A stretch of 64,000 nucleotides of DNA from an uncultured Thermoleophilaceae bacterium (lineage in GTDB: Bacteria > Actinomycetota > Thermoleophilia > Solirubrobacterales > Thermoleophilaceae), in assembly GCA_963751105.1 (NCBI GenBank), contig CAVVTG010000001.1, positions 582,344 to 646,343 of the forward strand, given 5' to 3'. The notes beneath the pieces were generated by a model, which saw only the letters and a list, made by a program, of their open reading frames with translations, had not been told where the DNA came from and searched no databases. A program made the position numbers and the translations under genes. Shown here in pieces: positions 1 to 64,000 of the stretch (positions within the stretch are counted from its first letter, which is position 1; every line of letters begins with the position of its first letter).

Positions 1-1
1 C

Positions 2-751
2 GGCGACCGGCGCATCGTTCTCGACGGCGAGATCGTGGCCTTCGACGAGCAGGGCCAGCCGAGCTTCGGGCGCCTCCAGTCACGCATGCACCTGGCCTCC
101 GACTCGGCCGTGCGGCGGCGCATGCGTGACACACCGGTGACCTACGTGATCTTCGACCTGCTCTACCTCGACGGCCACTCGACCCTGTCGCTCTCCTACG
201 AGCAGCGGCGCAGCCTGCTCGACGAGCTGGCCCTCGACGGCCCGGCGTGGCGCACCCCCGCCTACCACCGTGGCGAGGGGCGGGCGCTCCAGCAGGCCAC
301 CCGCGAGCTCGGCATCGAGGGGATCGTGGCCAAGAAGCTCGACTGCCCCTACGAGCCGGGGCGGCGGGCGTCGCACTGGATAAAGATCCCCAACGTCCGC
401 CAGCAGGACGTGGTTATCGGCGGGTGGACCTCAGGTGAGGGCAACCGCAGCAGTCACCTCGGGGCGCTGGCCGTGGGGGTCATGGACGAGGGGGAGCTGG
501 CCTACGCGGGGAAGGTCGGGACCGGCTTCACCCAGGAGATGCTCGGGGTGCTGGTCCGCCAGCTCGAGCCGCTGCGCCGCGACACCACTCCGTTCGCGGG
601 GCGCCAGCCGCCCAAGGGGACGAAGTTCGTGGAGCCGCGCCTGGTGGCACTCGTGGAGTTTCGCGAGTGGACCTCGAGCGGGACCCTGCGCGCCCCCTCG
701 TTCAAGGGCCTGCGGCCCGACACGCCGCCCGAGGAGGCGGTTCGGGAGTAG
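2..751 (+). CDS. ligD: ATP-dependent DNA ligase, C-terminal part (NHEJ LigD/LigC-type ligase domain; 5' end lies outside the window)
   Basis: The frame stays open to the window edge (GDRRIVLDGEIVAFDE...). It carries GIEGIVAKKLDCPYEPGRRASHWIKIPN and an OB-fold tail ending LRAPSFKGLRPD, typical of bacterial ATP ligases. ku lies immediately downstream. Confidence 0.85.
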   Translation, partial: GDRRIVLDGEIVAFDEQGQPSFGRLQSRMHLASDSAVRRRMRDTPVTYVIFDLLYLDGHSTLSLSYEQRRSLLDELALDGPAWRTPAYHRGEGRALQQATRELGIEGIVAKKLDCPYEPGRRASHWIKIPNVRQQDVVIGGWTSGEGNRSSHLGALAVGVMDEGELAYAGKVGTGFTQEMLGVLVRQLEPLRRDTTPFAGRQPPKGTKFVEPRLVALVEFREWTSSGTLRAPSFKGLRPDTPPEEAVRE

Positions 752-827
752 CCGGAGGGCACGCGACCGGCGCAAGTTCGCGCCCGTTGAGGAGGGTAAT
801 TGCGCCCAGGCGAGGTATCTTCGGTTC

Positions 828-1715
828 ATGGCGAGAGCGATGTGGAGCGGAGCGATCAGCTTTGGGCTGGTCAACATCCCGGTAAAGCTGTACAGCTCGG
901 TGGCGCGCAAGACCGTGCGCTTCAACCAGATCGATTCCGAGTCCGGCCAGCGGATCCGCCAGCAGCGGGTCAACAGCGAGGGTGAGGAGATCGCCTACGA
1001 GCAGATCGTCAAGGGGTACGAGATCGGTCCCGACAAGTACGTGACGATCACGCCCGAGGAGCTCGAGTCGGTCGAGCCGGAGCGCACCCGCACGATCGAC
1101 ATCGAGGACTTCGTGGACCTCGAGCAGATCGACCCGATCTTCTACGACCATCCCTATTACCTGGCACCCGACAAGGGCGCGGCCAAGCCGTACAAGCTGC
1201 TGCTCGACGCGATGGAGGAAGCCGACAAGGTGGCCATCGCCCGGGTGGTCATCCGCTCCAAGCAGAGCCTGGTGGCGATCCGCGCCAAGGACAACGTCCT
1301 GATGATGGAGACGATGCTGTTCGCGGACGAGATCGTCCCCACCGACTCGATCGAGGAGATCTCATCGATGGACGGCGGCAAGACGACCAAGCGCGAGCTG
1401 GGCATGGCCAACCAGCTGATCGAGTCGCTCTCTTCCGAGTTCGAGCCTGAGAAGTACCGCGACGAGTACCGCGATCAGGTGCTCGCGATGATCGAGAAGA
1501 AGGCCGCCGGCGAGACCATCACCATCGAGGAGCCCAGCGAGGAGCCCCAGAAGGTGCCCGACCTCATGGCCGCGCTCGAGGCCTCGATCGCCGCCGCGAA
1601 GAGCCCGGCGCCGAAGAGCGACGGCGCCAAGAAGACCTCCTCGTCGGGTAGCAAGAACGGATCGGGCTCGAAGAAGAGCTCGGGCTCGCGCAAGAAGACC
1701 CCCGCCAAGAAGTAG
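828..1715 (+). CDS. ku: Ku protein (NHEJ DNA end-binding) with a Lys/Ser-rich basic C-terminal tail
   Basis: The N-terminus MARAMWSGAISFGLVNIPVKLYSS is the canonical bacterial Ku start. YYLAPDKGAAKPYKLL is present. The ATG at 828 is in frame with track ORF 435..1715, whose upstream part looks like non-coding read-through. Confidence 0.93.
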   Translation: MARAMWSGAISFGLVNIPVKLYSSVARKTVRFNQIDSESGQRIRQQRVNSEGEEIAYEQIVKGYEIGPDKYVTITPEELESVEPERTRTIDIEDFVDLEQIDPIFYDHPYYLAPDKGAAKPYKLLLDAMEEADKVAIARVVIRSKQSLVAIRAKDNVLMMETMLFADEIVPTDSIEEISSMDGGKTTKRELGMANQLIESLSSEFEPEKYRDEYRDQVLAMIEKKAAGETITIEEPSEEPQKVPDLMAALEASIAAAKSPAPKSDGAKKTSSSGSKNGSGSKKSSGSRKKTPAKK

Positions 1716-2600
1716 GTGGCCGCACAGCGGGTCGAGGTGGGAGTCGAGGGCCGCCGGCTCTCGCTCTCGAACCTGGCCAAGGTCCTCTACCCCGCCGTGG
1801 GCTTCACCAAGGGCGAGGTGATCGACTACTACACGCGCGTGTCCGCCGCGGTCCTACCTCACCTCCGCGACCGGCCGCTCACGCTCAAGCGCTATCCGAA
1901 CGGCGTCGAGGGGCAGTATTTCTACGAGAAGAACTGTCCCTCCCACGCGCCCGAGTGGGTGCGCAAGGAGGAGGTCGGCGGGATCGCGTACTGCGTCTGC
2001 GACGACCTGCCGACTCTCGTCTGGCTGGCCAACCTCGCCGATCTCGAGCTGCACCCCTCGCTGTCGCTGGTCGAAGACATCGACCGCCCCACGGTGATGG
2101 CCTTCGACCTCGACCCCGGTCCGCCGGCCGGGGTGGCGGAGTGCTGCGAGGTGGCGGTGCTGCTGCGCGACGCGCTTGCCCAGATCGGCCTCGACTCATA
2201 CGCCAAGACGTCCGGCTCGAAGGGCCTTCAGGTCTACGTGCCGCTCAACAGCGAGGTGGACTACGACCACGGCACCAAGCGCCTCTCACAGGCGCTGGCG
2301 CGGCACCTGGAGGCGCAGCACCCGAAGCTGATCGTCTCGAGCCAGCGCAAGGAGCTGCGCACGGGCAAGGTGCTGATCGACTGGAGCCAGAACGACGAGC
2401 ACAAGACCACCGTGGCGGTCTACTCGCTACGCGCGCGTGAGCGGCCGACCGTCTCCACGCCGCTGCTCTGGGAGGAGGTCGAGCGGGGTGACGCCGAGGC
2501 GCTCGTGTTCGAGGCCGCCGACGTGCTCGAGCGCGTGGCCGAGCACGGCGACCTGTTCGCGCCGGTGGTCGAGCAGCAACAGCGCCTGCCCGACCTGTGA
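1716..2600 (+). CDS. ligD: LigD polymerase/primase domain protein (stand-alone)
   Basis: Motifs VGFTKGEVIDYYTRVSAAVLPHLRDRPLTLKRYPNG, FDLDP and SGSKGLQVYVPL match the AEP primase-polymerase motifs of LigD-Pol. The GTG start directly abuts the ku stop codon. Confidence 0.9.
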   Translation: MAAQRVEVGVEGRRLSLSNLAKVLYPAVGFTKGEVIDYYTRVSAAVLPHLRDRPLTLKRYPNGVEGQYFYEKNCPSHAPEWVRKEEVGGIAYCVCDDLPTLVWLANLADLELHPSLSLVEDIDRPTVMAFDLDPGPPAGVAECCEVAVLLRDALAQIGLDSYAKTSGSKGLQVYVPLNSEVDYDHGTKRLSQALARHLEAQHPKLIVSSQRKELRTGKVLIDWSQNDEHKTTVAVYSLRARERPTVSTPLLWEEVERGDAEALVFEAADVLERVAEHGDLFAPVVEQQQRLPDL

Positions 2601-2613
2601 GCCGGACGGCTGC

Positions 2614-3927
2614 TCAGCCGGCCTTGTAGGCCACCACCGCTGCCGCCCAGGTGCCCGAGGCCGACAGCGTCGGTGCGTAGCTGTACGCGCCGGTGGTGGT
2701 CACGAGCCGCCGGCCGCCCACGTTGGTGAGCTGCACGGTCGCGCAGGCCAGGCTCTGGGCGGTGAGCGCGGTGAAGCCCGAGGGCTGCGTGGCGGTCAGC
2801 TGGCCCGTGCTGCTCACCGCGCCGATCAGGAGGCTCGGGTTGCTGATCGTCGTGACCGGCGCCGAGGGGTTGGCGCTCGTGCCGGTACCGGCGCCGCTGG
2901 CGTCGGCCGCGCCCGAGGCCACGTTGGCGAACTCGTCGGCCACCAGGCCCGAGCTGGTGGAGCTGGGGAAGTTCACGGTGATGGTGTTGCCGGAGGTGAG
3001 CGCGGTCGTGACCCGTGCGTGCAGGATCACCGCGCGCTGGTTGCCGTTGAGCACGTCGCGATCGACGCTGTAGGTGTTGCCTCTCGAATCGGAGGCGGTG
3101 ACCGCCGGCGCCGTGGTGCCCCGCAGCGCCAGGCGGAGTATCACGGTGTTCTGGGCCGCTACGCCGGCCGCGGGGACGGTCACCGTGGCCGAGGTCGTCC
3201 CGCAGCTCGACTGTCCGATGTTCTTGACGAAGGCCGGGCCCACGGTCACGGCCCGCGAGGCCACGTCGCCCGCGCTGCCGATCGCGAAGATTGTGTGGCT
3301 GCCCGACGTGGTGCCCGCCGGGAGGGTCACGCTCACCGTGGCGGTGCCGCTGGCGGGGACCGGGCTGGGTGTGATGCTGCCGCTGAGAACGGTGCCGGTG
3401 GTGGCGTTGTCGAGGCGGTAGGTCACCGTCTGCCCGGGCACGAAGTTGCTGATCGTCCCGGTGACGGTGGCGGGTCCGGCCGGCACGTACGCGGTGGACA
3501 GGGTGAGCGCCGCCGCGGGCACGGTGACCGCGGTGCTGTGAGCGCTCTCCGTCCCGCGCCACAGCCCCTGCCGGGGAGTGACGCTGTAACGCCAGCTTCC
3601 CGCGGGAACGGCCGCCTCGGTGCAGGTGAGTGCGGTGATGGTGGTGTTGCAGGCGCTCCCGATGCTCTGCAGCACGCCGGCGGTCGTGTAGCGCCGGACC
3701 TCGTAGCCGCCCACGGCCGGCCCGCCGGAGAAGCTGCTCTGGGCCCAGCTGACGGTGACGCTGCGGTTGGAGCGCGAGGTGGTGGGCGTGTTGCCGCCGG
3801 GCATGGTGCGGGCCTTGGCGTAGGCGCTGCCGCTGCCCGGAGAGCTCCACGCGCCCAGCGCGGCGGGCGGGCAGATCAGAGCCGCGACCAGCGCCGCGGC
3901 GAGAACGAGCTTCGTGCCCCGCTTCAC
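2614..3927 (-). CDS. Secreted multi-domain protein (signal peptide, Fn3-like and Ig-like repeats), uncharacterised; protein C of a 3-gene operon
   Basis: N-terminus VKRGTKLVLAAALVAALICPPAALGAW is followed by the GSGSAYAKART motif. Fn3-like VTVSWAQSS..GGYEVRRY is present, with Thr/Ser/Ala/Val-rich beta-type repeats. The GTG start overlaps the upstream stop in GTGA (3924-3927). The longer track ORF to 4101 overlaps the upstream gene and is rejected. Confidence 0.7.
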   Translation of the reverse strand: MKRGTKLVLAAALVAALICPPAALGAWSSPGSGSAYAKARTMPGGNTPTTSRSNRSVTVSWAQSSFSGGPAVGGYEVRRYTTAGVLQSIGSACNTTITALTCTEAAVPAGSWRYSVTPRQGLWRGTESAHSTAVTVPAAALTLSTAYVPAGPATVTGTISNFVPGQTVTYRLDNATTGTVLSGSITPSPVPASGTATVSVTLPAGTTSGSHTIFAIGSAGDVASRAVTVGPAFVKNIGQSSCGTTSATVTVPAAGVAAQNTVILRLALRGTTAPAVTASDSRGNTYSVDRDVLNGNQRAVILHARVTTALTSGNTITVNFPSSTSSGLVADEFANVASGAADASGAGTGTSANPSAPVTTISNPSLLIGAVSSTGQLTATQPSGFTALTAQSLACATVQLTNVGGRRLVTTTGAYSYAPTLSASGTWAAAVVAYKAG

Positions 3928-4373
3928 CGCGGCCGCCTGGGGCCCGCGCGGGCCCGTGCCTTCAGGGTGTAGCGGCCTCCCTGGCAGGCGCTCTCCGCGG
4001 TGGGGAGCATCCACACGGTCAGGCTCAGGCGGCGCACGCCCCGCGCGGGGAGCGGCACGTAGCCGCGAAACACGTCGAACTTCAACGACTCGGCGGAGCA
4101 CCCGCGCGGAGCGCGAGCGACCCAGACCCGGGCGCGCCGGATCGTCAGCGGCCGGCGCCGGCGATTGGCCACCCGCACGGTCACCGGGAGGCGGGCGCCG
4201 GGATACAGCAGGCCCTCCACCCGAGCCGAGAGCCGGAGGCCGTGATGGCTCCGGTGCTTGGCCGTCGCCGCCGGCGCGGCCTCATCGCTCTGGCTGTTCA
4301 CCAGTGCATCGGCCGTGGCCGCGGCCGCGAACAGCGCGGCCACCAGGGCGAGGAGGAGGAGAGGTCGCTTCAT
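3924..4373 (-). CDS. Small secreted protein, paralogous core to the upstream gene; protein B, uncharacterised
   Basis: Signal peptide MKRPLLLLALVAALFAAAATADA. It shares LYPG...V(T/R)V.N...GC...CQG..(F/Y)T with the 4440-4928 product. It is translationally coupled to the downstream gene. Confidence 0.6.
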   Translation of the reverse strand: MKRPLLLLALVAALFAAAATADALVNSQSDEAAPAATAKHRSHHGLRLSARVEGLLYPGARLPVTVRVANRRRRPLTIRRARVWVARAPRGCSAESLKFDVFRGYVPLPARGVRRLSLTVWMLPTAESACQGGRYTLKARARAGPRRPR

Positions 4374-4439
4374 GCAAGGGCGGGACGAACGGCGGGAGGC
4401 CGGGGCCTCCCGCCGTGCCGAACGGACTCCGCGGTCTCC

Positions 4440-4928
4440 TTATGGGGCGTTGCTCGCGCCGGTGAGGTTGACCGGGATCGTGAACGTGGCGCCCTGGCAC
4501 CCGTCGGACGAGGCGTTGGACATGCTCGCCGCGCCAGTCAGGGTCGCTGTGGTGGCTCCGCTCGCGGGCACGTCGATGGTCAGCCCGGTCTGGTTGGCGA
4601 AGGTCACCCCGGTGGTCGTGCACCCAGCGGCGTGTGCCGCGTCGGGAGTGATCGAGCCGGTGCCGTTCGACACGCCCGTGACTCGCACCGGATAGGGGTT
4701 GGGGTTGTTGACCCGCAAGGTCACATTCCCGCTGGCGCCCGGGTAGAGCGAGGCGGTGGTGGAGGCGGAGACGTCCGCCGTGGTCAGCGCCGACGCGGTG
4801 CCGGCCTTGGCGTAACCGGAGCCCGTGCCGTTGGCGAGCCAGGCGGCGGAGACGAGACCGGCGGCGGCGAGCGCCACGACGGCAACAGCAACGGCGACAA
4901 GCTTCCTGCGGGTAAGGATGCGCTTCAT
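4440..4928 (-). CDS. Small secreted protein; protein A, uncharacterised, candidate major subunit
   Basis: The ATG at 4928 gives MKRILTRRKLVAVAVAVVALAAAGLVSAAW followed by LANGTGSGYAKAGT. The body is Thr/Ser/Gly/Asn-rich, beta-type, and contains two Cys (GCTTTG, GCQGATFTI). The track ORF extends to 5081, but that extension is Pro/Gly-rich leader-like sequence. Confidence 0.65.
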   Translation of the reverse strand: MKRILTRRKLVAVAVAVVALAAAGLVSAAWLANGTGSGYAKAGTASALTTADVSASTTASLYPGASGNVTLRVNNPNPYPVRVTGVSNGTGSITPDAAHAAGCTTTGVTFANQTGLTIDVPASGATTATLTGAASMSNASSDGCQGATFTIPVNLTGASNAP

Positions 4929-5055
4929 TGGAGGTCCGTTCGTCGAGGTCCCTAGACGAATGGTGTATCGACGTGTGAAGGGACGCCTTGATACCCCAAC
5001 TGGGGATCCGCCTCCGAGGTGTGGGGTAGGCCCAGGTGGGTACGGTTGACTTCGA

Positions 5056-6102
5056 ATGGTCGACTGGTCGATTGCCCGCACGCTCGCTCGCTTGACCGCT
5101 GGCGGTGACGACGCGGCCGTCCCCGGGCTCGATGTGCGGGCGCTGTGCGAGGAGATGGAGCCGCACGTGGCCGGCTACACCGGACTGCTCCCGGCCGATC
5201 CGCGCCCGCTGGCCGAGGCGGTCAGTCGTGCTGAGTGGGCCTCGATCAATATCGATTCGGTGGCCACGGTGCTCGATCCGGTGGCCGCGCGCCTGGACGA
5301 ACGGTTCGCTTCCGCCGGTCCGTTTGCGGGCGTTCTGAGGACGGGAGCCTCGGCTGCCCTCGCCGCGGAGACCGGCCTGGTGTTCGGCTACGTCTCCACG
5401 CGCGTACTCGGCCAGTACGACATCTCGCTGCTCGGCGGTGACGCGCCCCCCCGGCTGCTGTTCGTGGCGCCCAACCTGGACAAGGCGGTCCGAGAGCTCG
5501 ACGTCAACGCGCTCGCCTTCGGGCGCTGGGTGGCGGCCCACGAGCTCACCCACGTCTTCCAGTTCCAGGGCGTCCCGTGGCTGCGCGGGCACATGAGCGG
5601 CCTCCTGCGCGCCTATCTCGCGACGGTCGAGGTCCGCATCGATCAGGGCACCGCCGGTGGGCTCGCCTCGCTGCCCGACCCGCGCAAGCTGATCGAGGCC
5701 TTCCGCGAAGGAGGGCTGGCCTCACTCGTCCAGAACGACGACCAGCGCGCCCAGATGGGCCGGATCCAGGCGGCGATGGCGGTTATCGAGGGCTACTCCG
5801 AGCACGTCATGGACGCGATCGCCGAACGCGCCATTCCCGACTACGAGAACCTGCGGGCGGCGATGACCGCCCGGCGCAGCAGCCGTTCGGCGCCCGAGCT
5901 CCTGATCGAGCGCCTGCTGGGCTTCGACGTGAAGCTCCGTCAGTACGAGCTGGGCAAGGGCTTCAGCGATGCGGTGGTGAGCGAGGCGGGCATCGACGGC
6001 CTCAACCGCGTGTGGGCCTCCCCCGAGGCGCTCCCGACGATGGACGAGCTGACCGAGCCGGCGGCCTGGCTGGCGCGAGTGTCGGGCGACCGGGCGGCCT
6101 AG
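5056..6102 (+). CDS. Zinc-dependent metalloprotease family protein (HExxH; resembles the actinobacterial DUF2342-type hydrolase)
   Basis: It carries HELTHVFQF (HExxH) followed by EGYSEHVMD. The length and overall pattern fit the conserved actinobacterial putative Zn hydrolase family. Confidence 0.7.
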   Translation: MVDWSIARTLARLTAGGDDAAVPGLDVRALCEEMEPHVAGYTGLLPADPRPLAEAVSRAEWASINIDSVATVLDPVAARLDERFASAGPFAGVLRTGASAALAAETGLVFGYVSTRVLGQYDISLLGGDAPPRLLFVAPNLDKAVRELDVNALAFGRWVAAHELTHVFQFQGVPWLRGHMSGLLRAYLATVEVRIDQGTAGGLASLPDPRKLIEAFREGGLASLVQNDDQRAQMGRIQAAMAVIEGYSEHVMDAIAERAIPDYENLRAAMTARRSSRSAPELLIERLLGFDVKLRQYELGKGFSDAVVSEAGIDGLNRVWASPEALPTMDELTEPAAWLARVSGDRAA

Positions 6103-6199
6103 CCTCCGCCGCTTGCGCCGCTGCGCTCCGCTCGGGCGTTGCGCGGCGCTTCGGTGCGGCCACGATTGGCTGGAAAGGGGTGAGCCCGGGGCGCCTCGT

Positions 6200-6252
6200 G
6201 GGGGGTCTGACGCGTTCTTCGTCTATAGGGCGAACAAGTCGTCAGACCCCCC
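6200..6252. other. Perfect 13-bp GC-rich inverted repeat (GGGGGGTCTGACG-N27-CGTCAGACCCCCC) in a 356-nt non-coding gap
   Basis: Read directly from the sequence. The arms are 6200-6212 and 6240-6252, and no T-tract follows. It could be a terminator of the 5056-6102 gene, an RNA element or a protein-binding site. Confidence 0.4.
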
Positions 6253-6362
6253 GCGGAGCGCCGCGCCGGCCGGACCAACCCCTTCCCCAGCCAGACGGAC
6301 CACGCCGAACCCCCCACGCCCGCCCGAGCGGAACGCACTCTGTAACGAACCCGCGCCGCCGG

Positions 6363-6390
6363 TTTACAAACGTGTGTTCGTTGGTATAGT
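6363..6390 (+). promoter_or_regulatory. Sigma-70-type promoter candidate TTTACA-N16-TATAGT
   Basis: This is a low-GC island with a -35-like TTTACA (6363-6368) and a -10 TATAGT (6385-6390). It sits about 70 nt upstream of a strong AAGGAG RBS and the ATG at 6459. Confidence 0.45.
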
Positions 6391-6458
6391 TGTACCGAAC
6401 TTAGAACTAATAAGCTTACGCCCAGACGGACGGGCAGGGACGAAACAAGGAGATCACT

Positions 6459-7092
6459 ATGGCCGCTCAGACCGAAACACAGCGCAAGGCGACCGCTCGC
6501 AAGGCCGCCGCGACCCGTCGTCGCAACGCCTCCAAGCGCAGCGCCACCGCCGCCAAGAGCTCGGCGAAGCGCACTCAGAACGCCGCCCGCAGCACGCAGT
6601 CCGCTGCCAAGGCCACCCGGACCGCCACGGCCAACGCCGCCGAGGCGCGCGTCAAGGCCGAGCTGAACACGCTGCAGGTCGTCCAGGCTCAGGCCGAGCG
6701 TGCGGTGCTCATTCCCGTCGGCGCCGCGCTGATCGCGCGTGACGCGGTCGTCGGACGTCGCCAAGCCCTACGTGGCCGGTCGCGACAGCGCCGAGAAGGA
6801 GATCGAGAAGGTCGGCAAGCGGGTGTCGGTCAACCTGCGCAAGGCCGAGCGCCGCGGCACCACGGCCCGCAACCGTGCGGTGCGCGAGACCAAGAAGACG
6901 CGCACCCGTGTGGAGCGTCAGCTGCGCCAGCGCCGCAACGGCGTGGTGCGGACGGTCAAGCAGAACCGCCGCGATGCCGAAAAGCAGGTAAAGACGGCTC
7001 GCCGTGAGTTCGAGCGCCAGGTCACTGTCACGCGCCGCGAGGTGCAGGCTCAGGCCGAGGGCATCGTCGACCGCGTGAGCACGATCGCCTAG
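6459..7092 (+). pseudogene. Highly basic Ala/Lys/Arg-rich protein (HbhA/histone-H1-like composition with a central hydrophobic segment); reading frame broken near 6753
   Basis: AAGGAG RBS and ATG at 6459. Frame 0 codes well up to ...AVLIPVGAALIARDAVV (6752). High-GC3 coding then continues only in the +1 frame (DVAKPYVAGRDSAEKEIEK... to the TAG at 7092). Removing one G of the GG at 6753-6754 joins the two parts. Confidence 0.6.
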
Positions 7093-7142
7093 CGCGTACA
7101 GGCTTCCCCCGCCCGCTTTGGAGAGAGCGGAGACGGGAAAGA

Positions 7143-7167
7143 CTGCCGGCCTCATATTCGCCGGCAG
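7143..7167 (+). terminator. Hairpin CTGCCGGC-N9-GCCGGCAG downstream of the basic-protein gene
   Basis: It has an 8-bp perfect stem 51 nt after the TAG at 7092. There is no clear U-tract, which is common in high-GC actinobacteria. Confidence 0.4.
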
Positions 7168-7237
7168 TGCAGTATCTCTCCTCCCTCAGCCAGCGGCGCC
7201 TACGGGCGCCGTTGGCCATTCCGGGCTGCGACAATGG

Positions 7238-8386
7238 ATGGCGATGCCTACTCGTGAACAGATTGAGGACGTCCTGCGCGGGGTCATCGACCCTGAGCTG
7301 CGCAAGGACATCGTGTCCCTCGGCATGGTCCGTTCCATCGAGCAGCCCGAGGAGGGCCGCGTGGACGTGGTCGTGTCGCTGACCACCCCCGGCTGCCCGA
7401 TCCGCTCGCACTTCGAGACGGCCGTGCGCGAGAAGGTCTCCAGCCTCGGCGTCAGCCAGGTCGGCGTGGCCTTCGACGTGCTCTCCGACCAGGAGAAGTC
7501 GACGCTCTCCCAGCGGCTCGGCCGCGGTCAGAGCGGCTTGCCCGAGGGCGCGCTCGCCGCGGTCAAGAACGTCATCTGCGTCGGTTCCGGCAAGGGCGGG
7601 GTGGGTAAATCCACCATCACCACCAACCTCGCCGCCGCTCTGCAGGCCGACGGCCACCAGGCCGCCGCGCTCGACGCCGACGTGTGGGGTTACTCGATTC
7701 CTCGCATGCTCGGGGTGCACGGCCGGCCCAAGGTCTCGGCCGAGCGCAAGATCCTCCCGCTCGAGGGGCCGGGTGGCGTGAAGGCGATCTCGATCGAGCA
7801 CTTCCTCAACGAGCGCGACCAGGCCATCACCTGGCGCGGCCCGATGCTCCACAAGGCGATTCGCCAGTTCCTCGAGGACGTGGACTGGGGAGAGCTCGAC
7901 TACCTGCTGATCGACCTGCCTCCCGGCACAGGCGACGTGTCGATGACCCTCGCCCAGCTGCTTCCCCAGGCTCGTTTCGTCGTGGTCACCACGCCGCAGC
8001 CCGCCGCGCAGAAGGTCGCGGCTCGCGCGGCCGAGACGGCCCGGCGTTTCGACCTCGAGGTGCTCGGCGTGATCGAGAACATGTCGGGCTTCACCACCCC
8101 GGACGGCGAGCGCTTCACCATCTTCGGCGAGGGCGGGGGCCAGGTCCTAGCCGACGAGCTCGACGTGCCCCTGCTCGGGAAGATCCCCCTTCAGGAGGAG
8201 CTGCGGGTGTCAGCCGACGAGGGCCGCCCGCTCGTGCTCGACGATCCCTCGGCACCCGCCGCCCAGGCGATCTACCACGCCACGCGAGGCATCATCGCGG
8301 CCACCCCGCAGGAGCTGGCGGTCCTGCAGGCGCCGTCCGGCCCGCCCGTTCCGGAGATCACCGGGACGGCGCTGCCGATGGCGTAG
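7238..8386 (+). CDS. Mrp/ApbC/NBP35-family Fe-S cluster carrier ATPase
   Basis: It has an N-terminal DUF59-like REQIEDVLRGVIDPELRKDIVSLGMV and the deviant Walker A GSGKGGVGKSTITTNLA. Start could be the ATG at 7238 or 7244. Confidence 0.92.
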   Translation: MAMPTREQIEDVLRGVIDPELRKDIVSLGMVRSIEQPEEGRVDVVVSLTTPGCPIRSHFETAVREKVSSLGVSQVGVAFDVLSDQEKSTLSQRLGRGQSGLPEGALAAVKNVICVGSGKGGVGKSTITTNLAAALQADGHQAAALDADVWGYSIPRMLGVHGRPKVSAERKILPLEGPGGVKAISIEHFLNERDQAITWRGPMLHKAIRQFLEDVDWGELDYLLIDLPPGTGDVSMTLAQLLPQARFVVVTTPQPAAQKVAARAAETARRFDLEVLGVIENMSGFTTPDGERFTIFGEGGGQVLADELDVPLLGKIPLQEELRVSADEGRPLVLDDPSAPAAQAIYHATRGIIAATPQELAVLQAPSGPPVPEITGTALPMA

Positions 8387-8409
8387 GCAGCGCCGCCCCG
8401 TCCTTCTTC

Positions 8410-9852
8410 TTACGCCGGCTGCGGGCACGGCGCCGCCCGGCCCGGGCGCCGCAGCGCCGTGGCGGCCACACCGAGGACGGCCACGATCAGCGACACGATG
8501 ATCGCCGCGTGGAAGCCGTCCAGCAGCCCTTCGGGCGAACCGGCGGGACCGGCGTTTGCCGTGTTGACTGCGGTGGCCACCGCCAGCACGAGCGCTCCGC
8601 CGAACTGGAACGAGGTGTTGACGAGGCCTCCGGCGAGGCCCTGCTCCTCCGCGGCCACTCCGTTCGTGGCGGCGACGTTCAGCGACCCGTAGGCGAGACC
8701 GAAGCCCAGTCCGGTGAGCAGGAACGTCGGGAGCATTGCCACGGCGTAGCTCGAGTCGAGGCCGATCGGCAGGAACAGCGCGTAGCCGGCGGCCGTCGAC
8801 GCGAGGCCGGCCACGCTCAGCCGGGTGACCCCGAAGCGTGCGATCAACGGCGCGAGGCGCGTGGCCAGCACGGCCACCAGCAGGCCGGCCGGGAACAGCG
8901 CCAGGCCGGTTTCGAGGGCCGACCAGCCGCGCAGCTGCTGCATGTAGAGAGTGACGATGAACTGGAAACCGAACCAGCCGCCGATCAGGGACATCGCCCC
9001 GATGTTGGCCCGCACGAGGGCGCCCGAGCGCAGGATCCCCAGGCGGACCAGCGGGGCCGGCGTCCTGCGCTCATGTGCCACGAAGGCGCCCAGGATCGCC
9101 GCCGCGCCGGCCAGCGAGCCGAGCGTCCGGGCGGAGGCCCAGCCGGCCTCCGGCGCCTCGACGACGGTGAACACGAGCAGCAGCATTCCCACCGTGACGG
9201 CCAGCGCGCCGGCCACGTCGAAGCGAGCGCCCGTGCGGGCCGGGCGGCCGGGATCCGGCACCAGCCGGGTGGCCGCGATCAGAGTGATCAGGGCCAGCGG
9301 AACGGGGAAGAGGAACACCCAGCGCCAGCCCAGCTCGGTAAGCAGTCCGCTGAACACCAGCCCGAGCGAGAAGCCGGTGGCGCCGGTGGCCGTGTAGATC
9401 GCGAGCGCCTTGTTGCGGGCGGGCCCCTCGGCGAAGCTGGTGGTGATGATCGACAGCCCGGCGGGAGCCGTGAAGCCGGCGCTCACGCCCTTGATGAAGC
9501 GGGTCGCGATCAGCAACCCTTCGTCGGTGGCCAGTGCGCCGAGGCCCGAGGCGACGACGAACACGCCCAGCGAGATCAGGAACATGCGCCGCCGGCCGAG
9601 CAGGTCCGCAGCGCGCCCGCCGAGCAGCAGGAAGCCGCCGTAGCCCAGGACGTAGGCGCTGACGATCCACTGGAGCGAGCTGGTGGATACGTCGAGATCG
9701 GTGCGAATCGAGGGCAGCGCCACGCCGGTCATCGACACATCCATGGCGTCGAGGAAGAGGGCTGCGCACAGCACCAGCAGGGCGCCCCAGGCACGAGCGC
9801 TCAGCCGGCCGGTGCCGTCGTCGAGAGTGGTGGAGGAAGCTGAGGTGGACAC
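8410..9852 (-). CDS. MFS transporter, DHA2 (EmrB/QacA-like, 14-TMS) drug:H+ antiporter family
   Basis: It carries LDAMDVSMTGVALPSI and motif A GGRAADLLGRRRMF, with about 14 hydrophobic segments. The start is uncertain. I prefer the GTG at 9852 because 9880-9945 is an AT-rich, repeat-bearing non-coding-looking island; the alternatives are ATG 9909 and TTG 9960. Confidence 0.85.
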   Translation of the reverse strand: MSTSASSTTLDDGTGRLSARAWGALLVLCAALFLDAMDVSMTGVALPSIRTDLDVSTSSLQWIVSAYVLGYGGFLLLGGRAADLLGRRRMFLISLGVFVVASGLGALATDEGLLIATRFIKGVSAGFTAPAGLSIITTSFAEGPARNKALAIYTATGATGFSLGLVFSGLLTELGWRWVFLFPVPLALITLIAATRLVPDPGRPARTGARFDVAGALAVTVGMLLLVFTVVEAPEAGWASARTLGSLAGAAAILGAFVAHERRTPAPLVRLGILRSGALVRANIGAMSLIGGWFGFQFIVTLYMQQLRGWSALETGLALFPAGLLVAVLATRLAPLIARFGVTRLSVAGLASTAAGYALFLPIGLDSSYAVAMLPTFLLTGLGFGLAYGSLNVAATNGVAAEEQGLAGGLVNTSFQFGGALVLAVATAVNTANAGPAGSPEGLLDGFHAAIIVSLIVAVLGVAATALRRPGRAAPCPQPA

Positions 9853-10051
9853 GAGTCGCTTTCTTGAGAGGGGGCGGTCTCGGGTATTGTTCGATGATTC
9901 GACGAGCATCGTACTTAACTGTTCGATAAGCGTCAAACAATGTCTGTGGAGCCTGTGCAAACCGCCGACTCACCCGCCCGACCTGGCGGCGGGCGTGATC
10001 GCCGAGCGCGAGGAGGGCACCCGCAAGCACCTGCGGCTGCGCCGAGCCGAG

Positions 10052-10159
10052 CATCGGCACCACCTCGTGCCCGGCGGCCTCGAGGATCTCCACCAGAGGA
10101 CGGCCGACGCTCCCGGTCGCGCCGGCGACGGCGATCTTGCGCTGTGCTTGCTCGGTCAC
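10052..10159 (-). pseudogene. N-terminal remnant of an NAD(P)-binding (NmrA/SDR-like Rossmann) gene
   Basis: The GTG at 10159 gives MTEQAQRKIAVAGATGSVGRPLVEILEAAGHEVVPM, a classic GxxGxxG beta-alpha-beta unit. Family resemblance is then lost and the frame runs into the AT-rich island and the MFS gene. Confidence 0.45.
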
Positions 10160-10217
10160 AACAACGCCTGTTCGTTGGTCACTGCTGTAGACACTCGGCG
10201 AGCAAGGGATGTGACCC

Positions 10218-11103
10218 GTGGAAGCAAACGAACAACTGGCCCGGCGCTTCGAAGAGCACCGCCCACGCCTGCGCGGGGTGGCCTACCGGATGCTGGGCTC
10301 GGTGAGCGAGGCCGACGACGCGGTCCAGGAGGCCTGGCTGCGCTTCAGCCGCGCCGACACGAGCGAGGTCGACAACCTCGGCGCGTGGCTCACGACCGTG
10401 GTGGGCCGCGTCTCTCTCAACATGTTGCGCTCGCGCCGGACCCGGCGCGAGGAGCCCCTGGACATCCACGTCCCGGACCCGATCGTGAGCCGTGCGGACG
10501 GCACCGACCCGGAGCACGAGGCGCTGCTGGCCGACTCGGTGGGGCTCGCCCTGCTCGTGGTGCTCGAGTCGCTGACTCCCGCGGAGCGGCTCGCCTTCGT
10601 GCTGCACGACATGTTCGCCGTGCCGTTCGACGAGATCGCCCCGATGGTGGGACGCTCGCCCGCGGCGGCACGCCAGCTGGCCAGCCGGGCCCGTCGCCGT
10701 GTCCGGGGCGAGGCCCCGGCTCCGGACCCCGACCTGAGCCGCCAGCGTGAGGTGGTGGACGCCTTCTTCGCGGCCGCACACGACGGTGATTTCGACCGGC
10801 TGGTGGCGGTGCTCGATCCCGAGGTCGTACTGCGCTCGGACGGCGGCGCCGCGCGCCCCGTCGGCCACGGTGGAGGTGCGTGGCGCCGAGGCCGTCGCCA
10901 GGCGCGCCCTCAGCTTCGCGCGGCTGGCCCCCTACATCCGGCCGGCGCTCGTGAACGGAGTCGCGGGAGTGGTCGTGGCGCCCGGGGGGAAGACGTACTC
11001 GATCCTGGCCTTCACCGTCACCGGCGGGAGGGTCGTCGCCATCGACGCGCTGTCCGATCCCGCTCGCCTCGAGCAGCTCGACCCGACGATCCTCGTCGAT
11101 TGA
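10218..11103 (+). pseudogene. ECF sigma factor with C-terminal SnoaL/NTF2-like extension (SigJ-type); reading frame broken near 10856
   Basis: Regions 2 and 4 are present (AVQEAWLRF; LTPAERLAFVLHDMFAVPFDEIAPMVGRSPAAARQLASRARRRV). The C-terminal domain starts in frame 0 (REVVDAFFAAAHDGDFDRLVAVLDPEVVLRSDGGAA). It continues only in the +1 frame (ATVEVRGAEAVARRALSFA...GGRVVAIDALSDPARL). The junction is at the CCCC run 10856-10859. Confidence 0.65.
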
Positions 11104-11116
11104 TAATCATGGGGCC

Positions 11117-11935
11117 ATGCCACCGCTTCGGGCGAAGGAGCGCGCGCAGCTTCCCGACAGCGCCTTCGCGTACATCGACTCGGACGGGCGCCGTCGTCTC
11201 CCGATCCACGACGCGTCGCACGTCCGCAATGCTCTCGCTCGATTCGGCCAGGTGGCGTTCGAGGACGACGAGGCCCGGGACCGGGCCCGCGGCCGGCTGC
11301 TGCGGGCGGCCCAGAAGCACGGGATCATGCCGATCGGCTTCATCAACGCGCAGCTCCAGCCGGAGCGCAGGCTCCCCAAGGGCACGCTGACCTTCCTGCT
11401 GACCGACATCGAGGGCTCGACCGAACTGCTGGGCCGTCTCGGCGATGACTACGCCCGTCTTCTCTCCGGCACCCGGCGCGTGGTGGCCGCGGCGGTGCGG
11501 CGCGCCGGCGGCCATCAGGTGTCCGCGCGCGGCGACGACGTGTTCGCCGTCTTCGAGCGCGCTCCGGCGGCGCTCGAGGCCGCCGTGGCCATCCAGCGCG
11601 GCATGCGCGACGGGGACTGGCCTGGGGGCGGCGAAGTGCGGCTGCGGATCGGCCTCCACCGCGGGCGCCCCAAGCTCACGGACACCGGCTACGTCGGCCT
11701 CTCGGTCCACGCCGCCGCGCGCATCTGCTTCTCGGCTCACGGCGGCCAGATCGTGATGTCCTCGGCCGTGCGCACGGCGGCCCTGGACTCGCTCCCGCAG
11801 GAGATCGGCCTGACGAGCCTCGGCGCCTGGCGCTTTCGCGGGCTGCCCGAGCCGATCGAGATCTTCGAGGCGGAGCGCGCCCGGACCTGGCCGACCGGCT
11901 TCCCGCCGCTGAGATCGGCCACCGCCGCGGGATAG
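11117..11935 (+). CDS. Class III adenylate/guanylate cyclase with an N-terminal about 70-aa extra domain
   Basis: The cyclase homology domain shows GTLTFLLTDIEGSTELL, GDDVFAVFE, RIGLHRGRP and GLSVHAAARI. The N-terminal module is LPDSAFAYIDSDGRRRLPIHDASHVRNALARFGQ. Confidence 0.8.
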   Translation: MPPLRAKERAQLPDSAFAYIDSDGRRRLPIHDASHVRNALARFGQVAFEDDEARDRARGRLLRAAQKHGIMPIGFINAQLQPERRLPKGTLTFLLTDIEGSTELLGRLGDDYARLLSGTRRVVAAAVRRAGGHQVSARGDDVFAVFERAPAALEAAVAIQRGMRDGDWPGGGEVRLRIGLHRGRPKLTDTGYVGLSVHAAARICFSAHGGQIVMSSAVRTAALDSLPQEIGLTSLGAWRFRGLPEPIEIFEAERARTWPTGFPPLRSATAAG

Positions 11936-12384
11936 TGCTGACGTTCCGAGCCGTGCCCGCGGACCAGGAGCCGGCCGTGACGCTCCTCGAGGCGATGCGC
12001 GTGACCCTCACCGAGCTCAACGAGGGCCTGCATCCCGACTCGCCCGAGATGCCGTCGGCCGGCCCGCCGGACTTCACGCTCTTTCTCGTCGGCTCCGAGG
12101 ACGAGGAGCCGATCTGCTGCGGTGGCCTCAAGCCGCTCGATGAGGGAGCGGTCGAGATCAAGCGCATGTACGTCGTGCCCGAAGCCCGCCGGCGCGGCGT
12201 GGCCCGTCGGCTCCTGGCGGCCCTCGAGGAGGAGGCGCGCCGGCGCGGCTTCGCCGTCGCGCGTCTCGACACCGGTCCCCGCCAGCCGTCCGCCGAGCGG
12301 ATGTACCGCGAGGCGGGCTACGCGGAGATCGGGAACTTCAACGCCAACCCGGTGGCGTCGTTCTGGGGCGAGAAGCGCCTGTGA
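11935..12384 (+). CDS. GNAT family N-acetyltransferase
   Basis: It contains the acetyl-CoA motif IKRMYVVPEARRRGVARRLLAALEEEARRRGF. The GTG start overlaps the upstream TAG by 1 nt. Confidence 0.85.
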   Translation: MLTFRAVPADQEPAVTLLEAMRVTLTELNEGLHPDSPEMPSAGPPDFTLFLVGSEDEEPICCGGLKPLDEGAVEIKRMYVVPEARRRGVARRLLAALEEEARRRGFAVARLDTGPRQPSAERMYREAGYAEIGNFNANPVASFWGEKRL

Positions 12385-12385
12385 G

Positions 12386-12970
12386 TCAGCCGGCCTCGGC
12401 CACGAAGCCGAGGTCGTCCGCGGCGTGGCGGGGCCGGCCGAACACCTCTTCCACCAGCGGCCGGAAGAACTCGAGCGGCAGCGACTCGTAGTCGGGATCG
12501 AAGCAGTTCTGATCGAAGCGCTCGCAGAACTCGACGCAGTCGTCGTACCAGGGGTGGTCGGCGTAGCGGTCCCGCCCGTTGCGGTCCTCGCCCATCAGGT
12601 GGGCGTAGTAGAAGCTCTGGAACAGGGCGTGCTTCTGCACGATCCAGCAGATGCGCTCGCTCACGAAGGGCCGGAGCACGGCGGCGACCATGTCGCCGTG
12701 GGAGTGCGGCGCGAGGGCGTCGCCGATGTCGTGGAGCAGCGCCGCGGCCACGTACTCCCTGTCCTTCCCGGCGCGGTGGGCCCGGGTGGCGGACTGGAGG
12801 GAGTGCTCGAGCCGGCTGACCTTGAGGGGTCCCTGGAACTGGTCGAGCTCGGCCACCGCGTCCATCAGCCGGTTGGGCAGCTCGCGAGCGTCCTCGTCGG
12901 AGTCGCTGTTGATCAGACGCAGGTCGGCCTCGGTCATGTCCGCCATGCGGGTGTAGGAGACGGTGGTCAT
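12386..12970 (-). CDS. HD-domain metal-dependent phosphohydrolase/oxygenase family protein (PhnZ-like size)
   Basis: It has LEHSLQSATRA and AALLHDIGD (the HD motif). The ATG at 12970 overlaps the upstream stop (ATGA). The upstream part of the track ORF is read-through. Confidence 0.7.
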   Translation of the reverse strand: MTTVSYTRMADMTEADLRLINSDSDEDARELPNRLMDAVAELDQFQGPLKVSRLEHSLQSATRAHRAGKDREYVAAALLHDIGDALAPHSHGDMVAAVLRPFVSERICWIVQKHALFQSFYYAHLMGEDRNGRDRYADHPWYDDCVEFCERFDQNCFDPDYESLPLEFFRPLVEEVFGRPRHAADDLGFVAEAG

Positions 12971-13452
12971 CGCTGTTCGCCAGTCTCGCAGTACTGCTCC
13001 AGGCCCGCCAGGGTCGCTCCCCAGCCCAGGTTGCAGAAGGCATACCAGCGTGAGTCGTCGCGCCAGCCGCTGTGGGAGAAGTTCAGGATGGTGGCGTCGG
13101 CGCCGCTCTCCGAGTAGCCCAGCCGTGGCCCGAGCCACTCGAGCGCCGGATCGCCCTCGGGGGTGCCCAGGTCGAAGGTCAGCTCGTGGCCGAGCCACTC
13201 CGAGGCAGGGTTTCGGCTGTCGGTGAACTCCGACTCGCACCGCCAGGCCACCCTCTCGCCCGCAACGAGGTCGGTGATCCTCATCTGCAGCGGAGCGCCG
13301 AACCCGTGGTCGAACTCGACCACGTAGCCCGGCTCGGGCTCGGCCTTCACCGCCTTACCCCACCACGCGTCCAGGCCGTCTCTGGTGGTGATGGCGTCGA
13401 AGACGGTGCTTCGCTCGGCGTTGATCCAGACCTCGTGAAGGATCGCGTTCAT
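12967..13452 (-). CDS. SRPBCC/AHSA1-family (START-like) protein
   Basis: The N-terminus INAERSTVFDAITTRDGLDAWWG is typical of Aha1-like SRPBCC proteins. It lies in an ArsR-SRPBCC operon with overlapping stops and starts. Confidence 0.75.
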   Translation of the reverse strand: MNAILHEVWINAERSTVFDAITTRDGLDAWWGKAVKAEPEPGYVVEFDHGFGAPLQMRITDLVAGERVAWRCESEFTDSRNPASEWLGHELTFDLGTPEGDPALEWLGPRLGYSESGADATILNFSHSGWRDDSRWYAFCNLGWGATLAGLEQYCETGEQR

Positions 13453-13892
13453 GCCGCCCCGCCGGTGGCCAGTGCGCGACTCAGCCGCTCGAGCATCTCC
13501 GTCCAGCCCTCCGAGTGGGAGTCGACCTCGCTGGGAGGCAGGTCGCGGTGGACGAGTTGCACCAGGGTGCCGTCGCCATCGGCCGTGAGCGTGACCTCCA
13601 CCGTGCTGGCGCCGGGCGGGACACCCACAGAATCTTCCTCGAAGCCCCAGGTGAACACCACGCGCGACGGCGGCGACACCTCCAAGAACTCGCCCCGCAT
13701 CGAGTAGAGCTCGCCGTCGTCGCCCCGGTGGGTCTGCCGGCAGGTCCCGCCGGGCCGCGGATCGAGTGTCGCCGCCTCGGCCAGCCAGCGGGTCAGCTTG
13801 TCCGGCTCGGTGAAGAACGCGAACACCGTCTCCGGGCTCGCCGCGATCCGCTTCTCCTTCACGACCGGCTCAGTTGTCATTGCCTCGGGCAT
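13449..13892 (-). CDS. SRPBCC/AHSA1-family protein (second copy)
   Basis: It carries IAASPETVFAFFTEPDKLTRWL, GGTCRQ and VVFTWGFE. The start may instead be the ATG at 13880. Confidence 0.75.
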   Translation of the reverse strand: MPEAMTTEPVVKEKRIAASPETVFAFFTEPDKLTRWLAEAATLDPRPGGTCRQTHRGDDGELYSMRGEFLEVSPPSRVVFTWGFEEDSVGVPPGASTVEVTLTADGDGTLVQLVHRDLPPSEVDSHSEGWTEMLERLSRALATGGAA

Positions 13893-14226
13893 TGCGCCGT
13901 CTCCTCTCCTCGCGTTCGGCTTCGATTTTCAGGTCCTCGAGTCGCTCGTCCCAGAACTGGTCGAGGTAGGCGCGCAGGCCCACCAGGCCCTCGCGTCGCG
14001 CGCGGTACAGCCGCCTCGTGCCGTCCCGGCGCTCGACCACCAGCCCGGCCTCGCGCAGCACGCGCAGGTGCTGCGAGATCGCCGGACGCGTGACGTCGCC
14101 GAAGCGGGCGGCGATCGCCCCCGCCGGGAGCTCGCCCCCACGCACCAGCGAGAGAATCTCCCGCCGGCGTGGCTCGGCGATGGCTGCGATGGCGTCCTGC
14201 ACTGCGAGCCATACGTTAGCACTCAC
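13870..14226 (-). CDS. ArsR/SmtB family transcriptional regulator
   Basis: It has a winged HTH, RREILSLVRGGELPAGAIAARFGDVTRPAISQHLRVLREAGLV. This is the classic partner of downstream SRPBCC genes. Confidence 0.88.
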   Translation of the reverse strand: MSANVWLAVQDAIAAIAEPRRREILSLVRGGELPAGAIAARFGDVTRPAISQHLRVLREAGLVVERRDGTRRLYRARREGLVGLRAYLDQFWDERLEDLKIEAEREERRRRNARGNDN

Positions 14227-14300
14227 TTACATAAGCTCGCGTCTGAGAGCCGGGTTGTAACGCGTGCGCGCAGCCTGCCTGAGGGCTATCTTGCCGGGCC

Positions 14301-15632
14301 ATGCGAGCGTTCCGGGGTGCCCTCCTGTCGGTCTCGATCCTCAGTCTGGTCACGGCCGCGCCCGCCGTGGCGGCCGCCTCCGTGTCCAGGCTCGACGAGT
14401 CCAACGGCGTGCGCTTCACCCTCAACGGCTCGCGTCTCACCCTCAGGCTCGCGCCGCAGCAGGGTTCCTCGCCTCCCGACGTGCGGCGCAACGTCTGGGG
14501 GAAGCGCGTGCAGGCGATCTGCTCGGCGACCTTCAGCCAGCGCCGTGCCGGCCGCATAGCGGAGTCGGCCGAGCTCGTCTGGCCGCACGGCAACAAGACA
14601 CTGCGCCTCCGACTGGACCGCGACGTGTCCAGGCAGGTGCGCTGGTGCCTGCTGGAGGGGGATGGCGGAGGCGACGTGGCGAGCGTCACCTTCAGAGCCT
14701 TCATCTGGGTGGGCGGCGACACCAAGGCCGATCGGCGCATCGGGCAGAGGCTGCGCCGTTATCTGCTCCGCGAGCCGGGCTCGCGTCCCTGGCTCACCCG
14801 CGTTGACGGAATCGTCGTGAACGGCGGACGAATCCGGGTGGAAACCGAGCTCACGCCCGATCGGCTCGGGAAGGAGATCGCCCGCCGAATCTGCGTCCTG
14901 ATCCGGCGCTCGGACGTGGCCGGCGACACGTCTGGACACCGCGTTCTCGGACGCCGCGGGGGCGTACTGCGCACCTGTCCGGCTCAGTCGGCCGTGGCCG
15001 CTGCATCCGTCACGAGGCTCGACCAGTCGAACGGCGTGCGCTTCACCCTGGCCGGGCGGCTCCTCACGCTGAAGCTCGTCCCACAACAGGGTTCGTCGCC
15101 TCCGGACATCCGGCGCAAGGTGTGGGGAAAGCGCGTCGATGCTGCTTGCTCCCCGAGCTTCAGACCGCGCACCGTCAAGAGGATCGCCGTCTCGGGCCAG
15201 GTGGTCTGGCCGCGCGGGGCCACGACTCTGACCGTTCAGCTCGACCGCGACGTCTCCCGGCAGGTCAGGTGGTGCCTGCTGGAGAAAGGCGGCGCCACCG
15301 ACGTCGCCGCGGTCGACTTCAAGGTCTTCATCCGTCTGTTCGGCGACGACAAGCCGGACCGGAGCATCGGCCAGCGCCTACGCCGTTACCTGATGAATGA
15401 CTTCGGGAGCCGGCCCTGGCTCAGCCGGATCCGCGGAATCGTCGTGGACGACGGCGTGATCGCCGTGGCCACGGAGCTCACGTCCGACCCGCGCGGCAAG
15501 GAGATCGCCCGGCGGATCTGCTCGCTCATCAGGACATCCGGGGTGGCGGAGGGCACGCCGGGCCACGCCGTCTACGGACGCCAGGACGGCGTCCTACGGA
15601 CCTGCTCGGCTCAGCCGGCCTTCGACTTGTAG
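14301..15632 (+). CDS. Secreted protein composed of two tandem 209-aa homologous modules, uncharacterised
   Basis: Signal peptide MRAFRGALLSVSILSLVTAAPAVA. Module 1 covers aa 23-230 and module 2 covers aa 232-443. Both begin VAAASV(S/T)RLD(E/Q)SNGVRFTL and end GVLRTC(P/S)AQ, with 4 Cys each. Confidence 0.7.
   Translation: MRAFRGALLSVSILSLVTAAPAVAAASVSRLDESNGVRFTLNGSRLTLRLAPQQGSSPPDVRRNVWGKRVQAICSATFSQRRAGRIAESAELVWPHGNKTLRLRLDRDVSRQVRWCLLEGDGGGDVASVTFRAFIWVGGDTKADRRIGQRLRRYLLREPGSRPWLTRVDGIVVNGGRIRVETELTPDRLGKEIARRICVLIRRSDVAGDTSGHRVLGRRGGVLRTCPAQSAVAAASVTRLDQSNGVRFTLAGRLLTLKLVPQQGSSPPDIRRKVWGKRVDAACSPSFRPRTVKRIAVSGQVVWPRGATTLTVQLDRDVSRQVRWCLLEKGGATDVAAVDFKVFIRLFGDDKPDRSIGQRLRRYLMNDFGSRPWLSRIRGIVVDDGVIAVATELTSDPRGKEIARRICSLIRTSGVAEGTPGHAVYGRQDGVLRTCSAQPAFDL
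14367..15629 (+). repeat. Intragenic tandem duplication, 2 x 627 nt
   Basis: The period was verified with an identical 20-mer, AACGGCGTGCGCTTCACCCT, at 14403-14422 and 15030-15049 (offset 627). The protein modules align over their whole length. Confidence 0.8.
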
Positions 15633-15880
15633 TAGTCCGCGTTGATCTGGATGAACTGCTGCCACTCGTCGGGCAGCTGGTCCTCGGCGAAACAGGCGTC
15701 CACGGGACACGCCTCCACGCAGGCGTCGCAGTCGATGCATTCCTCGGGATCGATGTAGAGCATCTTCACCGCGTCGTAGTCGGGCTCGTCCGGGGTGGGA
15801 TGGATGCAGTCCACCGGACAGACCTCGACGCAGGAGTTGTCCTTCTGGTCGATGCAGGGTTCGGCGATGACGTAGGCCAT
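15611..15880 (-). CDS. fdxA: 7Fe ferredoxin (3Fe-4S + 4Fe-4S, FdxA type)
   Basis: MAYVIAEPCIDQKDNSCVEVCPVDCI and CIDCDACVEACPV are the canonical cysteine patterns. The ATG at 15880 is in frame with the track ORF. Confidence 0.92.
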   Translation of the reverse strand: MAYVIAEPCIDQKDNSCVEVCPVDCIHPTPDEPDYDAVKMLYIDPEECIDCDACVEACPVDACFAEDQLPDEWQQFIQINADYYKSKAG

Positions 15881-15939
15881 GGAGGGGAGCATTGTACCGA
15901 GGGCTCCGCCGCCACCCGGGCACCCCATAGGCTGCTCGG

Positions 15940-16938
15940 ATGGCCGAGCGCCGCGACGCCGATCCGTTCCTCGACACCTTCACCGGGCTCGTGACGGCCC
16001 GTGCCGTGGCCACGGCGATCATGCTCGGCGTGTTCGATGCCCTGCACGACGAGGCCGCCCGGGCAGACGAGCTCGCGGCGCGCCTGGGCCTCGACCCGCT
16101 CGGCGCGGAGACGCTGCTCGTGGCGCTGGCCACGCTCGGTTACGTCAGCGACGCGGACGGCCGTTTCGCCAACACCGAGGTGACCGAGCGGCTGCTGGTC
16201 CGCTCGTCACCCGAGTCCATCGCCACCTTCGCGGGCGAGCAGGCCGACCTGCACTGGGAGGTGCTCGCCCCGCTGGCCGAGGCCGTGCGCAGCGGGCGGC
16301 CCTACGCGATGCACGAGGAGCGTCGCGACGACGGAGCGCGCTGGGAGGCCTACATACGCGGCCTGTTCGAGGTCTCGCGCACCGAGCAGGACGACAACGC
16401 GGCGCTGGTCGAGGTCGACGAGCCGCGTCTGATGGTCGACGTGGCCGGAGGCCATGGGGGCTTCGCCATGGCCATGTGCCGGCGCCATCCCCGTCTGGAG
16501 GTCACGGTCCTCGACCTGCCGCCGAGCGCGCGGATCGGTCGCGAGATCGTGGCCGAGCAGGGTTTCTCCGACCGCGTGCGATTCCGCGAGGGAGACGTGT
16601 TCGACCTGGGGCTCGGCGAGCAGCTCGACGTGGTCTCCGTGTTCAACCTGATCCACCACCTGCCGGAGGAGCGGGACCGCGAGCTGTGCCAAATGGCTCA
16701 CGCCGCGCTCCGGCCCGGCGGGGCGTTCGTGATCGGCGACTCGGCGCGGCCCGAGCCCGGCGAGCCGGTGTCCGAGCACGGGGCGATCTCGAGCCTGCTC
16801 TTCTACGCCTGGAGTCACAGCCGCAACTTCAAGCCGTCCGAGATCCGCGACTGGATGGACGAGGCGGGCTTCACCGGCGTGCAGACCCACCGCAACGAGC
16901 GCTCGCCCTGGCGTGTGGTGGTGGTGGGCCGCCGGTGA
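15940..16938 (+). CDS. Class I SAM-dependent O-methyltransferase (dimerisation domain + Methyltransf_2-like)
   Basis: It has an N-terminal winged-helix dimerisation region and SAM motif I, VDVAGGHGGFAMAM. The overall length is typical of small-molecule OMTs. Confidence 0.8.
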   Translation: MAERRDADPFLDTFTGLVTARAVATAIMLGVFDALHDEAARADELAARLGLDPLGAETLLVALATLGYVSDADGRFANTEVTERLLVRSSPESIATFAGEQADLHWEVLAPLAEAVRSGRPYAMHEERRDDGARWEAYIRGLFEVSRTEQDDNAALVEVDEPRLMVDVAGGHGGFAMAMCRRHPRLEVTVLDLPPSARIGREIVAEQGFSDRVRFREGDVFDLGLGEQLDVVSVFNLIHHLPEERDRELCQMAHAALRPGGAFVIGDSARPEPGEPVSEHGAISSLLFYAWSHSRNFKPSEIRDWMDEAGFTGVQTHRNERSPWRVVVVGRR

Positions 16939-17840
16939 TCCTGCTCACGGGAGCCACCGGCACGATCGGCTCGGCGCTGCTGCGCCGTCTCACCGCCGAG
17001 CCGCAGCCGGTGCGCTGCCTCGTTCGTGACCCGCGACGGCTCGGCGACCAGCGCGTGCGGGTGCAGATCGCACTCGGGGACCTGGCCGATCCGGCGTCGT
17101 TTCGCAACGCGCTGCGAGGGGTGAGCACCGTCGTGCACCTGGCGGCGTCGATCCGCGACCAGCCGCGCGCTTCGATCGAGGAGCTGAACGCGATGGCCAC
17201 TCTTCGCCTCGTGCGGGCGGCGGAGCGCGCCGGGGCCCGGCGCTTCATGTTCTTCTCCGCGCTGGGGGCGTCCCATCACTCGCGCACGCGCTTCCTCCGC
17301 GCCAAGGCCATGGCCCAGGAGGCCGTGGCCGCCTCGCCGCTCGAGACCACCATCCTCAGCCCATCGATCGTCTACGCGCCCGGCGACCCGTGGCTGACCC
17401 TGCTCGAGCGCTTCTCGTATCTGCCTGCCATCCCGATGTCGGGCTCCGGCCGGGCACGTTTTCAGCCGATCTGGGCCGAGGACGTGGCCGACGGGGTGGC
17501 GGCAGCGCTGGCAGAGGGCGGTCCGCGGGGCGACGGCCGGTTCGAGCTGGCCGGTCCCGAGACGCTCTCCTACGACGACATCGTCCGGCTGGCCCTGCGT
17601 TCCTACGGGCGCCGCCGCCGGCTGCTGCACGTGCCGCTGCCGCTGGTGCGTGCGTCGCTTCGCGCCCTGCGCCTCGCTGTCGGTCCGCACGTGTTCGCCA
17701 CCTGGGATGAGGCCGAGTTGATGGAGGAGCCGATGGTGGCGGGCCGGGGCACAGCCGACACGGAGGCGCTCGGGGTGCGGCCACATCCGATGGCGGCGGT
17801 GCTCGGCATCAGGGGGCCGGGTCCTCGTCCGGTGCACTAG
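16935..17840 (+). CDS. NAD(P)H-binding NmrA/NDUFA9-like SDR family protein
   Basis: The GTG at 16935 overlaps the OMT stop (GTGA). It carries ILLTGATGTIGSALLRRL (GxxGxxG). Confidence 0.8.
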   Translation: MILLTGATGTIGSALLRRLTAEPQPVRCLVRDPRRLGDQRVRVQIALGDLADPASFRNALRGVSTVVHLAASIRDQPRASIEELNAMATLRLVRAAERAGARRFMFFSALGASHHSRTRFLRAKAMAQEAVAASPLETTILSPSIVYAPGDPWLTLLERFSYLPAIPMSGSGRARFQPIWAEDVADGVAAALAEGGPRGDGRFELAGPETLSYDDIVRLALRSYGRRRRLLHVPLPLVRASLRALRLAVGPHVFATWDEAELMEEPMVAGRGTADTEALGVRPHPMAAVLGIRGPGPRPVH

Positions 17841-17939
17841 CTGCCCGCTGTTCGCTGCTGAGCGAACGTCTGCTCGGATGTGTTGTTATCTGATCGAGAT
17901 GTGCTATTCAGGGTCCGTGCGACGCACGGCGTCGGGATT

Positions 17940-18728
17940 ATGAGCGGGCCGGCCAGAGCGGTGCTGCCGGGTGAGCGGCGACGCCTCATCGGGGAGCGCC
18001 TGCGAGACCAGGGCAGCGTGTCGGTGGCGGCGCTCGAGGCGGAGTTCGGGATCTCGCCGATGACCGCGCGCCGCGACCTGGTGGAGCTCGAGCGCCAGGG
18101 AGTGGCCCGGCGCACGCACGGCGGGGCGATCCTGCCGGGGATGTCGAGCCACGAGGACTCGTTCTTCAAGCGGCTCGAGGTGGCCGTGGAGGAGAAGGAG
18201 CGGCTGGCCAACGCCGCTGTGGCTCAGGTCTCTCCCGGCGATGCCGTGTTCGTGGACTGCTCGACCACCGCCTACTTCACCGCTCGCAGGCTGGTGCGCG
18301 AGAACTTCCGCTGCACCCTGCTGACCAACGCAGTGCCGGTGATGGACCTCGTCTGCGAGTCCGACGCTCCGCAGGTCGAGTTGATCGGGATGGGCGGGAC
18401 TCTGCGCCGGCTCACGCGCTCGTTCGTCGGACCCCAGGCCGTGGCTGGAATAGAGGCGCACTTCGCCGACCAGGCGATCTTCTCGGTCGCCGGGCTCACC
18501 GACGACGGGCACCTCACCGATCCCGACCCGCTCGAGGCGGAGATCAAGCGCACCATGATCCGCCGGGCCCGGCGCACCATCCTGCTGGTGGACGACTCGA
18601 AGTTCGACCGCGCGGCGCTGTCGGTGATCGTCGACGCAACCGAGGTGCACGTGATCTTCGCTGCCGGAGCGACCGAACGCTCCTTGGCCGGTCTGCGCCG
18701 GGCGGGAGTGGACGTGAAGCCGGTCTAG
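17940..18728 (+). CDS. DeoR/GlpR family transcriptional regulator (probable rhamnose locus repressor)
   Basis: It has the HTH SVSVAALEAEFGISPMTARRDLVELERQGV and a DeoR C-terminal sugar-phosphate sensor region. It sits immediately upstream of the rhamnose genes. Confidence 0.88.
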   Translation: MSGPARAVLPGERRRLIGERLRDQGSVSVAALEAEFGISPMTARRDLVELERQGVARRTHGGAILPGMSSHEDSFFKRLEVAVEEKERLANAAVAQVSPGDAVFVDCSTTAYFTARRLVRENFRCTLLTNAVPVMDLVCESDAPQVELIGMGGTLRRLTRSFVGPQAVAGIEAHFADQAIFSVAGLTDDGHLTDPDPLEAEIKRTMIRRARRTILLVDDSKFDRAALSVIVDATEVHVIFAAGATERSLAGLRRAGVDVKPV

Positions 18729-18749
18729 GCTCTGTGCGGCCCTGTGCGC

Positions 18750-18778
18750 TTGACTGATCGAACGTGATTGTTTATGTT
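18750..18778 (+). promoter_or_regulatory. Promoter candidate TTGACT-N17-TATGTT for the rhamnose transporter/catabolic operon, with a CTGATCGAACGT box in the spacer
   Basis: This is a low-GC island with -35 at 18750-18755 and -10 at 18773-18778. The spacer contains CTGATCGA, which is also found in the deoR-gene promoter spacer (17890-17897). Confidence 0.45.
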
Positions 18779-18861
18779 CGCGGCTCCAAGCGAGAGGGGA
18801 GCTGAGGGAGCTGGAACAGAGCCTGCTCGAGCTGCGCGACGCGAGCAAGAGCTACGGAGCC

Positions 18862-20307
18862 GTGCGCGCGCTCCGCCACGGCAACATCTCCCTGCGCTCC
18901 GGCGAGGTGCGAGCCCTCGTGGGCGAGAACGGAGCCGGAAAGTCGACGCTCGTCAAGGTCCTCGGCGGCGTGGTGCGGCCCGATGACGGCGAGGTGCTGG
19001 TCGACGGCGAGGCGCGCACCTTCCACAGCCCGGTCGACGCCCGCAACGTCGGCGTCGTCGTGATCTACCAGGAGCCGACGCTCTTCCCTGACCTCTCGGT
19101 CGCCGAGAACGTGGTGATGGGCCGGCACCCACTCGGTGCACTCCACCGCATCGACCGGGCCGCCATGCACGCCGAGGTCGAGGAGCTGCTCGAGCGGCTC
19201 GGAGTGGGCCTCTCCGCCGACCGCCTCGTGCGCGGGCTGTCGATCGCCGATCAGCAGATCGTCGAGATCGCCAAGGCGCTCTCCTTCGACGCTCGCATCC
19301 TGATCATGGACGAGCCCACCGCGGCGCTGTCCGGACCGGAGGTTGAGCGGCTCTTCGGAGTCGTGCGCACGCTGCGTGACCAGGGCTCGGCCGTGCTGTT
19401 CATCTCGCACCGGCTCGAGGAGGTGTTCGAGCTCTGCGACACCGTCACGGTGATGCGCGACGGCGAGGTCGTCGAGGACACGCCGATCGCCGAGACGACG
19501 CCGGACCAGACCGTCACGCGCATGGTGGGCCGTGAGCTGAGCACGCTGTTCCCGAAGCAGGCTGCGGAGATCGGAGCGCCCGTTCTGCAGGTGCAGCGGC
19601 TCACCCGCGAAGGGGTGTTCTTCGACGTCAGCTTCGAGGTGCGCAGCGGTGAGATCGTGGCGCTGGCCGGGCTGGTGGGCGCGGGCCGCAGCGAAGTGGC
19701 GCGCGCGATCTTCGGCATCGACCGCGCCGACGCCGGCCAGGTGGTGATCGACGGGGAGAAGCTGCCCGCAGGACGCCCGCTCGCCGCCATGCGCGCGGGC
19801 ATGGCGCTCGTCCCGGAGGACCGGCGCCTGCAGGGCCTGGTGATGGACCTGTCGATCACGCGCAACGCCACGCTCACGCGCATCCGTGCGCTCGCGCGGC
19901 TCGGTCTGATCCGTGCCGGCGCCGAGAACCGCCTGGCGAGCGAATGGGCCGAGCGGCTGAGGCTCAAGTTCCATCGCCTCGACGACCCCGTGGGCTTTCT
20001 CTCCGGGGGCAACCAGCAGAAGGTCGTGCTCGCCAAGTGGCTCGCGACGGAACCCAAGGCTCTGATCGTGGACGAGCCCACGCGCGGCATCGACGTGGGC
20101 ACCAAGGCGGAGGTCCACGCGCTGATGAGCGAGCTGGCCGGCCGCGGTGTCGCGGTGCTGATGATCTCGAGCGAGCTGCCTGAGGTGCTCGGGATGGCCG
20201 ACCGCGTGCTCGTGATGCACGAGGGCCGCCTGACCGAGGAGCTCAGCCGCGACGAGGCGGACGAGGAGAACGTGATCCGCGCGGCCACCGGAGTGAGGGC
20301 GGCGTGA
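18862..20307 (+). CDS. Sugar ABC transporter ATP-binding protein (two ABC domains; rhamnose-type RbsA-like). The N-terminus probably extends upstream to about 18811.
   Basis: It has Walker [10 protein letters not shown] plus a second half, LSGGNQQKV. Conserved-looking N-terminal beta-strand sequence ([17 protein letters not shown]), with high GC3, lies upstream of the first canonical start (GTG 18862) in the same frame. Confidence 0.88.
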
Positions 20308-21338
20308 GCACGGAGGCCGTCGCCACGGCCGAGGAGCCCAGAGCCGGCCGCCTGGCCGAGCGGGTGCTGCGCATCCGTGAGCTCGGCATCATCGGCGCGC
20401 TTGCTCTCCTGATCGCGGTGACCGCGATCCTCGAGCCGCGCTTCATCGAGGCCGACTCCCTCCGCAATCTCGCGCTCAACGCCTCGATCCTCGCGATCCT
20501 CGCCGTCGGCCAGACGCTCGTGATCATCACGCGCAACGTCGACCTCTCCACGGGCTCGGTGCTCGGCCTGAGCGCGTTCCTCGCCGGCGATCTCCTTTCC
20601 GAGAACCCCGGCATGGCCCTCCCGCTGGTCTTCCTGCTGGGCATCGCGCTCGGCGCTGCCTGCGGCCTGTTCAACGGGATCCTCGTCACCTGGGGACAGG
20701 TCCCGGCACTCGTGGTCACGCTCGGCACGCTCTACGCCTTCCGGGGGATCGCCTTCCTCTGGACCGACGGCCGCCAGGTGAACGCAGAGACGCTGCCCGA
20801 CTCGTTCCTCGACATCGGCAGCGAGTCGATCGCGGGCGTGCCGATTCTCGTCCTGATCGCGCTGGCGATCGTGCTCGTGGTCGGGCAGTGGCTGCGCGAC
20901 TACCGGACCGGGCGCGAGCTCTATGCGATCGGTTCCAATCCCGAGGGGGCGCGCCTGGCCGGTGTGCGCTCGGGCCGGCGTGTGCTGATCGCCTTCGTGC
21001 TCGCCGGGGCGCTTTCGGGGCTTGGGGGCGTGCTGTTCACCGCCCGCTTCGGCACCGTGGACGCCACCGCCGGCGTGGGCTACGAGCTGACCGTGATCGC
21101 GGCCGCGGTGGTCGGCGGGGTGGCCATCTTCGGCGGCACGGGCAGCGTGTACGGCGCCGCTCTGGGGGCGCTCCTGCTCGGCACGATCACTTCATCGCTG
21201 ATCGTGCTGCGCATCGAGGCCTTCTGGCAGCAGGCGGCCATCGGCGCCCTGCTCCTGCTCGCCATCGCGCTCGACCGGCTGCTCGCGGTGCGTGTGGACG
21301 CCAGGCTGCGAAGAAGGAGCGCGAGACGTGCCGACTGA
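20304..21338 (+). CDS. Sugar ABC transporter permease (RbsC-like)
   Basis: It is a multi-TMS protein of the RbsC/branched-chain type permease family. The GTG start overlaps the upstream TGA (GTGA). Confidence 0.88.
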
Positions 21339-22371
21339 GGTGGCCACACCTCGTAGCGCGCCCTCGGCGGCCGCCCTGGATTGGCGCCGGCTCCTGGGAC
21401 GCTGGGAGACTCTGCTCGTCGGCCTGCTGGTGGTGCTCGTCATCGTGGGGCAGTCGATCTCGTCCGAGTTCCTGACGGCCGACTCCTTCACCACCGGCTC
21501 ACTCGACCTGTCCGAGATCGCGTTGATGGCGCTCCCGCTCGCGCTCGTGATCATCGCCGCCGAGATCGACCTCTCGGTCGCCTCGGTGATGGCCCTCTCG
21601 AGCGCGGTGATGGCCTACCTGTGGGACAGCGGCCAGCCGGTCGAGTTCATCATCCCCATCTGCGTCCTGGTGGGCGCGCTGTGCGGCGCCTTCAACGGCG
21701 TGCTGGTAACGCGCCTCGGACTGCCCTCGCTGGCGGTCACGATCGGGACGCTCGCGCTGTTTCGTGGGCTCGCATTCGTGGTCATCGGCGACGAGTCCGT
21801 GACCGACTTCCCGGCCACATGGACCGACCTCGCCTTCGGAAACTTCGCCGGCACCGCGATTCCCAACACGATCGTCCTGTTCGCGCTGTTCGCCGCCGCC
21901 TTCGCCGTGCTGCTGCACGCCACGCCCTTCGGCCGCTCGATCTACGCGATCGGCGCGAACGAGGAAGCGGCCTACTTCTCCGGCCTGCGCGTGAAGCGCG
22001 TGAAGCTGATCCTGTTCATCCTCGCGGGCGCGATCGCCGGCCTGGCCGGGGTCATCATCTCGCTGCGCAACTCCACCGCCGCCGCGAACGTCGGCCAAGG
22101 CTTCGAGCTCACGGTCGTCACCGCGGTGCTGCTGGGCGGCGTGTCCATCTTCGGCGGCCGCGGCACCATCGTGGGCGTCATCCTCGCCCTGTTCCTGCTC
22201 GGCGGCATCCAGAAGGCACTGCTGCTGAGCGAGTCACTTTCGTCGTACTGGGTCCAGATCGTGACCGGAGCCCTGCTGATCGGCTCCGTCCTCGGGCCCA
22301 ACCTCGCCCGTCGCGTCACCGAAGCCCGGAGGCGCAGATCACATCCACTCCTGGAGGAGGAGGGACCATGA
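21328..22371 (+). CDS. Sugar ABC transporter permease (second subunit)
   Basis: It is a paralogue of the preceding permease. The GTG at 21328 lies about 10 nt after a GAAGGAG RBS. The track start at 21292 is less likely. Confidence 0.85.
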   Translation: MPTEVATPRSAPSAAALDWRRLLGRWETLLVGLLVVLVIVGQSISSEFLTADSFTTGSLDLSEIALMALPLALVIIAAEIDLSVASVMALSSAVMAYLWDSGQPVEFIIPICVLVGALCGAFNGVLVTRLGLPSLAVTIGTLALFRGLAFVVIGDESVTDFPATWTDLAFGNFAGTAIPNTIVLFALFAAAFAVLLHATPFGRSIYAIGANEEAAYFSGLRVKRVKLILFILAGAIAGLAGVIISLRNSTAAANVGQGFELTVVTAVLLGGVSIFGGRGTIVGVILALFLLGGIQKALLLSESLSSYWVQIVTGALLIGSVLGPNLARRVTEARRRRSHPLLEEEGP

Positions 22372-23453
22372 AGTCAAGAAGTCCGCACGCCCTGCGCGTG
22401 CTGCTCGCTGCACTCGCCATCTTGGTGGCGCTCGCCTTCGTCGCCTGCGGTGAGACGCAGGACGACGAGGAAGGCTCGGACGGAGGATCGTCGGCCGCCC
22501 AGGAGGGCAGCGCCGATCCGAAGGCCGAGATCAAGCAGGGGATCAAGACGGTCTCGATCCCGAAACAGCTCGGCAACCCTTACGAGGAGTTCGAGCACTC
22601 GGGAGTGGATGAGGCCTTGGAGGAGCTCGGCGGCTCCAACCGAATCAACGGCCCGACGGACGCCGGCGCCGCGACTCAGATCCCGATCATCAACGCCGCC
22701 GTTCAGCAGGACGTCGACTCGATCATCATCGCGGGCAACGACCCCGATGCCGTGGCGCCGGCGCTCAAGCAGGCCGCTCAGCGCGACGTGAAGATCGTGG
22801 CGATGGACTCCGACGTGGCTCCGGACGCGCGCAGCGTGTTCGTCAACCAGGTGACGACCGATCTCGTGGGCAAGAATCAGGTCGAGTCGATCGCCAAGCA
22901 GATCGGCAACAAGGGTGAGATCGCGATTCTGTCCGCCACGGCCAACGCGACCAACCAGAACGCCTGGATCGAGGTGATGAAGGAGACGCTGAAGGATCCG
23001 AAGTACAAGGACATCAAGCTCGTGAAGGTCGCGTACGGCGACGACGACGATCAGAAGTCGTTCCAGGAGACCCAGGGGCTTCTGCAGGCTTACCCGAACC
23101 TCAAGGGCATCATCTCGCCAACGACGGTGGGTGTGGCTGCAGCCGCGCGCTACCTGTCGACCTCGCCGCAGAAGGGCGAGGTCAAGCTCACCGGGCTCGG
23201 TTTCCCGAACCAGATGCGCAAGTTCGTCAAGGACGGCACCGTCGAGGAGTTCCAGCTCTGGGTGCCCAAGGACGTCGGCTACCTGGCCGGCCAGGCGGCG
23301 GCCGCGCTCGTGTCCGGGCGCATCACCGGCAAGGAGGGTGAGAAGTTCGAGGCAGGCAGGCTGGGCGAGTACACGATCGGCGCCGACGGCGAGATCGTGC
23401 TCGGTCCTCTGACGACGTTCAACAAGGGCAACATCGACGATTACGACTTCTGA
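22368..23453 (+). CDS. Sugar ABC transporter substrate-binding lipoprotein (rhamnose-binding type)
   Basis: There is an ATGA overlap with the permease stop. It has a lipobox LAFVAC and a periplasmic-binding-protein type 1 pattern (IIIAGNDPDAVAPALKQA..VKIVAMDSD). Confidence 0.88.
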   Translation: MKSRSPHALRVLLAALAILVALAFVACGETQDDEEGSDGGSSAAQEGSADPKAEIKQGIKTVSIPKQLGNPYEEFEHSGVDEALEELGGSNRINGPTDAGAATQIPIINAAVQQDVDSIIIAGNDPDAVAPALKQAAQRDVKIVAMDSDVAPDARSVFVNQVTTDLVGKNQVESIAKQIGNKGEIAILSATANATNQNAWIEVMKETLKDPKYKDIKLVKVAYGDDDDQKSFQETQGLLQAYPNLKGIISPTTVGVAAAARYLSTSPQKGEVKLTGLGFPNQMRKFVKDGTVEEFQLWVPKDVGYLAGQAAAALVSGRITGKEGEKFEAGRLGEYTIGADGEIVLGPLTTFNKGNIDDYDF

Positions 23454-23457
23454 GTCG

Positions 23458-24933
23458 ATGACCGTCACCGGACCCGAGACCCCAGGGACCGGCTCGGCTC
23501 CCCGACCTGCGCCGCGGGCGCGGGTCGGGGTGTTCGGGATCGGGCTCGAGGCCTACTGGCCGCAGTTCGACGGCTTGCTGGAGCGAATCGAGGGCTACCA
23601 GCGGCGCGTCGAGCAGCGGGTCGGCGATCTCGGGGCCGAAGTGGTGTCGGCCGGGCTGGTCGACACCGCGCCGAAGGCGCGGGCAGCGGGCGACGAGTTC
23701 GCCGCGGCGCAGGTCGACCTCGTCCTCTGCCACGCCGTGACGTATGCCACCTCGAGCCAGGTGCTGCCCGCCCTGCAGGCGGCCAAGGCGCCGGTGGTGC
23801 TGCTGGGGCTCCAGCCCAGCGCCAGCCTCGACTACGCCGAGACCGGCACGGGTGAGTGGCTCGCGAACTGCGCGGCCTGCTGCGTGCCGGAGATCGCCGG
23901 GGCCTGCACACGGGCCGGTATCCCCTACGACACCGTCGCCGGCACGATCGACGGCGACGAGCGGGCCTGGGGCAAGATCGCGGCCTGGGTCCGCGCCGCG
24001 GGCGCCGCCCGCGAGCTGCGCCGCGCCCGGATCGGCTTTCTAGGGCACACCTATCCAGGCATGCTCGACCTCTACACCGACTTCACCGCGGTCCACGCCC
24101 AGACCGGCGCCCACGTGGAAGTGCTCGAGATCGACGACCTCGCCGCCCGGGTCGCAGCGGTGAGCGGGGAGGAGACGCGGGCGAAGATCGGGGAGATCGA
24201 GGCGACCTTCGACGTCGCCGATCCCTCCTCCGATCCGATCGCCGCGCCGATCGAGTCCGAGCAGATGGACTGGGCCGCGCGGGTGGCCGTGGGCCTCGAC
24301 AAGCTCGCCGCGGACTTCGACCTGCAGGCCCTCACCTACTACTACCGCGGGCTCGACGGGAACGAGGCGGAGCGCCTGGGGGCGGGCGTGATCGTGGGTA
24401 ATTCCCTGCTCACCGCGCGCGGGATCCCCACCGCGGGCGAGGGCGACCTCAAGACCAACCTCGCCCAGCTGATTCTCGACCGGCTGCGGGCGGGCGGCTC
24501 CTACACGGAGTTCTACGCACTCGACTTCCAGGACGATTTCGTCCTAATGGGCCACGACGGCCCGATGCACACCGCCATCGCCGAGGGCCGGCCCACGCTG
24601 CGCTCGCTGAAGCTCTACCACGGCAAGCGGGGGGCTGGCCTGTCGGTGGAGGCCGAGGTTCGTCATGGGCCGGTCACCATCGTCGGCTGCACCCAGACTG
24701 CCGAGGGCCGGCTCAAGCTGATCGCCGGCGAGGGTGAGTCGGTGCCGGGCGAGACCTTCCGGATCGGCAACACGAACTCGCGCCTGGTGTTCGGCCTGAA
24801 GCCGGCCGAGTTCTTCGAGGCGTGGTGCGCGGAGGGCCCGACTCATCACGTGGCCCTCGGCGTGGGCCACGTGGCGGCTGAGGTGCGCCGGGTGGCGTCG
24901 ATCCTCGATCTGCCGTACGCCGAGGTCGGCTGA
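23458..24933 (+). CDS. L-arabinose/L-fucose isomerase family protein (AraA-like)
   Basis: It aligns by eye with AraA: GEGDLKTNLAQLILDRL...SYTEFYALDF..DFVLMGHDGPMH matches the AraA GEGDWKTAALL...FMEDYTYHF..LVLGSHMLEV. A C-terminal THHVALGVGH is also present. Confidence 0.75.
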   Translation: MTVTGPETPGTGSAPRPAPRARVGVFGIGLEAYWPQFDGLLERIEGYQRRVEQRVGDLGAEVVSAGLVDTAPKARAAGDEFAAAQVDLVLCHAVTYATSSQVLPALQAAKAPVVLLGLQPSASLDYAETGTGEWLANCAACCVPEIAGACTRAGIPYDTVAGTIDGDERAWGKIAAWVRAAGAARELRRARIGFLGHTYPGMLDLYTDFTAVHAQTGAHVEVLEIDDLAARVAAVSGEETRAKIGEIEATFDVADPSSDPIAAPIESEQMDWAARVAVGLDKLAADFDLQALTYYYRGLDGNEAERLGAGVIVGNSLLTARGIPTAGEGDLKTNLAQLILDRLRAGGSYTEFYALDFQDDFVLMGHDGPMHTAIAEGRPTLRSLKLYHGKRGAGLSVEAEVRHGPVTIVGCTQTAEGRLKLIAGEGESVPGETFRIGNTNSRLVFGLKPAEFFEAWCAEGPTHHVALGVGHVAAEVRRVASILDLPYAEVG

Positions 24934-25253
24934 TGGAGCGCGTCTGCTTCCTGCTGCGCGTGCGCGCAGACCGCCTGGACGAATACCGGGCGCGGCACCG
25001 CGCGGTGTGGGAGGAGATGCTCGACGCCCTTCGCGAGACCGGCTGGCGCAACTACTCGCTGTTCCTGCGCGAGGACGGCCTGCTCGTCGGCTACCTCGAA
25101 ACCGACGACTTCGAGGCCGCTCTGGCCGGAATGGATGGGCGCGAGGTGAACGCGCGCTGGCAGTCCGACATGGCGCCCTTCTTCGAGCTGCCGGGGGAGA
25201 GCCGGCCGGATACGGGGCTCGAACGCCTGGATGAGGTCTTCCATCTTGACTGA
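24933..25253 (+). CDS. rhaM: L-rhamnose mutarotase
   Basis: At 106 aa, it carries YRARHRAVWEEMLDALRETGWRNYSLF and WQSDMAPFFE, typical of the RhaM/YiiL family. Confidence 0.9.
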   Translation: MERVCFLLRVRADRLDEYRARHRAVWEEMLDALRETGWRNYSLFLREDGLLVGYLETDDFEAALAGMDGREVNARWQSDMAPFFELPGESRPDTGLERLDEVFHLD

Positions 25254-26724
25254 GCGCGCCTTCGCGGCCATCGACCTGGGCGCCGAGAGCGGGCGCGTGG
25301 TGCTGGGCCGCCTGGACGGGGAACGGATGGAGCTCGAGCTCGTCCACCGCTTCGCCAACGACCCGGTGCGCCTGCCCGACGGCCTCCGCTGGAATCTGCT
25401 GTCGCTGTTCGCCGAGGCCGGCAGGGGCCTCGCCATGGCCGCCGCGCGCACACCGTTGTCCGGTGTGGCCGTCGACGCCTGGGGCGTGGACTACGCCCTG
25501 CTCGACGAGCATGACCGGATGCTGGGCCTGCCCTTCCACTATCGCGACCGGCGCACTCGGGGGATGGTGGAGCGAGCGCACTCACGGGTGCCCCGGGACG
25601 AGCTGTACGCGACGACCGGCATACAGACGATGCCGATCAACACGATCTTCCAGCTGCTCGCCGACGAGGGCTCGGCCGCCCTCGCCGCCGCACGGCGCAT
25701 CGCGCTCGTGCCCGACCTGCTGGGTCTTTGGCTCAGCGGAGAGCTGGCCAACGAGGTCACCGCCGCCTCCACGACGGGATTGCTCGACGCCCGTTCGGGC
25801 GGCTGGGCCCGCTCGCTGATCGAGCGGCTCGGGCTGCCGGCCGCACCGTTCGCCGGCGCGCCGGTCGAGGCGGGCACCGCGCTCGGCACCGTGTTGGGCC
25901 GGCACGGATGGGCTCCTGACGTTCCCGTTTACGCGACCGCCGGCCACGACACGGCTGCGGCCTTCGCCGCCGTGCCGTTCAGCAGTGGCCGGGCGGCGAT
26001 CCTGTCCTCGGGGACCTGGTCGCTCCTCGGCCTGGAGCTCGACGAGCCGGTGCTGAGCGATCGCGCCGCAGGCTTCAACCTGACCAACGAGCGCGGTGTC
26101 GACGGGACGATTCGCCTGCTGCGGAACGTGATGGGCCTGTGGCTGGTGCAGGAGTGCCGGCGCCGCCTCGGTGGCGACTACGACGAGCTCAGCCGCCTGG
26201 CGGACGAGGCCGAGGGTGAGCTCGCGCTGTTCGACCCCGACCACGACTCGCTGCTGTCCCCCGACGACATGCCCGCTCAGATCGCCTCGCTCTGTCGAGA
26301 GTCGGGGCACGAGGCACCCACGGAGCCGGGTGCGATGGTGCGCTCGATCCTCACCTCGCTCGCCTGCAAGTACCGGCTGGTGATCGAGCGCCTCGAGCGG
26401 GTGACGGGCCGTGATGTCGAGGTCGTTCATCTGATCGGCGGCGGCGTGCGCAACGAGCTCCTGTGCCGCCTCACCGCGGACCTGACCGGACGGCCGTTGC
26501 TGGCCGGCCCCGTCGAGGCGACGGCGCTGGGCAACGTGCTCGTGCAGGCCCGCGCCGCGGGTGAGCTCGGTTCGCTCGAGGACATCAGGCGAGTGGCGGC
26601 CGCCTCGGCCGCGCCGGTGTCGTACGAGCCCGACGGGCGCCGCGACGAGGCCGATGCTCTCTACGCGCGCTTTCTCGAGACGACGGGCCTGGAAGTGGAC
26701 GAGCCCGAGGCGGCGGCCGTATGA
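25231..26724 (+). CDS. rhaB: Rhamnulokinase
   Basis: It is a FGGY kinase with N-terminus AAIDLGAESGRVVLG and PVRLPDGLRWNLLSLF, characteristic of RhaB. An alternative TTG start lies at 25246. Confidence 0.88.
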   Translation: MRSSILTERAFAAIDLGAESGRVVLGRLDGERMELELVHRFANDPVRLPDGLRWNLLSLFAEAGRGLAMAAARTPLSGVAVDAWGVDYALLDEHDRMLGLPFHYRDRRTRGMVERAHSRVPRDELYATTGIQTMPINTIFQLLADEGSAALAAARRIALVPDLLGLWLSGELANEVTAASTTGLLDARSGGWARSLIERLGLPAAPFAGAPVEAGTALGTVLGRHGWAPDVPVYATAGHDTAAAFAAVPFSSGRAAILSSGTWSLLGLELDEPVLSDRAAGFNLTNERGVDGTIRLLRNVMGLWLVQECRRRLGGDYDELSRLADEAEGELALFDPDHDSLLSPDDMPAQIASLCRESGHEAPTEPGAMVRSILTSLACKYRLVIERLERVTGRDVEVVHLIGGGVRNELLCRLTADLTGRPLLAGPVEATALGNVLVQARAAGELGSLEDIRRVAAASAAPVSYEPDGRRDEADALYARFLETTGLEVDEPEAAAV

Positions 26725-26740
26725 ACCAAGGAGCACCGCG

Positions 26741-27901
26741 GTGACGCACGACCACGAAGATCTATCCCGGCGGCTGGCCGCGCTCGTGATCGAGACCCCC
26801 TCCTGGGGCTACGGCGACTCGGGCACGCGCTTCGCCACCTTCCAGCAGCCGGGACGACCCCGCGACGTATACGAGCGGCTCGACGACGCCGCCGAGGTGC
26901 AGCGGCTCACTGGCACCGCGCCGGCGGTGGCGATGCACTTCCCCTGGGACGTGGTCGACGACTACGGCGCACTGCGCCGCCACGTGGAGAGCCTCGGCCT
27001 GCAGGTGGGCGCGGTCAATCCCAACCTGTTTCAGGACCCCGAGTACAAGCTCGGCTCGATCACCCATCCGGATGACGGCGTGCGGGCGAAGGCGCTCGAG
27101 CACCTCACCGAGTGCGTCGAGATCGCGAGCGCGCTCGGGTCCAGCGCGCAGTCGCTGTGGTTCGCCGACGGGACGAACTACCCGGGCCAGGACGACCTGC
27201 GTGCCCGTCGCGAGCGCATGATCGCCAGCCTGAGCGAGCTCTACGGCGCGCTGCCGGCCGAGCAGGAGCTTCTGCTCGAGTACAAGCTGTTCGAGCCCGC
27301 CTTCTACGCGGCCGATCTGGCGGACTGGGGCTCGTCGCTGCTCGTGTGCCAGAAGCTCGGCGACCGCGCGCGCGTGCTGGTCGACCTTGGGCACCACGCG
27401 CAGGGCGTGAACGTGGAGCAGATCGTGGCCATCCTCGCCGCGGAGGGCCGTCTCGGTGGCTTTCACTTCAACAACCGCAAGTACGCCGACGACGACCTGA
27501 TCGTCGGCTCGGTCAATCCGTTCGAGCTGTTTCTCATCTTCTGCGAGCTCGGCGCAGGCGGTGAGCTGCCGAGGCTCACGATCGACCAGGCTCACAACGT
27601 CGAGCCGAAGGTCGAGGCGATGGTGCTCAGCGTGGTCAACATTCAGGAGGCCTACGCGAAGGCGTTGCTGGTCGACCGCGCCGCGCTCGCCGAGGCTCAG
27701 GCCGAAGGCGACGTGCTGCGCGGCCACGAGCTGCTGCTGGAGGCCTTCGGGACCGACGTGCGTCCGCTCTGCGCGAAGGTCCGGGCCGGCCTGGGCGCCG
27801 CCGAGAACCCGATCGCCGAGCTGCGCGCGTCGGGCTTCGCCGAGCGGCGGGCGGCCGAGCGGGGCAGTGACGCCGGCGTGGCCGGGGGGTGGGGCCGGTG
27901 A
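26741..27901 (+). CDS. rhaI: L-rhamnose isomerase (actinobacterial/Gram-positive RhaI type, xylose-isomerase-like TIM barrel)
   Basis: An AAGGAG RBS precedes the GTG at 26741. It carries ETPSWGYGDSGTRFA, LLLEYKLFEP and GHHAQGVNVEQIVA. Confidence 0.88.
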   Translation: MTHDHEDLSRRLAALVIETPSWGYGDSGTRFATFQQPGRPRDVYERLDDAAEVQRLTGTAPAVAMHFPWDVVDDYGALRRHVESLGLQVGAVNPNLFQDPEYKLGSITHPDDGVRAKALEHLTECVEIASALGSSAQSLWFADGTNYPGQDDLRARRERMIASLSELYGALPAEQELLLEYKLFEPAFYAADLADWGSSLLVCQKLGDRARVLVDLGHHAQGVNVEQIVAILAAEGRLGGFHFNNRKYADDDLIVGSVNPFELFLIFCELGAGGELPRLTIDQAHNVEPKVEAMVLSVVNIQEAYAKALLVDRAALAEAQAEGDVLRGHELLLEAFGTDVRPLCAKVRAGLGAAENPIAELRASGFAERRAAERGSDAGVAGGWGR

Positions 27902-29982
27902 GCACGCTGGAGCGAATGGTCGACCGGGCCGAGGACCGCTGGCCGGCCGAGGGCAGCGAGCTGCCGCCCGATGCGCTCGGCCAGGTCCTGCACGCCTCCC
28001 ACCTGCTGGGCTCTGACCGCGCGGTGGCCAACTTCGGCGGCGGCAACACCTCGGCCAAGGGCGCCACCACCGACCACGCCGGCCGCGAGGTGGACGCGAT
28101 CTGGGTCAAGGGCTCGGGAAGCGACCTCGCCACGATGGGCCGCGGCGACTTCACGCCCCTGCGTCTCGCCGAGGTGGTCCCGCTGTTCGAGCGAGACGAG
28201 ATGAGCGACGAGGACATGGTGGCTCACCTTGCCCGTAGCCAGCTCGACCCGGCTGCGCCGCGCTCGTCGATCGAAACCCTTCTGCACGCGTTCGTCCCGG
28301 CGGCGCACGTCCACCACACCCATCCCGACGCCATCAACGTCCTGGCCGGCACTCGCGACGGCGAGCGGTTGGTGGCCGAGTGCTTCGGCGACGAGGCGGC
28401 CTGGGTTCCCTACATCCGTCCGGGCTTCACGCTGGCCAAGCAGGTCGGCGCCGCGGTCCGGGAGAACCCTCGCCTGAGGCTGGTGGTGCTCGCCAAGCAC
28501 GGGCTGGTGGTGTGGGGCGACAGCGCCGAGGAGGCCTACCGGCGCACGATCGAGGTGATCAACCGGGCGGCGGAGTTCGTCAACGCGAGGACCGAGGGCC
28601 GCCCCCGCTTCGGCGGCCCTCGCTCGGCGGCCCTCGACGACGACGTGCGCCGGCGTCTGCTGCGCGCGCTGCTCCCGGCGCTGCGGGGCGCGGTCTCCAG
28701 TGAGCGTTCCAAGGTGCTGGTGGTGGACACCTCGCCGCGGGTGGACGAGTTCGTGCGCTCACGCGAGGCGGCCGATCTCGTGACCGTCGGCGCGGCGTGT
28801 CCCGATCATCTGGTGCACACCAAGCGGCTGCCGCTCTGGGTGCCGTTCGATCCGGACGAGGACGATGCCGTTGCGTTGCAGGAGCGCATCCGCGAACGGG
28901 CCGAGGTCTTCCGGCACGATTACACCGAGTACGTGAACCGCCATCGCGACGAGGACACGCAGCCGGTCGACCCGGATGCGCGCGTGGTGCTGATCCAGAA
29001 CGTCGGGCTGGTGGGCGTGGGCACCTCGCCCAAGGAGGCCCGCCTCTCACGCGATCTCTACCACCGCGCCATCGAGGTGATGGCGGGCGCGCACGCGCTC
29101 GGCGGGTTCACCTCGCTCACCGAGGACGAGAGCTTCGCGGTCGAGTACTGGCCGCTCGAGCTCTACAAGCTGTCCCTACGCCCACCGCCCGGCGAGCTGC
29201 AGGGCAAGGTGGCGCTGGTCACGGGGGCAGCGGGCGGAATCGGCGGTGCGGTCGTGAACGAGCTCGCCGCCGCCGGCGCCTGCGTGGTGGCCTTCGACCT
29301 CGACGGCGACGGGGCGGCGGACGCCGTCGAGGGTCTCGGCCAGGCCGGGGCGGCGGCCGGTGGAGACGTGACCGAGGAGGAGGCGGTGCGGGCGGCGTTC
29401 ACGCGCGCCGTCGAAGCCTTCGGCGGGGTGGACGTGGTGGTCTCGAACGCCGGGGTGGCATCGAGCGCACCGATCGAGGAGACCACCCTGGACGAGTGGG
29501 AGCGCAACCACGCGGTCCTCGGACGCGGTTACTTCCTGGTCGCCCGCGAGGCTTTCGCCGTCCTGCGTGCCCAGGGGCGCGGCGGGACGGTGGTGGTCGT
29601 GGCCTCCAAGAACGCCCTCGTGGCGGGCAAGAACGCGGCCGCCTATTCGAGCGCCAAGGCGGCCGAGCTGCATCTCGCCCGTTGCCTGGCCGAGGAGGGC
29701 GGCCCGGACGGGATCCGCGTGAACACGGTCAACCCCGACGCCGTCCTTCAGGGCTCGCGCATCTGGGACTCGGACTGGCGCGAGGAGCGGGCCGCCGCTT
29801 ACGGGATCGAACCCGACGAGCTCGAGGAGCACTACCGCCGGCGCACCACGCTTGGGGTCGACGTGCTGCCTGAGGACGTCGCCCAGGCGGTACTGCACTT
29901 CTCCTCGGAGGCGCGCTCGGGCAAGAGCACGGGCAACATCCTCAACGTCGACGGGGGCGTGGCGGCCGCGTACCCCCGCTAG
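27898..29982 (+). CDS. Bifunctional rhamnulose-1-phosphate aldolase / short-chain dehydrogenase (class II aldolase-adducin N-domain + SDR)
   Basis: The N-terminal domain shows ANFGGGNTSAKG and HTHPD. The C-terminal SDR shows VTGAAGGIGGAV and YSSAKAA. The GTG at 27898 overlaps the rhaI stop; a GTG at 27889 is also possible. Confidence 0.88.
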   Translation: MSTLERMVDRAEDRWPAEGSELPPDALGQVLHASHLLGSDRAVANFGGGNTSAKGATTDHAGREVDAIWVKGSGSDLATMGRGDFTPLRLAEVVPLFERDEMSDEDMVAHLARSQLDPAAPRSSIETLLHAFVPAAHVHHTHPDAINVLAGTRDGERLVAECFGDEAAWVPYIRPGFTLAKQVGAAVRENPRLRLVVLAKHGLVVWGDSAEEAYRRTIEVINRAAEFVNARTEGRPRFGGPRSAALDDDVRRRLLRALLPALRGAVSSERSKVLVVDTSPRVDEFVRSREAADLVTVGAACPDHLVHTKRLPLWVPFDPDEDDAVALQERIRERAEVFRHDYTEYVNRHRDEDTQPVDPDARVVLIQNVGLVGVGTSPKEARLSRDLYHRAIEVMAGAHALGGFTSLTEDESFAVEYWPLELYKLSLRPPPGELQGKVALVTGAAGGIGGAVVNELAAAGACVVAFDLDGDGAADAVEGLGQAGAAAGGDVTEEEAVRAAFTRAVEAFGGVDVVVSNAGVASSAPIEETTLDEWERNHAVLGRGYFLVAREAFAVLRAQGRGGTVVVVASKNALVAGKNAAAYSSAKAAELHLARCLAEEGGPDGIRVNTVNPDAVLQGSRIWDSDWREERAAAYGIEPDELEEHYRRRTTLGVDVLPEDVAQAVLHFSSEARSGKSTGNILNVDGGVAAAYPR

Positions 29983-29985
29983 TAA

Positions 29986-30384
29986 CTAGGAGCGCTCAGG
30001 GTCCCGGGCGAGCGAGCCCTCGTTCGGCTCCCACAGCTGGATGCGGTTGCCCTCGGGATCCTCGAGCTCGGCGAAGCACCCGTTGGGATAGCTCTCCGAG
30101 TGAGGCTCCACTGCCACCCCGGCGGCGCGCAGGGCGTCCACCACGCCGTCGAGATCGTCGACTCGGAAGTTGATCTTCCAGGTCCTGTCCGGCCCCCCGA
30201 ACGAGTCGGAGTCCGGCGAGAAGGCGGCGAATACCGTCTCCCCGCGGTCCTGAAACCAGCCCGGATCCGCGTACTCGCGCGACTCGAGCATGATCACGCC
30301 GAAGCGGTCGGCGTACCAGCGGTTGAGCGCGTCGGGGTCGCGGGCGCGGAAGAAGAAGCCGCCGATCCCCGTGACCCGAGCCAT
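29986..30384 (-). CDS. VOC/glyoxalase family protein
   Basis: It shows the glyoxalase/bleomycin-resistance fold pattern (GIGGFFFRARDPDALNRWY...GNRIQLWEP). Confidence 0.75.
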   Translation of the reverse strand: MARVTGIGGFFFRARDPDALNRWYADRFGVIMLESREYADPGWFQDRGETVFAAFSPDSDSFGGPDRTWKINFRVDDLDGVVDALRAAGVAVEPHSESYPNGCFAELEDPEGNRIQLWEPNEGSLARDPERS

Positions 30385-30401
30385 CACGCCACCCTAACGA
30401 C

Positions 30402-30427
30402 GAGGGCCCCGCCGAAGCGGGGCCCTC
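30402..30427 (-). terminator. 11-bp perfect GC hairpin with a UUCG tetraloop (minus-strand sense)
   Basis: The + strand reads GAGGGCCCCGC-cgaa-GCGGGGCCCTC. It lies between groEL and the VOC gene. Confidence 0.45.
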
Positions 30428-30439
30428 GAAAGACTGCGG

Positions 30440-30460
30440 CCGGAGCTTCGGAGGCTCCGG
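30440..30460 (-). terminator. Hairpin CCGGAGC-N7-GCTCCGG immediately downstream of groEL
   Basis: It has a 7-bp stem 8 nt after the groEL stop. Confidence 0.45.
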
Positions 30461-30467
30461 AAGCGGT

Positions 30468-32099
<1,632 letters not shown>

Positions 32100-32113
32100 G
32101 TGTGTATCTCCTC

Positions 32114-32407
32114 TTAGCCCGCGACCTTGGCGAGCACGTCCGACTCACGCAGGACGAGCAGATCGTCGCCCTCTACCTGGACCTCGGTGCCGCCGTACTT
32201 CGAATAAAGGACCTCGTCGCCCTCGGCTACGTCGAGCGGAATTCGCTTCTCGCCGTCCTCGTCCCACTTCCCTTCACCAACGGCAAGGACCTTGCCGCGC
32301 TGCGGCTTCTCCTTGGCGGTGTCGGGAAGGACGATGCCGCTTGCGGTGGTCTCTTCCTCTTCGATCGCCTGCACGATGAGACGATCACCCAGAGGCTTGA
32401 GATTCAT
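32114..32407 (-). CDS. groES: Co-chaperonin GroES (Cpn10)
   Basis: The sequence is [42 protein letters not shown] lies 8 nt upstream of the ATG at 32407, while the track GTG at 32413 is too close to the SD. Confidence 0.96.
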
Positions 32408-32441
32408 GGGCACTACCTCCGATTGACGCTTGCAGATTCTG

Positions 32442-32468
32442 CTGGCACTCTCACAGCGAGAGTGCCGA
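32442..32468 (-). promoter_or_regulatory. CIRCE element (HrcA operator), proximal copy
   Basis: CTGGCACTC-N9-GAGTGCCGA compared with the consensus TTAGCACTC-N9-GAGTGCTAA. Confidence 0.85.
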
Positions 32469-32471
32469 GGG

Positions 32472-32498
32472 TTGGCACTCTAGCACTCAGAGTGCCAA
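32472..32498 (-). promoter_or_regulatory. CIRCE element (HrcA operator), distal copy
   Basis: TTGGCACTC-N9-GAGTGCCAA is a perfect 9-bp inverted repeat with a 9-nt spacer. Confidence 0.88.
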
Positions 32499-32518
32499 GC
32501 GACGATTGGCGCTGGGCC

Positions 32519-32917
32519 TCAGTTCTGCGCGGGCGCGTCCGGCCGCAGACGCTCGCGGATCTCGGAGGGGCGCTCCGAGATCTGGGAGAAATGGACCACG
32601 GTGACGGTGTCGCCCATCTCGACCTTGCGGCCGTAGATCTGCTCGAGGAAGTGGACCATCTCGTCGATGCGGCGAAACTCGGGGTTGTCGTGCTCGATGT
32701 CCCGGCGCGACAGGTCCTGGACCTGCTTGACCTCGACCGAGTCGATCACGGCCTCGAAGATCTTCTCGCGGGGAGAGTGCTGGAAGCCCACGGTGACCAG
32801 CACCACCTCGCCCTTGCGGTACTTGTGGCCCTTGTCGCCCAGCCGGATGGTGGCCGTCTTCCGGCCGCGCTTGAGCTGGTCGATGAAGACCGGCGAGTAG
32901 AAGTTGAGGACCAACAC
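32519..32917 (-). CDS. ASCH-domain-like small protein
   Basis: The GTG at 32917 gives VLVLNFYSPVFIDQLKRGRKTATIRLGDKGHKYRKGEVVLV, an ASCH/PUA-like beta-barrel signature. The upstream part of the track ORF overlaps pcm. Confidence 0.5.
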   Translation of the reverse strand: MLVLNFYSPVFIDQLKRGRKTATIRLGDKGHKYRKGEVVLVTVGFQHSPREKIFEAVIDSVEVKQVQDLSRRDIEHDNPEFRRIDEMVHFLEQIYGRKVEMGDTVTVVHFSQISERPSEIRERLRPDAPAQN

Positions 32918-32933
32918 GGGCCGCCAGCCTACT

Positions 32934-33572
32934 TCACTCGTCCTGCACCAGCGGCACGAAGCGAACGGAGGCCACGGCCTCCTCGGCTCCGTCCCGAAAG
33001 CGCATGAGGAGCTCGCGGCCGTCGCGGTCCACCGGGCACACCAGCGCGGCACCCGGGGCGAGCTGGTCGAACAGCGCCTGCGGCGGGGCCTGCCCGGCGG
33101 TGGCGGTGACGGAGATGCCGCCGAAGGGCGCATGTTCGGGGGCGCCGCGCGATCCGTCGCCGACCAGCACCTCGACGTTGTCGTAGCCGAGCTCGTCGAG
33201 CACAGCCCGGGACTGTTCGGCCAGCCGCTCGAACCGCTCGATCGTCACCACCTGCCGGCAGAGCTCGGCCAGGACCGCGGCCGCATAGCCCGAGCCGGTG
33301 CCCACCTCGAGAACGCGCTCGGAGCCGTCGAGCTCGAGCAGCTGAGCCATGCAGGCGACGATCCAGGGCTGGGACATGGTCTGTCCTTCGTCGATTCGCA
33401 CCGCGCCGTCGCGGTATGCGCGGCGACGCTGGTCACCGGGGAGAAACAGCTCGCGCGGCACCCGGCTCATCGCGGTGAGCACGCGCTCGTCGTCGATCCC
33501 GCGCCGGCGCAGCTGGCGCTGCACCATGCGGCGCCGCTCAGTGGATGTAGTTCCGGAGTCGTCCGGGGTCAT
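32934..33572 (-). CDS. pcm: Protein-L-isoaspartate O-methyltransferase
   Basis: It carries QTMSQPWIVACM and VLEVGTGSGYAAAVLAEL. The start may be the internal ATG at 33527, which would remove the 35-nt overlap with the crp-like gene. Confidence 0.9.
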   Translation of the reverse strand: MTPDDSGTTSTERRRMVQRQLRRRGIDDERVLTAMSRVPRELFLPGDQRRRAYRDGAVRIDEGQTMSQPWIVACMAQLLELDGSERVLEVGTGSGYAAAVLAELCRQVVTIERFERLAEQSRAVLDELGYDNVEVLVGDGSRGAPEHAPFGGISVTATAGQAPPQALFDQLAPGAALVCPVDRDGRELLMRFRDGAEEAVASVRFVPLVQDE

Positions 33573-34230
33573 GGACGGTCACCTTTCCCCGGCCCAGCGT
33601 GACCACTCCCTCTCGCTCGAGCGTGGCCAGGAAACGGCTCGCGCTCTCGCGGGAGGTGCCGGCGAGGTGGGCGATCTCCGCCTGCGTGGAGCGGATCAGC
33701 ACGTCCTCGTCCGGGGCGCCGTCCTCCTGACGGGCGACCGCCTGGGCCAGCAGGGCGCTCGCCACACGCCCCGCGACGGTCTGGAACGACTGCTGGAGCA
33801 GCCGCTCGTTGGTCCTCGACACCCGTTCCGCGAGCGCCGCCAGCAGCTTCAGTGAGAGATCGGGATTACGGCGGATCAGCCGCTGCATGTCCCCCGCGAG
33901 GAGAGCCACCGCCGCGGTGGGCTCGATCGCCTCGGCCGTGGCGGAGCGGGTCTCGCCGCGGAACATGGCCAGCTCGCCGAACAGGGCGCCGGTGCGGAGC
34001 TCCGCCAGCGCAACCGTGCGGCCGTCCTGGTGCTCGCGGGTGAGCACCACCGCCCCTGTGCGCAGCAGGTAGCAGGTGTCGCCCACATCGCCCTCGCGGA
34101 AGATCATTTCCCCGCGATCCCAGTGCCGCGGGACGGCCACCTGAGCCACCTCGTCGAGCTCCCGCTCGACGAGGTCTCCGAAGACCTCGGTGCGAGCGAG
34201 CAGGCGCGCGGTTTCGCTGCCGTTGCTCAT
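33538..34230 (-). CDS. Crp/Fnr family transcriptional regulator
   Basis: It has a cNMP-binding domain (IFREGDVGDTCYLLRTGAV...FGELAMF) and the HTH STQAEIAHLAGTSRESASRFL. The ATG at 34230 is preferred over 34254, which would overlap the divergent ilvA start. Confidence 0.88.
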   Translation of the reverse strand: MSNGSETARLLARTEVFGDLVERELDEVAQVAVPRHWDRGEMIFREGDVGDTCYLLRTGAVVLTREHQDGRTVALAELRTGALFGELAMFRGETRSATAEAIEPTAAVALLAGDMQRLIRRNPDLSLKLLAALAERVSRTNERLLQQSFQTVAGRVASALLAQAVARQEDGAPDEDVLIRSTQAEIAHLAGTSRESASRFLATLEREGVVTLGRGKVTVHDPGRLRNYIH

Positions 34231-34246
34231 GGGCGGATAATGCCGG

Positions 34247-35491
34247 ATGAACATGTCCTCCGTTGCCCCACAGGCCGTGAGCCACGCCGATGTCGAGGAT
34301 GCGGCGAGGATGATCGCCGGTCACGTGCGCGAGACGCCGCTGGTGTCCGCGGGCGAGCTCGGGCGCCGGGTGGGCCGCCGAGTGCTGCTCAAGGCGGAGA
34401 ACCTCCAGCTCACGGGGTCGTTCAAGGCTCGCGGGGCCACCAACACCATCCGGCGGCTCTCCCCGCAGGACCTCGAGTGCGGTGTGGTGGCAGCCAGCGC
34501 CGGCAACCACGCGCAGGCCGTGGCCTTCGCCGCTCGCGATGCCGGTGCGCGCGCGGTGCTGGTGATGCCCGAGCAGGCGCCGCTGGCCAAGGTCGCGGCG
34601 GTGCGCCAGTACGGGGGCGACGTGCGCTTCGTGGAGGGCGGCTACGACGAGGCCCAGACGGAGGCTCGCCGCCTGGCCGAGGACGAGGGCATGACGGTCG
34701 TGCACGCCTTCGACCAGCCGCTGGTGGTGGCCGGTCAGGGAACGATCGGACTCGAGATCGCCCGCCAGGGGCCGGAGATCGGCTCGATCGTGGTGCCTCT
34801 GGGCGGCGGCGGCCTGGCCAGCGGCATCGCCCTGGCCGTGGCCACCGCGCTTCCGGGCGTCCGGGTCATCGGCGTGCAGGCCGAGGCGTGCGCCCCCTAC
34901 ATCGATTCGCTCGCGGCGCACAGGCCGGTGGGAGCGCGGTCGGCCAACACGATCTGCGACGGCATCGCCGTCAAGCGTCCCGGCGACTTCACGCTGCCCC
35001 TGGTGGAGCGCTACGTGGACGAGGTGGTGACCGTGTCCGACGACGAGGTGGCCGAGGCGATGGTGCTTCTGCTCGAGCGCTCGAAGCTCGTGGTGGAGGG
35101 TGCCGGCGCGGTGGCGGTCGCGGCGCTCATGCAAGGCCGGGTGCGCCCCAGCGGAGACGGCGACGTGTGCGCGGTGCTGTCGGGCGGCAACGTCGACGCC
35201 TCACTCCTGTCGGAGTGCATCCGCCTCGGCGAGACCGCGGCCGGCCGCCGCATGGTGCTCTCCTTCGTAGTGCCCGACCGCCCGGGTGCGCTGGCCGGTC
35301 TCCTGCGGCTCGTGGCCGACTGCGGCGCCAACGTCGTAGACGTCGAGCACCTGCGCGACGGCATCGACCTGCACGTCCGTGAGACGGCCATCAAGCTCGT
35401 GCTCCAGACCAGCGGGGCCGAGAGCAACCGCGAGCTGCTCGAGGCGGCCCGGGCTGAGGGGTTCTCGGTGCGGGTGGAGACAGAGGCCTAG
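34247..35491 (+). CDS. ilvA: Threonine ammonia-lyase (threonine dehydratase) with C-terminal ACT-like domain
   Basis: It has the PLP lysine motif GSFKARGA and the GGGGL loop, plus a C-terminal regulatory domain. Start is the ATG at 34247 or 34253. Confidence 0.88.
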   Translation: MNMSSVAPQAVSHADVEDAARMIAGHVRETPLVSAGELGRRVGRRVLLKAENLQLTGSFKARGATNTIRRLSPQDLECGVVAASAGNHAQAVAFAARDAGARAVLVMPEQAPLAKVAAVRQYGGDVRFVEGGYDEAQTEARRLAEDEGMTVVHAFDQPLVVAGQGTIGLEIARQGPEIGSIVVPLGGGGLASGIALAVATALPGVRVIGVQAEACAPYIDSLAAHRPVGARSANTICDGIAVKRPGDFTLPLVERYVDEVVTVSDDEVAEAMVLLLERSKLVVEGAGAVAVAALMQGRVRPSGDGDVCAVLSGGNVDASLLSECIRLGETAAGRRMVLSFVVPDRPGALAGLLRLVADCGANVVDVEHLRDGIDLHVRETAIKLVLQTSGAESNRELLEAARAEGFSVRVETEA

Positions 35492-35503
35492 CGGCTCAGC
35501 CGC

Positions 35504-36469
35504 TCACTGCTCGACGCTCGCCATCCCGGACTCCGGATAGCGGTCGCCGGCCGTCGCGCCGGGCGGGAAGGCCTCCTCCAGACGCTCGAGCTGCTCCGTG
35601 CTCAGTTCGATCCCTACCGCCGCGGCGTTCTCCTCGAGGTAGCGCACTCGCTTGGTGCCGGGGATCGGGGCCACGTCGTCGCCCTGGTGCAGCAGCCAGG
35701 CCAGCGCGATCTGGGCGGGCGTCGCCCCGGCGTCTTCGGCCACCGTGCGCACCGTCTCGAGGCGCTCGAGGTTGCGCTCACGGTTCTCGGCCTGGAAGCG
35801 GGGCAGGTTCGCGCGGAAGTCCTCGTCGTCGCTGATCTCGAGCTGCCCGGTGAGCTCGCCACGGCCCAGCGGGCTGTAGGGCACGAGCCCCACGCCGAGC
35901 TCGCGTGCCGTGGGCACGATCTCGGCCTCGATCTCGCGGGTGAACAGGGACCACTCGCTCTGCAGCGCGGCGATGGGATGGACCGCGGCGGCGGCTCGGA
36001 GAGTGGCCGGGCTGACCTCGGACAGGCCGAGCCGGCGGACCTTGCCCTCCTCCACGAGCTCGGCCATGGCGCCCACGCTCTCCTCGATCGGCACGTCCGG
36101 GCTGCGGCGGTGCATGTAGTAGAGGTCGATGTGGTCGGTGCCGAGCCGTCGCAGCGAGGCCTCGCAGGCCTCGTGGATCCATTCGGGCGAGTTGTCGATG
36201 GCGCGGCGATCATCGTCGCGGCGTATGGCGAACTTGGTGGCCAGCTGCACCTCGTCCCGGCGGCCCTCGATCGCCCGCCCCACCAACTCCTCGTTGTGGC
36301 CGCGGCCGTACATGTCCGAGGTGTCGAGGAAGGTGACGCCGAGGTCCAGCGAACGCCGGATCGTCTCGAGCGACTGGTCCTCGTCGGTCGCGCCGTAGAA
36401 CTCGGACATGCCCATGCAGCCGAGCCCGATCTCGGACACGCTCAGGTCACCCAGCTTGCGTTGCTTCAT
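35504..36469 (-). CDS. Aldo/keto reductase
   Basis: [22 protein letters not shown]..., DTSDMYG and IDLYYMHR are AKR signatures. The ATG at 36469 was verified in frame. The upstream 270 codons of the track ORF are read-through across psuG antisense. Confidence 0.9.
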
Positions 36470-36487
36470 GGGACCTACGCTACCCGC

Positions 36488-37390
36488 ATGCGAATCGCTC
36501 CCGAGGTGGCCGAGGCGCTCGCGCAGGGGCGCCCGGTGGTGGCGCTCGAGAGCACGCTGATCAGCCACGGGCTGCCCCGGCCGCGCAACCTCGAGGTGGC
36601 GGGCCAGGCCGAGGCCGCCGTGCGGGCCGGCGGGGCGATGCCCGCCACCGTGGCGATCGTGGCGGGCGAGGTGAGGGTGGGCCTCGACGAGCAGGCCCTT
36701 GCCGTGGTGGCCGGGGAGGACGGCGTGGTCAAGTGCGGACTGCGTGACCTCGCCCCGCTGGCGGCGCGCGGCGGCCACGGCGCCACCACGGTCGCCGCCA
36801 CCGCGCATCTGGCCGCGCTGGCCGGCATCGCGCTGTTCGCCACCGGCGGACTGGGCGGCGTGCACCGCGGCGCCCATGAGACCCGGGACGAGTCGGCGGA
36901 CCTCGAGGTGCTGGCCCGCACGGGAACGGTGGTGGTGTGCTCCGGCGTCAAGTCGATCCTGGACGTGGGGGCGACTCTCGAACGGCTCGAGTCCCTGAGC
37001 GTGACCGTGCTCGGCTACGGCACCGACCGCTTTCCCGGCTTCTACCTCTCCGACTCGGGCCACGCCCTGGCCTGGCGCGTGGACTCTCCCGAGCAGGCGG
37101 CCGCCGTGGTGGCGGCTCGAGCCGAGCTCGGCACCGCCGGCCGGGCGGTGGTGGTGGCCAACCCGCTGCCGCCGAACGAGCAGCTCGATCCCGGCCTCCA
37201 CGACCGGGTTCTCTCCTCCGGGCTGGCCGCTCTCGAGCGCGGATCGGTGACGGGCAAGGACGTGACCCCGTACCTGCTCGATCACTTCCACCGCGAGACC
37301 GCCGGCGCCAGCCTCGAGGCAAACGTGCGGCTCGTGCTGCGCAACGCCGAGCTCGCGGGCCGGATCGCGAGCGCGCTGGCCGGAGCATGA
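36488..37390 (+). CDS. psuG: Pseudouridine-5'-phosphate glycosidase
   Basis: It belongs to the IndA/PsuG family, with [24 protein letters not shown] and [11 protein letters not shown]. Confidence 0.9.
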
Positions 37391-38268
37391 CGACAGCGGT
37401 GGTGCTGGGCGACGTCATGACCGACGTCGTGACGCGCCTCTCCGGACCGATTGCCCCGGGCAGCGACTCGCCCGCACAGGTGTCGATGAGCGGCGGCGGA
37501 CAGGCGGCCAACACCGCGGCGTGGCTCGCGGTGACCGGCACGCCCACCGCGATGGTGGGCCGGGTCGGCGACGACGCCCACGGTGCCGCTGCCGAGGCGG
37601 AGCTCGAGCGCGGCGGGGTGCGAACCCACCTCGCCCGCGATCCCCAGCGGCCCACCGGCACCTGCGTCGTGCTGGTGGCGCCCGACGGCGAGCGCACCAT
37701 GTTCCCCGACGCCGGCGCCAACGACGGCCTGCTGCCCGGAGCACTGCCCGACACGCTCCTCGCGGCCGGGAATCACCTGCACGTGGCCGGTTATGCCCTG
37801 CTGCGGCGCGGTTCCCGGGAGGGCGCCCGGGCCGAGCTCGAGCGTGCGCTCGAGAGCGGTCTCAGCGTCTCCGTGGATCCGTCGTCGGCGGCTCTGCTGT
37901 CGCCGGCCTTCCTCTATCTCGCCGAGGGGGCGGGGCTGCTGTTGCCGAACGCCGAGGAGGCCGCCGTCCTCACCGGCGTGAGCGACCCCGAGACCGCGGC
38001 CGGCCGGCTGGCCGAGCGCGTGCCCGAGGTGGTGGTCACGCTCGGCGAGCGCGGTGCGTTGTGGACCGACGGCCGCGAGCTGGTGCGGGTTGGAGCCGAG
38101 CCGGTGGCCGACGCGGTGGATTCCACCGGGGCCGGCGACGCCTTCGCCGCGGGCCTGATCGCCGCGCGGCTGTCCGGCGCTGAGCCCGAGGAGGCGCTCA
38201 GGACCGGCTGCCGCCTCGCCGCCGAGGCCGTGGCCTCGCCGGGCGCCCGCCCGCGCTTGTTCGAATGA
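37387..38268 (+). CDS. PfkB-family carbohydrate kinase (probable pseudouridine kinase)
   Basis: There is an ATGA overlap with the psuG stop. It carries [10 protein letters not shown] and [12 protein letters not shown] (PfkB signature 2). Confidence 0.82.
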
Positions 38269-38281
38269 CGGCCCGGCCGCG

Positions 38282-39445
38282 TCAGGCGAGTACCGACTCG
38301 CGCCGCCGGCGTCGCAGGAGGCGCGCCGCGGCCCAGACGATCAGGGCGATCAGGGCCAGCGGCACCCCGACCGCGAGAACCCGTATTAGGACACCGGCCG
38401 TGCCGACCAGGAGGTCGCCGGCGTCGCCGAGTGCGTCGTCGAAGCTCCCGCCTGCTCCGCCGTTGTCGTCCCCACCGTCGCCCGCGGGCTCGAGGCTCAC
38501 GTTGACGACCGCGTAGTCGGTGCGCAGCCGGAGGTCGCGCAGCTGACCGCGCAGCCCGTTGATCTCGCCGGCCACGAGGTCGAGCTGCCGGCGAAGCGCC
38601 TCGGCCTCCTCGTCGGTGGCGGCCTGCTCGAGCCGGGTCAGCAGGCCCGCACGCTGCGCCCGCGCGGCCTGCAGCCGGTCCTGGGCGGTGACCTGCTCGC
38701 GGGTCACGTCGCGGCCGGTCTGGCTCTGGGAGCGCACCGTGCCCAGCGATGACAGCTCGCGCAGCGCGGGCTGCAGCCGCTGGGTGGGAACGCGCAGCTC
38801 GAAGTCACCGCCGGAGCCCTCGTCGCCGGTGGAGAGCGAGGAGCTCAGCACGAAGCCACCGAAGCGGCCGGTGACCGCCGTGATCTCGTCGGCCACCCGG
38901 GCGAGCTCGTCGGCCGGGGTCTCGAGCTCCAGCGAGATGGTGCGCTCGATGGCGCGGTCGCGGTTGCCCGGGGCAAAGCCCTGATCGAACCCGCCCGCCT
39001 GGCCGGCCCGGGGCGCCACCTCCTGCACCGCGCCACCACCGCCGCCGCCCGAGTCAACGGCGCCGCTGCCGGCATCGTCATCCCCGCCACCCGACTGCGG
39101 CGATCCCACCAGGCTGACCACCAGCACGATCGGCAGCAGAATGGCGGTCACGGTCGCGAGCGCCGGGAACAGCCGCCGGGCGCCGGGTCCGATGCCGGCG
39201 CCCGCGGCGGTCAGCCGGGCGCGGATCGAGCCCTCCGCCGCAGGAAAGCCCGCGTCCACCCGCGCCCGCAGGTCGTGCTCGAACTCAGAGCCGGCCGTCG
39301 GGGCGTCCGCACGCAGCGCTAGCGCCAGCTCCTGGAGCACACGCGCCTCGGGATCGGCGTGGGTGGTGGCCCCGGAGTCGAGCGCCTCGTCGATGGCGAG
39401 GAGGTCGCGCTCGATCGTCGCGGTGGCCGGATCGTGTTCACTCAT
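38282..39445 (-). CDS. Membrane protein with coiled-coil ectodomain (resembles DUF4349), probable anti-sigma partner of the upstream ECF sigma
   Basis: There is an 8-nt overlap with the sigma gene stop. It has a cytoplasmic N-terminal helix, one TM (LFPALATVTAILLPIVLVVSLV), a Gly/Asp linker, a coiled-coil region and a C-terminal TM (VGVPLALIALIVWAAA). Confidence 0.65.
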   Translation of the reverse strand: MSEHDPATATIERDLLAIDEALDSGATTHADPEARVLQELALALRADAPTAGSEFEHDLRARVDAGFPAAEGSIRARLTAAGAGIGPGARRLFPALATVTAILLPIVLVVSLVGSPQSGGGDDDAGSGAVDSGGGGGGAVQEVAPRAGQAGGFDQGFAPGNRDRAIERTISLELETPADELARVADEITAVTGRFGGFVLSSSLSTGDEGSGGDFELRVPTQRLQPALRELSSLGTVRSQSQTGRDVTREQVTAQDRLQAARAQRAGLLTRLEQAATDEEAEALRRQLDLVAGEINGLRGQLRDLRLRTDYAVVNVSLEPAGDGGDDNGGAGGSFDDALGDAGDLLVGTAGVLIRVLAVGVPLALIALIVWAAARLLRRRRRESVLA

Positions 39446-39935
39446 GGCACGCCTCTCGCAGCTTGAGGATGGTTCGGTGCAGGCGGGTGCCCACGTTGGA
39501 CTCGGACAGGCCGAGCACGCCACCGATCTCGGCGTTGGAGAGCCCGCCGGCGAACTTGAGCGCGACCATGTCGCGCTCCTGTCCGTCCAGGGTGGCGAGC
39601 GCGCGCCGTACGGTCTCGCGTCGCACGGCCAGCTCGGCGTGGTCGTCGAGGCCGGGCGCGTCGTGGTCCGCGGGATCGGTCTCCAGCCGGGCGCGGCGCT
39701 TGCGCCGCCGCAGCTCGTCGAGGGCCGCGTTGCGAGCGATTCCGAACAGCCAGGCGTCCATGCTGCCGCGGCTCTCGCGGTAGCTGCGCCGCTTGCGGTA
39801 GGCCCGCTCGTAGGCCTGCGCGGTCACGTCCTCGGCGCTCGCCCGGTCACGCAGCAAGGAGGCCACGTAGGCGTACACCCGCGGGAAGGTGCGCTCGTAG
39901 AGCTCGGCAAACCCCTCGGTCCTCGTGGCCGCCAT
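39438..39935 (-). CDS. ECF-type RNA polymerase sigma factor
   Basis: Region 2 is FAELYERTFPRVYAYVASLL...AEDVTAQAYERAY. Region 4 is LDGQERDMVALKFAGGLSNAEIGGVLGLSESNVGTRLHR. Confidence 0.88.
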   Translation of the reverse strand: MAATRTEGFAELYERTFPRVYAYVASLLRDRASAEDVTAQAYERAYRKRRSYRESRGSMDAWLFGIARNAALDELRRRKRRARLETDPADHDAPGLDDHAELAVRRETVRRALATLDGQERDMVALKFAGGLSNAEIGGVLGLSESNVGTRLHRTILKLREACHE

Positions 39936-40055
39936 CAGGGTCACTGGTTCTACAACCGCCTCACCCACGCCACTACTACGACGCGGCGTCCAACTCATCA
40001 CCAGATTCGGGAACTTGCCCTAAAGGAGCGGCTCCGGGGGTCGATAACCGGAAGC

Positions 40056-40739
40056 GTGGCACGACGATCCGCCCTCTCCGTCTCCGTCCTCGCGCTGGCC
40101 GCGTCCCTCCTGGCAGTCCCCGCGGCTCACGCGGGCCTGAAGCTCCCGCCCGGCGCCGACGCCGCGCCGAAGCTGCCCGCCGGCGTGGTTGCCGCCTCGA
40201 AGGCGCCCGTCCCGCTCGGCTCCGGCCCGGCACATGGCATGGCCGCCTCTGCGTCCGCCGCACGTACCGTCTTCCAGTTCACCGAGGGCCCGCCGCCGCT
40301 GTGGGCCACGGTCAACATCTGCGATACCGAGGAGTCCCCCAACGCCCTCGGCGTGCGCACCAGCGTGCCCGGCAACGGCAGCGGCCGGCTCGTCTACGCC
40401 CGCTACACCGCCCAGTGGTGGAGCAGGGCCAAGCAGGCCTGGCTCAGCGTGAACGGAGCCGGGAAGACGGACTGGAACTACGTGGGCCGGCAGAACAGCC
40501 ATCCCCACCAGGCCGGCTGGACCTTCCGCTTCTCCCAGCCGCCGGAAGCAACCACCTACGTGATCCGGGGCGTGGTCGAGCTCAGCTGGCGCGACCAGGC
40601 CGAGGCGAGCAGCAAGCGCCGCAAGCGTGCCCGCCGCTCGGTGGTGAAGCGCCAGGCTCTGCTCACCGAAACCGGCATGCAGGGCGTGGGCGGCGGCGAT
40701 CCGGTGGGAACGTCGAAGGCGATGTGCCTCATCTGGTAG
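40056..40739 (+). CDS. Secreted protein, uncharacterised (paralogue 1; has a basic C-terminal extension)
   Basis: The GTG at 40056 gives the signal peptide VARRSALSVSVLALAASLLAVPAAHA. It shares WA.VNIC.T, TAQW.S and QAGWTF.(F/L)S with the next gene. Confidence 0.6.
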   Translation: MARRSALSVSVLALAASLLAVPAAHAGLKLPPGADAAPKLPAGVVAASKAPVPLGSGPAHGMAASASAARTVFQFTEGPPPLWATVNICDTEESPNALGVRTSVPGNGSGRLVYARYTAQWWSRAKQAWLSVNGAGKTDWNYVGRQNSHPHQAGWTFRFSQPPEATTYVIRGVVELSWRDQAEASSKRRKRARRSVVKRQALLTETGMQGVGGGDPVGTSKAMCLIW

Positions 40740-40798
40740 CGAGCCGCTGCGCCGTGGTCTAGTCTCCGAACGAGGAGGGTAGGACCGAAGACGACGAC

Positions 40799-41221
40799 TT
40801 GGCTTCGCGCAAGCTCACCGCAATCGCCCTGAGTGCGGCCCTGGCAGCCGTCCTCGCCGCCCCTGCCTCCGCTCGCCAGCAGGACAGCCTGTCGTCCTCC
40901 TGGGCGAACGTCAACATCTGCAGCACGAGCCAGCTCGGCGCCCGCGCCCAGCTGGCCGGGGACGGATCCTCGGACGCCATGCAGGTGCGCTTCACCGCCC
41001 AGTGGCTCAGTCCCGGCGGCTGGGTGCCGCTCAACGGGGCCGCCACCTCACCCTGGCAGTCCGCCGGCTCGGCTGAGTACACATGGGGCCAGGCCGGCTG
41101 GACCTTCTCGCTGAGCGTGCCGGCCGGCAAGAGCTACCAGCTCCGTGCCGTGGCCGAGATGCAGATGGGCTCCGGCCGCACGGCCACGCAGGTCACCGGC
41201 AGCTGCTCGGTCTCGGGCTAG
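40799..41221 (+). CDS. Secreted protein, uncharacterised (paralogue 2)
   Basis: The TTG start gives the signal peptide MASRKLTAIALSAALAAVLAAPASA. It carries the motifs WANVNICST, FTAQWLS and QAGWTFSLS. Confidence 0.6.
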   Translation: MASRKLTAIALSAALAAVLAAPASARQQDSLSSSWANVNICSTSQLGARAQLAGDGSSDAMQVRFTAQWLSPGGWVPLNGAATSPWQSAGSAEYTWGQAGWTFSLSVPAGKSYQLRAVAEMQMGSGRTATQVTGSCSVSG

Positions 41222-41227
41222 CTCGGG

Positions 41228-41950
41228 CTAACCCGGCGTGTCGAACAGCCGCGGGTCGTTGGTGATGACCCCGTCAACGCCGAGGGCTTCGAGCTCGCGT
41301 ATGCGCCGCGCGTCGTCGACCGTCCAGACGTAGACCTGGCCGCCGGCGCTCCGGACCTCCTCCACGAGCCGGCTGCTGACCAGCACCTGATGGGCCATCA
41401 CCGCTTCGCAGCCCCCGGCACGGATTCGGGCGGCCGCTTGGCCGGGCAGGCGCGAGCGCATCACCCGCACGAGCAGGTAGGCCGGGAGCGCGAGCGGGGA
41501 GCGCAGGTAGTTGCGCTTCACGCGCGGGACCGACCAGCCACGCCGCAACTCGGGCGACAGCTCACCCAGACGGTCAAGGCTCTCCGTGTACATGCTCGAC
41601 ACCAGCGAGCGCTCCAGCAGGCCGCGCCCGGCCAGGCCGTCCACCACCTCTCCCTCGTACCCGGGCAGCTTCAGGTCCACGTCGAGTTCGACGCCCGCAT
41701 AGGCCTCTCCCGCGAAGTGGTCGAGCCCCTCGTCCAGTGTGAGGCAGTCGCGGCCCTCGGCGTCCTCGTAGTCGTGCGCCAGCACGAGGCGTCCGTCGGG
41801 AGTGCGCAGCACGTCGAACTCGATCATGTCCACACCGTGCTCGAGAGCGGCCTCGAAGCTTTCGATCGTGTTGCCCGGCGCCACGTGGTCGGCGCCCTTG
41901 TGGCCCACCCGTATGAGCGGATCGCGCGCAGCCGCCGGCTGCTTGCGCAC
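41228..41950 (-). CDS. Glycerophosphodiester phosphodiesterase family protein
   Basis: [33 protein letters not shown] and VWTVDD are GDPD motifs. Start is the GTG at 41950 (1-nt overlap with the nei stop) or at 41962. Confidence 0.82.
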
Positions 41951-42765
41951 TACCCTTGACACTCCGGGCACCAGTACGTCGTCCGGTTGTCGTCGCCCTG
42001 CCCGCGCGCCTTGATCCGCGTGCCGCAGCGGCGGCAGGGCAGTCCCGTGCGCTCGAACACCCACATCCGGCGCTCGCCCCTGCGCAGCGGCTTCTCCGGC
42101 TCGTAGCTGACGATGCGGCCGCCGCGCTCCACCGACAGCTCCATCAGTGGCCTGATGCCTGTGACTATGGCGAGCACCTCGTCGTCGCGGACGTCGCCCA
42201 CCCGGCGCCAGGGATCGACTCCCGCGAGGAAGCAGCCCTCCGACTTCCACACGTTGCCGATCCCGGACAGGTTGCGCTGGTCGAGCAGGGCGTCGCCGAT
42301 CCCGCGCGTCGGATCGTCCCCGCGCAGCAGTCGCAGGAACCGGCGTTCGTCGAAATCCGAGGCGAGGACGTCGGGGCCCAGGCCCGCGAGCCGCTGGTCG
42401 AAACGGGTTCGCGAGTCGGTCATCAGCTCGAGCACCGGACCGTCGAACTCGACCACCTCATGCTCGGCCGTGCGGATCACGAGCCAGGCGCGCCGGGGAG
42501 AGCGCCGCCAGCGCTCGCCGCGCCGGTAGACGCCCCACTTGCCGGTCATGCGCAGATGGGAGTGGAGGGTCAGGTCGCCCTCGAAGCGGATGAACAGGTG
42601 CTTGCCCGTGGCGTCGACGGCGCGCACGCCGCGTCCGTCCAGGCGCTCGGGCCAGCGATCCTGGGCGTGACGGGCCTGCGGAGTCTCGATCTCCTCGATG
42701 TCGCTGCCGACGAGCGCGTCGCGGATCCGGCGCGCGGCGTAGTGGATGGTGTCGCCCTCGGGCAC
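41950..42765 (-). CDS. nei: Fpg/Nei family DNA glycosylase (endonuclease VIII-like)
   Basis: The start (M)PEGDTIHY provides the catalytic N-terminal Pro. It has H2[19 protein letters not shown] and the C-terminal zinc finger CRRCGTRI...YWCPECQ. Confidence 0.92.
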
Positions 42766-42795
42766 TTCACCGAGGGTACGTGGCTGCTACCGCAG

Positions 42796-43008
42796 TCAGG
42801 CCTGCCCGGCCGGATAGCGATGCGCCAGCTCGGCACGCGAGCGCACCCCCAGCTTGCGGTAGATCCGAGACAGGTGGGATTCGATCGTCTTCTCGGAGAG
42901 CACGAGCTGGGCAGCCACCTCGCGGTTGGTCCGTCCCTCCGCCACGAGCGCCGCGACGGTGACCTCGGTCGGAGTGAGGCCGTGCCCAGACGCGCTCAGG
43001 CCACTCAT
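42796..43008 (-). CDS. Stand-alone LuxR/GerE-type HTH protein (70 aa)
   Basis: It carries LTPTEVTVAALVAEGRTNREVAAQLVLSEKTIESHLSRIYRKLGV. The ATG at 43008 lies 2 nt after the lhr stop. Confidence 0.7.
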   Translation of the reverse strand: MSGLSASGHGLTPTEVTVAALVAEGRTNREVAAQLVLSEKTIESHLSRIYRKLGVRSRAELAHRYPAGQA

Positions 43009-43010
43009 GC

Positions 43011-46000
43011 TCAGGCGCTGAGCGTGAGCTTGCGCGGGCTCTGGCGAAAGCCCAGCTCGATCAGGAGCGCCCCGACCTCGGTGCCCACCACGGGCTCGCC
43101 GTCGAAGCGCTCGAGCCCGAGACGCGGCACCCGGCCGCGCTTGACGGCGTCGGCCAAAGCCTCGAGGGCGGGCCGCAGCCAGTCCTCCTCCGGCTCCCGC
43201 AGCGCGAGCAGCGCCTTGCCGCCGCGCTCCACGTACAGCACCGGCTCGGCGTCGAGCGACACCACGAAGGCACCGGGCACGCGCGAGGGCCGCCGGGCCT
43301 CGTCGTCGCGCTTGGGCCATGGGAGCGTGGCGCCATAGGGATTGGCCGGGTCGGTCACCGCCAGCACGAGCGGGCCGCCGGCCTCGTCGCTGCGCATCGA
43401 GCGCAGCCGCTCGATCGCCGCGGAGAGCGCGAACTGCGCCCCGCCGAGCCCCTCGACGAAGTAGCCGCGGCGAGCCGTGCCCAGGGTCTCGAGGTTGGCC
43501 AGCTCACCGTAGAGGCCCGAGAAGCCACCGGGGATCCCCTCGGCCAGCACGGTCTCGCGCGTGACTATGCCGTAGCGCTCCAGCAGCACCTCGGCGAGGG
43601 CGCGCATGCGGGGCCCGTGAGCGGGCGCACCGGCGAACAACGGCCCGGTGAGCGACCAGCGCCCCTGCACCTGGGGAGCCCCGGGGCGGCGGCGGCGGGC
43701 AAAGCGCCGGCCGGCGTCGCGTTCGCGCCGAGCCACGCTCAGGCGAGGTGAGCGCAGCGGAGCAAAGGCGTCGTTGGTCACCTCGCCGGCCCAGACGAGA
43801 TCCCACAACGCCTCCTGCAGCTCCACCGGCTCGGCCTCGCCGAGGTCGGCCAGCAGGTCGCTCCAGAAGCCGGCGCCCCGCTCGAGCCGCTCCCGCAGCG
43901 CGTCGTGAAGCGGCTCAGCCGGCGCCTCTCCCTTGACAGGCGGCGGACCGAGCCAGCGCGCGTCCTCTCGGAAGTAGAGCGCCACCCGTCCGGTGCGCCG
44001 GCCGGTGGCCCCGGCGCCCACCCAGACGAGCTCCCCGCTCGCGCACAGCTGGTCCATCCAGGACGGCGAGTAGGCGCCCACGCGCCGCGGCAGGACGTCG
44101 CGCTCCCAGACTTCGGGAGCGAGGGCCAGGCCCTGAAGGGGCACGAGCTGCTCACGCATGCGGTCCACGCCGGCGCCACCGGGCGGCGCGCCGTCCACGC
44201 CCTGCCAGGCGGGCAGGAAGCGGGCGAGCGCACGCTGCTCGGCCGGCTCGACCTCCTTGCGCAGGCTGGCCAGCGAAGCGCGGCGCAGGCGCCGCAGCAC
44301 GTCCGGATCGCACCACTCGCGCTCGCTGCCGCCGGGCCGAAGCTCGCCGCGGATGAGCGAGCCCGCCCGCTCGAGCTCGCGCAGGACGGGCCCGAAGTCG
44401 AGGGCGTACCGGTCAGAGACGTCGCGGGTGGTGAAGGGACCATGGGTACGGGCGTAGCGGCGGGCGAGCCGGGCCAGGGGCTCGTCGACGTCCTCCAGGA
44501 ACACGGCCGGCAACCCGCCGGGGGGCACGGCGCCCAGCGCGTCGCGATACAGGCCCGCGTCCTCACTCGCTATCCAGCGCTCCTCACCGCCGATACGCAT
44601 CTTCACCGCACGGCGCGTCCTCTCGAGGTCGGTGAGGATCCGCCGGGCGGCCACGGCCTCGAGGCAGCGCTCCTGCGCCTCGGCGACGGTCAGGTCCCCC
44701 ACCGCACGCAGCACGTCGTGCAGGCTGTCGGCGTTGGCCGCCTTCGTGCGCTCGCTCAGGCGCTGGAGATCGGCCTCCACCTCCGCCAGCGCGTCCGGGT
44801 CGATCAGCTCACGCAGCTCCTCCTGGCCGAGTAGCTCACGCAGGAGGTCACGATCGAGCGAGAGCGCGGCCGCCCGCCGCTCGGCGTTCGGCGTGTCGCC
44901 CTCGTACATGTAGGTGGCCACGTAGTCGAACAGCAGCGACGACGCGAAGGGGGAGGCCCGCTGCGTCTCGACCTCGACCAGCGACAGCTCGCGGGTGTGC
45001 AGGCCGCGCAACAGCTCCTCGAGCCCGGGCAAGTCGAGCACGTCGCGCAGGCATTCGCGGTAGGTCTCGAGCACGATCGGGAACTGCCCGTAGCGCTTGG
45101 CCACCTCGAGCAGCGACTGCGCCTTCAGGCGCTGCTGCCACAGCGGCGTGCGCTTACCGGGGTAGGCGCGGGGGAGGAGCAGGGCGCGAGCCGCGTTCTC
45201 GCGGAAGCGGGCGCCGAACAGGGCGGAGCTCGACAGCTCCTTGACCACCATCTCCTCGACCAGATCGGGCTCGACCATCACCAGCTCGGCGCCCGGCGGC
45301 TCGTCGGAGTCGGGCAGGTGGACGATGATGCCGTCGTCGGACCATATGGCGTCGGACTCGAGGCCGAACTCGTCGCGGATACGCGCGCTCAGGGCCAGCG
45401 CCCAGGCTGAATGCACCCGCCCACCGAAGGGCGACAGCACGCACAGGCGCCAGTCGCCGATCTCGTCGCGGAAGCGCTCGATCACGATCGTGCGGTCGCT
45501 CGGCACCACCCGCGTCGCGTCGCGCTGCTCCCGCAGGAAGGAGGAGAGGTTCTTCGCCGCCCGCTCGTCGAGGTCGTAGCCCGCGGCCAGCTCGGCTGGA
45601 TCCTGGTCCACGGCCGTGCGGGAGAAGGCGCCGATCGCGGCGCCCAGCTCCTTGGGCCGGCCGATGCCCTCGCCGCGCCAGAAGGGCACAGCGCCGGGAG
45701 CGCCCGGGGCGGGGGTGACGATCACCCGGTCGCGGGTGATCTCCTCGATGCGCCAGGTGGAGGCGCCGAGCAGGAAGGTCTGTCCCGGGCGAGCCTCGTA
45801 GACCATCTCCTCGTCGAGCTCGCCCACCCGGCGGCCGTCGGGCAGGTTCACTCCGTACAGGCCGCGGTCGGGAATGGTTCCCGCGTTGGTCACGGCCAGC
45901 TGGCGGGCGCCCTTGCGAGCGCGGATCGTGTCCTCCACCCGGTCCCAGACGATGCGCGGGCGCAGCTCGGCGAACTCCTCGGACGGATAGCGGCCGTCGA

Positions 46001-47474
46001 GCATGTCGAGCACGCTGTCGAGCAGCTCCCTCGACAGCTCGGCGAACGGGTATGCGCGGCGGATGGTGTCGTGGAGGGCCGGGACCTTGAGCTCGTCGCC
46101 GGGCGCGGTCATGGCCACGATCTGCTGGGCGAGCACGTCGAGCGGGTTGCGGGGGATCACCGTCGACTCGATGTCGCCGTCGCGCATGCGCTTGGCCACC
46201 ACCGCGCACTCGAGCAGGTCGGCCCTGAACTTGGGGAAGATGCGGCCCCGCGACACGTCGCCGACGTTGTGACCGGCCCGGCCGATCCGCTGCAGCCCCG
46301 CGGTCACAGACTTGGGCGACTCCACCTGGATGACCAGGTCCACCGCTCCCATGTCGATGCCGAGCTCGAGCGAGGAGGTGGCCACCAGGCAGGGCAGCTG
46401 CCCGGACTTGAGCAGGTCCTCGACCACCAGGCGCTCCTCGCGGGCCAGGGAGCCGTGGTGCGCGCGTGCGACATAGAGCGCTTCGCCACCCCCGAGCCGT
46501 TCTTCCCACTCGGGGTCCTCCCCCGCCAGCTCGTTCAAACGCACCGCCAGCCGCTCGGCGCCGCGCCGGGCGTTGACGAAGATGATCGTCGAGCGGTGCT
46601 GCTTCACGAGCTCGAGCAGCTCGGGGTAGATCGCCGGCCAGATCGAGCGCTGCGTGGTGGGCGGGGTGTCGCCCACTCCGAAGCCGTCGCTCGTGCCCAC
46701 CAGGTCGCCGCCTCCGGCCGCGGTGCCCATGCCGCCCACGGCGGGGTCCGTGACGTCATGGGCGTCCGGCTCGGACATGTTCTCCACCGGCACGTGGATC
46801 TTCAGGTCTAGTGGCTTGCGCACGCCGGTGTCGACCACCGTGCAGTCCCGCCCCGCCCCGGCCAGGAAGCGGCCCACCTCTTCGAGCGGTTTCTGAGTGG
46901 CCGACAGGCCGATCCGCTGCAGCGGGCGCCCGGCCAGTTCCTCGAGCCGCTCGAGCGTCAGCGCCAGGTGGGCGCCGCGCTTGGTTCGGGCCACCGCGTG
47001 GATCTCGTCGACGATCACCCACTCGGTGTCCACCAGGAACTCGCGGGCACGCGACGTGAGCATCAGGTAGAGCGACTCCGGCGTCGTGATGAGCACGTCC
47101 GGCGGGGTGCGCAGCATCGCCTGACGCTCCTTCTGCGGCGTGTCTCCCGTGCGGATGGCCACGCTGATGTCGCCACCGATGCCCTTCAGCGGGGCGCGCA
47201 GGTTCTTCTCGACGTCGTAGGAGAGCGCCTTCAGGGGAGAGACGTACACGAGGCGGGTGCGGCGCGGCTCGGCGGGTTCGGCCACCAGGCGATCGAGTCC
47301 CCAGAGGAAGGCGGCCAGGGTCTTGCCCGAGCCCGTGGGGGCGGAGACGAGAACGTTCTCGCCCCCCGCAATGGCGGGCCAGGCCTGCTCCTGGGCCTCC
47401 GTCGGGCGCTCGAAGGAACGCGTGAACCAATCACGGACCTGCGGGGTGAACGATGCGAGCGGGTCTGGCGTCAC
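43011..47474 (-). CDS. lhr: ATP-dependent helicase Lhr (large helicase-related protein, 1487 aa)
   Basis: It has SF2 motifs APTGSGKTL, VIVDEIHAV and HHGSL, plus the long Lhr-specific C-terminal region. nei lies downstream, as in mycobacterial lhr-nei operons. Confidence 0.93.
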   Translation of the reverse strand: MTPDPLASFTPQVRDWFTRSFERPTEAQEQAWPAIAGGENVLVSAPTGSGKTLAAFLWGLDRLVAEPAEPRRTRLVYVSPLKALSYDVEKNLRAPLKGIGGDISVAIRTGDTPQKERQAMLRTPPDVLITTPESLYLMLTSRAREFLVDTEWVIVDEIHAVARTKRGAHLALTLERLEELAGRPLQRIGLSATQKPLEEVGRFLAGAGRDCTVVDTGVRKPLDLKIHVPVENMSEPDAHDVTDPAVGGMGTAAGGGDLVGTSDGFGVGDTPPTTQRSIWPAIYPELLELVKQHRSTIIFVNARRGAERLAVRLNELAGEDPEWEERLGGGEALYVARAHHGSLAREERLVVEDLLKSGQLPCLVATSSLELGIDMGAVDLVIQVESPKSVTAGLQRIGRAGHNVGDVSRGRIFPKFRADLLECAVVAKRMRDGDIESTVIPRNPLDVLAQQIVAMTAPGDELKVPALHDTIRRAYPFAELSRELLDSVLDMLDGRYPSEEFAELRPRIVWDRVEDTIRARKGARQLAVTNAGTIPDRGLYGVNLPDGRRVGELDEEMVYEARPGQTFLLGASTWRIEEITRDRVIVTPAPGAPGAVPFWRGEGIGRPKELGAAIGAFSRTAVDQDPAELAAGYDLDERAAKNLSSFLREQRDATRVVPSDRTIVIERFRDEIGDWRLCVLSPFGGRVHSAWALALSARIRDEFGLESDAIWSDDGIIVHLPDSDEPPGAELVMVEPDLVEEMVVKELSSSALFGARFRENAARALLLPRAYPGKRTPLWQQRLKAQSLLEVAKRYGQFPIVLETYRECLRDVLDLPGLEELLRGLHTRELSLVEVETQRASPFASSLLFDYVATYMYEGDTPNAERRAAALSLDRDLLRELLGQEELRELIDPDALAEVEADLQRLSERTKAANADSLHDVLRAVGDLTVAEAQERCLEAVAARRILTDLERTRRAVKMRIGGEERWIASEDAGLYRDALGAVPPGGLPAVFLEDVDEPLARLARRYARTHGPFTTRDVSDRYALDFGPVLRELERAGSLIRGELRPGGSEREWCDPDVLRRLRRASLASLRKEVEPAEQRALARFLPAWQGVDGAPPGGAGVDRMREQLVPLQGLALAPEVWERDVLPRRVGAYSPSWMDQLCASGELVWVGAGATGRRTGRVALYFREDARWLGPPPVKGEAPAEPLHDALRERLERGAGFWSDLLADLGEAEPVELQEALWDLVWAGEVTNDAFAPLRSPRLSVARRERDAGRRFARRRRPGAPQVQGRWSLTGPLFAGAPAHGPRMRALAEVLLERYGIVTRETVLAEGIPGGFSGLYGELANLETLGTARRGYFVEGLGGAQFALSAAIERLRSMRSDEAGGPLVLAVTDPANPYGATLPWPKRDDEARRPSRVPGAFVVSLDAEPVLYVERGGKALLALREPEEDWLRPALEALADAVKRGRVPRLGLERFDGEPVVGTEVGALLIELGFRQSPRKLTLSA

Positions 47475-47538
47475 AGGACCCCTGAGCGTACCGTCTCAGG
47501 GTGGCCGGGCTCAGCGCGTCCGGCTACGCTGAAGCCAC

Positions 47539-47862
47539 ATGAACTCCTTGCGAAATCGGTTGGCTGCCGTCGTGATCGCTGCCGTGCTCTCGGTCGGCGC
47601 GGCGGCCTGCGGGGCGGAGGACGAGGGCAACGAGCTGCGCGATCAGGTGGAGAGCTCGGCCGACGAGGTGCGCAAGGAGGCCGAGGACCTGCGCAAGGAG
47701 ATCGAGGAGGGCACGAAGACCTCCCGAGAGGAGCTCGAGAAGGCCGCCGACGACCTCAAGAAGGAGGCCGATCAGGCGGAGAAGGACCTCGAAGGGAACG
47801 CCGACGAGCTGCGCAAGGAGGCGGAGGAGCTGCGCAAGGAGCTCGAGGAGCAGGCGCCCTAG
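47539..47862 (+). CDS. Small lipoprotein with charged coiled-coil repeats
   Basis: It has a signal peptide plus lipobox (LSVGAAAC). Repeated (A/E)(D/E)ELRKEAE(D/E)LRKE units follow. Confidence 0.65.
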   Translation: MNSLRNRLAAVVIAAVLSVGAAACGAEDEGNELRDQVESSADEVRKEAEDLRKEIEEGTKTSREELEKAADDLKKEADQAEKDLEGNADELRKEAEELRKELEEQAP

Positions 47863-47870
47863 GCTCCGGC

Positions 47871-48092
47871 TCAGCTCGCCCGCGGCAGCGTGCTCTCGGC
47901 CACCACGCGGTGCAGCTGGACCCCGAGCGCGACTCCCGCGAGGCCGAGCGCCGTGATCGCCCCGGCCTCGGGACTCAGCAGCAGCGCGGCCGCCGGGATG
48001 AGCGCCGCGACGGCCGGCAGGATCCGCCAGCGCCCGGCGGCCAGGCCGGCGAAGGTGGAGAGGAGAAGTACGGCACAGACGACGACTGCCAT
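47871..48092 (-). CDS. Small hydrophobic membrane protein (73 aa, 2-3 TMS)
   Basis: An AAGGAG RBS lies 7 nt upstream of the ATG at 48092. It sits directly downstream of the NlpC/P60 gene. Confidence 0.5.
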   Translation of the reverse strand: MAVVVCAVLLLSTFAGLAAGRWRILPAVAALIPAAALLLSPEAGAITALGLAGVALGVQLHRVVAESTLPRAS

Positions 48093-48106
48093 GGTCAGGT
48101 CTCCTT

Positions 48107-48943
48107 TCAGAGTCCCTCGGGGTGACGTCCGGTGTAGCCACGGGCGGACCGCATCCGCTCGCTCCAGCGATTGCCGGTGACCTTGCGGGCCGACGTGTCG
48201 AAGCGCAGTCCGGCGACGATCAGGTAGGCGTGCCCGGCGTTGGCGCGCACGGTGACCCACTCGCCGCGCCCGCGCTCGCCCCAGCTCGTGAAGCCGCCGG
48301 AGGCCAGCGGAGAGTCGAGCAGGCCTGCGGCATGAAGCACGTAGCTGACCGACCCGGAGCAGTCGTAGCCCGAGTCGCGCCAGCGGCCGTGTCCGCCGCC
48401 GTACTTGTAGGGCTTGCGCGCGATCCTGTTGCCCGCGGCGATGATGTCCTTGACCTGCTGGGGGGCCGAGGCCGGCGCCACGGCCAGGCCGTCGTCGCCC
48501 ACGTAGCCCTCGTCGCCGGGAGCCTCGGTCACCGGGGTTCCCTCGCCCACGGGGGCGCCCTCCACGTAGCCGGCGCCGCCCTCGGCTGAGCCTCCGGTGT
48601 CGCCCGGGAGGCCGGGGTCCTCGCCGGCCGTCCGCTGAGTGGTGCTGGTGCTCCCGGCGGCGCGCTCGCGCACCAGGCGCTGCTCGGCCCGGGAGGCGCG
48701 ACCGTTGACGCGCTTGCCCTCGGCCGTCTCGAAGGACTTGAGGCTCGTGCGAGTACCACGCCCGAACTCGCCGTCCACGCCGGTCTCGTACCCCGCCCGG
48801 TCCAGGTAGCGCTGCAGCGCGCGTACGTCGGACCCGCTCGAGCCGACGGACAGAGTGCGGGACGCGTAGCTCGCGGCCATCGCGTCGGCGGCCGGGATCA
48901 GGCTGACTGCGGCTGCGGCGAGTACCGGCAGCGTCCTTCGCAT
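48107..48943 (-). CDS. Secreted peptidoglycan hydrolase: PG-binding domain + NlpC/P60 (C40) peptidase
   Basis: It has a signal peptide, PG_binding_1-like GSSGSDVRALQRYLDRAGYETGVDGEFG, and the catalytic YKYGGGH...GYDCSGSVSYVL. Confidence 0.9.
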   Translation of the reverse strand: MRRTLPVLAAAAVSLIPAADAMAASYASRTLSVGSSGSDVRALQRYLDRAGYETGVDGEFGRGTRTSLKSFETAEGKRVNGRASRAEQRLVRERAAGSTSTTQRTAGEDPGLPGDTGGSAEGGAGYVEGAPVGEGTPVTEAPGDEGYVGDDGLAVAPASAPQQVKDIIAAGNRIARKPYKYGGGHGRWRDSGYDCSGSVSYVLHAAGLLDSPLASGGFTSWGERGRGEWVTVRANAGHAYLIVAGLRFDTSARKVTGNRWSERMRSARGYTGRHPEGL

Positions 48944-48963
48944 GCGTAGGTGCTCCTTCTCTT

Positions 48964-49088
48964 CTCGGCGCCTACGGGGTTAGCTGTCGGGCTCGCGCCA
49001 GAAGAGTGGCGCTACACGGCGGATCGCTGTGATTCGCCCCGAACTACCTGGTTCCCCCGCTCCGCGGCCGCCTGGCGACCGTGGACTC
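48964..49088 (-). promoter_or_regulatory. Cyclic-di-AMP riboswitch (ydaO-yuaA class) in the 5' leader of the NlpC/P60 gene
   Basis: The minus-strand leader reads ...GAGCGGGGGAACCAG..GGGGCGAAUCAC....GAGCCCGACAGCUAACCCCGUAGGCGCC. This matches the conserved GCGGGGGACCCA / GGGGUGAAUC / CCCG(A/U)CAGCUAACC(U/C)CGUA(A/G)GCG cores. It is followed by the AGAAGGAG RBS. Confidence 0.75.
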
Positions 49089-49163
49089 GGCTATGGGTTC
49101 CTTGCGGGGCGGCACAGTAGCAGCAGCCTCGACCGGAACCGTCCCGATCGCCAAGCTGTCCCC

Positions 49164-49841
49164 ATGACGCGGCTCGCACCTCTCCTCTGCCTGTTTGCTG
49201 CCCTGGCTCTGCCGGCCTGCGGTGAGGACGACGAGGCCGCTCCATCCAACTCCCAGGGCGTCAGGCAGGTGGCCGCGCTGGGCGACTCCATCACCGCCGG
49301 CACGCCGCGGTGGGATCCCAACCCCGGCATCCGGGCCCAGATCGGCCCCGGGCTCGACCGCCGCAGCCAGTACGGCTACTGGGCGGAACGGGCCCTCCCC
49401 GGGACGAGCTTTCGCAACTGCGGCGTGCCCGGCGAGCGCACCGGCGAGATCGCCGCCCGGCTCGACGACTGCGCTCGCGGCGCCGACACGCTGATCGTCC
49501 AGGGCGGGGTCAACGACCTGGCCCAGGGAGTCGCGCCCGAGGAGGTGGCGGCCAACCTGCGGGCGATGGTGCGCCGCGGCAAGGGCCGGGGCCTCGAGGT
49601 GGCCATCGTCGAGGTTCTACCGTGGAACGGCGGCTACCCGGACGCCGCCGGCGACATCCGCGAGCTCAATCGCCTGATCGCGCGCATCGCGGAGGACGAG
49701 GGCGCCAGGCTGATCCGCTGGTACCGGCTGCTCGAGGACCCCGACCGGCCGGGGCGGATGCGCGAGCGCCTCAACTCCGACAACGCCCACCCCTCGATTG
49801 CCGGCTACCGGCGGCTGGGCGAGGCGGTCCGGCTGCCGTAG
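49164..49841 (+). CDS. SGNH/GDSL hydrolase family lipoprotein
   Basis: The ATG at 49164 gives the lipobox LALPAC. Block I is ALGDSITAG, and GGVND and a C-terminal DNAHP are present. Confidence 0.85.
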   Translation: MTRLAPLLCLFAALALPACGEDDEAAPSNSQGVRQVAALGDSITAGTPRWDPNPGIRAQIGPGLDRRSQYGYWAERALPGTSFRNCGVPGERTGEIAARLDDCARGADTLIVQGGVNDLAQGVAPEEVAANLRAMVRRGKGRGLEVAIVEVLPWNGGYPDAAGDIRELNRLIARIAEDEGARLIRWYRLLEDPDRPGRMRERLNSDNAHPSIAGYRRLGEAVRLP

Positions 49842-50518
49842 GCGAGCTCACGGGCGCGTTCGAATACGGCGTCGGTCATCGGCTCGGTGAGCTTGCCGGT
49901 GAAGGTGTTCTGCTGGCTCGGGTGAAACGAGCCCAGCAGTATCGGGCCCTTCTCCGGCGTGAATTCGGCGGCGTGACCGAAGCGGGGGCGCGGCCGGATC
50001 TCGAGCAGGCGACAGGCGGCCTCCCACGCGAAGGCGCCGAGGCAGAGGATCACGGCCGGGTCGATCAGCTCGAGCTCCTCGGCGGCGTAGGGGAGGCAGT
50101 TGTCACGCTCCTCGGGTGAGGGCCGGTTGGCCGGAGGAGCGCAGCGCACCGCCGCGGAGATGAAGGCGCCACTCAGCTCGAGATCGTCGTCGCGACGGAG
50201 CGAGAACGGCTGGTTGGCGAAGCCCGTGCGGTGCATGGACGCGAACAGCCAGTCACCCGAGCGGTCGCCGGTGAAGAAGCGGCCGGTCCGGTTGGCCCCG
50301 TGGGCCGCCGGCGCAAGACCGAGGACGAGCACGCGGCCGCCGGGATCGCCGAAGCCCGGCACCGGCCGGCCCCAGTATTCCTCGCCGGCGAACGACGCTC
50401 GCTTCTCGCGTGCCACGCGCTCGCGCCACTCCACCAGGCGAGGGCAGCGCCGGCAGGTGGTGATGCGCCGCTCTAGGGCTTCAAGCGCTTGCCGCTGCTG
50501 AACAGATACTGGGCCCAC
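49805..50518 (-). CDS. Uracil-DNA glycosylase superfamily protein, Fe-S type (family 4/5, UdgB-like)
   Basis: It carries CRRCPRL and motif A, VLGLAPAAHGANRTGRFFTGD (the GLAPA type is characteristic of family 5), plus HPSQQN. The only canonical in-frame start that keeps the Cys motif is the GTG at 50518. Confidence 0.82.
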   Translation of the reverse strand: MGPVSVQQRQALEALERRITTCRRCPRLVEWRERVAREKRASFAGEEYWGRPVPGFGDPGGRVLVLGLAPAAHGANRTGRFFTGDRSGDWLFASMHRTGFANQPFSLRRDDDLELSGAFISAAVRCAPPANRPSPEERDNCLPYAAEELELIDPAVILCLGAFAWEAACRLLEIRPRPRFGHAAEFTPEKGPILLGSFHPSQQNTFTGKLTEPMTDAVFERARELAYGSRTASPSRR

Positions 50519-51228
50519 AGGAAGGCCGGCACGGCCAGCGCGGCGGTCACGCCCAGAGAGAGCCAGAACGACACGTCGCTCTCTCCCAGGAAGCCGAAGC
50601 GCACGGCGTTGACCAGGTAGAAGACGGGGTTCGCGTGCGAGAGCTCCTCCCAGGGGGAGGGGAGCACGTCGATCGAGTAGAAGACGCCGCCGACGAAGAC
50701 CAGCGGCAGGATCACGATGTTGTTGATGAAGGTGGTGAAGTCCCAGACCTCGGCGTAGATCCCGACGATCACCCCGAGCGAGGCGAACAGCAGGAGCCCG
50801 ACCGCGATCGCGGCCGCCAGTGCGAAGGGCCGCTCGACCGGCACGCCCACCAGCAGCACGGCCAGCACCAGCAGCGAGCCGCCGATCATCAGCGAACGGA
50901 AGAAGCCGCCCACCAGATAGCCCACGCAGATCTGCCAGCTGGGCATCGGGGCGGACAGGATGTCGTTGATGTAGCGGTCGAAGCGCGCCTGGAAGACCGA
51001 GGAGGAGTTGTTGGCGTAGGCGGCCTGCACCATGCCCATGGTGATCAGGCCGGGCACGATGAACACCTCGTAGTCCACACCGCCGACCTGGTCGATGCGG
51101 CCGCCGAGCGAGAGCCCGAACACGAGGATGAACAGGATCGAGGCGATCACCGGGGCAAGCACCGTCTGGGTCCAGAGCTTCGACACCCGCAGCACCTCGC
51201 GGCGGCATAGCCAGCCGAGCCCCGTCAC
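50473..51228 (-). CDS. ABC-2 type transporter permease
   Basis: It has six hydrophobic segments in an ABC-2 family pattern. The GTG start overlaps the ATPase stop by 4 nt. Confidence 0.85.
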   Translation of the reverse strand: MTGLGWLCRREVLRVSKLWTQTVLAPVIASILFILVFGLSLGGRIDQVGGVDYEVFIVPGLITMGMVQAAYANNSSSVFQARFDRYINDILSAPMPSWQICVGYLVGGFFRSLMIGGSLLVLAVLLVGVPVERPFALAAAIAVGLLLFASLGVIVGIYAEVWDFTTFINNIVILPLVFVGGVFYSIDVLPSPWEELSHANPVFYLVNAVRFGFLGESDVSFWLSLGVTAALAVPAFLWAQYLFSSGKRLKP

Positions 51229-51959
51229 GAGGACATCGCCTTCACGTACACGTCCTGCAGGCGGTCGACGGCGAAGTGCTCACGCAGGCCGTCGGCGGAA
51301 TCACGCGCGATCAGCCGGCCGTCACGGATGAGGGCGATCTCCTCGCACAGCGCTTCGGCCTCCTCGAGGTAGTGCGTGGTGAGCAGGATCGTCGTGCCCT
51401 CGGCGTGCAGCTTGCGGATGTACTCCCACAGCTCGGTGCGAAGCTCGAAGTCCACCCCCGCGGTGGGCTCGTCGAGGATCACCAGGCGGGGCCGGTGCAT
51501 CAGCGCGCGGGCCAGCAGCAGGCGCCGGCGCTGGCCGCCGGACAGCTTGGGGGCGCGCACGTCGCTCTTGGCCTCGAGGCCGAAGATCGAGATCATCTCC
51601 TCGGCTCGTTCTCGGGCTTCCTGCTTGTTCATCCCGAAGTAGCCGCCGTGGTAGGCGAGCGTCTCGCGCACGGTGAGGAAGCGGTCGAGGTTGATGTCCT
51701 GCTCGGCCAGCCCGATCGAGCGGCGGGCCTCCATGCTGTCGTGCGGCTGTCCGAACACGGCGATCTCGCCAGAGGTGACGCGCAGGAGATTGCAGACGGC
51801 GCTGATCAGCGTGGTCTTTCCGGCCCCGTTGGGACCGAGCAGACCGAAGAACGCGCCGGCCGGTATGCGGAGGTCGAAGTTCTCGAGCGCGAGCACGCCA
51901 TCGTCGTAGCGCTTGGTCAGGCTACGAAGCTCGAGAGCGGGATTCTCCTCGCGGAACAC
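51225..51959 (-). CDS. ABC transporter ATP-binding protein (partner of the ABC-2 permease)
   Basis: It has GLLGPNGAGKTT, LSGGQRRRL and ILDEPTAGVD. The GTG at 51959 gives a standard-length N-terminus. Confidence 0.9.
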   Translation of the reverse strand: MFREENPALELRSLTKRYDDGVLALENFDLRIPAGAFFGLLGPNGAGKTTLISAVCNLLRVTSGEIAVFGQPHDSMEARRSIGLAEQDINLDRFLTVRETLAYHGGYFGMNKQEARERAEEMISIFGLEAKSDVRAPKLSGGQRRRLLLARALMHRPRLVILDEPTAGVDFELRTELWEYIRKLHAEGTTILLTTHYLEEAEALCEEIALIRDGRLIARDSADGLREHFAVDRLQDVYVKAMSS

Positions 51960-52086
51960 GACCTTCGAGGCTATCGACGCCCGGGCGGCATCTGGACGCC
52001 ATTCGCCGCGATCGGTTGCGCCCCGACCGCGTGGAGCGATGGTCCCGAAACGCGCCGGCGCTCCGCGCACGCCCGAGCCGCCCGGC

Positions 52087-53076
52087 CTAACCGCCTGACA
52101 GCGAGCGCCCGTACTGGCGCTCGTAGTACTCGCGGTATTCGCCCGAGCGGATCGGGGACCACCAGTCCTCGTTGTCGCGGTACCAGTCCACCGTGCGGGT
52201 CAGGCCCTCCTCGAAGTGCACCTCGGCCTGCCAGCCCAGCTCGTCGCGGATCTTGTCCGAGCTGAGCGAGTAGCGCCGGTCGTGGCCGGGCCGGTCCCGC
52301 ACATACTCGATCAGCGATTCGTCACGGCCGGTGAGCGCGAGGATGCGGCGGACCACGTCGATGTTCTCGCACTCGTCGGGACCGCCGACGTTGTAGGCCT
52401 CGCCAGGACGGCCGCGTTCGAGAACGGCGTGAATGCCCCGGGCGAAGTCCTCGACGTACAGCCAGTTGCGCACCTGAAGACCGTCCCCGTAGACCGGGAG
52501 CGGATCGCCGTTCAGCGCGTTAAGCACGCACAGGGGGATCAGCTTCTCCGGGTACTGGCGCGGCCCGTAGTTGTTCGAGCCGCGGCAGATGAGGGCCTCG
52601 AGGCCGTAGGTGTGGGCGTGGGCGGAGACCAGCAGATCGCCGCCGGCCTTGGTCGCCGAGTAGGGCGACGAGGGATCGAGGGGCGAGACCTCGGTGAACG
52701 AGCCCTCGGGAATGGAGCCGTACACCTCGTCGGTCGACACCTGCAGGTACCGCGACACGCCCCGCTCCCGGGCCGCGTCGAGCAGCACGCTGGTGCCGAT
52801 CACGTGCGTGCGCGCGAACGCGTCCTGGTCGGCGATCGAGCGATCCACGTGCGACTCGGCCGCGAAGTTGACGATCGCGTCGGCGCCCTCGGCGACTTCC
52901 ATCACCAGGTCCCGATCCTCGATGCCGCCCACCACGAGCTCCACCCCGTCGGGCAGGTTCTCGCGCCGGCCCGCGTAGGTCAGCTTGTCGAGCACGGTGA
53001 CGTCGTGGTCGCCCTGGGCGATGCGCACGTAGGTGGACCCGATGAAGCCGGCCGCGCCGGTGACGAGAAGCCTCAC
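52087..53076 (-). CDS. rfbB: dTDP-glucose 4,6-dehydratase
   Basis: It carries MRLLVTGAAGFIGS and YSATKAGGD, with RmlB family length and pattern. Confidence 0.93.
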   Translation of the reverse strand: MRLLVTGAAGFIGSTYVRIAQGDHDVTVLDKLTYAGRRENLPDGVELVVGGIEDRDLVMEVAEGADAIVNFAAESHVDRSIADQDAFARTHVIGTSVLLDAARERGVSRYLQVSTDEVYGSIPEGSFTEVSPLDPSSPYSATKAGGDLLVSAHAHTYGLEALICRGSNNYGPRQYPEKLIPLCVLNALNGDPLPVYGDGLQVRNWLYVEDFARGIHAVLERGRPGEAYNVGGPDECENIDVVRRILALTGRDESLIEYVRDRPGHDRRYSLSSDKIRDELGWQAEVHFEEGLTRTVDWYRDNEDWWSPIRSGEYREYYERQYGRSLSGG

Positions 53077-53089
53077 GCCGGGACCCGCT

Positions 53090-53893
53090 TCACGCCCGCA
53101 CCCCGAGGTACGCGTCCAGGCCCTTCTGCCACGCGGGCAGGCGGACGCTGTCGTATTCAGTTGTCAGTGCGGAGTTCGCCGGTCGCGCGGCGGGCCGCGG
53201 GAACTCCGCGGTCGTGCACGGCTCGAGCCGGCAGTCGACTCCGGACTGGTCGAAGATCTCCTGGGCGAAGGCGAACCACGAGCACGAGCCGCCACCCGCC
53301 AGGTGCCGCACGCCCCGCTCGCCGCCGTGGGCCAGGCGCACGAGACCCTCGGCCAGGTGGCCGGTGAAGGTCGGGCACCCCAGCTGGTCGTCGACCACGC
53401 GAAGCTCGTCTCGCTCATCACCGAGGCGAAGCATGGTGGCGACGAAGTTCGCCCCCCCGGCGCCGAACAACCATGAGCTGCGCACGATGAGGTGGTCGGG
53501 GTTGGCCTCGGCCACCGCCTGCTCACCCGCGAGCTTCGAGCGCCCGTACTCCTGCAGCGGACCCACGGGATCGGACTCGACCCAGGGCTCCCTCTTGGCA
53601 CCGTCGAAGACGTAGTCGGTCGATACGTGCACCACCCGGCCCGCCGACCGGGCCACGTTGGCCGCGCCGTCGCGGTTGACCCGCGTCGCCGTCTCGGCCT
53701 GATCCTCCGCTCCGTCCACGTCGGTCCAGGCCGCGCAGTTGATGACCAGGTCGCCGGGGCCGATCGCCGCCTGCACAGCGTCGAAGTCGGTCACGTCGAG
53801 CTCGGCGCGCGAGAAACCCACCGCGTCGGCGCCCGCCACCCTCATCACGTCCTGCCCGAGCATGCCGCCCGCGCCTGTGACCACCAGCCTCAC
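53090..53893 (-). CDS. rfbD: dTDP-4-dehydrorhamnose reductase
   Basis: It carries MRLVVTGAGGMLGQDV and YGRSKLAGE, in an RmlD pattern. Confidence 0.9.
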   Translation of the reverse strand: MRLVVTGAGGMLGQDVMRVAGADAVGFSRAELDVTDFDAVQAAIGPGDLVINCAAWTDVDGAEDQAETATRVNRDGAANVARSAGRVVHVSTDYVFDGAKREPWVESDPVGPLQEYGRSKLAGEQAVAEANPDHLIVRSSWLFGAGGANFVATMLRLGDERDELRVVDDQLGCPTFTGHLAEGLVRLAHGGERGVRHLAGGGSCSWFAFAQEIFDQSGVDCRLEPCTTAEFPRPAARPANSALTTEYDSVRLPAWQKGLDAYLGVRA

Positions 53894-54957
53894 AGGATCT
53901 GCACGTCCGCGTTGTCGCCCACCACGAAGCGGTACGCCTTGGGCAGCGCCGGCCCGCGGCAGATCGAGACGTTGCGGCCGATCAGGCTGGCCTCGATGCG
54001 GTACTCGAGGTCCGCGATGTGCGAGCCCGACAGGACGATCGAGTGCTCGAGCTCGGCTCGCTCGATCACCACGTTGTCGCCCACGGCGGTATACGGCCCG
54101 ATGTAGGCGTCCTTGATCCGGGTGCCGTTGCCGATGATGGCGGGCCCACGGACGGTGGCTCCCTCGAGCACCGCGCCTTGCTCGATCACCACACGCCCCT
54201 CCACGCGGCTCTGGCTGAGCTCACCCTCCACCCGCTCGGGCAGTTCGTCGAGGATCAGCCGGTTGGCCTCCAGCATGTCCTGCACCTGTCCCGTGTCCTT
54301 CCACCAGCCCTGGACGATGTGCGGGTCCACGCGCGAGCCGCCGTCGACGAGGGTCTGAATGGCGTCGGTGATCTCGAGCTCGTTGCGCCAGGACGGCTCG
54401 ATCGCGCGAGCGGCCTCGAAGATCGCCGAGGTGAACATGTAGACCCCGACGAGGGCGAGGTCGGACTTGGGCTCGGTGGGCTTCTCCACCAGCCGGGACA
54501 CCCGCCCGTCGCCGTTGAGCTCGGCCACGCCGTAGGACTCCGGGTCGGGCACCGGGGTGAGGAGGATGAGGGCGTCCGGCTCCTCTGCGCGGAAGGTGTC
54601 CACCAGCGCCACGATGCCGTCGCGCAGGAGGTTGTCGCCGAGGTACATGACGAACGGGTCGTCGCCCAGGTAGGGCTCGGCGGTGAGCACGGCGTGAGCG
54701 AGCCCGAGCGGAGCGTCCTGCTCGATGTACTCGATCGAGATGCCGAACCGCGAGCCGTCGCCGGCCGCCTCGCGGATCTCGGCGCCGGTCTCCGGCGCGA
54801 TGATTATCCCCACCTCCTCGATGCCCGCCTCCGCCATCGCCTCGATGCCGTAGAACAGGACCGGCTTGTTGGCCACCGGCACGAGTTGCTTGGCGCTCGT
54901 GTGAGTGAGAGGGCGAAGGCGAGTGCCCTTACCGCCGGAGAGGATCAAGCCCTTCAT
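53890..54957 (-). CDS. rfbA: Glucose-1-phosphate thymidylyltransferase, long form (nucleotidyltransferase + left-handed beta-helix)
   Basis: The ATG at 54957 gives MKGLILSGGKGTRLRPLTHTSAKQLVPV. It has C-terminal hexapeptide repeats. The track ORF's 128 upstream codons overlap the next gene. Confidence 0.88.
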   Translation of the reverse strand: MKGLILSGGKGTRLRPLTHTSAKQLVPVANKPVLFYGIEAMAEAGIEEVGIIIAPETGAEIREAAGDGSRFGISIEYIEQDAPLGLAHAVLTAEPYLGDDPFVMYLGDNLLRDGIVALVDTFRAEEPDALILLTPVPDPESYGVAELNGDGRVSRLVEKPTEPKSDLALVGVYMFTSAIFEAARAIEPSWRNELEITDAIQTLVDGGSRVDPHIVQGWWKDTGQVQDMLEANRLILDELPERVEGELSQSRVEGRVVIEQGAVLEGATVRGPAIIGNGTRIKDAYIGPYTAVGDNVVIERAELEHSIVLSGSHIADLEYRIEASLIGRNVSICRGPALPKAYRFVVGDNADVQIL

Positions 54958-55418
54958 CAGTAGGCCCCCGCCAGCTTGCGATGGTCCCAGCTGACCACGC
55001 GAGAGGGAACGAAGGTGAGGCCCACGCGCTTCTGCGCCTGCTGAGCCACCATGGCGCGCACCTCCGCGCCAAGATCGCCCGCGTAGCGCGCGAAGAGGTC
55101 CAGGCCGTACCGCTCGACCGCCGACGGATCGCGGTCCATCTGCACGTCGCACTCGAACATCACGCCGCGCAGCTCGTGGTACTGCACGCCGTCCTCGATA
55201 CCGATCGTGGCCCTCGGATCGCGCTCCAGGTTCTTCGTCTTCTGCGATTTTGCGTAGGTCCAGCCGCGCAATCTCGTGCCTTCGTTGACAAACCAGAGCG
55301 GCACGAGATGAGGCAGGCCGCGAGGGCCGACCGTGGCGCACTGCATGACCATCTGCTCGGCGAGAAAGGCGTCGAGCTCAGCGTCCGACATCTCGATCTG
55401 CTCTCGGCGCGAAGGCAT
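54957..55418 (-). CDS. Pyridoxamine 5'-phosphate oxidase (PPOX)/F420-dependent split-barrel family protein
   Basis: It carries MQCATVGPRGLPHLVPLWFV and YHELRGVMFE. Its stop overlaps the rfbA start by 1 nt. Start is the ATG at 55418 or 55391. Confidence 0.7.
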   Translation of the reverse strand: MPSRREQIEMSDAELDAFLAEQMVMQCATVGPRGLPHLVPLWFVNEGTRLRGWTYAKSQKTKNLERDPRATIGIEDGVQYHELRGVMFECDVQMDRDPSAVERYGLDLFARYAGDLGAEVRAMVAQQAQKRVGLTFVPSRVVSWDHRKLAGAY

Positions 55419-55464
55419 TGGGTCGCGCAGCGTATCCACCGCATCGTTTTCCGGATCTCTGGGT

Positions 55465-55491
55465 AATGGTTCGATGTTTTGACCAACCATT
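55465..55491. promoter_or_regulatory. Palindrome AATGGTT-N13-AACCATT in a low-GC divergent promoter region
   Basis: It is a perfect 7-bp inverted repeat between the PPOX-rfb operon and the carboxypeptidase gene. A TTGACC hexamer lies inside it. Confidence 0.3.
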
Positions 55492-55521
55492 GGGGGGAGA
55501 CCTGATGATCGAGGTATCCAC

Positions 55522-57985
55522 GTGATCGCGGCACGAGGGCGGGGCGGTCTGCTCGCCATCACCGCGCTGGCGTGCGTGCTGTCGGCGCTGTTCGCCGGTT
55601 CCGCCGCCGCCGCCAACAAGACCACCGTCACGGCGTCGAAGGCCGTTGCCAAGGCCTGTCACACCAAGTTTGTCGGCAATCGTGCGCGCACCGATGTAGT
55701 GCGCTCGAGGTCGACCGCCGAGGGGCTGTTGCGTGTCCGTCTCAAGGGACGCGGCGACTGGGACCTCGGCGTTTTCGACGCCAAGACCAAGCGCTCGGTG
55801 GCCGGATCGGCCGCCCTGCGCGGCAACGAGCTGGCCGAGGGCTTCGTCACGAAGGGCCAGCGTCTGCTGATCCAGGCCTGCCGCTTCGGAGGTAAGGCCG
55901 ACAACGCCCGGGTGTCGGTGAACTACCTCGCCACCCCGCCGCCGAGCACGAGCGGCCCGGCGCAGGTGGTGGACGTGTCCACGCCCACCCGCGCGGACAA
56001 GGAGCGCCTCCAGCGGCTCGGCCTCGACCTGACCGAGCACGGTGACGCCGACTCCCTCGAGGTCGTGCTCTACGGCGCCGAGGACGCCGCCGTGCTGCGG
56101 CGCAACAAGTTCCGCTACACGGTGGAGATCGCGGATCTGGCCAAGCGAAACGAGGCCAACCGCCGTGCCGACCGGCGCTATCAGGCGCGTGTGGCTCAGG
56201 TCGGCAGCCAGCTGCCGAGCGGTCGCACGACCTATCGCCGTCTACCCGACTACGAGTTCGAGCTGAAGCTGCTGGCCAACCGCTACAGCGACCTGGTCAA
56301 GCCGATCACGCTCGACTACCGGACGCATCTCGGCCGTGACGTGATGGGGATCGAGATCGCCACGGATCCGTACAACACCCGCGACGGCAAGCCCATCTTC
56401 CTGAACATGGGCGTGCATCACGCGCGGGAATGGCCTTCGTCCGAGCACGCGCTCGAGTGGGCCTACGACCTCCTGACCAACTACGGCCAGGAGCGGCGGA
56501 CCACCCGGCTGGTGAGGGACACCCGCAACATCGTCGTCCCGATCGTCAACCCGGACGGGTTCAACATCTCCCGCGAGGCGCCGGACTTCCCGCCGGCGAC
56601 CGAGTTCGGGCGCTTCTCGTACGAGATGAAGCGCAAGAACTGCTGGCCCGACCCGGACGCGACCGGGCCGTGCAACGCCAGTTCGCGCGGGAGCCTGCTC
56701 GGGGTCGACCCCAACCGCAACTACGGCGGCTTCTGGGGCGGCGCGGGTGCCAGCACCGATCCGGACGACAACACGTTCCGCGGAACGATGCCGTTCTCGG
56801 AGCCCGAGACGCAGAACATCCGCGATCTCCACTCCGAGCGGCAGATCACCAACCTCATCTCGAACCACACGTACTCGAACCTCGTGCTGCGCCCGCCGGG
56901 CGTGGCCGATACCGGCTTCCCGCTGGAGGAGCCGCTGCTGCGAGGGCTCGGTGCGGAGATGACCAGCCACAACAACTACGCCAACGATCCGAGCTTCGAG
57001 CTCTACGACACCACAGGCGCGACGGAGGACTGGACGTTCTGGACCGCCGGCGGCCTCGGCTACACGTTCGAAATCGGGCCGAATCGAGTTCCACCCGCCG
57101 TACCAGACCGGCGTGGTGGCCGAGTACCTCGGTCTGGCTCCCGCGGCCGGCGCCGGCCAGGGCGGCAACCGCGAGGCCTACTACGAGATGCTCGAGGCCA
57201 CGGCCAACTCCCGTTACCACTCGCTGGTCACGGGCCGCGCCCCGGAGGGGGTGAACCTGAAGGTCAAGAAGAGCTTCATGACCGCCACCTCCCCGGTGTG
57301 GAACGACGACTTCGGCAACGACATCGGCAACCCGATGCTGTTCCCGGATTCGCTGGAGAGCTACTACCGGTCAGAGGGTGGCCGCTTCCAGTGGCACATG
57401 AACCCGTCGACGCGGCCGGTGGTGGCCGGGCGCTCCGGACGGGACGCCACCGGTCCGCCGCAGGCTCAGATCACCCTGCCCAACCCGGCCGGCCAGCCCG
57501 TGGAGAACACGGGCTACCCGGACGGCGCCTACGAGGCCGTTCCGTTCACGGTTCAGGGTCCGCCCGCCGTGGACAACGGCCGGCTGACGGTGCACATCGA
57601 GTGGACCAACCCGGACACCGACTGGGACCTGTACATCGTCGACGCCGCGGGCGAGGTAGTCACCTCATCCGCCTCGTTCGGCGACACGACCGAGGACGCG
57701 GTGTTGTTCGATCCGCCTCCGGGTCAGTACACGGCCCACGTGGTCAACTACGACCAGGTCGACGGGCAGCCGTACGACGACTGGTCGAACGGCTACGCGG
57801 CCTTCCAGAGCCCGCAGCCGACGGTGATCGGGCCGCAGGAGGCCTGGCAGCTGAGCTGCGAGGACGCGGACGGTCGGGTGCTGGCCACCCGCAACCTCGT
57901 GGTCGACCGCGGCGATCGAGTGAACATCGGTCGCTTCTGCGGTGGAGCCATGGCGGCCAAGGTCAGCGCCAAGCGCAGCCGCTAG
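55522..57985 (+). pseudogene. Secreted M14 zinc carboxypeptidase with C-terminal pre-peptidase (PPC-like) domain; reading frame broken near 57085
   Basis: It has a signal peptide, zinc ligands HHAREW, and GYTFEIGPN. Coding then continues only in the +1 frame (EFHPPYQTGVVAEYLGL... to the stop at 57985). Removing C57085 restores one 820-aa ORF. Confidence 0.65.
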
Positions 57986-58010
57986 ACGGAAACCGACAGA
58001 AGCTGGACTG

Positions 58011-58036
58011 GACGCGCCGCCTTCGGGCGGCGCGTC
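58011..58036. terminator. Bidirectional terminator hairpin GACGCGCCGCC-UUCG-GGCGGCGCGTC
   Basis: It has an 11-bp perfect stem with a UUCG tetraloop. It sits between the convergent carboxypeptidase and WYL regulator genes and is followed by TCGTCT. Confidence 0.55.
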
Positions 58037-58058
58037 TCGTCTGGTACCGCGGACGCGC

Positions 58059-60095
58059 TCAGCGCTTGACCACGCCGGCCAGCGCCTCGGCGGCGTCCAG
58101 CACGGCCTGGCGGGCCTCCTCGGGCTCGAGCACGACGGCGTCGCCGCCCTCCTTGAGGATCTCCCGGGCCAGCCATTCGTGTGAGGCATAGCCGCGCTCG
58201 ACGATCACCGAGCCGTCGGCCATCTCCTCGACCACGCGACGGTCCTCGCGCGCCCAGCGCGCGCGCTCGGGTGAGATCCACACCCGGGCGATCGCCGAGG
58301 AGGGCACCTCTCCGGTGGACAGCCAGCCGTGGAGATCGGGCTCGACGCCCGGGCGCGGATCGAAGCTCTCGTCCAGCACAGTGGCCTCGCGCACCCGGTC
58401 GAGGCGGTAGGAGCGCGGCTTGTCCTTCTCGAGGTCCCAGGAGTGGATGTACCAGCCCTCCTGGCCGTTGACGAGCTTGTAGGGCTCGACCACCCGCTCG
58501 ATGAACTCGTCCTCGTTCTCCTTGTAGTAGTCGATGCGCAGCAGCCGCCGGGCGATGATCGCCTCCGACACCACGCGCGCCACCTGGGAGTCGTCGCCCT
58601 TCGCCGTGGTGATCTGGAGGCCCTCCTCGGCGGGATCCTGACCGAGCGCATCCACGATCTTCTGGCGGGCGGAGTTGAGCGAGCCCTCGGGCAGGTGCTC
58701 GCCGATCAGGTCGATCGCCGCCACGAGCGCCTTGGCCTCGAGCGGGAGCAGCCGCGCCGGCCGGGCGAAGTTGTCGCCGTAGGGCTCGGGATCGACCTCG
58801 ATCTGGTCGCCCTGGATCTCGGCGTAGAGCACGTAGGAGCCGCCGCCGAAGTTGACGACGTTCAGCACGTCCACGTCCTGGCGCAGCTCCTGATCGGAGA
58901 TCTGAAGCGTCTCGCCCAGCTCGCTGACGTCGAGCTTGCGGCCCTCGCGGGCGGCATCGATCAGGAGCCCGGCGAGGGTTACCAGCCGGGCGAAGCGCTC
59001 CGGGCGGATCGGCGACTCGTGGCCCTCGTCGTCGTCCTCCTCCTCGGCGCGACGGCGCTTCGAGGCGCGCTTGCCCAGTTCGGGCGGCTGGGCGTGGCGC
59101 TCGATCACGAGCTCGAGCCGCTCCCGAGCCTCCGCCGCCAGCTCGTCCGGGCCCTCGATGCTCGCCTGATCCTCGAGCCCGAGCAGCCAGGACACCATCT
59201 GACGCGAGTCCGCGTAGTCGGTCTCGAAGATGACGCCGCCGTCGGTCTCTGACACCTCCCCGGCGTGGCCGAAGTGCCGCAGGGCCAGCCAGTCGATGCG
59301 CTCGGAGAGGCGGATGCGCGCGCGACCGATCGTGTCCCCGAGCTGCCAGTCGGTGCGGGTGGCGTAGATGCGCGGGTCGAACTCCTCCGGGCGATTGAAG
59401 TCGTGCTCGGCCTTGGAGGAGTAGCCGACCTTGCCGCGGATGCGCGAAACCCGGAACACCCTCATGTCCTCGCGCTCGTGCGAGTAGCCGATCAGGTAGA
59501 ACTGCCCGCCGCGGTAGAGCAGGTGGTAGGGGTCGACCTTGCGGCGCTCCTCGGCGTCCCGGCCGATCGTGTAGTACTCGAACAGGATCGTCTTGCGGCG
59601 GAAGATCGCGGTCTCCACCTTGGACAGCCGCTGCGACAGCCCGCGGCCGCCCGCCCCGGCGGTCACGGCGAGCGCGACGCTGCGCTGCTCGGGTGCGTCG
59701 AGCGGGGAGGGCTTGCCCCAGGACAGCTGCTGCAGGGCCAGGCGCAGCGGCTCGGCGTAGGCAAACTCGCCGTCGAGCAGCTGCAGCGACATCCGCAGCG
59801 CGCCGAGCTCCTCGTCGGTGAACTCGACCGCGGGCAGGTAGAAGTTCTCGGGCGGCAGCGAGTAGTTCTCGGCCTCGTAGTAGCCCTCCGCCGGCTTGTC
59901 GACCTTGAGGTGGATGCCGAGCGAGTCGAGCTCCGCGCGGTCGGCGTAGAAGCGACGGGCGAACGCCTCGTCGTTCATCTGCGAGTAGCCCTCCACGTCC
60001 TGCTTGATCTCGAGGGCAGACACGGGCCGTCGCTCCGCCATCAGGAACGAGATCAGGCTGAGCTGACGGATGAGCTTCTCTGTGTCCTTGGCCAT
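58059..60095 (-). CDS. Fused tandem HTH-WYL regulator (PafB-PafC-like single polypeptide, 678 aa)
   Basis: It contains two successive modules, each with a winged HTH (LIRQLSLISFLMAERRPVSALEI...; FARLVTLAGLLIDAAREGRKLDVSEL...). Each also has a WYL-type core (ILFEYYTIGRD..VDPYHLLYRGGQFYLIGY; LRIDYYKENEDEF..VEPYKLVNGQEGWYIHSW). Confidence 0.8.
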   Translation of the reverse strand: MAKDTEKLIRQLSLISFLMAERRPVSALEIKQDVEGYSQMNDEAFARRFYADRAELDSLGIHLKVDKPAEGYYEAENYSLPPENFYLPAVEFTDEELGALRMSLQLLDGEFAYAEPLRLALQQLSWGKPSPLDAPEQRSVALAVTAGAGGRGLSQRLSKVETAIFRRKTILFEYYTIGRDAEERRKVDPYHLLYRGGQFYLIGYSHEREDMRVFRVSRIRGKVGYSSKAEHDFNRPEEFDPRIYATRTDWQLGDTIGRARIRLSERIDWLALRHFGHAGEVSETDGGVIFETDYADSRQMVSWLLGLEDQASIEGPDELAAEARERLELVIERHAQPPELGKRASKRRRAEEEDDDEGHESPIRPERFARLVTLAGLLIDAAREGRKLDVSELGETLQISDQELRQDVDVLNVVNFGGGSYVLYAEIQGDQIEVDPEPYGDNFARPARLLPLEAKALVAAIDLIGEHLPEGSLNSARQKIVDALGQDPAEEGLQITTAKGDDSQVARVVSEAIIARRLLRIDYYKENEDEFIERVVEPYKLVNGQEGWYIHSWDLEKDKPRSYRLDRVREATVLDESFDPRPGVEPDLHGWLSTGEVPSSAIARVWISPERARWAREDRRVVEEMADGSVIVERGYASHEWLAREILKEGGDAVVLEPEEARQAVLDAAEALAGVVKR

Positions 60096-60176
60096 GGATT
60101 CACGAGGATAAGCGGGAAACCTGGCCGTCGCGCCCCTTTGCCGGTTGGCGCCCGCTATTTACGGGGTTTGACCTGC

Positions 60177-61169
60177 TCAGGCCGCGCGATTGGCGCGCGG
60201 CGCGAAGTAGGCCGAGGTGGAGATCCCGCGGTCGAACTCCGACCAGCGGGCGCCGTCGGCCAGCGCCTTCTCGATCCGGTCGAAGCTCCCCAGGTTGCCG
60301 CCCAGGTTGTCGATGAAGTGGACGAGCGTGGCCTCACGCGTGCACGGCACCACGGGGCTGCCGTGCTCGAGCTTGCCGTGGTGGCTGAGGATGATGTGCA
60401 GCAGGGACTCGGCATCCTCGGCCGGGAAGCCGGCGATCTCCTCGATCGCGCGGCGCACGGTGTAGTAGCCGAGCGGGATCTCGCCGAGCAGCTTGCCGGC
60501 GTCGGTGAGCTCGATGGCGCCGTTGCGCGACGCGTAGGCCTCGACCTTGCCGATGTCGTGAAGCAGCGCTCCGGTGACCGCCACGTCGCGGTCGATGCCC
60601 GGGAAGGTGGCGGCCAGCGCGCTCACGCCCTGCGCCACCGAGAGGCAATGCTCGAGCAGCCCGTGACGGTAGGCCTGGTGGTAGTACTTGGCCGCGGGGG
60701 CCTCGTGGTAGATGCGGCCGGTGTCGGTGGAGGGACCGATCAGCCGGGCCAGCAGCTGGCGCAGATGGGGGCGCTGGATCGTGCCCGCGAGCTCGCGCAG
60801 ATCGGCGGCCATCTGCTCGTACGGGATCGGCGGACCCTCGGTGAGGTCGGCGAGGTCGTATTCGCCCTCCATCGCTCCGCGCAGCCGCTTGACCGTGAGC
60901 GTGGCCCCGTAGCGCTCGTCCACGGTGTAGCGGCCGAGCACCCGGACGACCGAGCCGCTCGGGCAGAGCGGGGCGAGCACCTCGACCTCGTCCCAGACCA
61001 CGGCCTCGACGCTGCCGGTGAGGTCTCCGAGCTGGAGCTTGATGAAGCTCTCGCCGTTGCGCTTCTGGCGCTGGGAGTGGCTTCGCACGACGAAGATGGA
61101 GTCCACCTCCTGGCCGTTCGCGAGGTCGCGAACGAAGCACCGGGAGGGGATGAGGGTGGGCTGGTCCAT
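60177..61169 (-). CDS. OB-fold + HD-domain nuclease (YhaM-like 3'-5' exonuclease family)
   Basis: The N-terminal OB fold shows FIKLQLGDLTGSVEAVVWD. The HD domain shows HQAYRHGLLEHCL, ALLHDIGK and LSHHG. I prefer the ATG at 61169 (MDQPTLIP...). Confidence 0.78.
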   Translation of the reverse strand: MDQPTLIPSRCFVRDLANGQEVDSIFVVRSHSQRQKRNGESFIKLQLGDLTGSVEAVVWDEVEVLAPLCPSGSVVRVLGRYTVDERYGATLTVKRLRGAMEGEYDLADLTEGPPIPYEQMAADLRELAGTIQRPHLRQLLARLIGPSTDTGRIYHEAPAAKYYHQAYRHGLLEHCLSVAQGVSALAATFPGIDRDVAVTGALLHDIGKVEAYASRNGAIELTDAGKLLGEIPLGYYTVRRAIEEIAGFPAEDAESLLHIILSHHGKLEHGSPVVPCTREATLVHFIDNLGGNLGSFDRIEKALADGARWSEFDRGISTSAYFAPRANRAA

Positions 61170-61249
61170 CGGGAACTCGAAGGTAGACCTGGACTCGGAC
61201 GGGATAGCCTGCACGCAGATGGAGTCGCCCCCCACCATCATTTCCTGAC

Positions 61250-61915
61250 ATGGGCGTGCTGGTGACCGGTGGCACCGGGGCCCTCGGCAGCGCCGTCGTG
61301 AGGGAGCTGCTGGACGCCGGCTACGCCTGCACGGTCACCTGGATCGTCGAGCGCGAGCGCGACCGGGCACGGGACGAGTTCGGCGGACGAGCCATGCTCG
61401 TGGAGGCCGACGTGTCCGACGGCGCTGCCGCCGCCGAGGCGGTCAGGCAGGTCGAGGACCTGGAGGCGGTGGTCAACCTCGTGGGCGGGTTCGACTCCGG
61501 CCCGCTCGTGCACGAGACCGAGGCCGACGACTTCTTTCGCATGCACAGCCTGAACCTCGCGCCCGCGTTCCACCTGGCCCACGCCGCGATGCCGCGGCTG
61601 ATCGAGCGCGGCGGCGGCGCCTTCGTGGGCGTCTCGGCCCAGGCCGCGCTCAAGCCGTTCCCGGGAGCCGCCGGCTACGTGAGCGCGAAGGCCGCCGTGC
61701 TCGCGTTCGTGCAGGCTCTCGACGCGGAGTACAAGTCCCACGGGATTCGCTGCAACGCGATCCTGCCGAGCGTGATCGACACGCCCGCCAACCGCGAGGC
61801 GATGCCGGACGCCGACTGGTCGAAGTGGGTCCAGCCGGCGGAGATCGCCAAGGTCGTGCGCTTCCTCGTCTCCGACGACTCGAAGCCCACCACCGGCGCG
61901 GCCGTTCCGGTCTAG
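61250..61915 (+). CDS. SDR family oxidoreductase
   Basis: It carries VTGGTGALGSAV, the catalytic YVSAKAA and NAILPSVIDTP. Confidence 0.88.
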   Translation: MGVLVTGGTGALGSAVVRELLDAGYACTVTWIVERERDRARDEFGGRAMLVEADVSDGAAAAEAVRQVEDLEAVVNLVGGFDSGPLVHETEADDFFRMHSLNLAPAFHLAHAAMPRLIERGGGAFVGVSAQAALKPFPGAAGYVSAKAAVLAFVQALDAEYKSHGIRCNAILPSVIDTPANREAMPDADWSKWVQPAEIAKVVRFLVSDDSKPTTGAAVPV

Positions 61916-62583
61916 CCGCCGCGCCCGCCGTAGTACTCGAGCGTGACGCGCCCCAGCTTCTTGGTGACCCCGGCGTTCTGGAGAGCCCCCAGTGGCGCGC
62001 CGATCAGCGGCACGTAGCGGCCGGCGTAGCGGCGGGCGAGCCGCTTGGCCAGGTACTTGGCCAGGCGCATGTGGAGGGCGTCCGTGTTGCGGCTGGAGAT
62101 CGCCTTCTCCACCGCGGCCTGCGCGAGGCGCTTGCCCACGCCGTCGAGTGCCGCGCGCGCCTCCGCAGGCGTCTCGTAGAGCCCCTGCAGCGCCAGATAC
62201 TCCGCCGGCCGCATGGGGTGGCTGGGGTCGTAGCCGTGGGCGGCGGCGATGTAGAAGACCATGCGGCTCTGGATCCAGAGCAGCGCGACCACGTCGGGTG
62301 CGAGGGTGAACACCCCGCCCAGGCCGAGCGCCCCGCCCTCGAGTCGCGCGAGGCGCACGTGCTTTCGGTAGGCCACCTTGGCCAGGTGCTCCGGCGTGTG
62401 CCCCGGTCCCGCGATGCGCACCCACTCCTCGGCCTGCGGCGCGAAGCGCTCGGCGGCGGCAAGGGCGATGTACTCCGGCGCTCGGTCGGGTTCGGCCAGG
62501 ATCCGGTTCCAGAGCGACTGGGGCGGGCGCCCGATGTGCTCGATGTGCTCGTCGCCGGGGGCGATGGTCTCGGTGTCGGTCAA
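61912..62583 (-). CDS. EcsC-like family protein
   Basis: Its pattern (LAPDVVALLWIQSRMVFYIAAAHGYDP...IGAPLGALQN) resembles the EcsC family. This assignment comes from memory of the family and was not searched. Confidence 0.45.
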   Translation of the reverse strand: MTDTETIAPGDEHIEHIGRPPQSLWNRILAEPDRAPEYIALAAAERFAPQAEEWVRIAGPGHTPEHLAKVAYRKHVRLARLEGGALGLGGVFTLAPDVVALLWIQSRMVFYIAAAHGYDPSHPMRPAEYLALQGLYETPAEARAALDGVGKRLAQAAVEKAISSRNTDALHMRLAKYLAKRLARRYAGRYVPLIGAPLGALQNAGVTKKLGRVTLEYYGGRGG

Positions 62584-62701
62584 CTGGGCCTTTTCGGAGT
62601 CATGGGGTGGCGTAGCCTTTTCAGGTGCAGGTCGGTTGTGCGGATTGCCCGGCGGGCGGCCGGGTAATCACAAGGTTGACCCATCGAAAGGTAGGAGACC
62701 C

Positions 62702-63214
62702 ATGGCTACCCAGACTTCACCTCGACACGGCATCCTGAGCGACGAGCTCACTGAGCAGCGCGAGCAGCTCATCGAGATGCTCACCAAGGCGTACTGGATG
62801 GAGATCGAGACGGTGATGAGCTACATCGCCAACTCGATCAACCCCGACGGCGTGCGCGCCCAGGAGATCATCGAGTCCCTGGAAGAAGACATCATGGAGG
62901 AGCTGGGTCACGCCCGTCAGTTCGGCGAGCGCATCAAGGAGCTCTACGGCGTGGTGCCGGGCTCGCTCGACTTCAACGCCGAGCAGTCCTTCCTCCAGCC
63001 TCCGGGAGAGCAGACCGACATCGTCCACGTGATCAAGGGCGTGATCGAGGCCGAGGGCGGGGCGATCGAGCACTACAACCAGGTCATCGAGTTCTGCGAG
63101 GGCAAGGACCCGGTGACGCAGGACATGGTCATCGCGATCCTCCACGACGAGGAGGGCCACCGGCGTCTGTTCGAGGGCTTCCTGCGCGAGTACGCGTTGG
63201 AGGGGCTCGCCTAG
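62702..63214 (+). CDS. Ferritin-like/bacterioferritin-like di-iron four-helix-bundle protein
   Basis: An AGGAG RBS precedes it. It has E..H pairs (EDIMEELGHARQF; HDEEGHRRLFE). Confidence 0.7.
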   Translation: MATQTSPRHGILSDELTEQREQLIEMLTKAYWMEIETVMSYIANSINPDGVRAQEIIESLEEDIMEELGHARQFGERIKELYGVVPGSLDFNAEQSFLQPPGEQTDIVHVIKGVIEAEGGAIEHYNQVIEFCEGKDPVTQDMVIAILHDEEGHRRLFEGFLREYALEGLA

Positions 63215-63783
63215 AGCAGCTCGGCCAGCAGCACGGCCGTCCCGAACACCGCAGCTACCGCGGCCACGGCGCCCACCACGGCGGTGGGCGGCCCGCCGTG
63301 GATGCCGGTCTCGTGCACGGCGGCGTGACCCTTGCCGCGGGCCAGCAGCCAGCGGTTGACCGGGAAGGCCACCATTCCGGCCAGCACCAGGGCCACAGCC
63401 AGGCTGCCCCAGAACAACAGGTCGCCCACGCCGGCTTCCATCGCTCCCGGGATCACGAGCAGGATCAGGTTGTCGACGATCTCCATCGTGGCGATCGACA
63501 GGGTGTCCGAGGCCAGCGCGATCGGGACCACCACGGCCAGCGCCAGGCCGGCGCGCAGGAGCGGCAGGCTGGTGAGCGCGTACCCGAACAGGAAGGCCAG
63601 CCCCACCGCGAGCGCGATCGTGCCCCAGTCGGAGAAGCCCAGCGCTGTGCCGATGACTATCCCCAGCACCTCGCCGATGGCGCAGCCGGTGAGACAGTGG
63701 AGCGTCGCGCTGAGAGCCATGCCGTCGAGCGCGCGACCGCTCGTGGGCATGGGACCGTGGTGATGCTGAGCCGAGGCTTCCAT
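63211..63783 (-). CDS. Membrane protein with HCxxGCxxGE motif (resembles DUF4396)
   Basis: It carries ATLHCLTGCAIGEVLG and 4-5 TMS. It converges on the ferritin-like gene with a 4-nt overlap. Confidence 0.6.
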   Translation of the reverse strand: MEASAQHHHGPMPTSGRALDGMALSATLHCLTGCAIGEVLGIVIGTALGFSDWGTIALAVGLAFLFGYALTSLPLLRAGLALAVVVPIALASDTLSIATMEIVDNLILLVIPGAMEAGVGDLLFWGSLAVALVLAGMVAFPVNRWLLARGKGHAAVHETGIHGGPPTAVVGAVAAVAAVFGTAVLLAELL

Positions 63784-63798
63784 GATCAGCAGCCTACC

Positions 63799-63815
63799 AT
63801 ACCCCAGGGGGGTAT
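63799..63815 (-). promoter_or_regulatory. CsoR-type operator-like palindrome ATACCCC-AGG-GGGGTAT
   Basis: It is a 7-bp perfect inverted repeat 16 nt upstream of the membrane-protein start. It resembles published CsoR sites of the ATACCCC..GGGGTAT type. Confidence 0.4.
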
Positions 63816-63829
63816 CTGAGATGTTGCGG

Positions 63830-64000
63830 CTAGCGGACGAGCTCCATCAGCAGCTCGTCCTCCCATTCTCCCGAGGGCTGAATGCGCTGGGAGCGCCGCA
63901 GCACGCCCACCCGGCGAAAGCCGAGCTTCTCGTAGACGTGGATGGCCCGCGCGTTGTCCGGAGAGGTGGTGAGGGTCACACGATGGTGCCCGCGCTCGTC
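63830..64000 (-). CDS. GNAT family N-acetyltransferase, C-terminal part (5' end outside the window)
   Basis: Manual translation of the minus strand gives ...DERGHHRVTLTTSPDNARAIHVYEKLGFRRVGVLRRSQ...ELLMELVR*. This is the typical GNAT motif B. It is absent from the ORF track because no start codon lies in the window. Confidence 0.7.
   Translation of the reverse strand, partial: DERGHHRVTLTTSPDNARAIHVYEKLGFRRVGVLRRSQRIQPSGEWEDELLMELVR

Follow-up and report, generated by a model that had tools for sequence, protein, structure and literature searches.

The window analysed here, a 64,000-nt stretch of DNA from an uncultured Thermoleophilaceae bacterium, carries three co-directional minus-strand genes, A, B and C (Table 1), whose open reading frames and translations were confirmed at the coordinates assigned to them in an earlier, sequence-only reading. 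The GTGA tetranucleotide in which that reading had seen the stop of B overlap the start of C was likewise present, at 3924-3927. The GC3 of the three ORFs (0.89-0.95) fits coding sequence in a genome with a GC content of 70%. A Zincin_2 gene lies divergently upstream of A, and the intergenic region between the two presumably carries the cassette promoter, judging by its position only; a sigma-70-like consensus was not found in this region.

Table 1. Features of the three-gene cassette. Positions are those of the window, residues those of the respective protein; ↓ marks a predicted cleavage site.
Feature	Residues	Position	Strand	Remarks
Gene C		2614-3927	minus	437 aa, GTG start
C jelly-roll distal domain	231-437	2617-3237	minus	
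C Ig-like domain	137-230	3238-3519	minus	
C Fn3	42-136	3520-3804	minus	
C A-type motif	26-41	3805-3852	minus	AWSSPGSGSAYAKART
C signal	1-25		minus	
Gene B		3924-4373	minus	149 aa, ATG start; A paralogue with own signal/anchor segment and variable spacer
GC-rich hairpin		4389-4416	minus	12-bp stem, 4-nt loop; between A stop and B start
Gene A		4440-4928	minus	162 aa, ATG start; proposed major subunit
A beta-sandwich core	54-160	4449-4769	minus	LYPG, NPNPYPV-x-VT, C103, C144, CQGATFTIPV
A N-terminal extension	29-53	4770-4844	minus	motif, then ALTT-x-DVSA; proposed donor strand
A motif	29-44	4797-4844	minus	AWLANGTGSGYAKAGT
A signal peptide	1-28	4845-4928	minus	predicted SPase I site VSA↓AW
A-to-Zincin_2 intergenic region		4929-5055	no strand	127 nt; Zincin_2 gene divergent

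The core of A is acidic (pI about 4.3) and is predicted by AF2 (overall pLDDT 76.7; core strands 82-93) to fold as a sandwich of 7-8 strands, preceded by an N-terminal helix that runs to residue 33. Homologues number 1,755 at 90% clustering, the family comprises 2,823 clusters of 50% identity at E<=1e-3, and at least 219 species genomes, drawn from Thermoleophilia, Acidimicrobiia and Actinomycetes, contain relatives. The sequence-only reading could assign no named family to the three proteins, and Pfam and NCBIfam profile searches of A, B and C indeed matched none. LEA_2 (PF03168), a small beta-sandwich domain commonly placed behind a hydrophobic N-terminal stretch in prokaryotes, was the sole Pfam family to match the A core recurrently, and then weakly (best E 0.0012; 30 of the 101 diverse A members reached E<=1, and all matches lay below the gathering threshold), whereas the Cys pair, NPNPYP, CQGATFTIPV and the N-terminal strand are features of A and not of LEA_2/WHy proteins. 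A Foldseek search of the A model against the PDB returned nothing better than a Cu chaperone at E 0.09.

A common core with two conserved Cys had been proposed for A and B, and profile comparison bears this out (hhalign probability 99.2%, E 1.3e-19; pairwise phmmer E about 1e-5), both Cys being kept without exception in 101 diverse sequences of A type and 30 of B type, and M136 conserved at 90% or more in both; by the similarity of this core, A and B are judged true paralogues. Of the core pattern written for the pair, the core itself stands, but the V(T/R)V-x-N spacing is only approximate for A (LRVNN). The median core pI is 12.0 in B-type against 4.3 in A-type sequences, the B core being Arg-rich, and B is fast-evolving (21-62% identity in alignment A4) and missing in about 12-16 of 82 loci, so that it is not essential.

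The basic-then-hydrophobic N-termini that had been described are typical of the family, with a mean net charge of +3.2 in the n-region and a mean Kyte-Doolittle value of 1.6 in the h-region across 243 members. The cleavage-site pattern is (V/A)-(Y/F)-A↓A-W (227 of the 243 motif-carrying family members have Ala at -1), a Tat-like motif occurs in only 15 of 243, and the signals are predicted to be of Sec type. Directly after the signal peptide, A and C share the consensus A↓AW-x3-G-x-G-x2-Y-A-K-A, at exactly the position given in the sequence-only reading. The two copies are identical at 10 of 16 residues, a match equalled anywhere in the protein by 3 of 20,000 shuffles of C, and the N-terminal 44 columns of the two profiles align with a probability of 94.6% (hhalign, E 6.5e-8); the similarity comprises signal peptide and motif only and ends after AKA. 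Positions A28, W30, G34, G36 and A42 are conserved at 90% or more in the 101 diverse A members, and of the 16 best-conserved positions in A, 5 fall within the N-terminal segment. Lys41 is conserved at 90% or more among close A homologues, and many homologues of A and of C carry R, Q, E, T or G instead of the motif Lys. Conservation of the motif in homologues, which had been raised as a question, is high: it is found in 88 of 91 A-type ORFs, against 2 of 60 B-type ORFs (B at this locus being likewise without it), and C homologues carry it in most loci. Despite this strong conservation, residues 33-51 of A have a pLDDT below 50 in the AF2 monomer model.

The Fn3 and Ig modules previously recognised in C are upheld by its AF2 model (pLDDT 90.6; residues 1-40 disordered) and by Foldseek matches to tandem FnIII arrays (E about 1e-6). 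The N-terminal half of C is retained in 80 of 85 loci and the distal domain only in the 5 closest, CBM96, Laminin_G_3, DUF7483 or Big_13 replacing it in the C homologues of other lineages; such swapping of the distal domain between lineages is as expected for a tip adhesin.

The region of the A-B hairpin folds at -40 kcal/mol, and a hairpin (best 50-nt window at or below -25 kcal/mol) follows the A stop in 97% of 87 A genes, compared with 36% of random controls, its position being conserved and its sequences unrelated. A pattern scan for a U-tract terminator at the A-B hairpin found none, and it is proposed that the post-A hairpin acts as an attenuator or 3' mRNA stabiliser, which would raise A far above B and C. 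At 37 of 47 B/C junctions a 4-nt NTGA overlap is present, and B and C are predicted to be translationally coupled; together, the hairpin and this coupling would fit one major subunit, A, plus minor subunits. Synteny of the homologues, also raised earlier, is kept across 80 loci from several classes, where the conserved neighbourhood consists of A-B-C or A-C only. With no other conserved neighbour, the cassette is self-contained.

That the window holds no sortase, LPXTG or dedicated signal peptidase had been stated before, and motif scans and phmmer searches with SipS, SipW and SrtA sequences agree, as a reasonable though not exhaustive test. Within the window these found no sortase, LPXTG sorting signal or type I signal peptidase, no in-frame LPXTG with a hydrophobic tail, no TLxTC motif and no SipW-type (S26B) peptidase, and the SrtA query matched neither the window nor any of the 80 loci. 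The C-terminus of A (...LTGASNAP) is without an anchor. A SipW-like gene lies within 10 kb of the cassette in one of the 80 loci (L039), where it adjoins a separate, canonical TasA-like gene.

From the gene structure, paralogy, motif sharing, conservation, charge inversion, synteny, hairpin and domain folds of C, a model can be assembled in which the cassette encodes a Sec-exported, chaperone-free donor-strand surface fibre, like TasA/TapA or archaeal Tafi. We give this reading a probability of about 0.5, and we infer its cleavage, strand insertion, polarity, anchoring and stoichiometry to be as follows. General SPase I would cut A and C after (V/A)-x-A and expose a mature N-terminus reading A-W-x3-G-x-G-x-G-Y-A-K-A, whereupon the flexible N-terminus of A would insert as a beta-strand into the sandwich of the next A to build a non-covalent A polymer. 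C has the strand without an A-type sandwich, so that it could donate but not accept; as a donor-only protein, it may start the fibre and sit at its distal tip, carrying there a stalk of Fn3 and Ig and a lectin-like domain that differs by lineage. B has the sandwich without the strand, so that it could accept but not donate, and may terminate growth at the cell-proximal end by taking the last free strand. With its extreme positive charge (pI about 12), B would tether the acidic fibre to anionic polymers of the wall or to the membrane. The remote variant L085 again has a putative acceptor-only paralogue, there fused to Ig repeats. The post-A hairpin, with the coupled translation of B and C, would set the ratio of many A to approximately one B and one C per fibre. 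An N-terminal segment that is conserved yet unstructured in the monomer is the pattern reported for the TafA donor strand (PMC11821415), and the restriction of the A/C likeness to this segment matches both TapA/TasA (PMC9674648; PMC10151520) and TafC/TafA (PMC11821415). However, the predicted A sandwich of 7-8 strands has no evident missing strand, and a pI of 12 is atypical of a Sec-exported domain. Strand exchange among A, B and C is itself purely inferred, the structures having been predicted for monomers only.

The interpretation given in the sequence-only reading is thereby partly sustained, and its analogy to TasA/TapA proves closer than that reading recognised, in that A and C have only a putative N-terminal strand in common and the roles proposed for C and B fit; the fibre as such is conjectural, and no TasA or pilin fold was found for A. 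In Bacillus subtilis, TapA has only the N-terminal donor strand in common with TasA and donates it, thereby starting the fibre (PMC9674648; PMC10151520). As with TasA/TapA, the setting here is Gram-positive, with Sec export and no need for a chaperone, and the major and accessory proteins, here A and C, share the N-terminal strand only. The mature N-terminus would begin with A-(aromatic) right after an A-x-A site, as in the TWA↓AF of TasA (PMC9674648), and in both cases the most conserved residues would be expected at the interface. However, TasA is a jelly-roll of roughly 200 residues, whereas the core of A is a sandwich of 105 residues that contains a Cys pair; the genes run A-B-C instead of tapA-sipW-tasA, with no SipW gene and with an extra, putatively acceptor-only paralogue of pI 12. 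TasA, AbpA, thread, pilin and Tafi structures were all absent from the top 50 PDB matches of a Foldseek search with A as a closed monomer including signal helix and tail.

The statement that the motif is not of SipW type holds for A, B and C, which did not match PF12389 or TIGR04088 at E<=1, but holds less well for distant family members. Among the 101 diverse A members these profiles matched none at E<=0.01 and 3 at E<=1, and distant members of L085 gave sub-threshold matches to Peptidase_M73 (E 0.0096 and 0.032; 16.2 and 14.5 bits, cut-off 22.5) and to TIGR04088 (E 0.011; 15.9 bits, cut-off 19). Distant members also read AYFTSTGSGTG..AGTL at the motif, which, together with these matches, suggests that the motif grades towards the TasA type. 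When the A profile was aligned by hhalign with the single sequence of B. subtilis TasA (checked against PDB 8AUR), a probability of 6.5% (P 0.0056) was obtained, in a register that lays the TasA signal, WAAF and LKPGD..FENNG over the signal, AAW and LYPG..NPNPY of A; with the actinobacterial TasA-like protein of L039, also as a single sequence, the probability was 0.2%. The alignments are not significant, and homology of A to TasA is not demonstrated by them.

The cassette may also be set beside the Tafi fibre of Haloarcula, which consists of a tip (TafC), an adapter (TafE), a major subunit (TafA) and a terminator/anchor (TafF), the lectin-tipped TafC having only the N-terminus in common with the major subunit and the acceptor-only TafF terminating the fibre (PMC11821415). 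By the logic proposed here, both systems would combine a lectin-tipped protein whose likeness to the major subunit is confined to about 40 N-terminal residues, paralogous beta-sandwich minor subunits including an acceptor-only terminator, and an acidic major subunit whose N-terminus is disordered in AlphaFold monomers (PMC11821415). TafC has a laminin-G domain, and some C homologues have Laminin_G_3. However, Tafi is archaeal and Tat-dependent with a dedicated SPase I (TafD), whereas the present cassette is of predicted Sec type with no linked peptidase, its tip stalk would be of Fn3 and Ig modules and its putative terminator is strongly basic. With the AbpX/AbpA bundling pili the cassette would share an amphipathic donor strand at the N-terminus whose second residue is aromatic, a subunit pI of about 4 and loci that also encode minor subunits, tip proteins and anchors (bioRxiv 10.64898/2026.01.04.697558; PMC9245690). 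An acidic subunit with an aromatic residue at this place is likewise a trait of TasA-superfamily donor strands (bioRxiv 10.64898/2026.01.04.697558). TasA, AbpA, AbpX and Tafi pilin genes are described as often adjoining a dedicated SipW-type peptidase gene (bioRxiv 10.64898/2026.01.04.697558), whereas the cassette has no adjoining SipW-type peptidase gene. Unlike AbpX/AbpA it also has no 10-TM SPase I or DUF5305 partner and no SLH or LPXTG anchor, and mature position 4 is T, A or S where AbpX has an acidic Ca-binding residue. No homology between AbpX/AbpA and the cassette proteins was detectable.

Chaperone-usher pili (FimA/FimH, PapA/PapH) are likewise polar polymers held by N-terminal strand donation, in which the adhesin FimH only accepts and PapH ends pilus growth and anchors the pilus, the minor-subunit genes following the major-subunit gene in those operons. 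Such pili require a periplasmic chaperone and an outer-membrane usher, whereas the present organism is monoderm and has neither, and the roles are reversed, as the adhesin-like C is proposed to be donor-only. A chaperone-usher pilus was rejected as a candidate, the cassette having three genes only and its hosts being Actinomycetota; matches to PapD_C in at most 2 of 101 members (E 0.008) are spurious. A bolder version of the donor-strand fibre, which we hold only tentatively and regard as doubtful, is that the cassette represents an independent, Actinomycetota-specific donor-strand lineage, non-homologous to TasA and abundant in uncultured soil Thermoleophilia and Acidimicrobiia, that operates without dedicated peptidase, chaperone, usher or sortase and is ended by a charge-inverted, acceptor-only paralogue. 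By electrostatic attraction, that paralogue, of pI about 12, would attach the acidic fibre to the anionic cell wall or extracellular DNA, and the minimal rule for a polar fibre would be one donor-only, one donor-plus-acceptor and one acceptor-only protein.

An alternate scenario, rather unlikely in our estimate, is that the three proteins form a non-filamentous envelope complex of secreted or anchored beta-sandwich proteins, for example acidic A with basic B and a glycan-binding C, in which the N-terminal motif common to A and C would serve as a signal for docking or processing close to the membrane rather than as a donor strand. It is consistent with an A sandwich that looks complete in AF2, with an N-terminal helix reaching as far as residue 33, with opposite charges of A and B that would suit a heterodimer, and with the lack of a pilus-like fold match for A in Foldseek. 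The weak LEA_2/WHy-like matches in 30 of 101 members also point this way, as bacterial and archaeal LEA_2/WHy proteins often have an N-terminal transmembrane segment or lipoprotein signal, and no fibre formed by such proteins is known. However, the almost invariant A-x-A↓A-W site argues for cleavage over anchoring, the hairpin and coupling imply A in large excess over B and C, which suits a fixed complex poorly, and B is dispensable in some lineages. In addition, a small subunit and a large modular protein with only the post-cleavage strand in common are the hallmark of TapA/TasA and TafC/TafA.

It is very unlikely that A is a PCuAC/ECuC-like extracytoplasmic Cu chaperone with the Cys pair and Met136 as ligands, although Foldseek ranks Cu(I) metallochaperones (3zja, probability 0.93, E 0.09) and PCuAC domains highest, neither C103 nor C144 varies, M136 is conserved at 90% or more, and one long relative is named 'Putative metal-binding motif' by JGI. 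These fold matches are to generic beta-sandwiches and non-significant (TM 0.3-0.45), the PCuAC signature H(M)x10Mx21HxM is missing from A, none of the 80 loci has linked copper genes, and for an exported protein of an actinobacterium a disulfide is the simpler reading of two invariant Cys; further, C, the shared N-terminal motif and the pI-12 paralogue would be left unexplained. Slightly more improbable still is a filament of type IV- or archaeal-pilin-like kind whose N-terminal helix is retained after prepilin peptidase cleavage. The long N-terminal helix followed by a beta-sandwich in the AF2 model of A would suit such a filament, as would a weak Foldseek match to the Pyrobaculum type IV pilus subunit 8fk7 (probability 0.28), but A has a conserved A-x-A site after the hydrophobic helix in place of a class III signal (a G/A↓hydrophobic site before the helix), has no conserved Glu5, and neither the window nor the conserved neighbourhood holds a PilB/TadA ATPase, platform protein or prepilin peptidase. 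Least credible is a covalent Gram-positive pilus, in which W-x9-Y-A-K would be a sortase pilin motif (WxxxVxVYPK) with Lys41 as nucleophile: the W...YAK resemblance is superficial, and the conservation of Lys41 among close A homologues is offset by the substitution of this Lys across the wider A and C families and by the failure to find LPXTG, a C-terminal anchor or a sortase, whether in the window or across the 80 loci.

Among soil Actinomycetota, Thermoleophilia (Solirubrobacterales, Thermoleophilaceae, Gaiellaceae) and Acidimicrobiia are frequent but have seldom been cultured, and a literature search found no paper on their surface structures. The cassette is widespread in soil Actinomycetota and unnamed, being present in at least 219 species-level genomes and more than 2,800 clusters of 50% identity with no Pfam or NCBIfam model, and A, B and the N-terminal family of C merit family models in the databases. 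Should the donor-strand fibre be true, matrix filaments of the TasA, Tafi and AbpX type would extend to a major soil phylum, and donor-strand fibres could need only the general Sec/SPase I machinery. A 105-residue subunit with a swappable lectin tip would then provide a compact, engineerable scaffold.

The minus-strand genes A, B and C form a cassette of Actinomycetota whose most defensible reading is a surface fibre of three components, exported through Sec and probably assembled by strand donation, with a terminator of inverted charge. The three consecutive ORFs placed at 2614-4928 by the sequence-only reading match in every coordinate, have a third-position GC of 0.89-0.95, and each encode an N-terminus that is basic at first and then hydrophobic, as had been described. 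Being bounded by a convergent LigD gene and a divergent Zincin_2 gene, the cassette looks like a separate transcription unit; a pattern scan of 2400-5300 found neither a sigma-70 promoter nor a U-tract terminator. The Zincin_2 neighbour of A is retained only in the 5 closest genomes, and the LigD PrimPol adjoins the cassette in a minority only, its ORF cluster comprising 10 loci. In the window, NHEJ genes encoding separate proteins occupy 35-2600 (+). Long antisense ORFs opposite C at 2681-3421 (+), with 130 and 115 codons between stops and GC3 of 0.93-0.98, are artefacts that arise from the codon usage of C, which is rich in Thr/Ser/Ala/Gly; ORFs opposite cassette genes also group into large cross-locus clusters in the locus survey, and such ORFs could mislead gene callers. 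Elsewhere in the window, a 117-aa ORF at 6739-7092 (+), very rich in Lys/Arg/Glu and with good coding statistics (GC3 0.91), has no Pfam match and overlaps a longer alternative ORF in another frame (6459-7007), and the coding-potential scan also returned a very long ORF at 43011-47495 (-), with 1,494 codons between stops and GC3 0.92.

Coordinates of the cassette, its flanking genes and the predicted segments of proteins A and C (nucleotide positions in the window unless residues are stated)
Feature	Position	Strand	Remarks
Gene A	4440-4928	minus	162 aa ORF
Gene B	3924-4373	minus	149 aa ORF
Gene C	2614-3927	minus	437 aa ORF; GTG start within the GTGA that ends B
GC hairpin, 12-bp	4389-4416	minus	23 nt past the A stop codon, 15 nt ahead of the B start
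ATP-dependent ligase, C-terminal part	within 35-2600	plus	cut by the window edge
Ku	837-1715	plus	
Stand-alone LigD primase-polymerase	1716-2600	plus	convergent with C, 13-nt gap
Zincin_2 gene	5056-6102		divergent from A
A, signal helix	residues 7-33		AF2
A, unstructured stretch (conserved motif)	residues 33-51		AF2, pLDDT <50
A, compact sandwich	residues 54-160		AF2, block pLDDT 82-93
C, disordered N-terminus	residues 1-40		AF2, model pLDDT 90.6
C, Fn3	residues 42-136		AF2
C, Ig-like domain	residues 137-230		AF2
C, jelly-roll	residues 231-437		AF2

The cassette is covered by no database family. No named family had been assignable to A, B or C from the DNA, and profile scans against Pfam and NCBIfam, extended to 101 diverse A relatives, stayed below every family threshold; the A profile, run against PDB sequences, gave nothing below E 0.3, no solved structure being matched at the sequence level. 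All 1,755 A relatives found at E<=1e-3 (90%-identity clusters) are named "hypothetical" and none has a Pfam domain, and against 1.8 billion representatives the A profile matched 2,823 50%-identity clusters, of which 1,280 reach E<=1e-10. When one genome per species was scanned with an alignment of A relatives (A1) as query, relatives turned up in 219 genomes, the best 80 of which belong to Thermoleophilaceae, Solirubrobacterales, Gaiellaceae, Conexibacter, Microthrixaceae, Iamiaceae, Rugosimonospora and unclassified Actinomycetes MAGs; the two closest relatives are from Thermoleophilaceae MAGs (96% identity). A is strongly conserved (63-91% identity in A1); B diverges fast (21-62%, with only 10 word-based matches). 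The literature on these taxa yielded no published description of such a system. One sub-group of the A family (P0144, P0151, P0153, P0161, P0201 and P0279; 290-520 aa) has the motif AEW/AQW-LA-x-GTG-x-GYA(K/R)A and, after an A-type core, 130-360 extra C-terminal residues; one of its members carries the JGI name "Putative metal-binding motif".

Export appears to follow the general route. Across 243 family members, the sequence leading up to and including the invariant Trp follows the pattern (L/V/I)-(V/A)-(Y/F)-A-A-W, 227 of them having Ala at -1, and (V/A)-(Y/F)-A↓A-W is by its residues a textbook -3/-1 SPase I site, cleavage at which would leave A-W as the mature N-terminus. Export is most likely Sec-dependent, because the family does not conserve twin arginines: 95 of the 243 n-regions have RR and 15 a Tat-like motif, and Tat export was rejected on these counts.

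The relationships among the three proteins are unequal. The core with two conserved cysteines that A and B had been said to share was borne out by phmmer (pairwise E about 1e-5) and by comparison of A-type with B-type profiles (99.2% probability, E 1.3e-19), in an alignment spanning LYPG, the N-x-N strand, both invariant cysteines, a conserved Met and CQGA-x-F; by this evidence, A and B are paralogues. The 16-residue motif attributed to A and C sits at the nucleotides reported, with 10/16 identities, a level reached anywhere in C in 3 of 20,000 shuffles of that protein. Kinship of A and C is confined to the N-terminus, as their profile alignment covers 44 columns of signal peptide and motif (94.6%, E 6.5e-8) and similarity ends after AKA. 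The motif is also conserved in homologues: it occurs in 88 of 91 A-type ORFs versus 2 of 60 B-type ORFs, and in C homologues of most loci it takes the form A-x-(A/G/S)-W-x3-G-x-G-x2-(Y/S/F)-(A/S)-(K/R)-A. Across dozens of lineages the charge of the last 110 residues is inverted between the paralogues (median pI 4.3 for A-type versus 12.0 for B-type).

In the AF2 model of A (40 homologues, mean pLDDT 76.7) the motif has no place in the fold, yet five of the 16 most conserved family positions (A28, W30, G34, G36 and A42) lie at the predicted cleavage site or in the motif; such conservation outside the fold would be expected of a segment acting on another molecule. The Fn3-like and Ig-like modules suspected in C were upheld by its AF2 model and by Foldseek, which returned tandem FnIII arrays and a bacterial adhesin extender region (E about 1e-6). 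The C-terminal 200 residues of the window's C are present only in the 5 closest loci, and other homologues bear CBM96, Laminin_G_3, DUF7483 or Big_13 instead; the distal domain thus appears modular across lineages. A three-part pattern emerges: A combines strand and sandwich, B has just the sandwich, and C has just the strand, borne by a stalk whose lectin-like head varies.

This division of strand and sandwich matches donor-strand logic, and by analogy the cassette is read as a probable donor-strand fibre. In B. subtilis, mature residues 28-38 of TasA insert into the next subunit, and TapA, which resembles TasA in the N-terminal residues that form the TasA donor strand, nucleates the fibre by donating its own N-terminal strand (PMC9674648; PMC10151520). 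For the Haloarcula Tafi fibre it has been proposed that TafC, with a laminin-G domain and only its N-terminus in common with the major subunit, is the tip, and that TafF accepts the last strand, ends growth and anchors the fibre; AlphaFold monomers of TafA likewise leave its N-terminus disordered (PMC11821415). In AbpX-type subunits, mature position 2 is aromatic and the pI is about 4 (bioRxiv 10.64898/2026.01.04.697558). The model proposes that A would polymerise, that C would initiate the fibre and end as its distal adhesin, and that B would cap the final free strand at the cell-proximal end, where, being positively charged, it could tether the acidic fibre to the membrane or to anionic polymers of the wall. 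This assignment of polymer, starter-adhesin and cap, drawn from anatomy, is given a probability of about 0.5. The earlier fibre/adhesin interpretation is in this way partly supported: its TasA/TapA-like logic is strengthened, and the fibre itself is unproven.

Gene arrangement offers a possible account of subunit proportions. A hairpin placed as in the window, with unrelated sequence, follows 97% of 87 A genes versus 36% of random 120-nt controls (median best MFE -35.8 versus -22.9 kcal/mol), and 37 of 47 B/C junctions show an NTGA overlap, from which B and C appear translationally coupled. The post-A hairpin together with this coupling suggests that A is plentiful and B and C scarce, with B roughly equal to C. 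Synteny, checked by local profile searches over all ORFs of 85 loci, is well kept: a B-type gene follows A in most, and 80 have, directly downstream, a homologue of the first 235 residues of C. Automatic classification, in which inspection found three B genes misread as A-type (L028, L080 and L084), gave the orders A-B-C (49), A-C (16), A-C'-B (6, C' being a 133-137 aa form with motif and Fn3 only), A-A-C (5) and a few others. Three Solirubrobacterales MAG loci (L012, L013, L027) have a tandem pair of acidic A-type genes that each contain the motif, and lack a basic B-type gene; L027 appears to carry two A-C units in tandem. When all ORFs within 9 kb of A were clustered across 82 loci in search of a conserved processing or secretion gene, none emerged besides the cassette, the neighbours being sporadic housekeeping genes (MOSC, GGT, histidine kinase, LigD, FMN_red). 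The absence of a sortase and a dedicated signal peptidase from the window was upheld by motif scans and phmmer, and no SipW-, SipS- or sortase-like gene lies near the cassette in 80 loci except at L039. Because no other neighbour is conserved and, with that one exception, no peptidase or sortase is linked, the cassette is self-contained and must depend on general export machinery.

That exception, L039:4408-8123 from an Iamiaceae MAG, is a canonical actinobacterial TasA-like cluster 2-7 kb downstream of an A-C cassette, encoding a 253-aa protein that is Peptidase_M73-like (E 2e-4) and contains AAFLDTTDNTGNSFSAGTVEL, a 223-aa SipW-like S26 peptidase, and a 783-aa protein that is SipW-like in its N-terminal part, has AAFTDTTANPGSTFGAGTL as an internal motif and carries Fn3 at its C-terminus; it is the sole locus of 80 with a signal peptidase near the cassette. 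A remote cassette variant occupies L085:5691-12598 on an 887-kb JGI metagenome contig, with two A-type genes whose N-termini are TasA-like (AYFTSTGSGTG...), a B-type sandwich that lacks the motif and is fused to Big_3_5 Ig repeats (533 aa; the portions of sequence inspected show no Arg/Lys-rich stretch) and a C-type protein of 1,365 aa (AFYSYTDSS..., with Fn3). The N-termini of this distant A-family branch, AFA↓YFTSTGSGTGNGQVGSATNF and AYA↓YFTSTGSGTGHGRAGTL, resemble the SipW-cognate consensus, and its top matches, all sub-threshold, are Peptidase_M73 (E 0.0096, 0.032) and TIGR04088 (E 0.011). Against B. subtilis TasA (sequence identical to PDB 8AUR; single-sequence template), hhalign gave the A profile 6.5% probability (P 0.0056) in a sensible register, with signal on signal, WAAF over AAW and LKPGD..FENNG over LYPG..NPNPY; against the TasA-like protein of L039, also a single sequence, it was negative (0.2%), and Foldseek with the A model retrieved no TasA-type structures from the PDB. 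The N-terminal module may either share remote ancestry with the TasA type or resemble it by convergence. In the 105-residue Cys-pair core of A no likeness to TasA can be recognised, and LEA_2 is the one weak match that recurs (30 of 101 members, best E 0.0012). Membership of the TasA superfamily is not claimed, and the odds that the cassette works like TasA/Tafi are put at roughly even.

Alternatives must be weighed against the donor-strand fibre. A non-filamentous envelope complex would suit an A sandwich that looks complete and the complementary charges of A and B, but it is at odds with A being in apparent excess, with B being dispensable and with the TapA-like sharing of the motif, and it is considered unlikely, if the strongest competitor. 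Foldseek of the A model found no significant PDB neighbour, only a copper chaperone at E 0.09 ahead of generic sandwiches, and that lead was rejected, as A has neither the motif nor linked genes; a copper-binding role, to which these non-significant fold matches and a Cys/Cys/Met triad might point, is very improbable given that the PCuAC motif is absent and that none of the 80 loci has linked copper genes. Slightly less probable still is a type IV-pilin-like filament, since the predicted cleavage site is positioned after the helix and both ATPase and prepilin peptidase are absent from the window and the conserved neighbourhood, and least probable of all is a sortase-type covalent pilus, for which LPXTG and sortase are both wanting in the window and the 80 loci. 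The cassette family that would build the proposed donor-strand fibre is widespread in poorly known soil bacteria.
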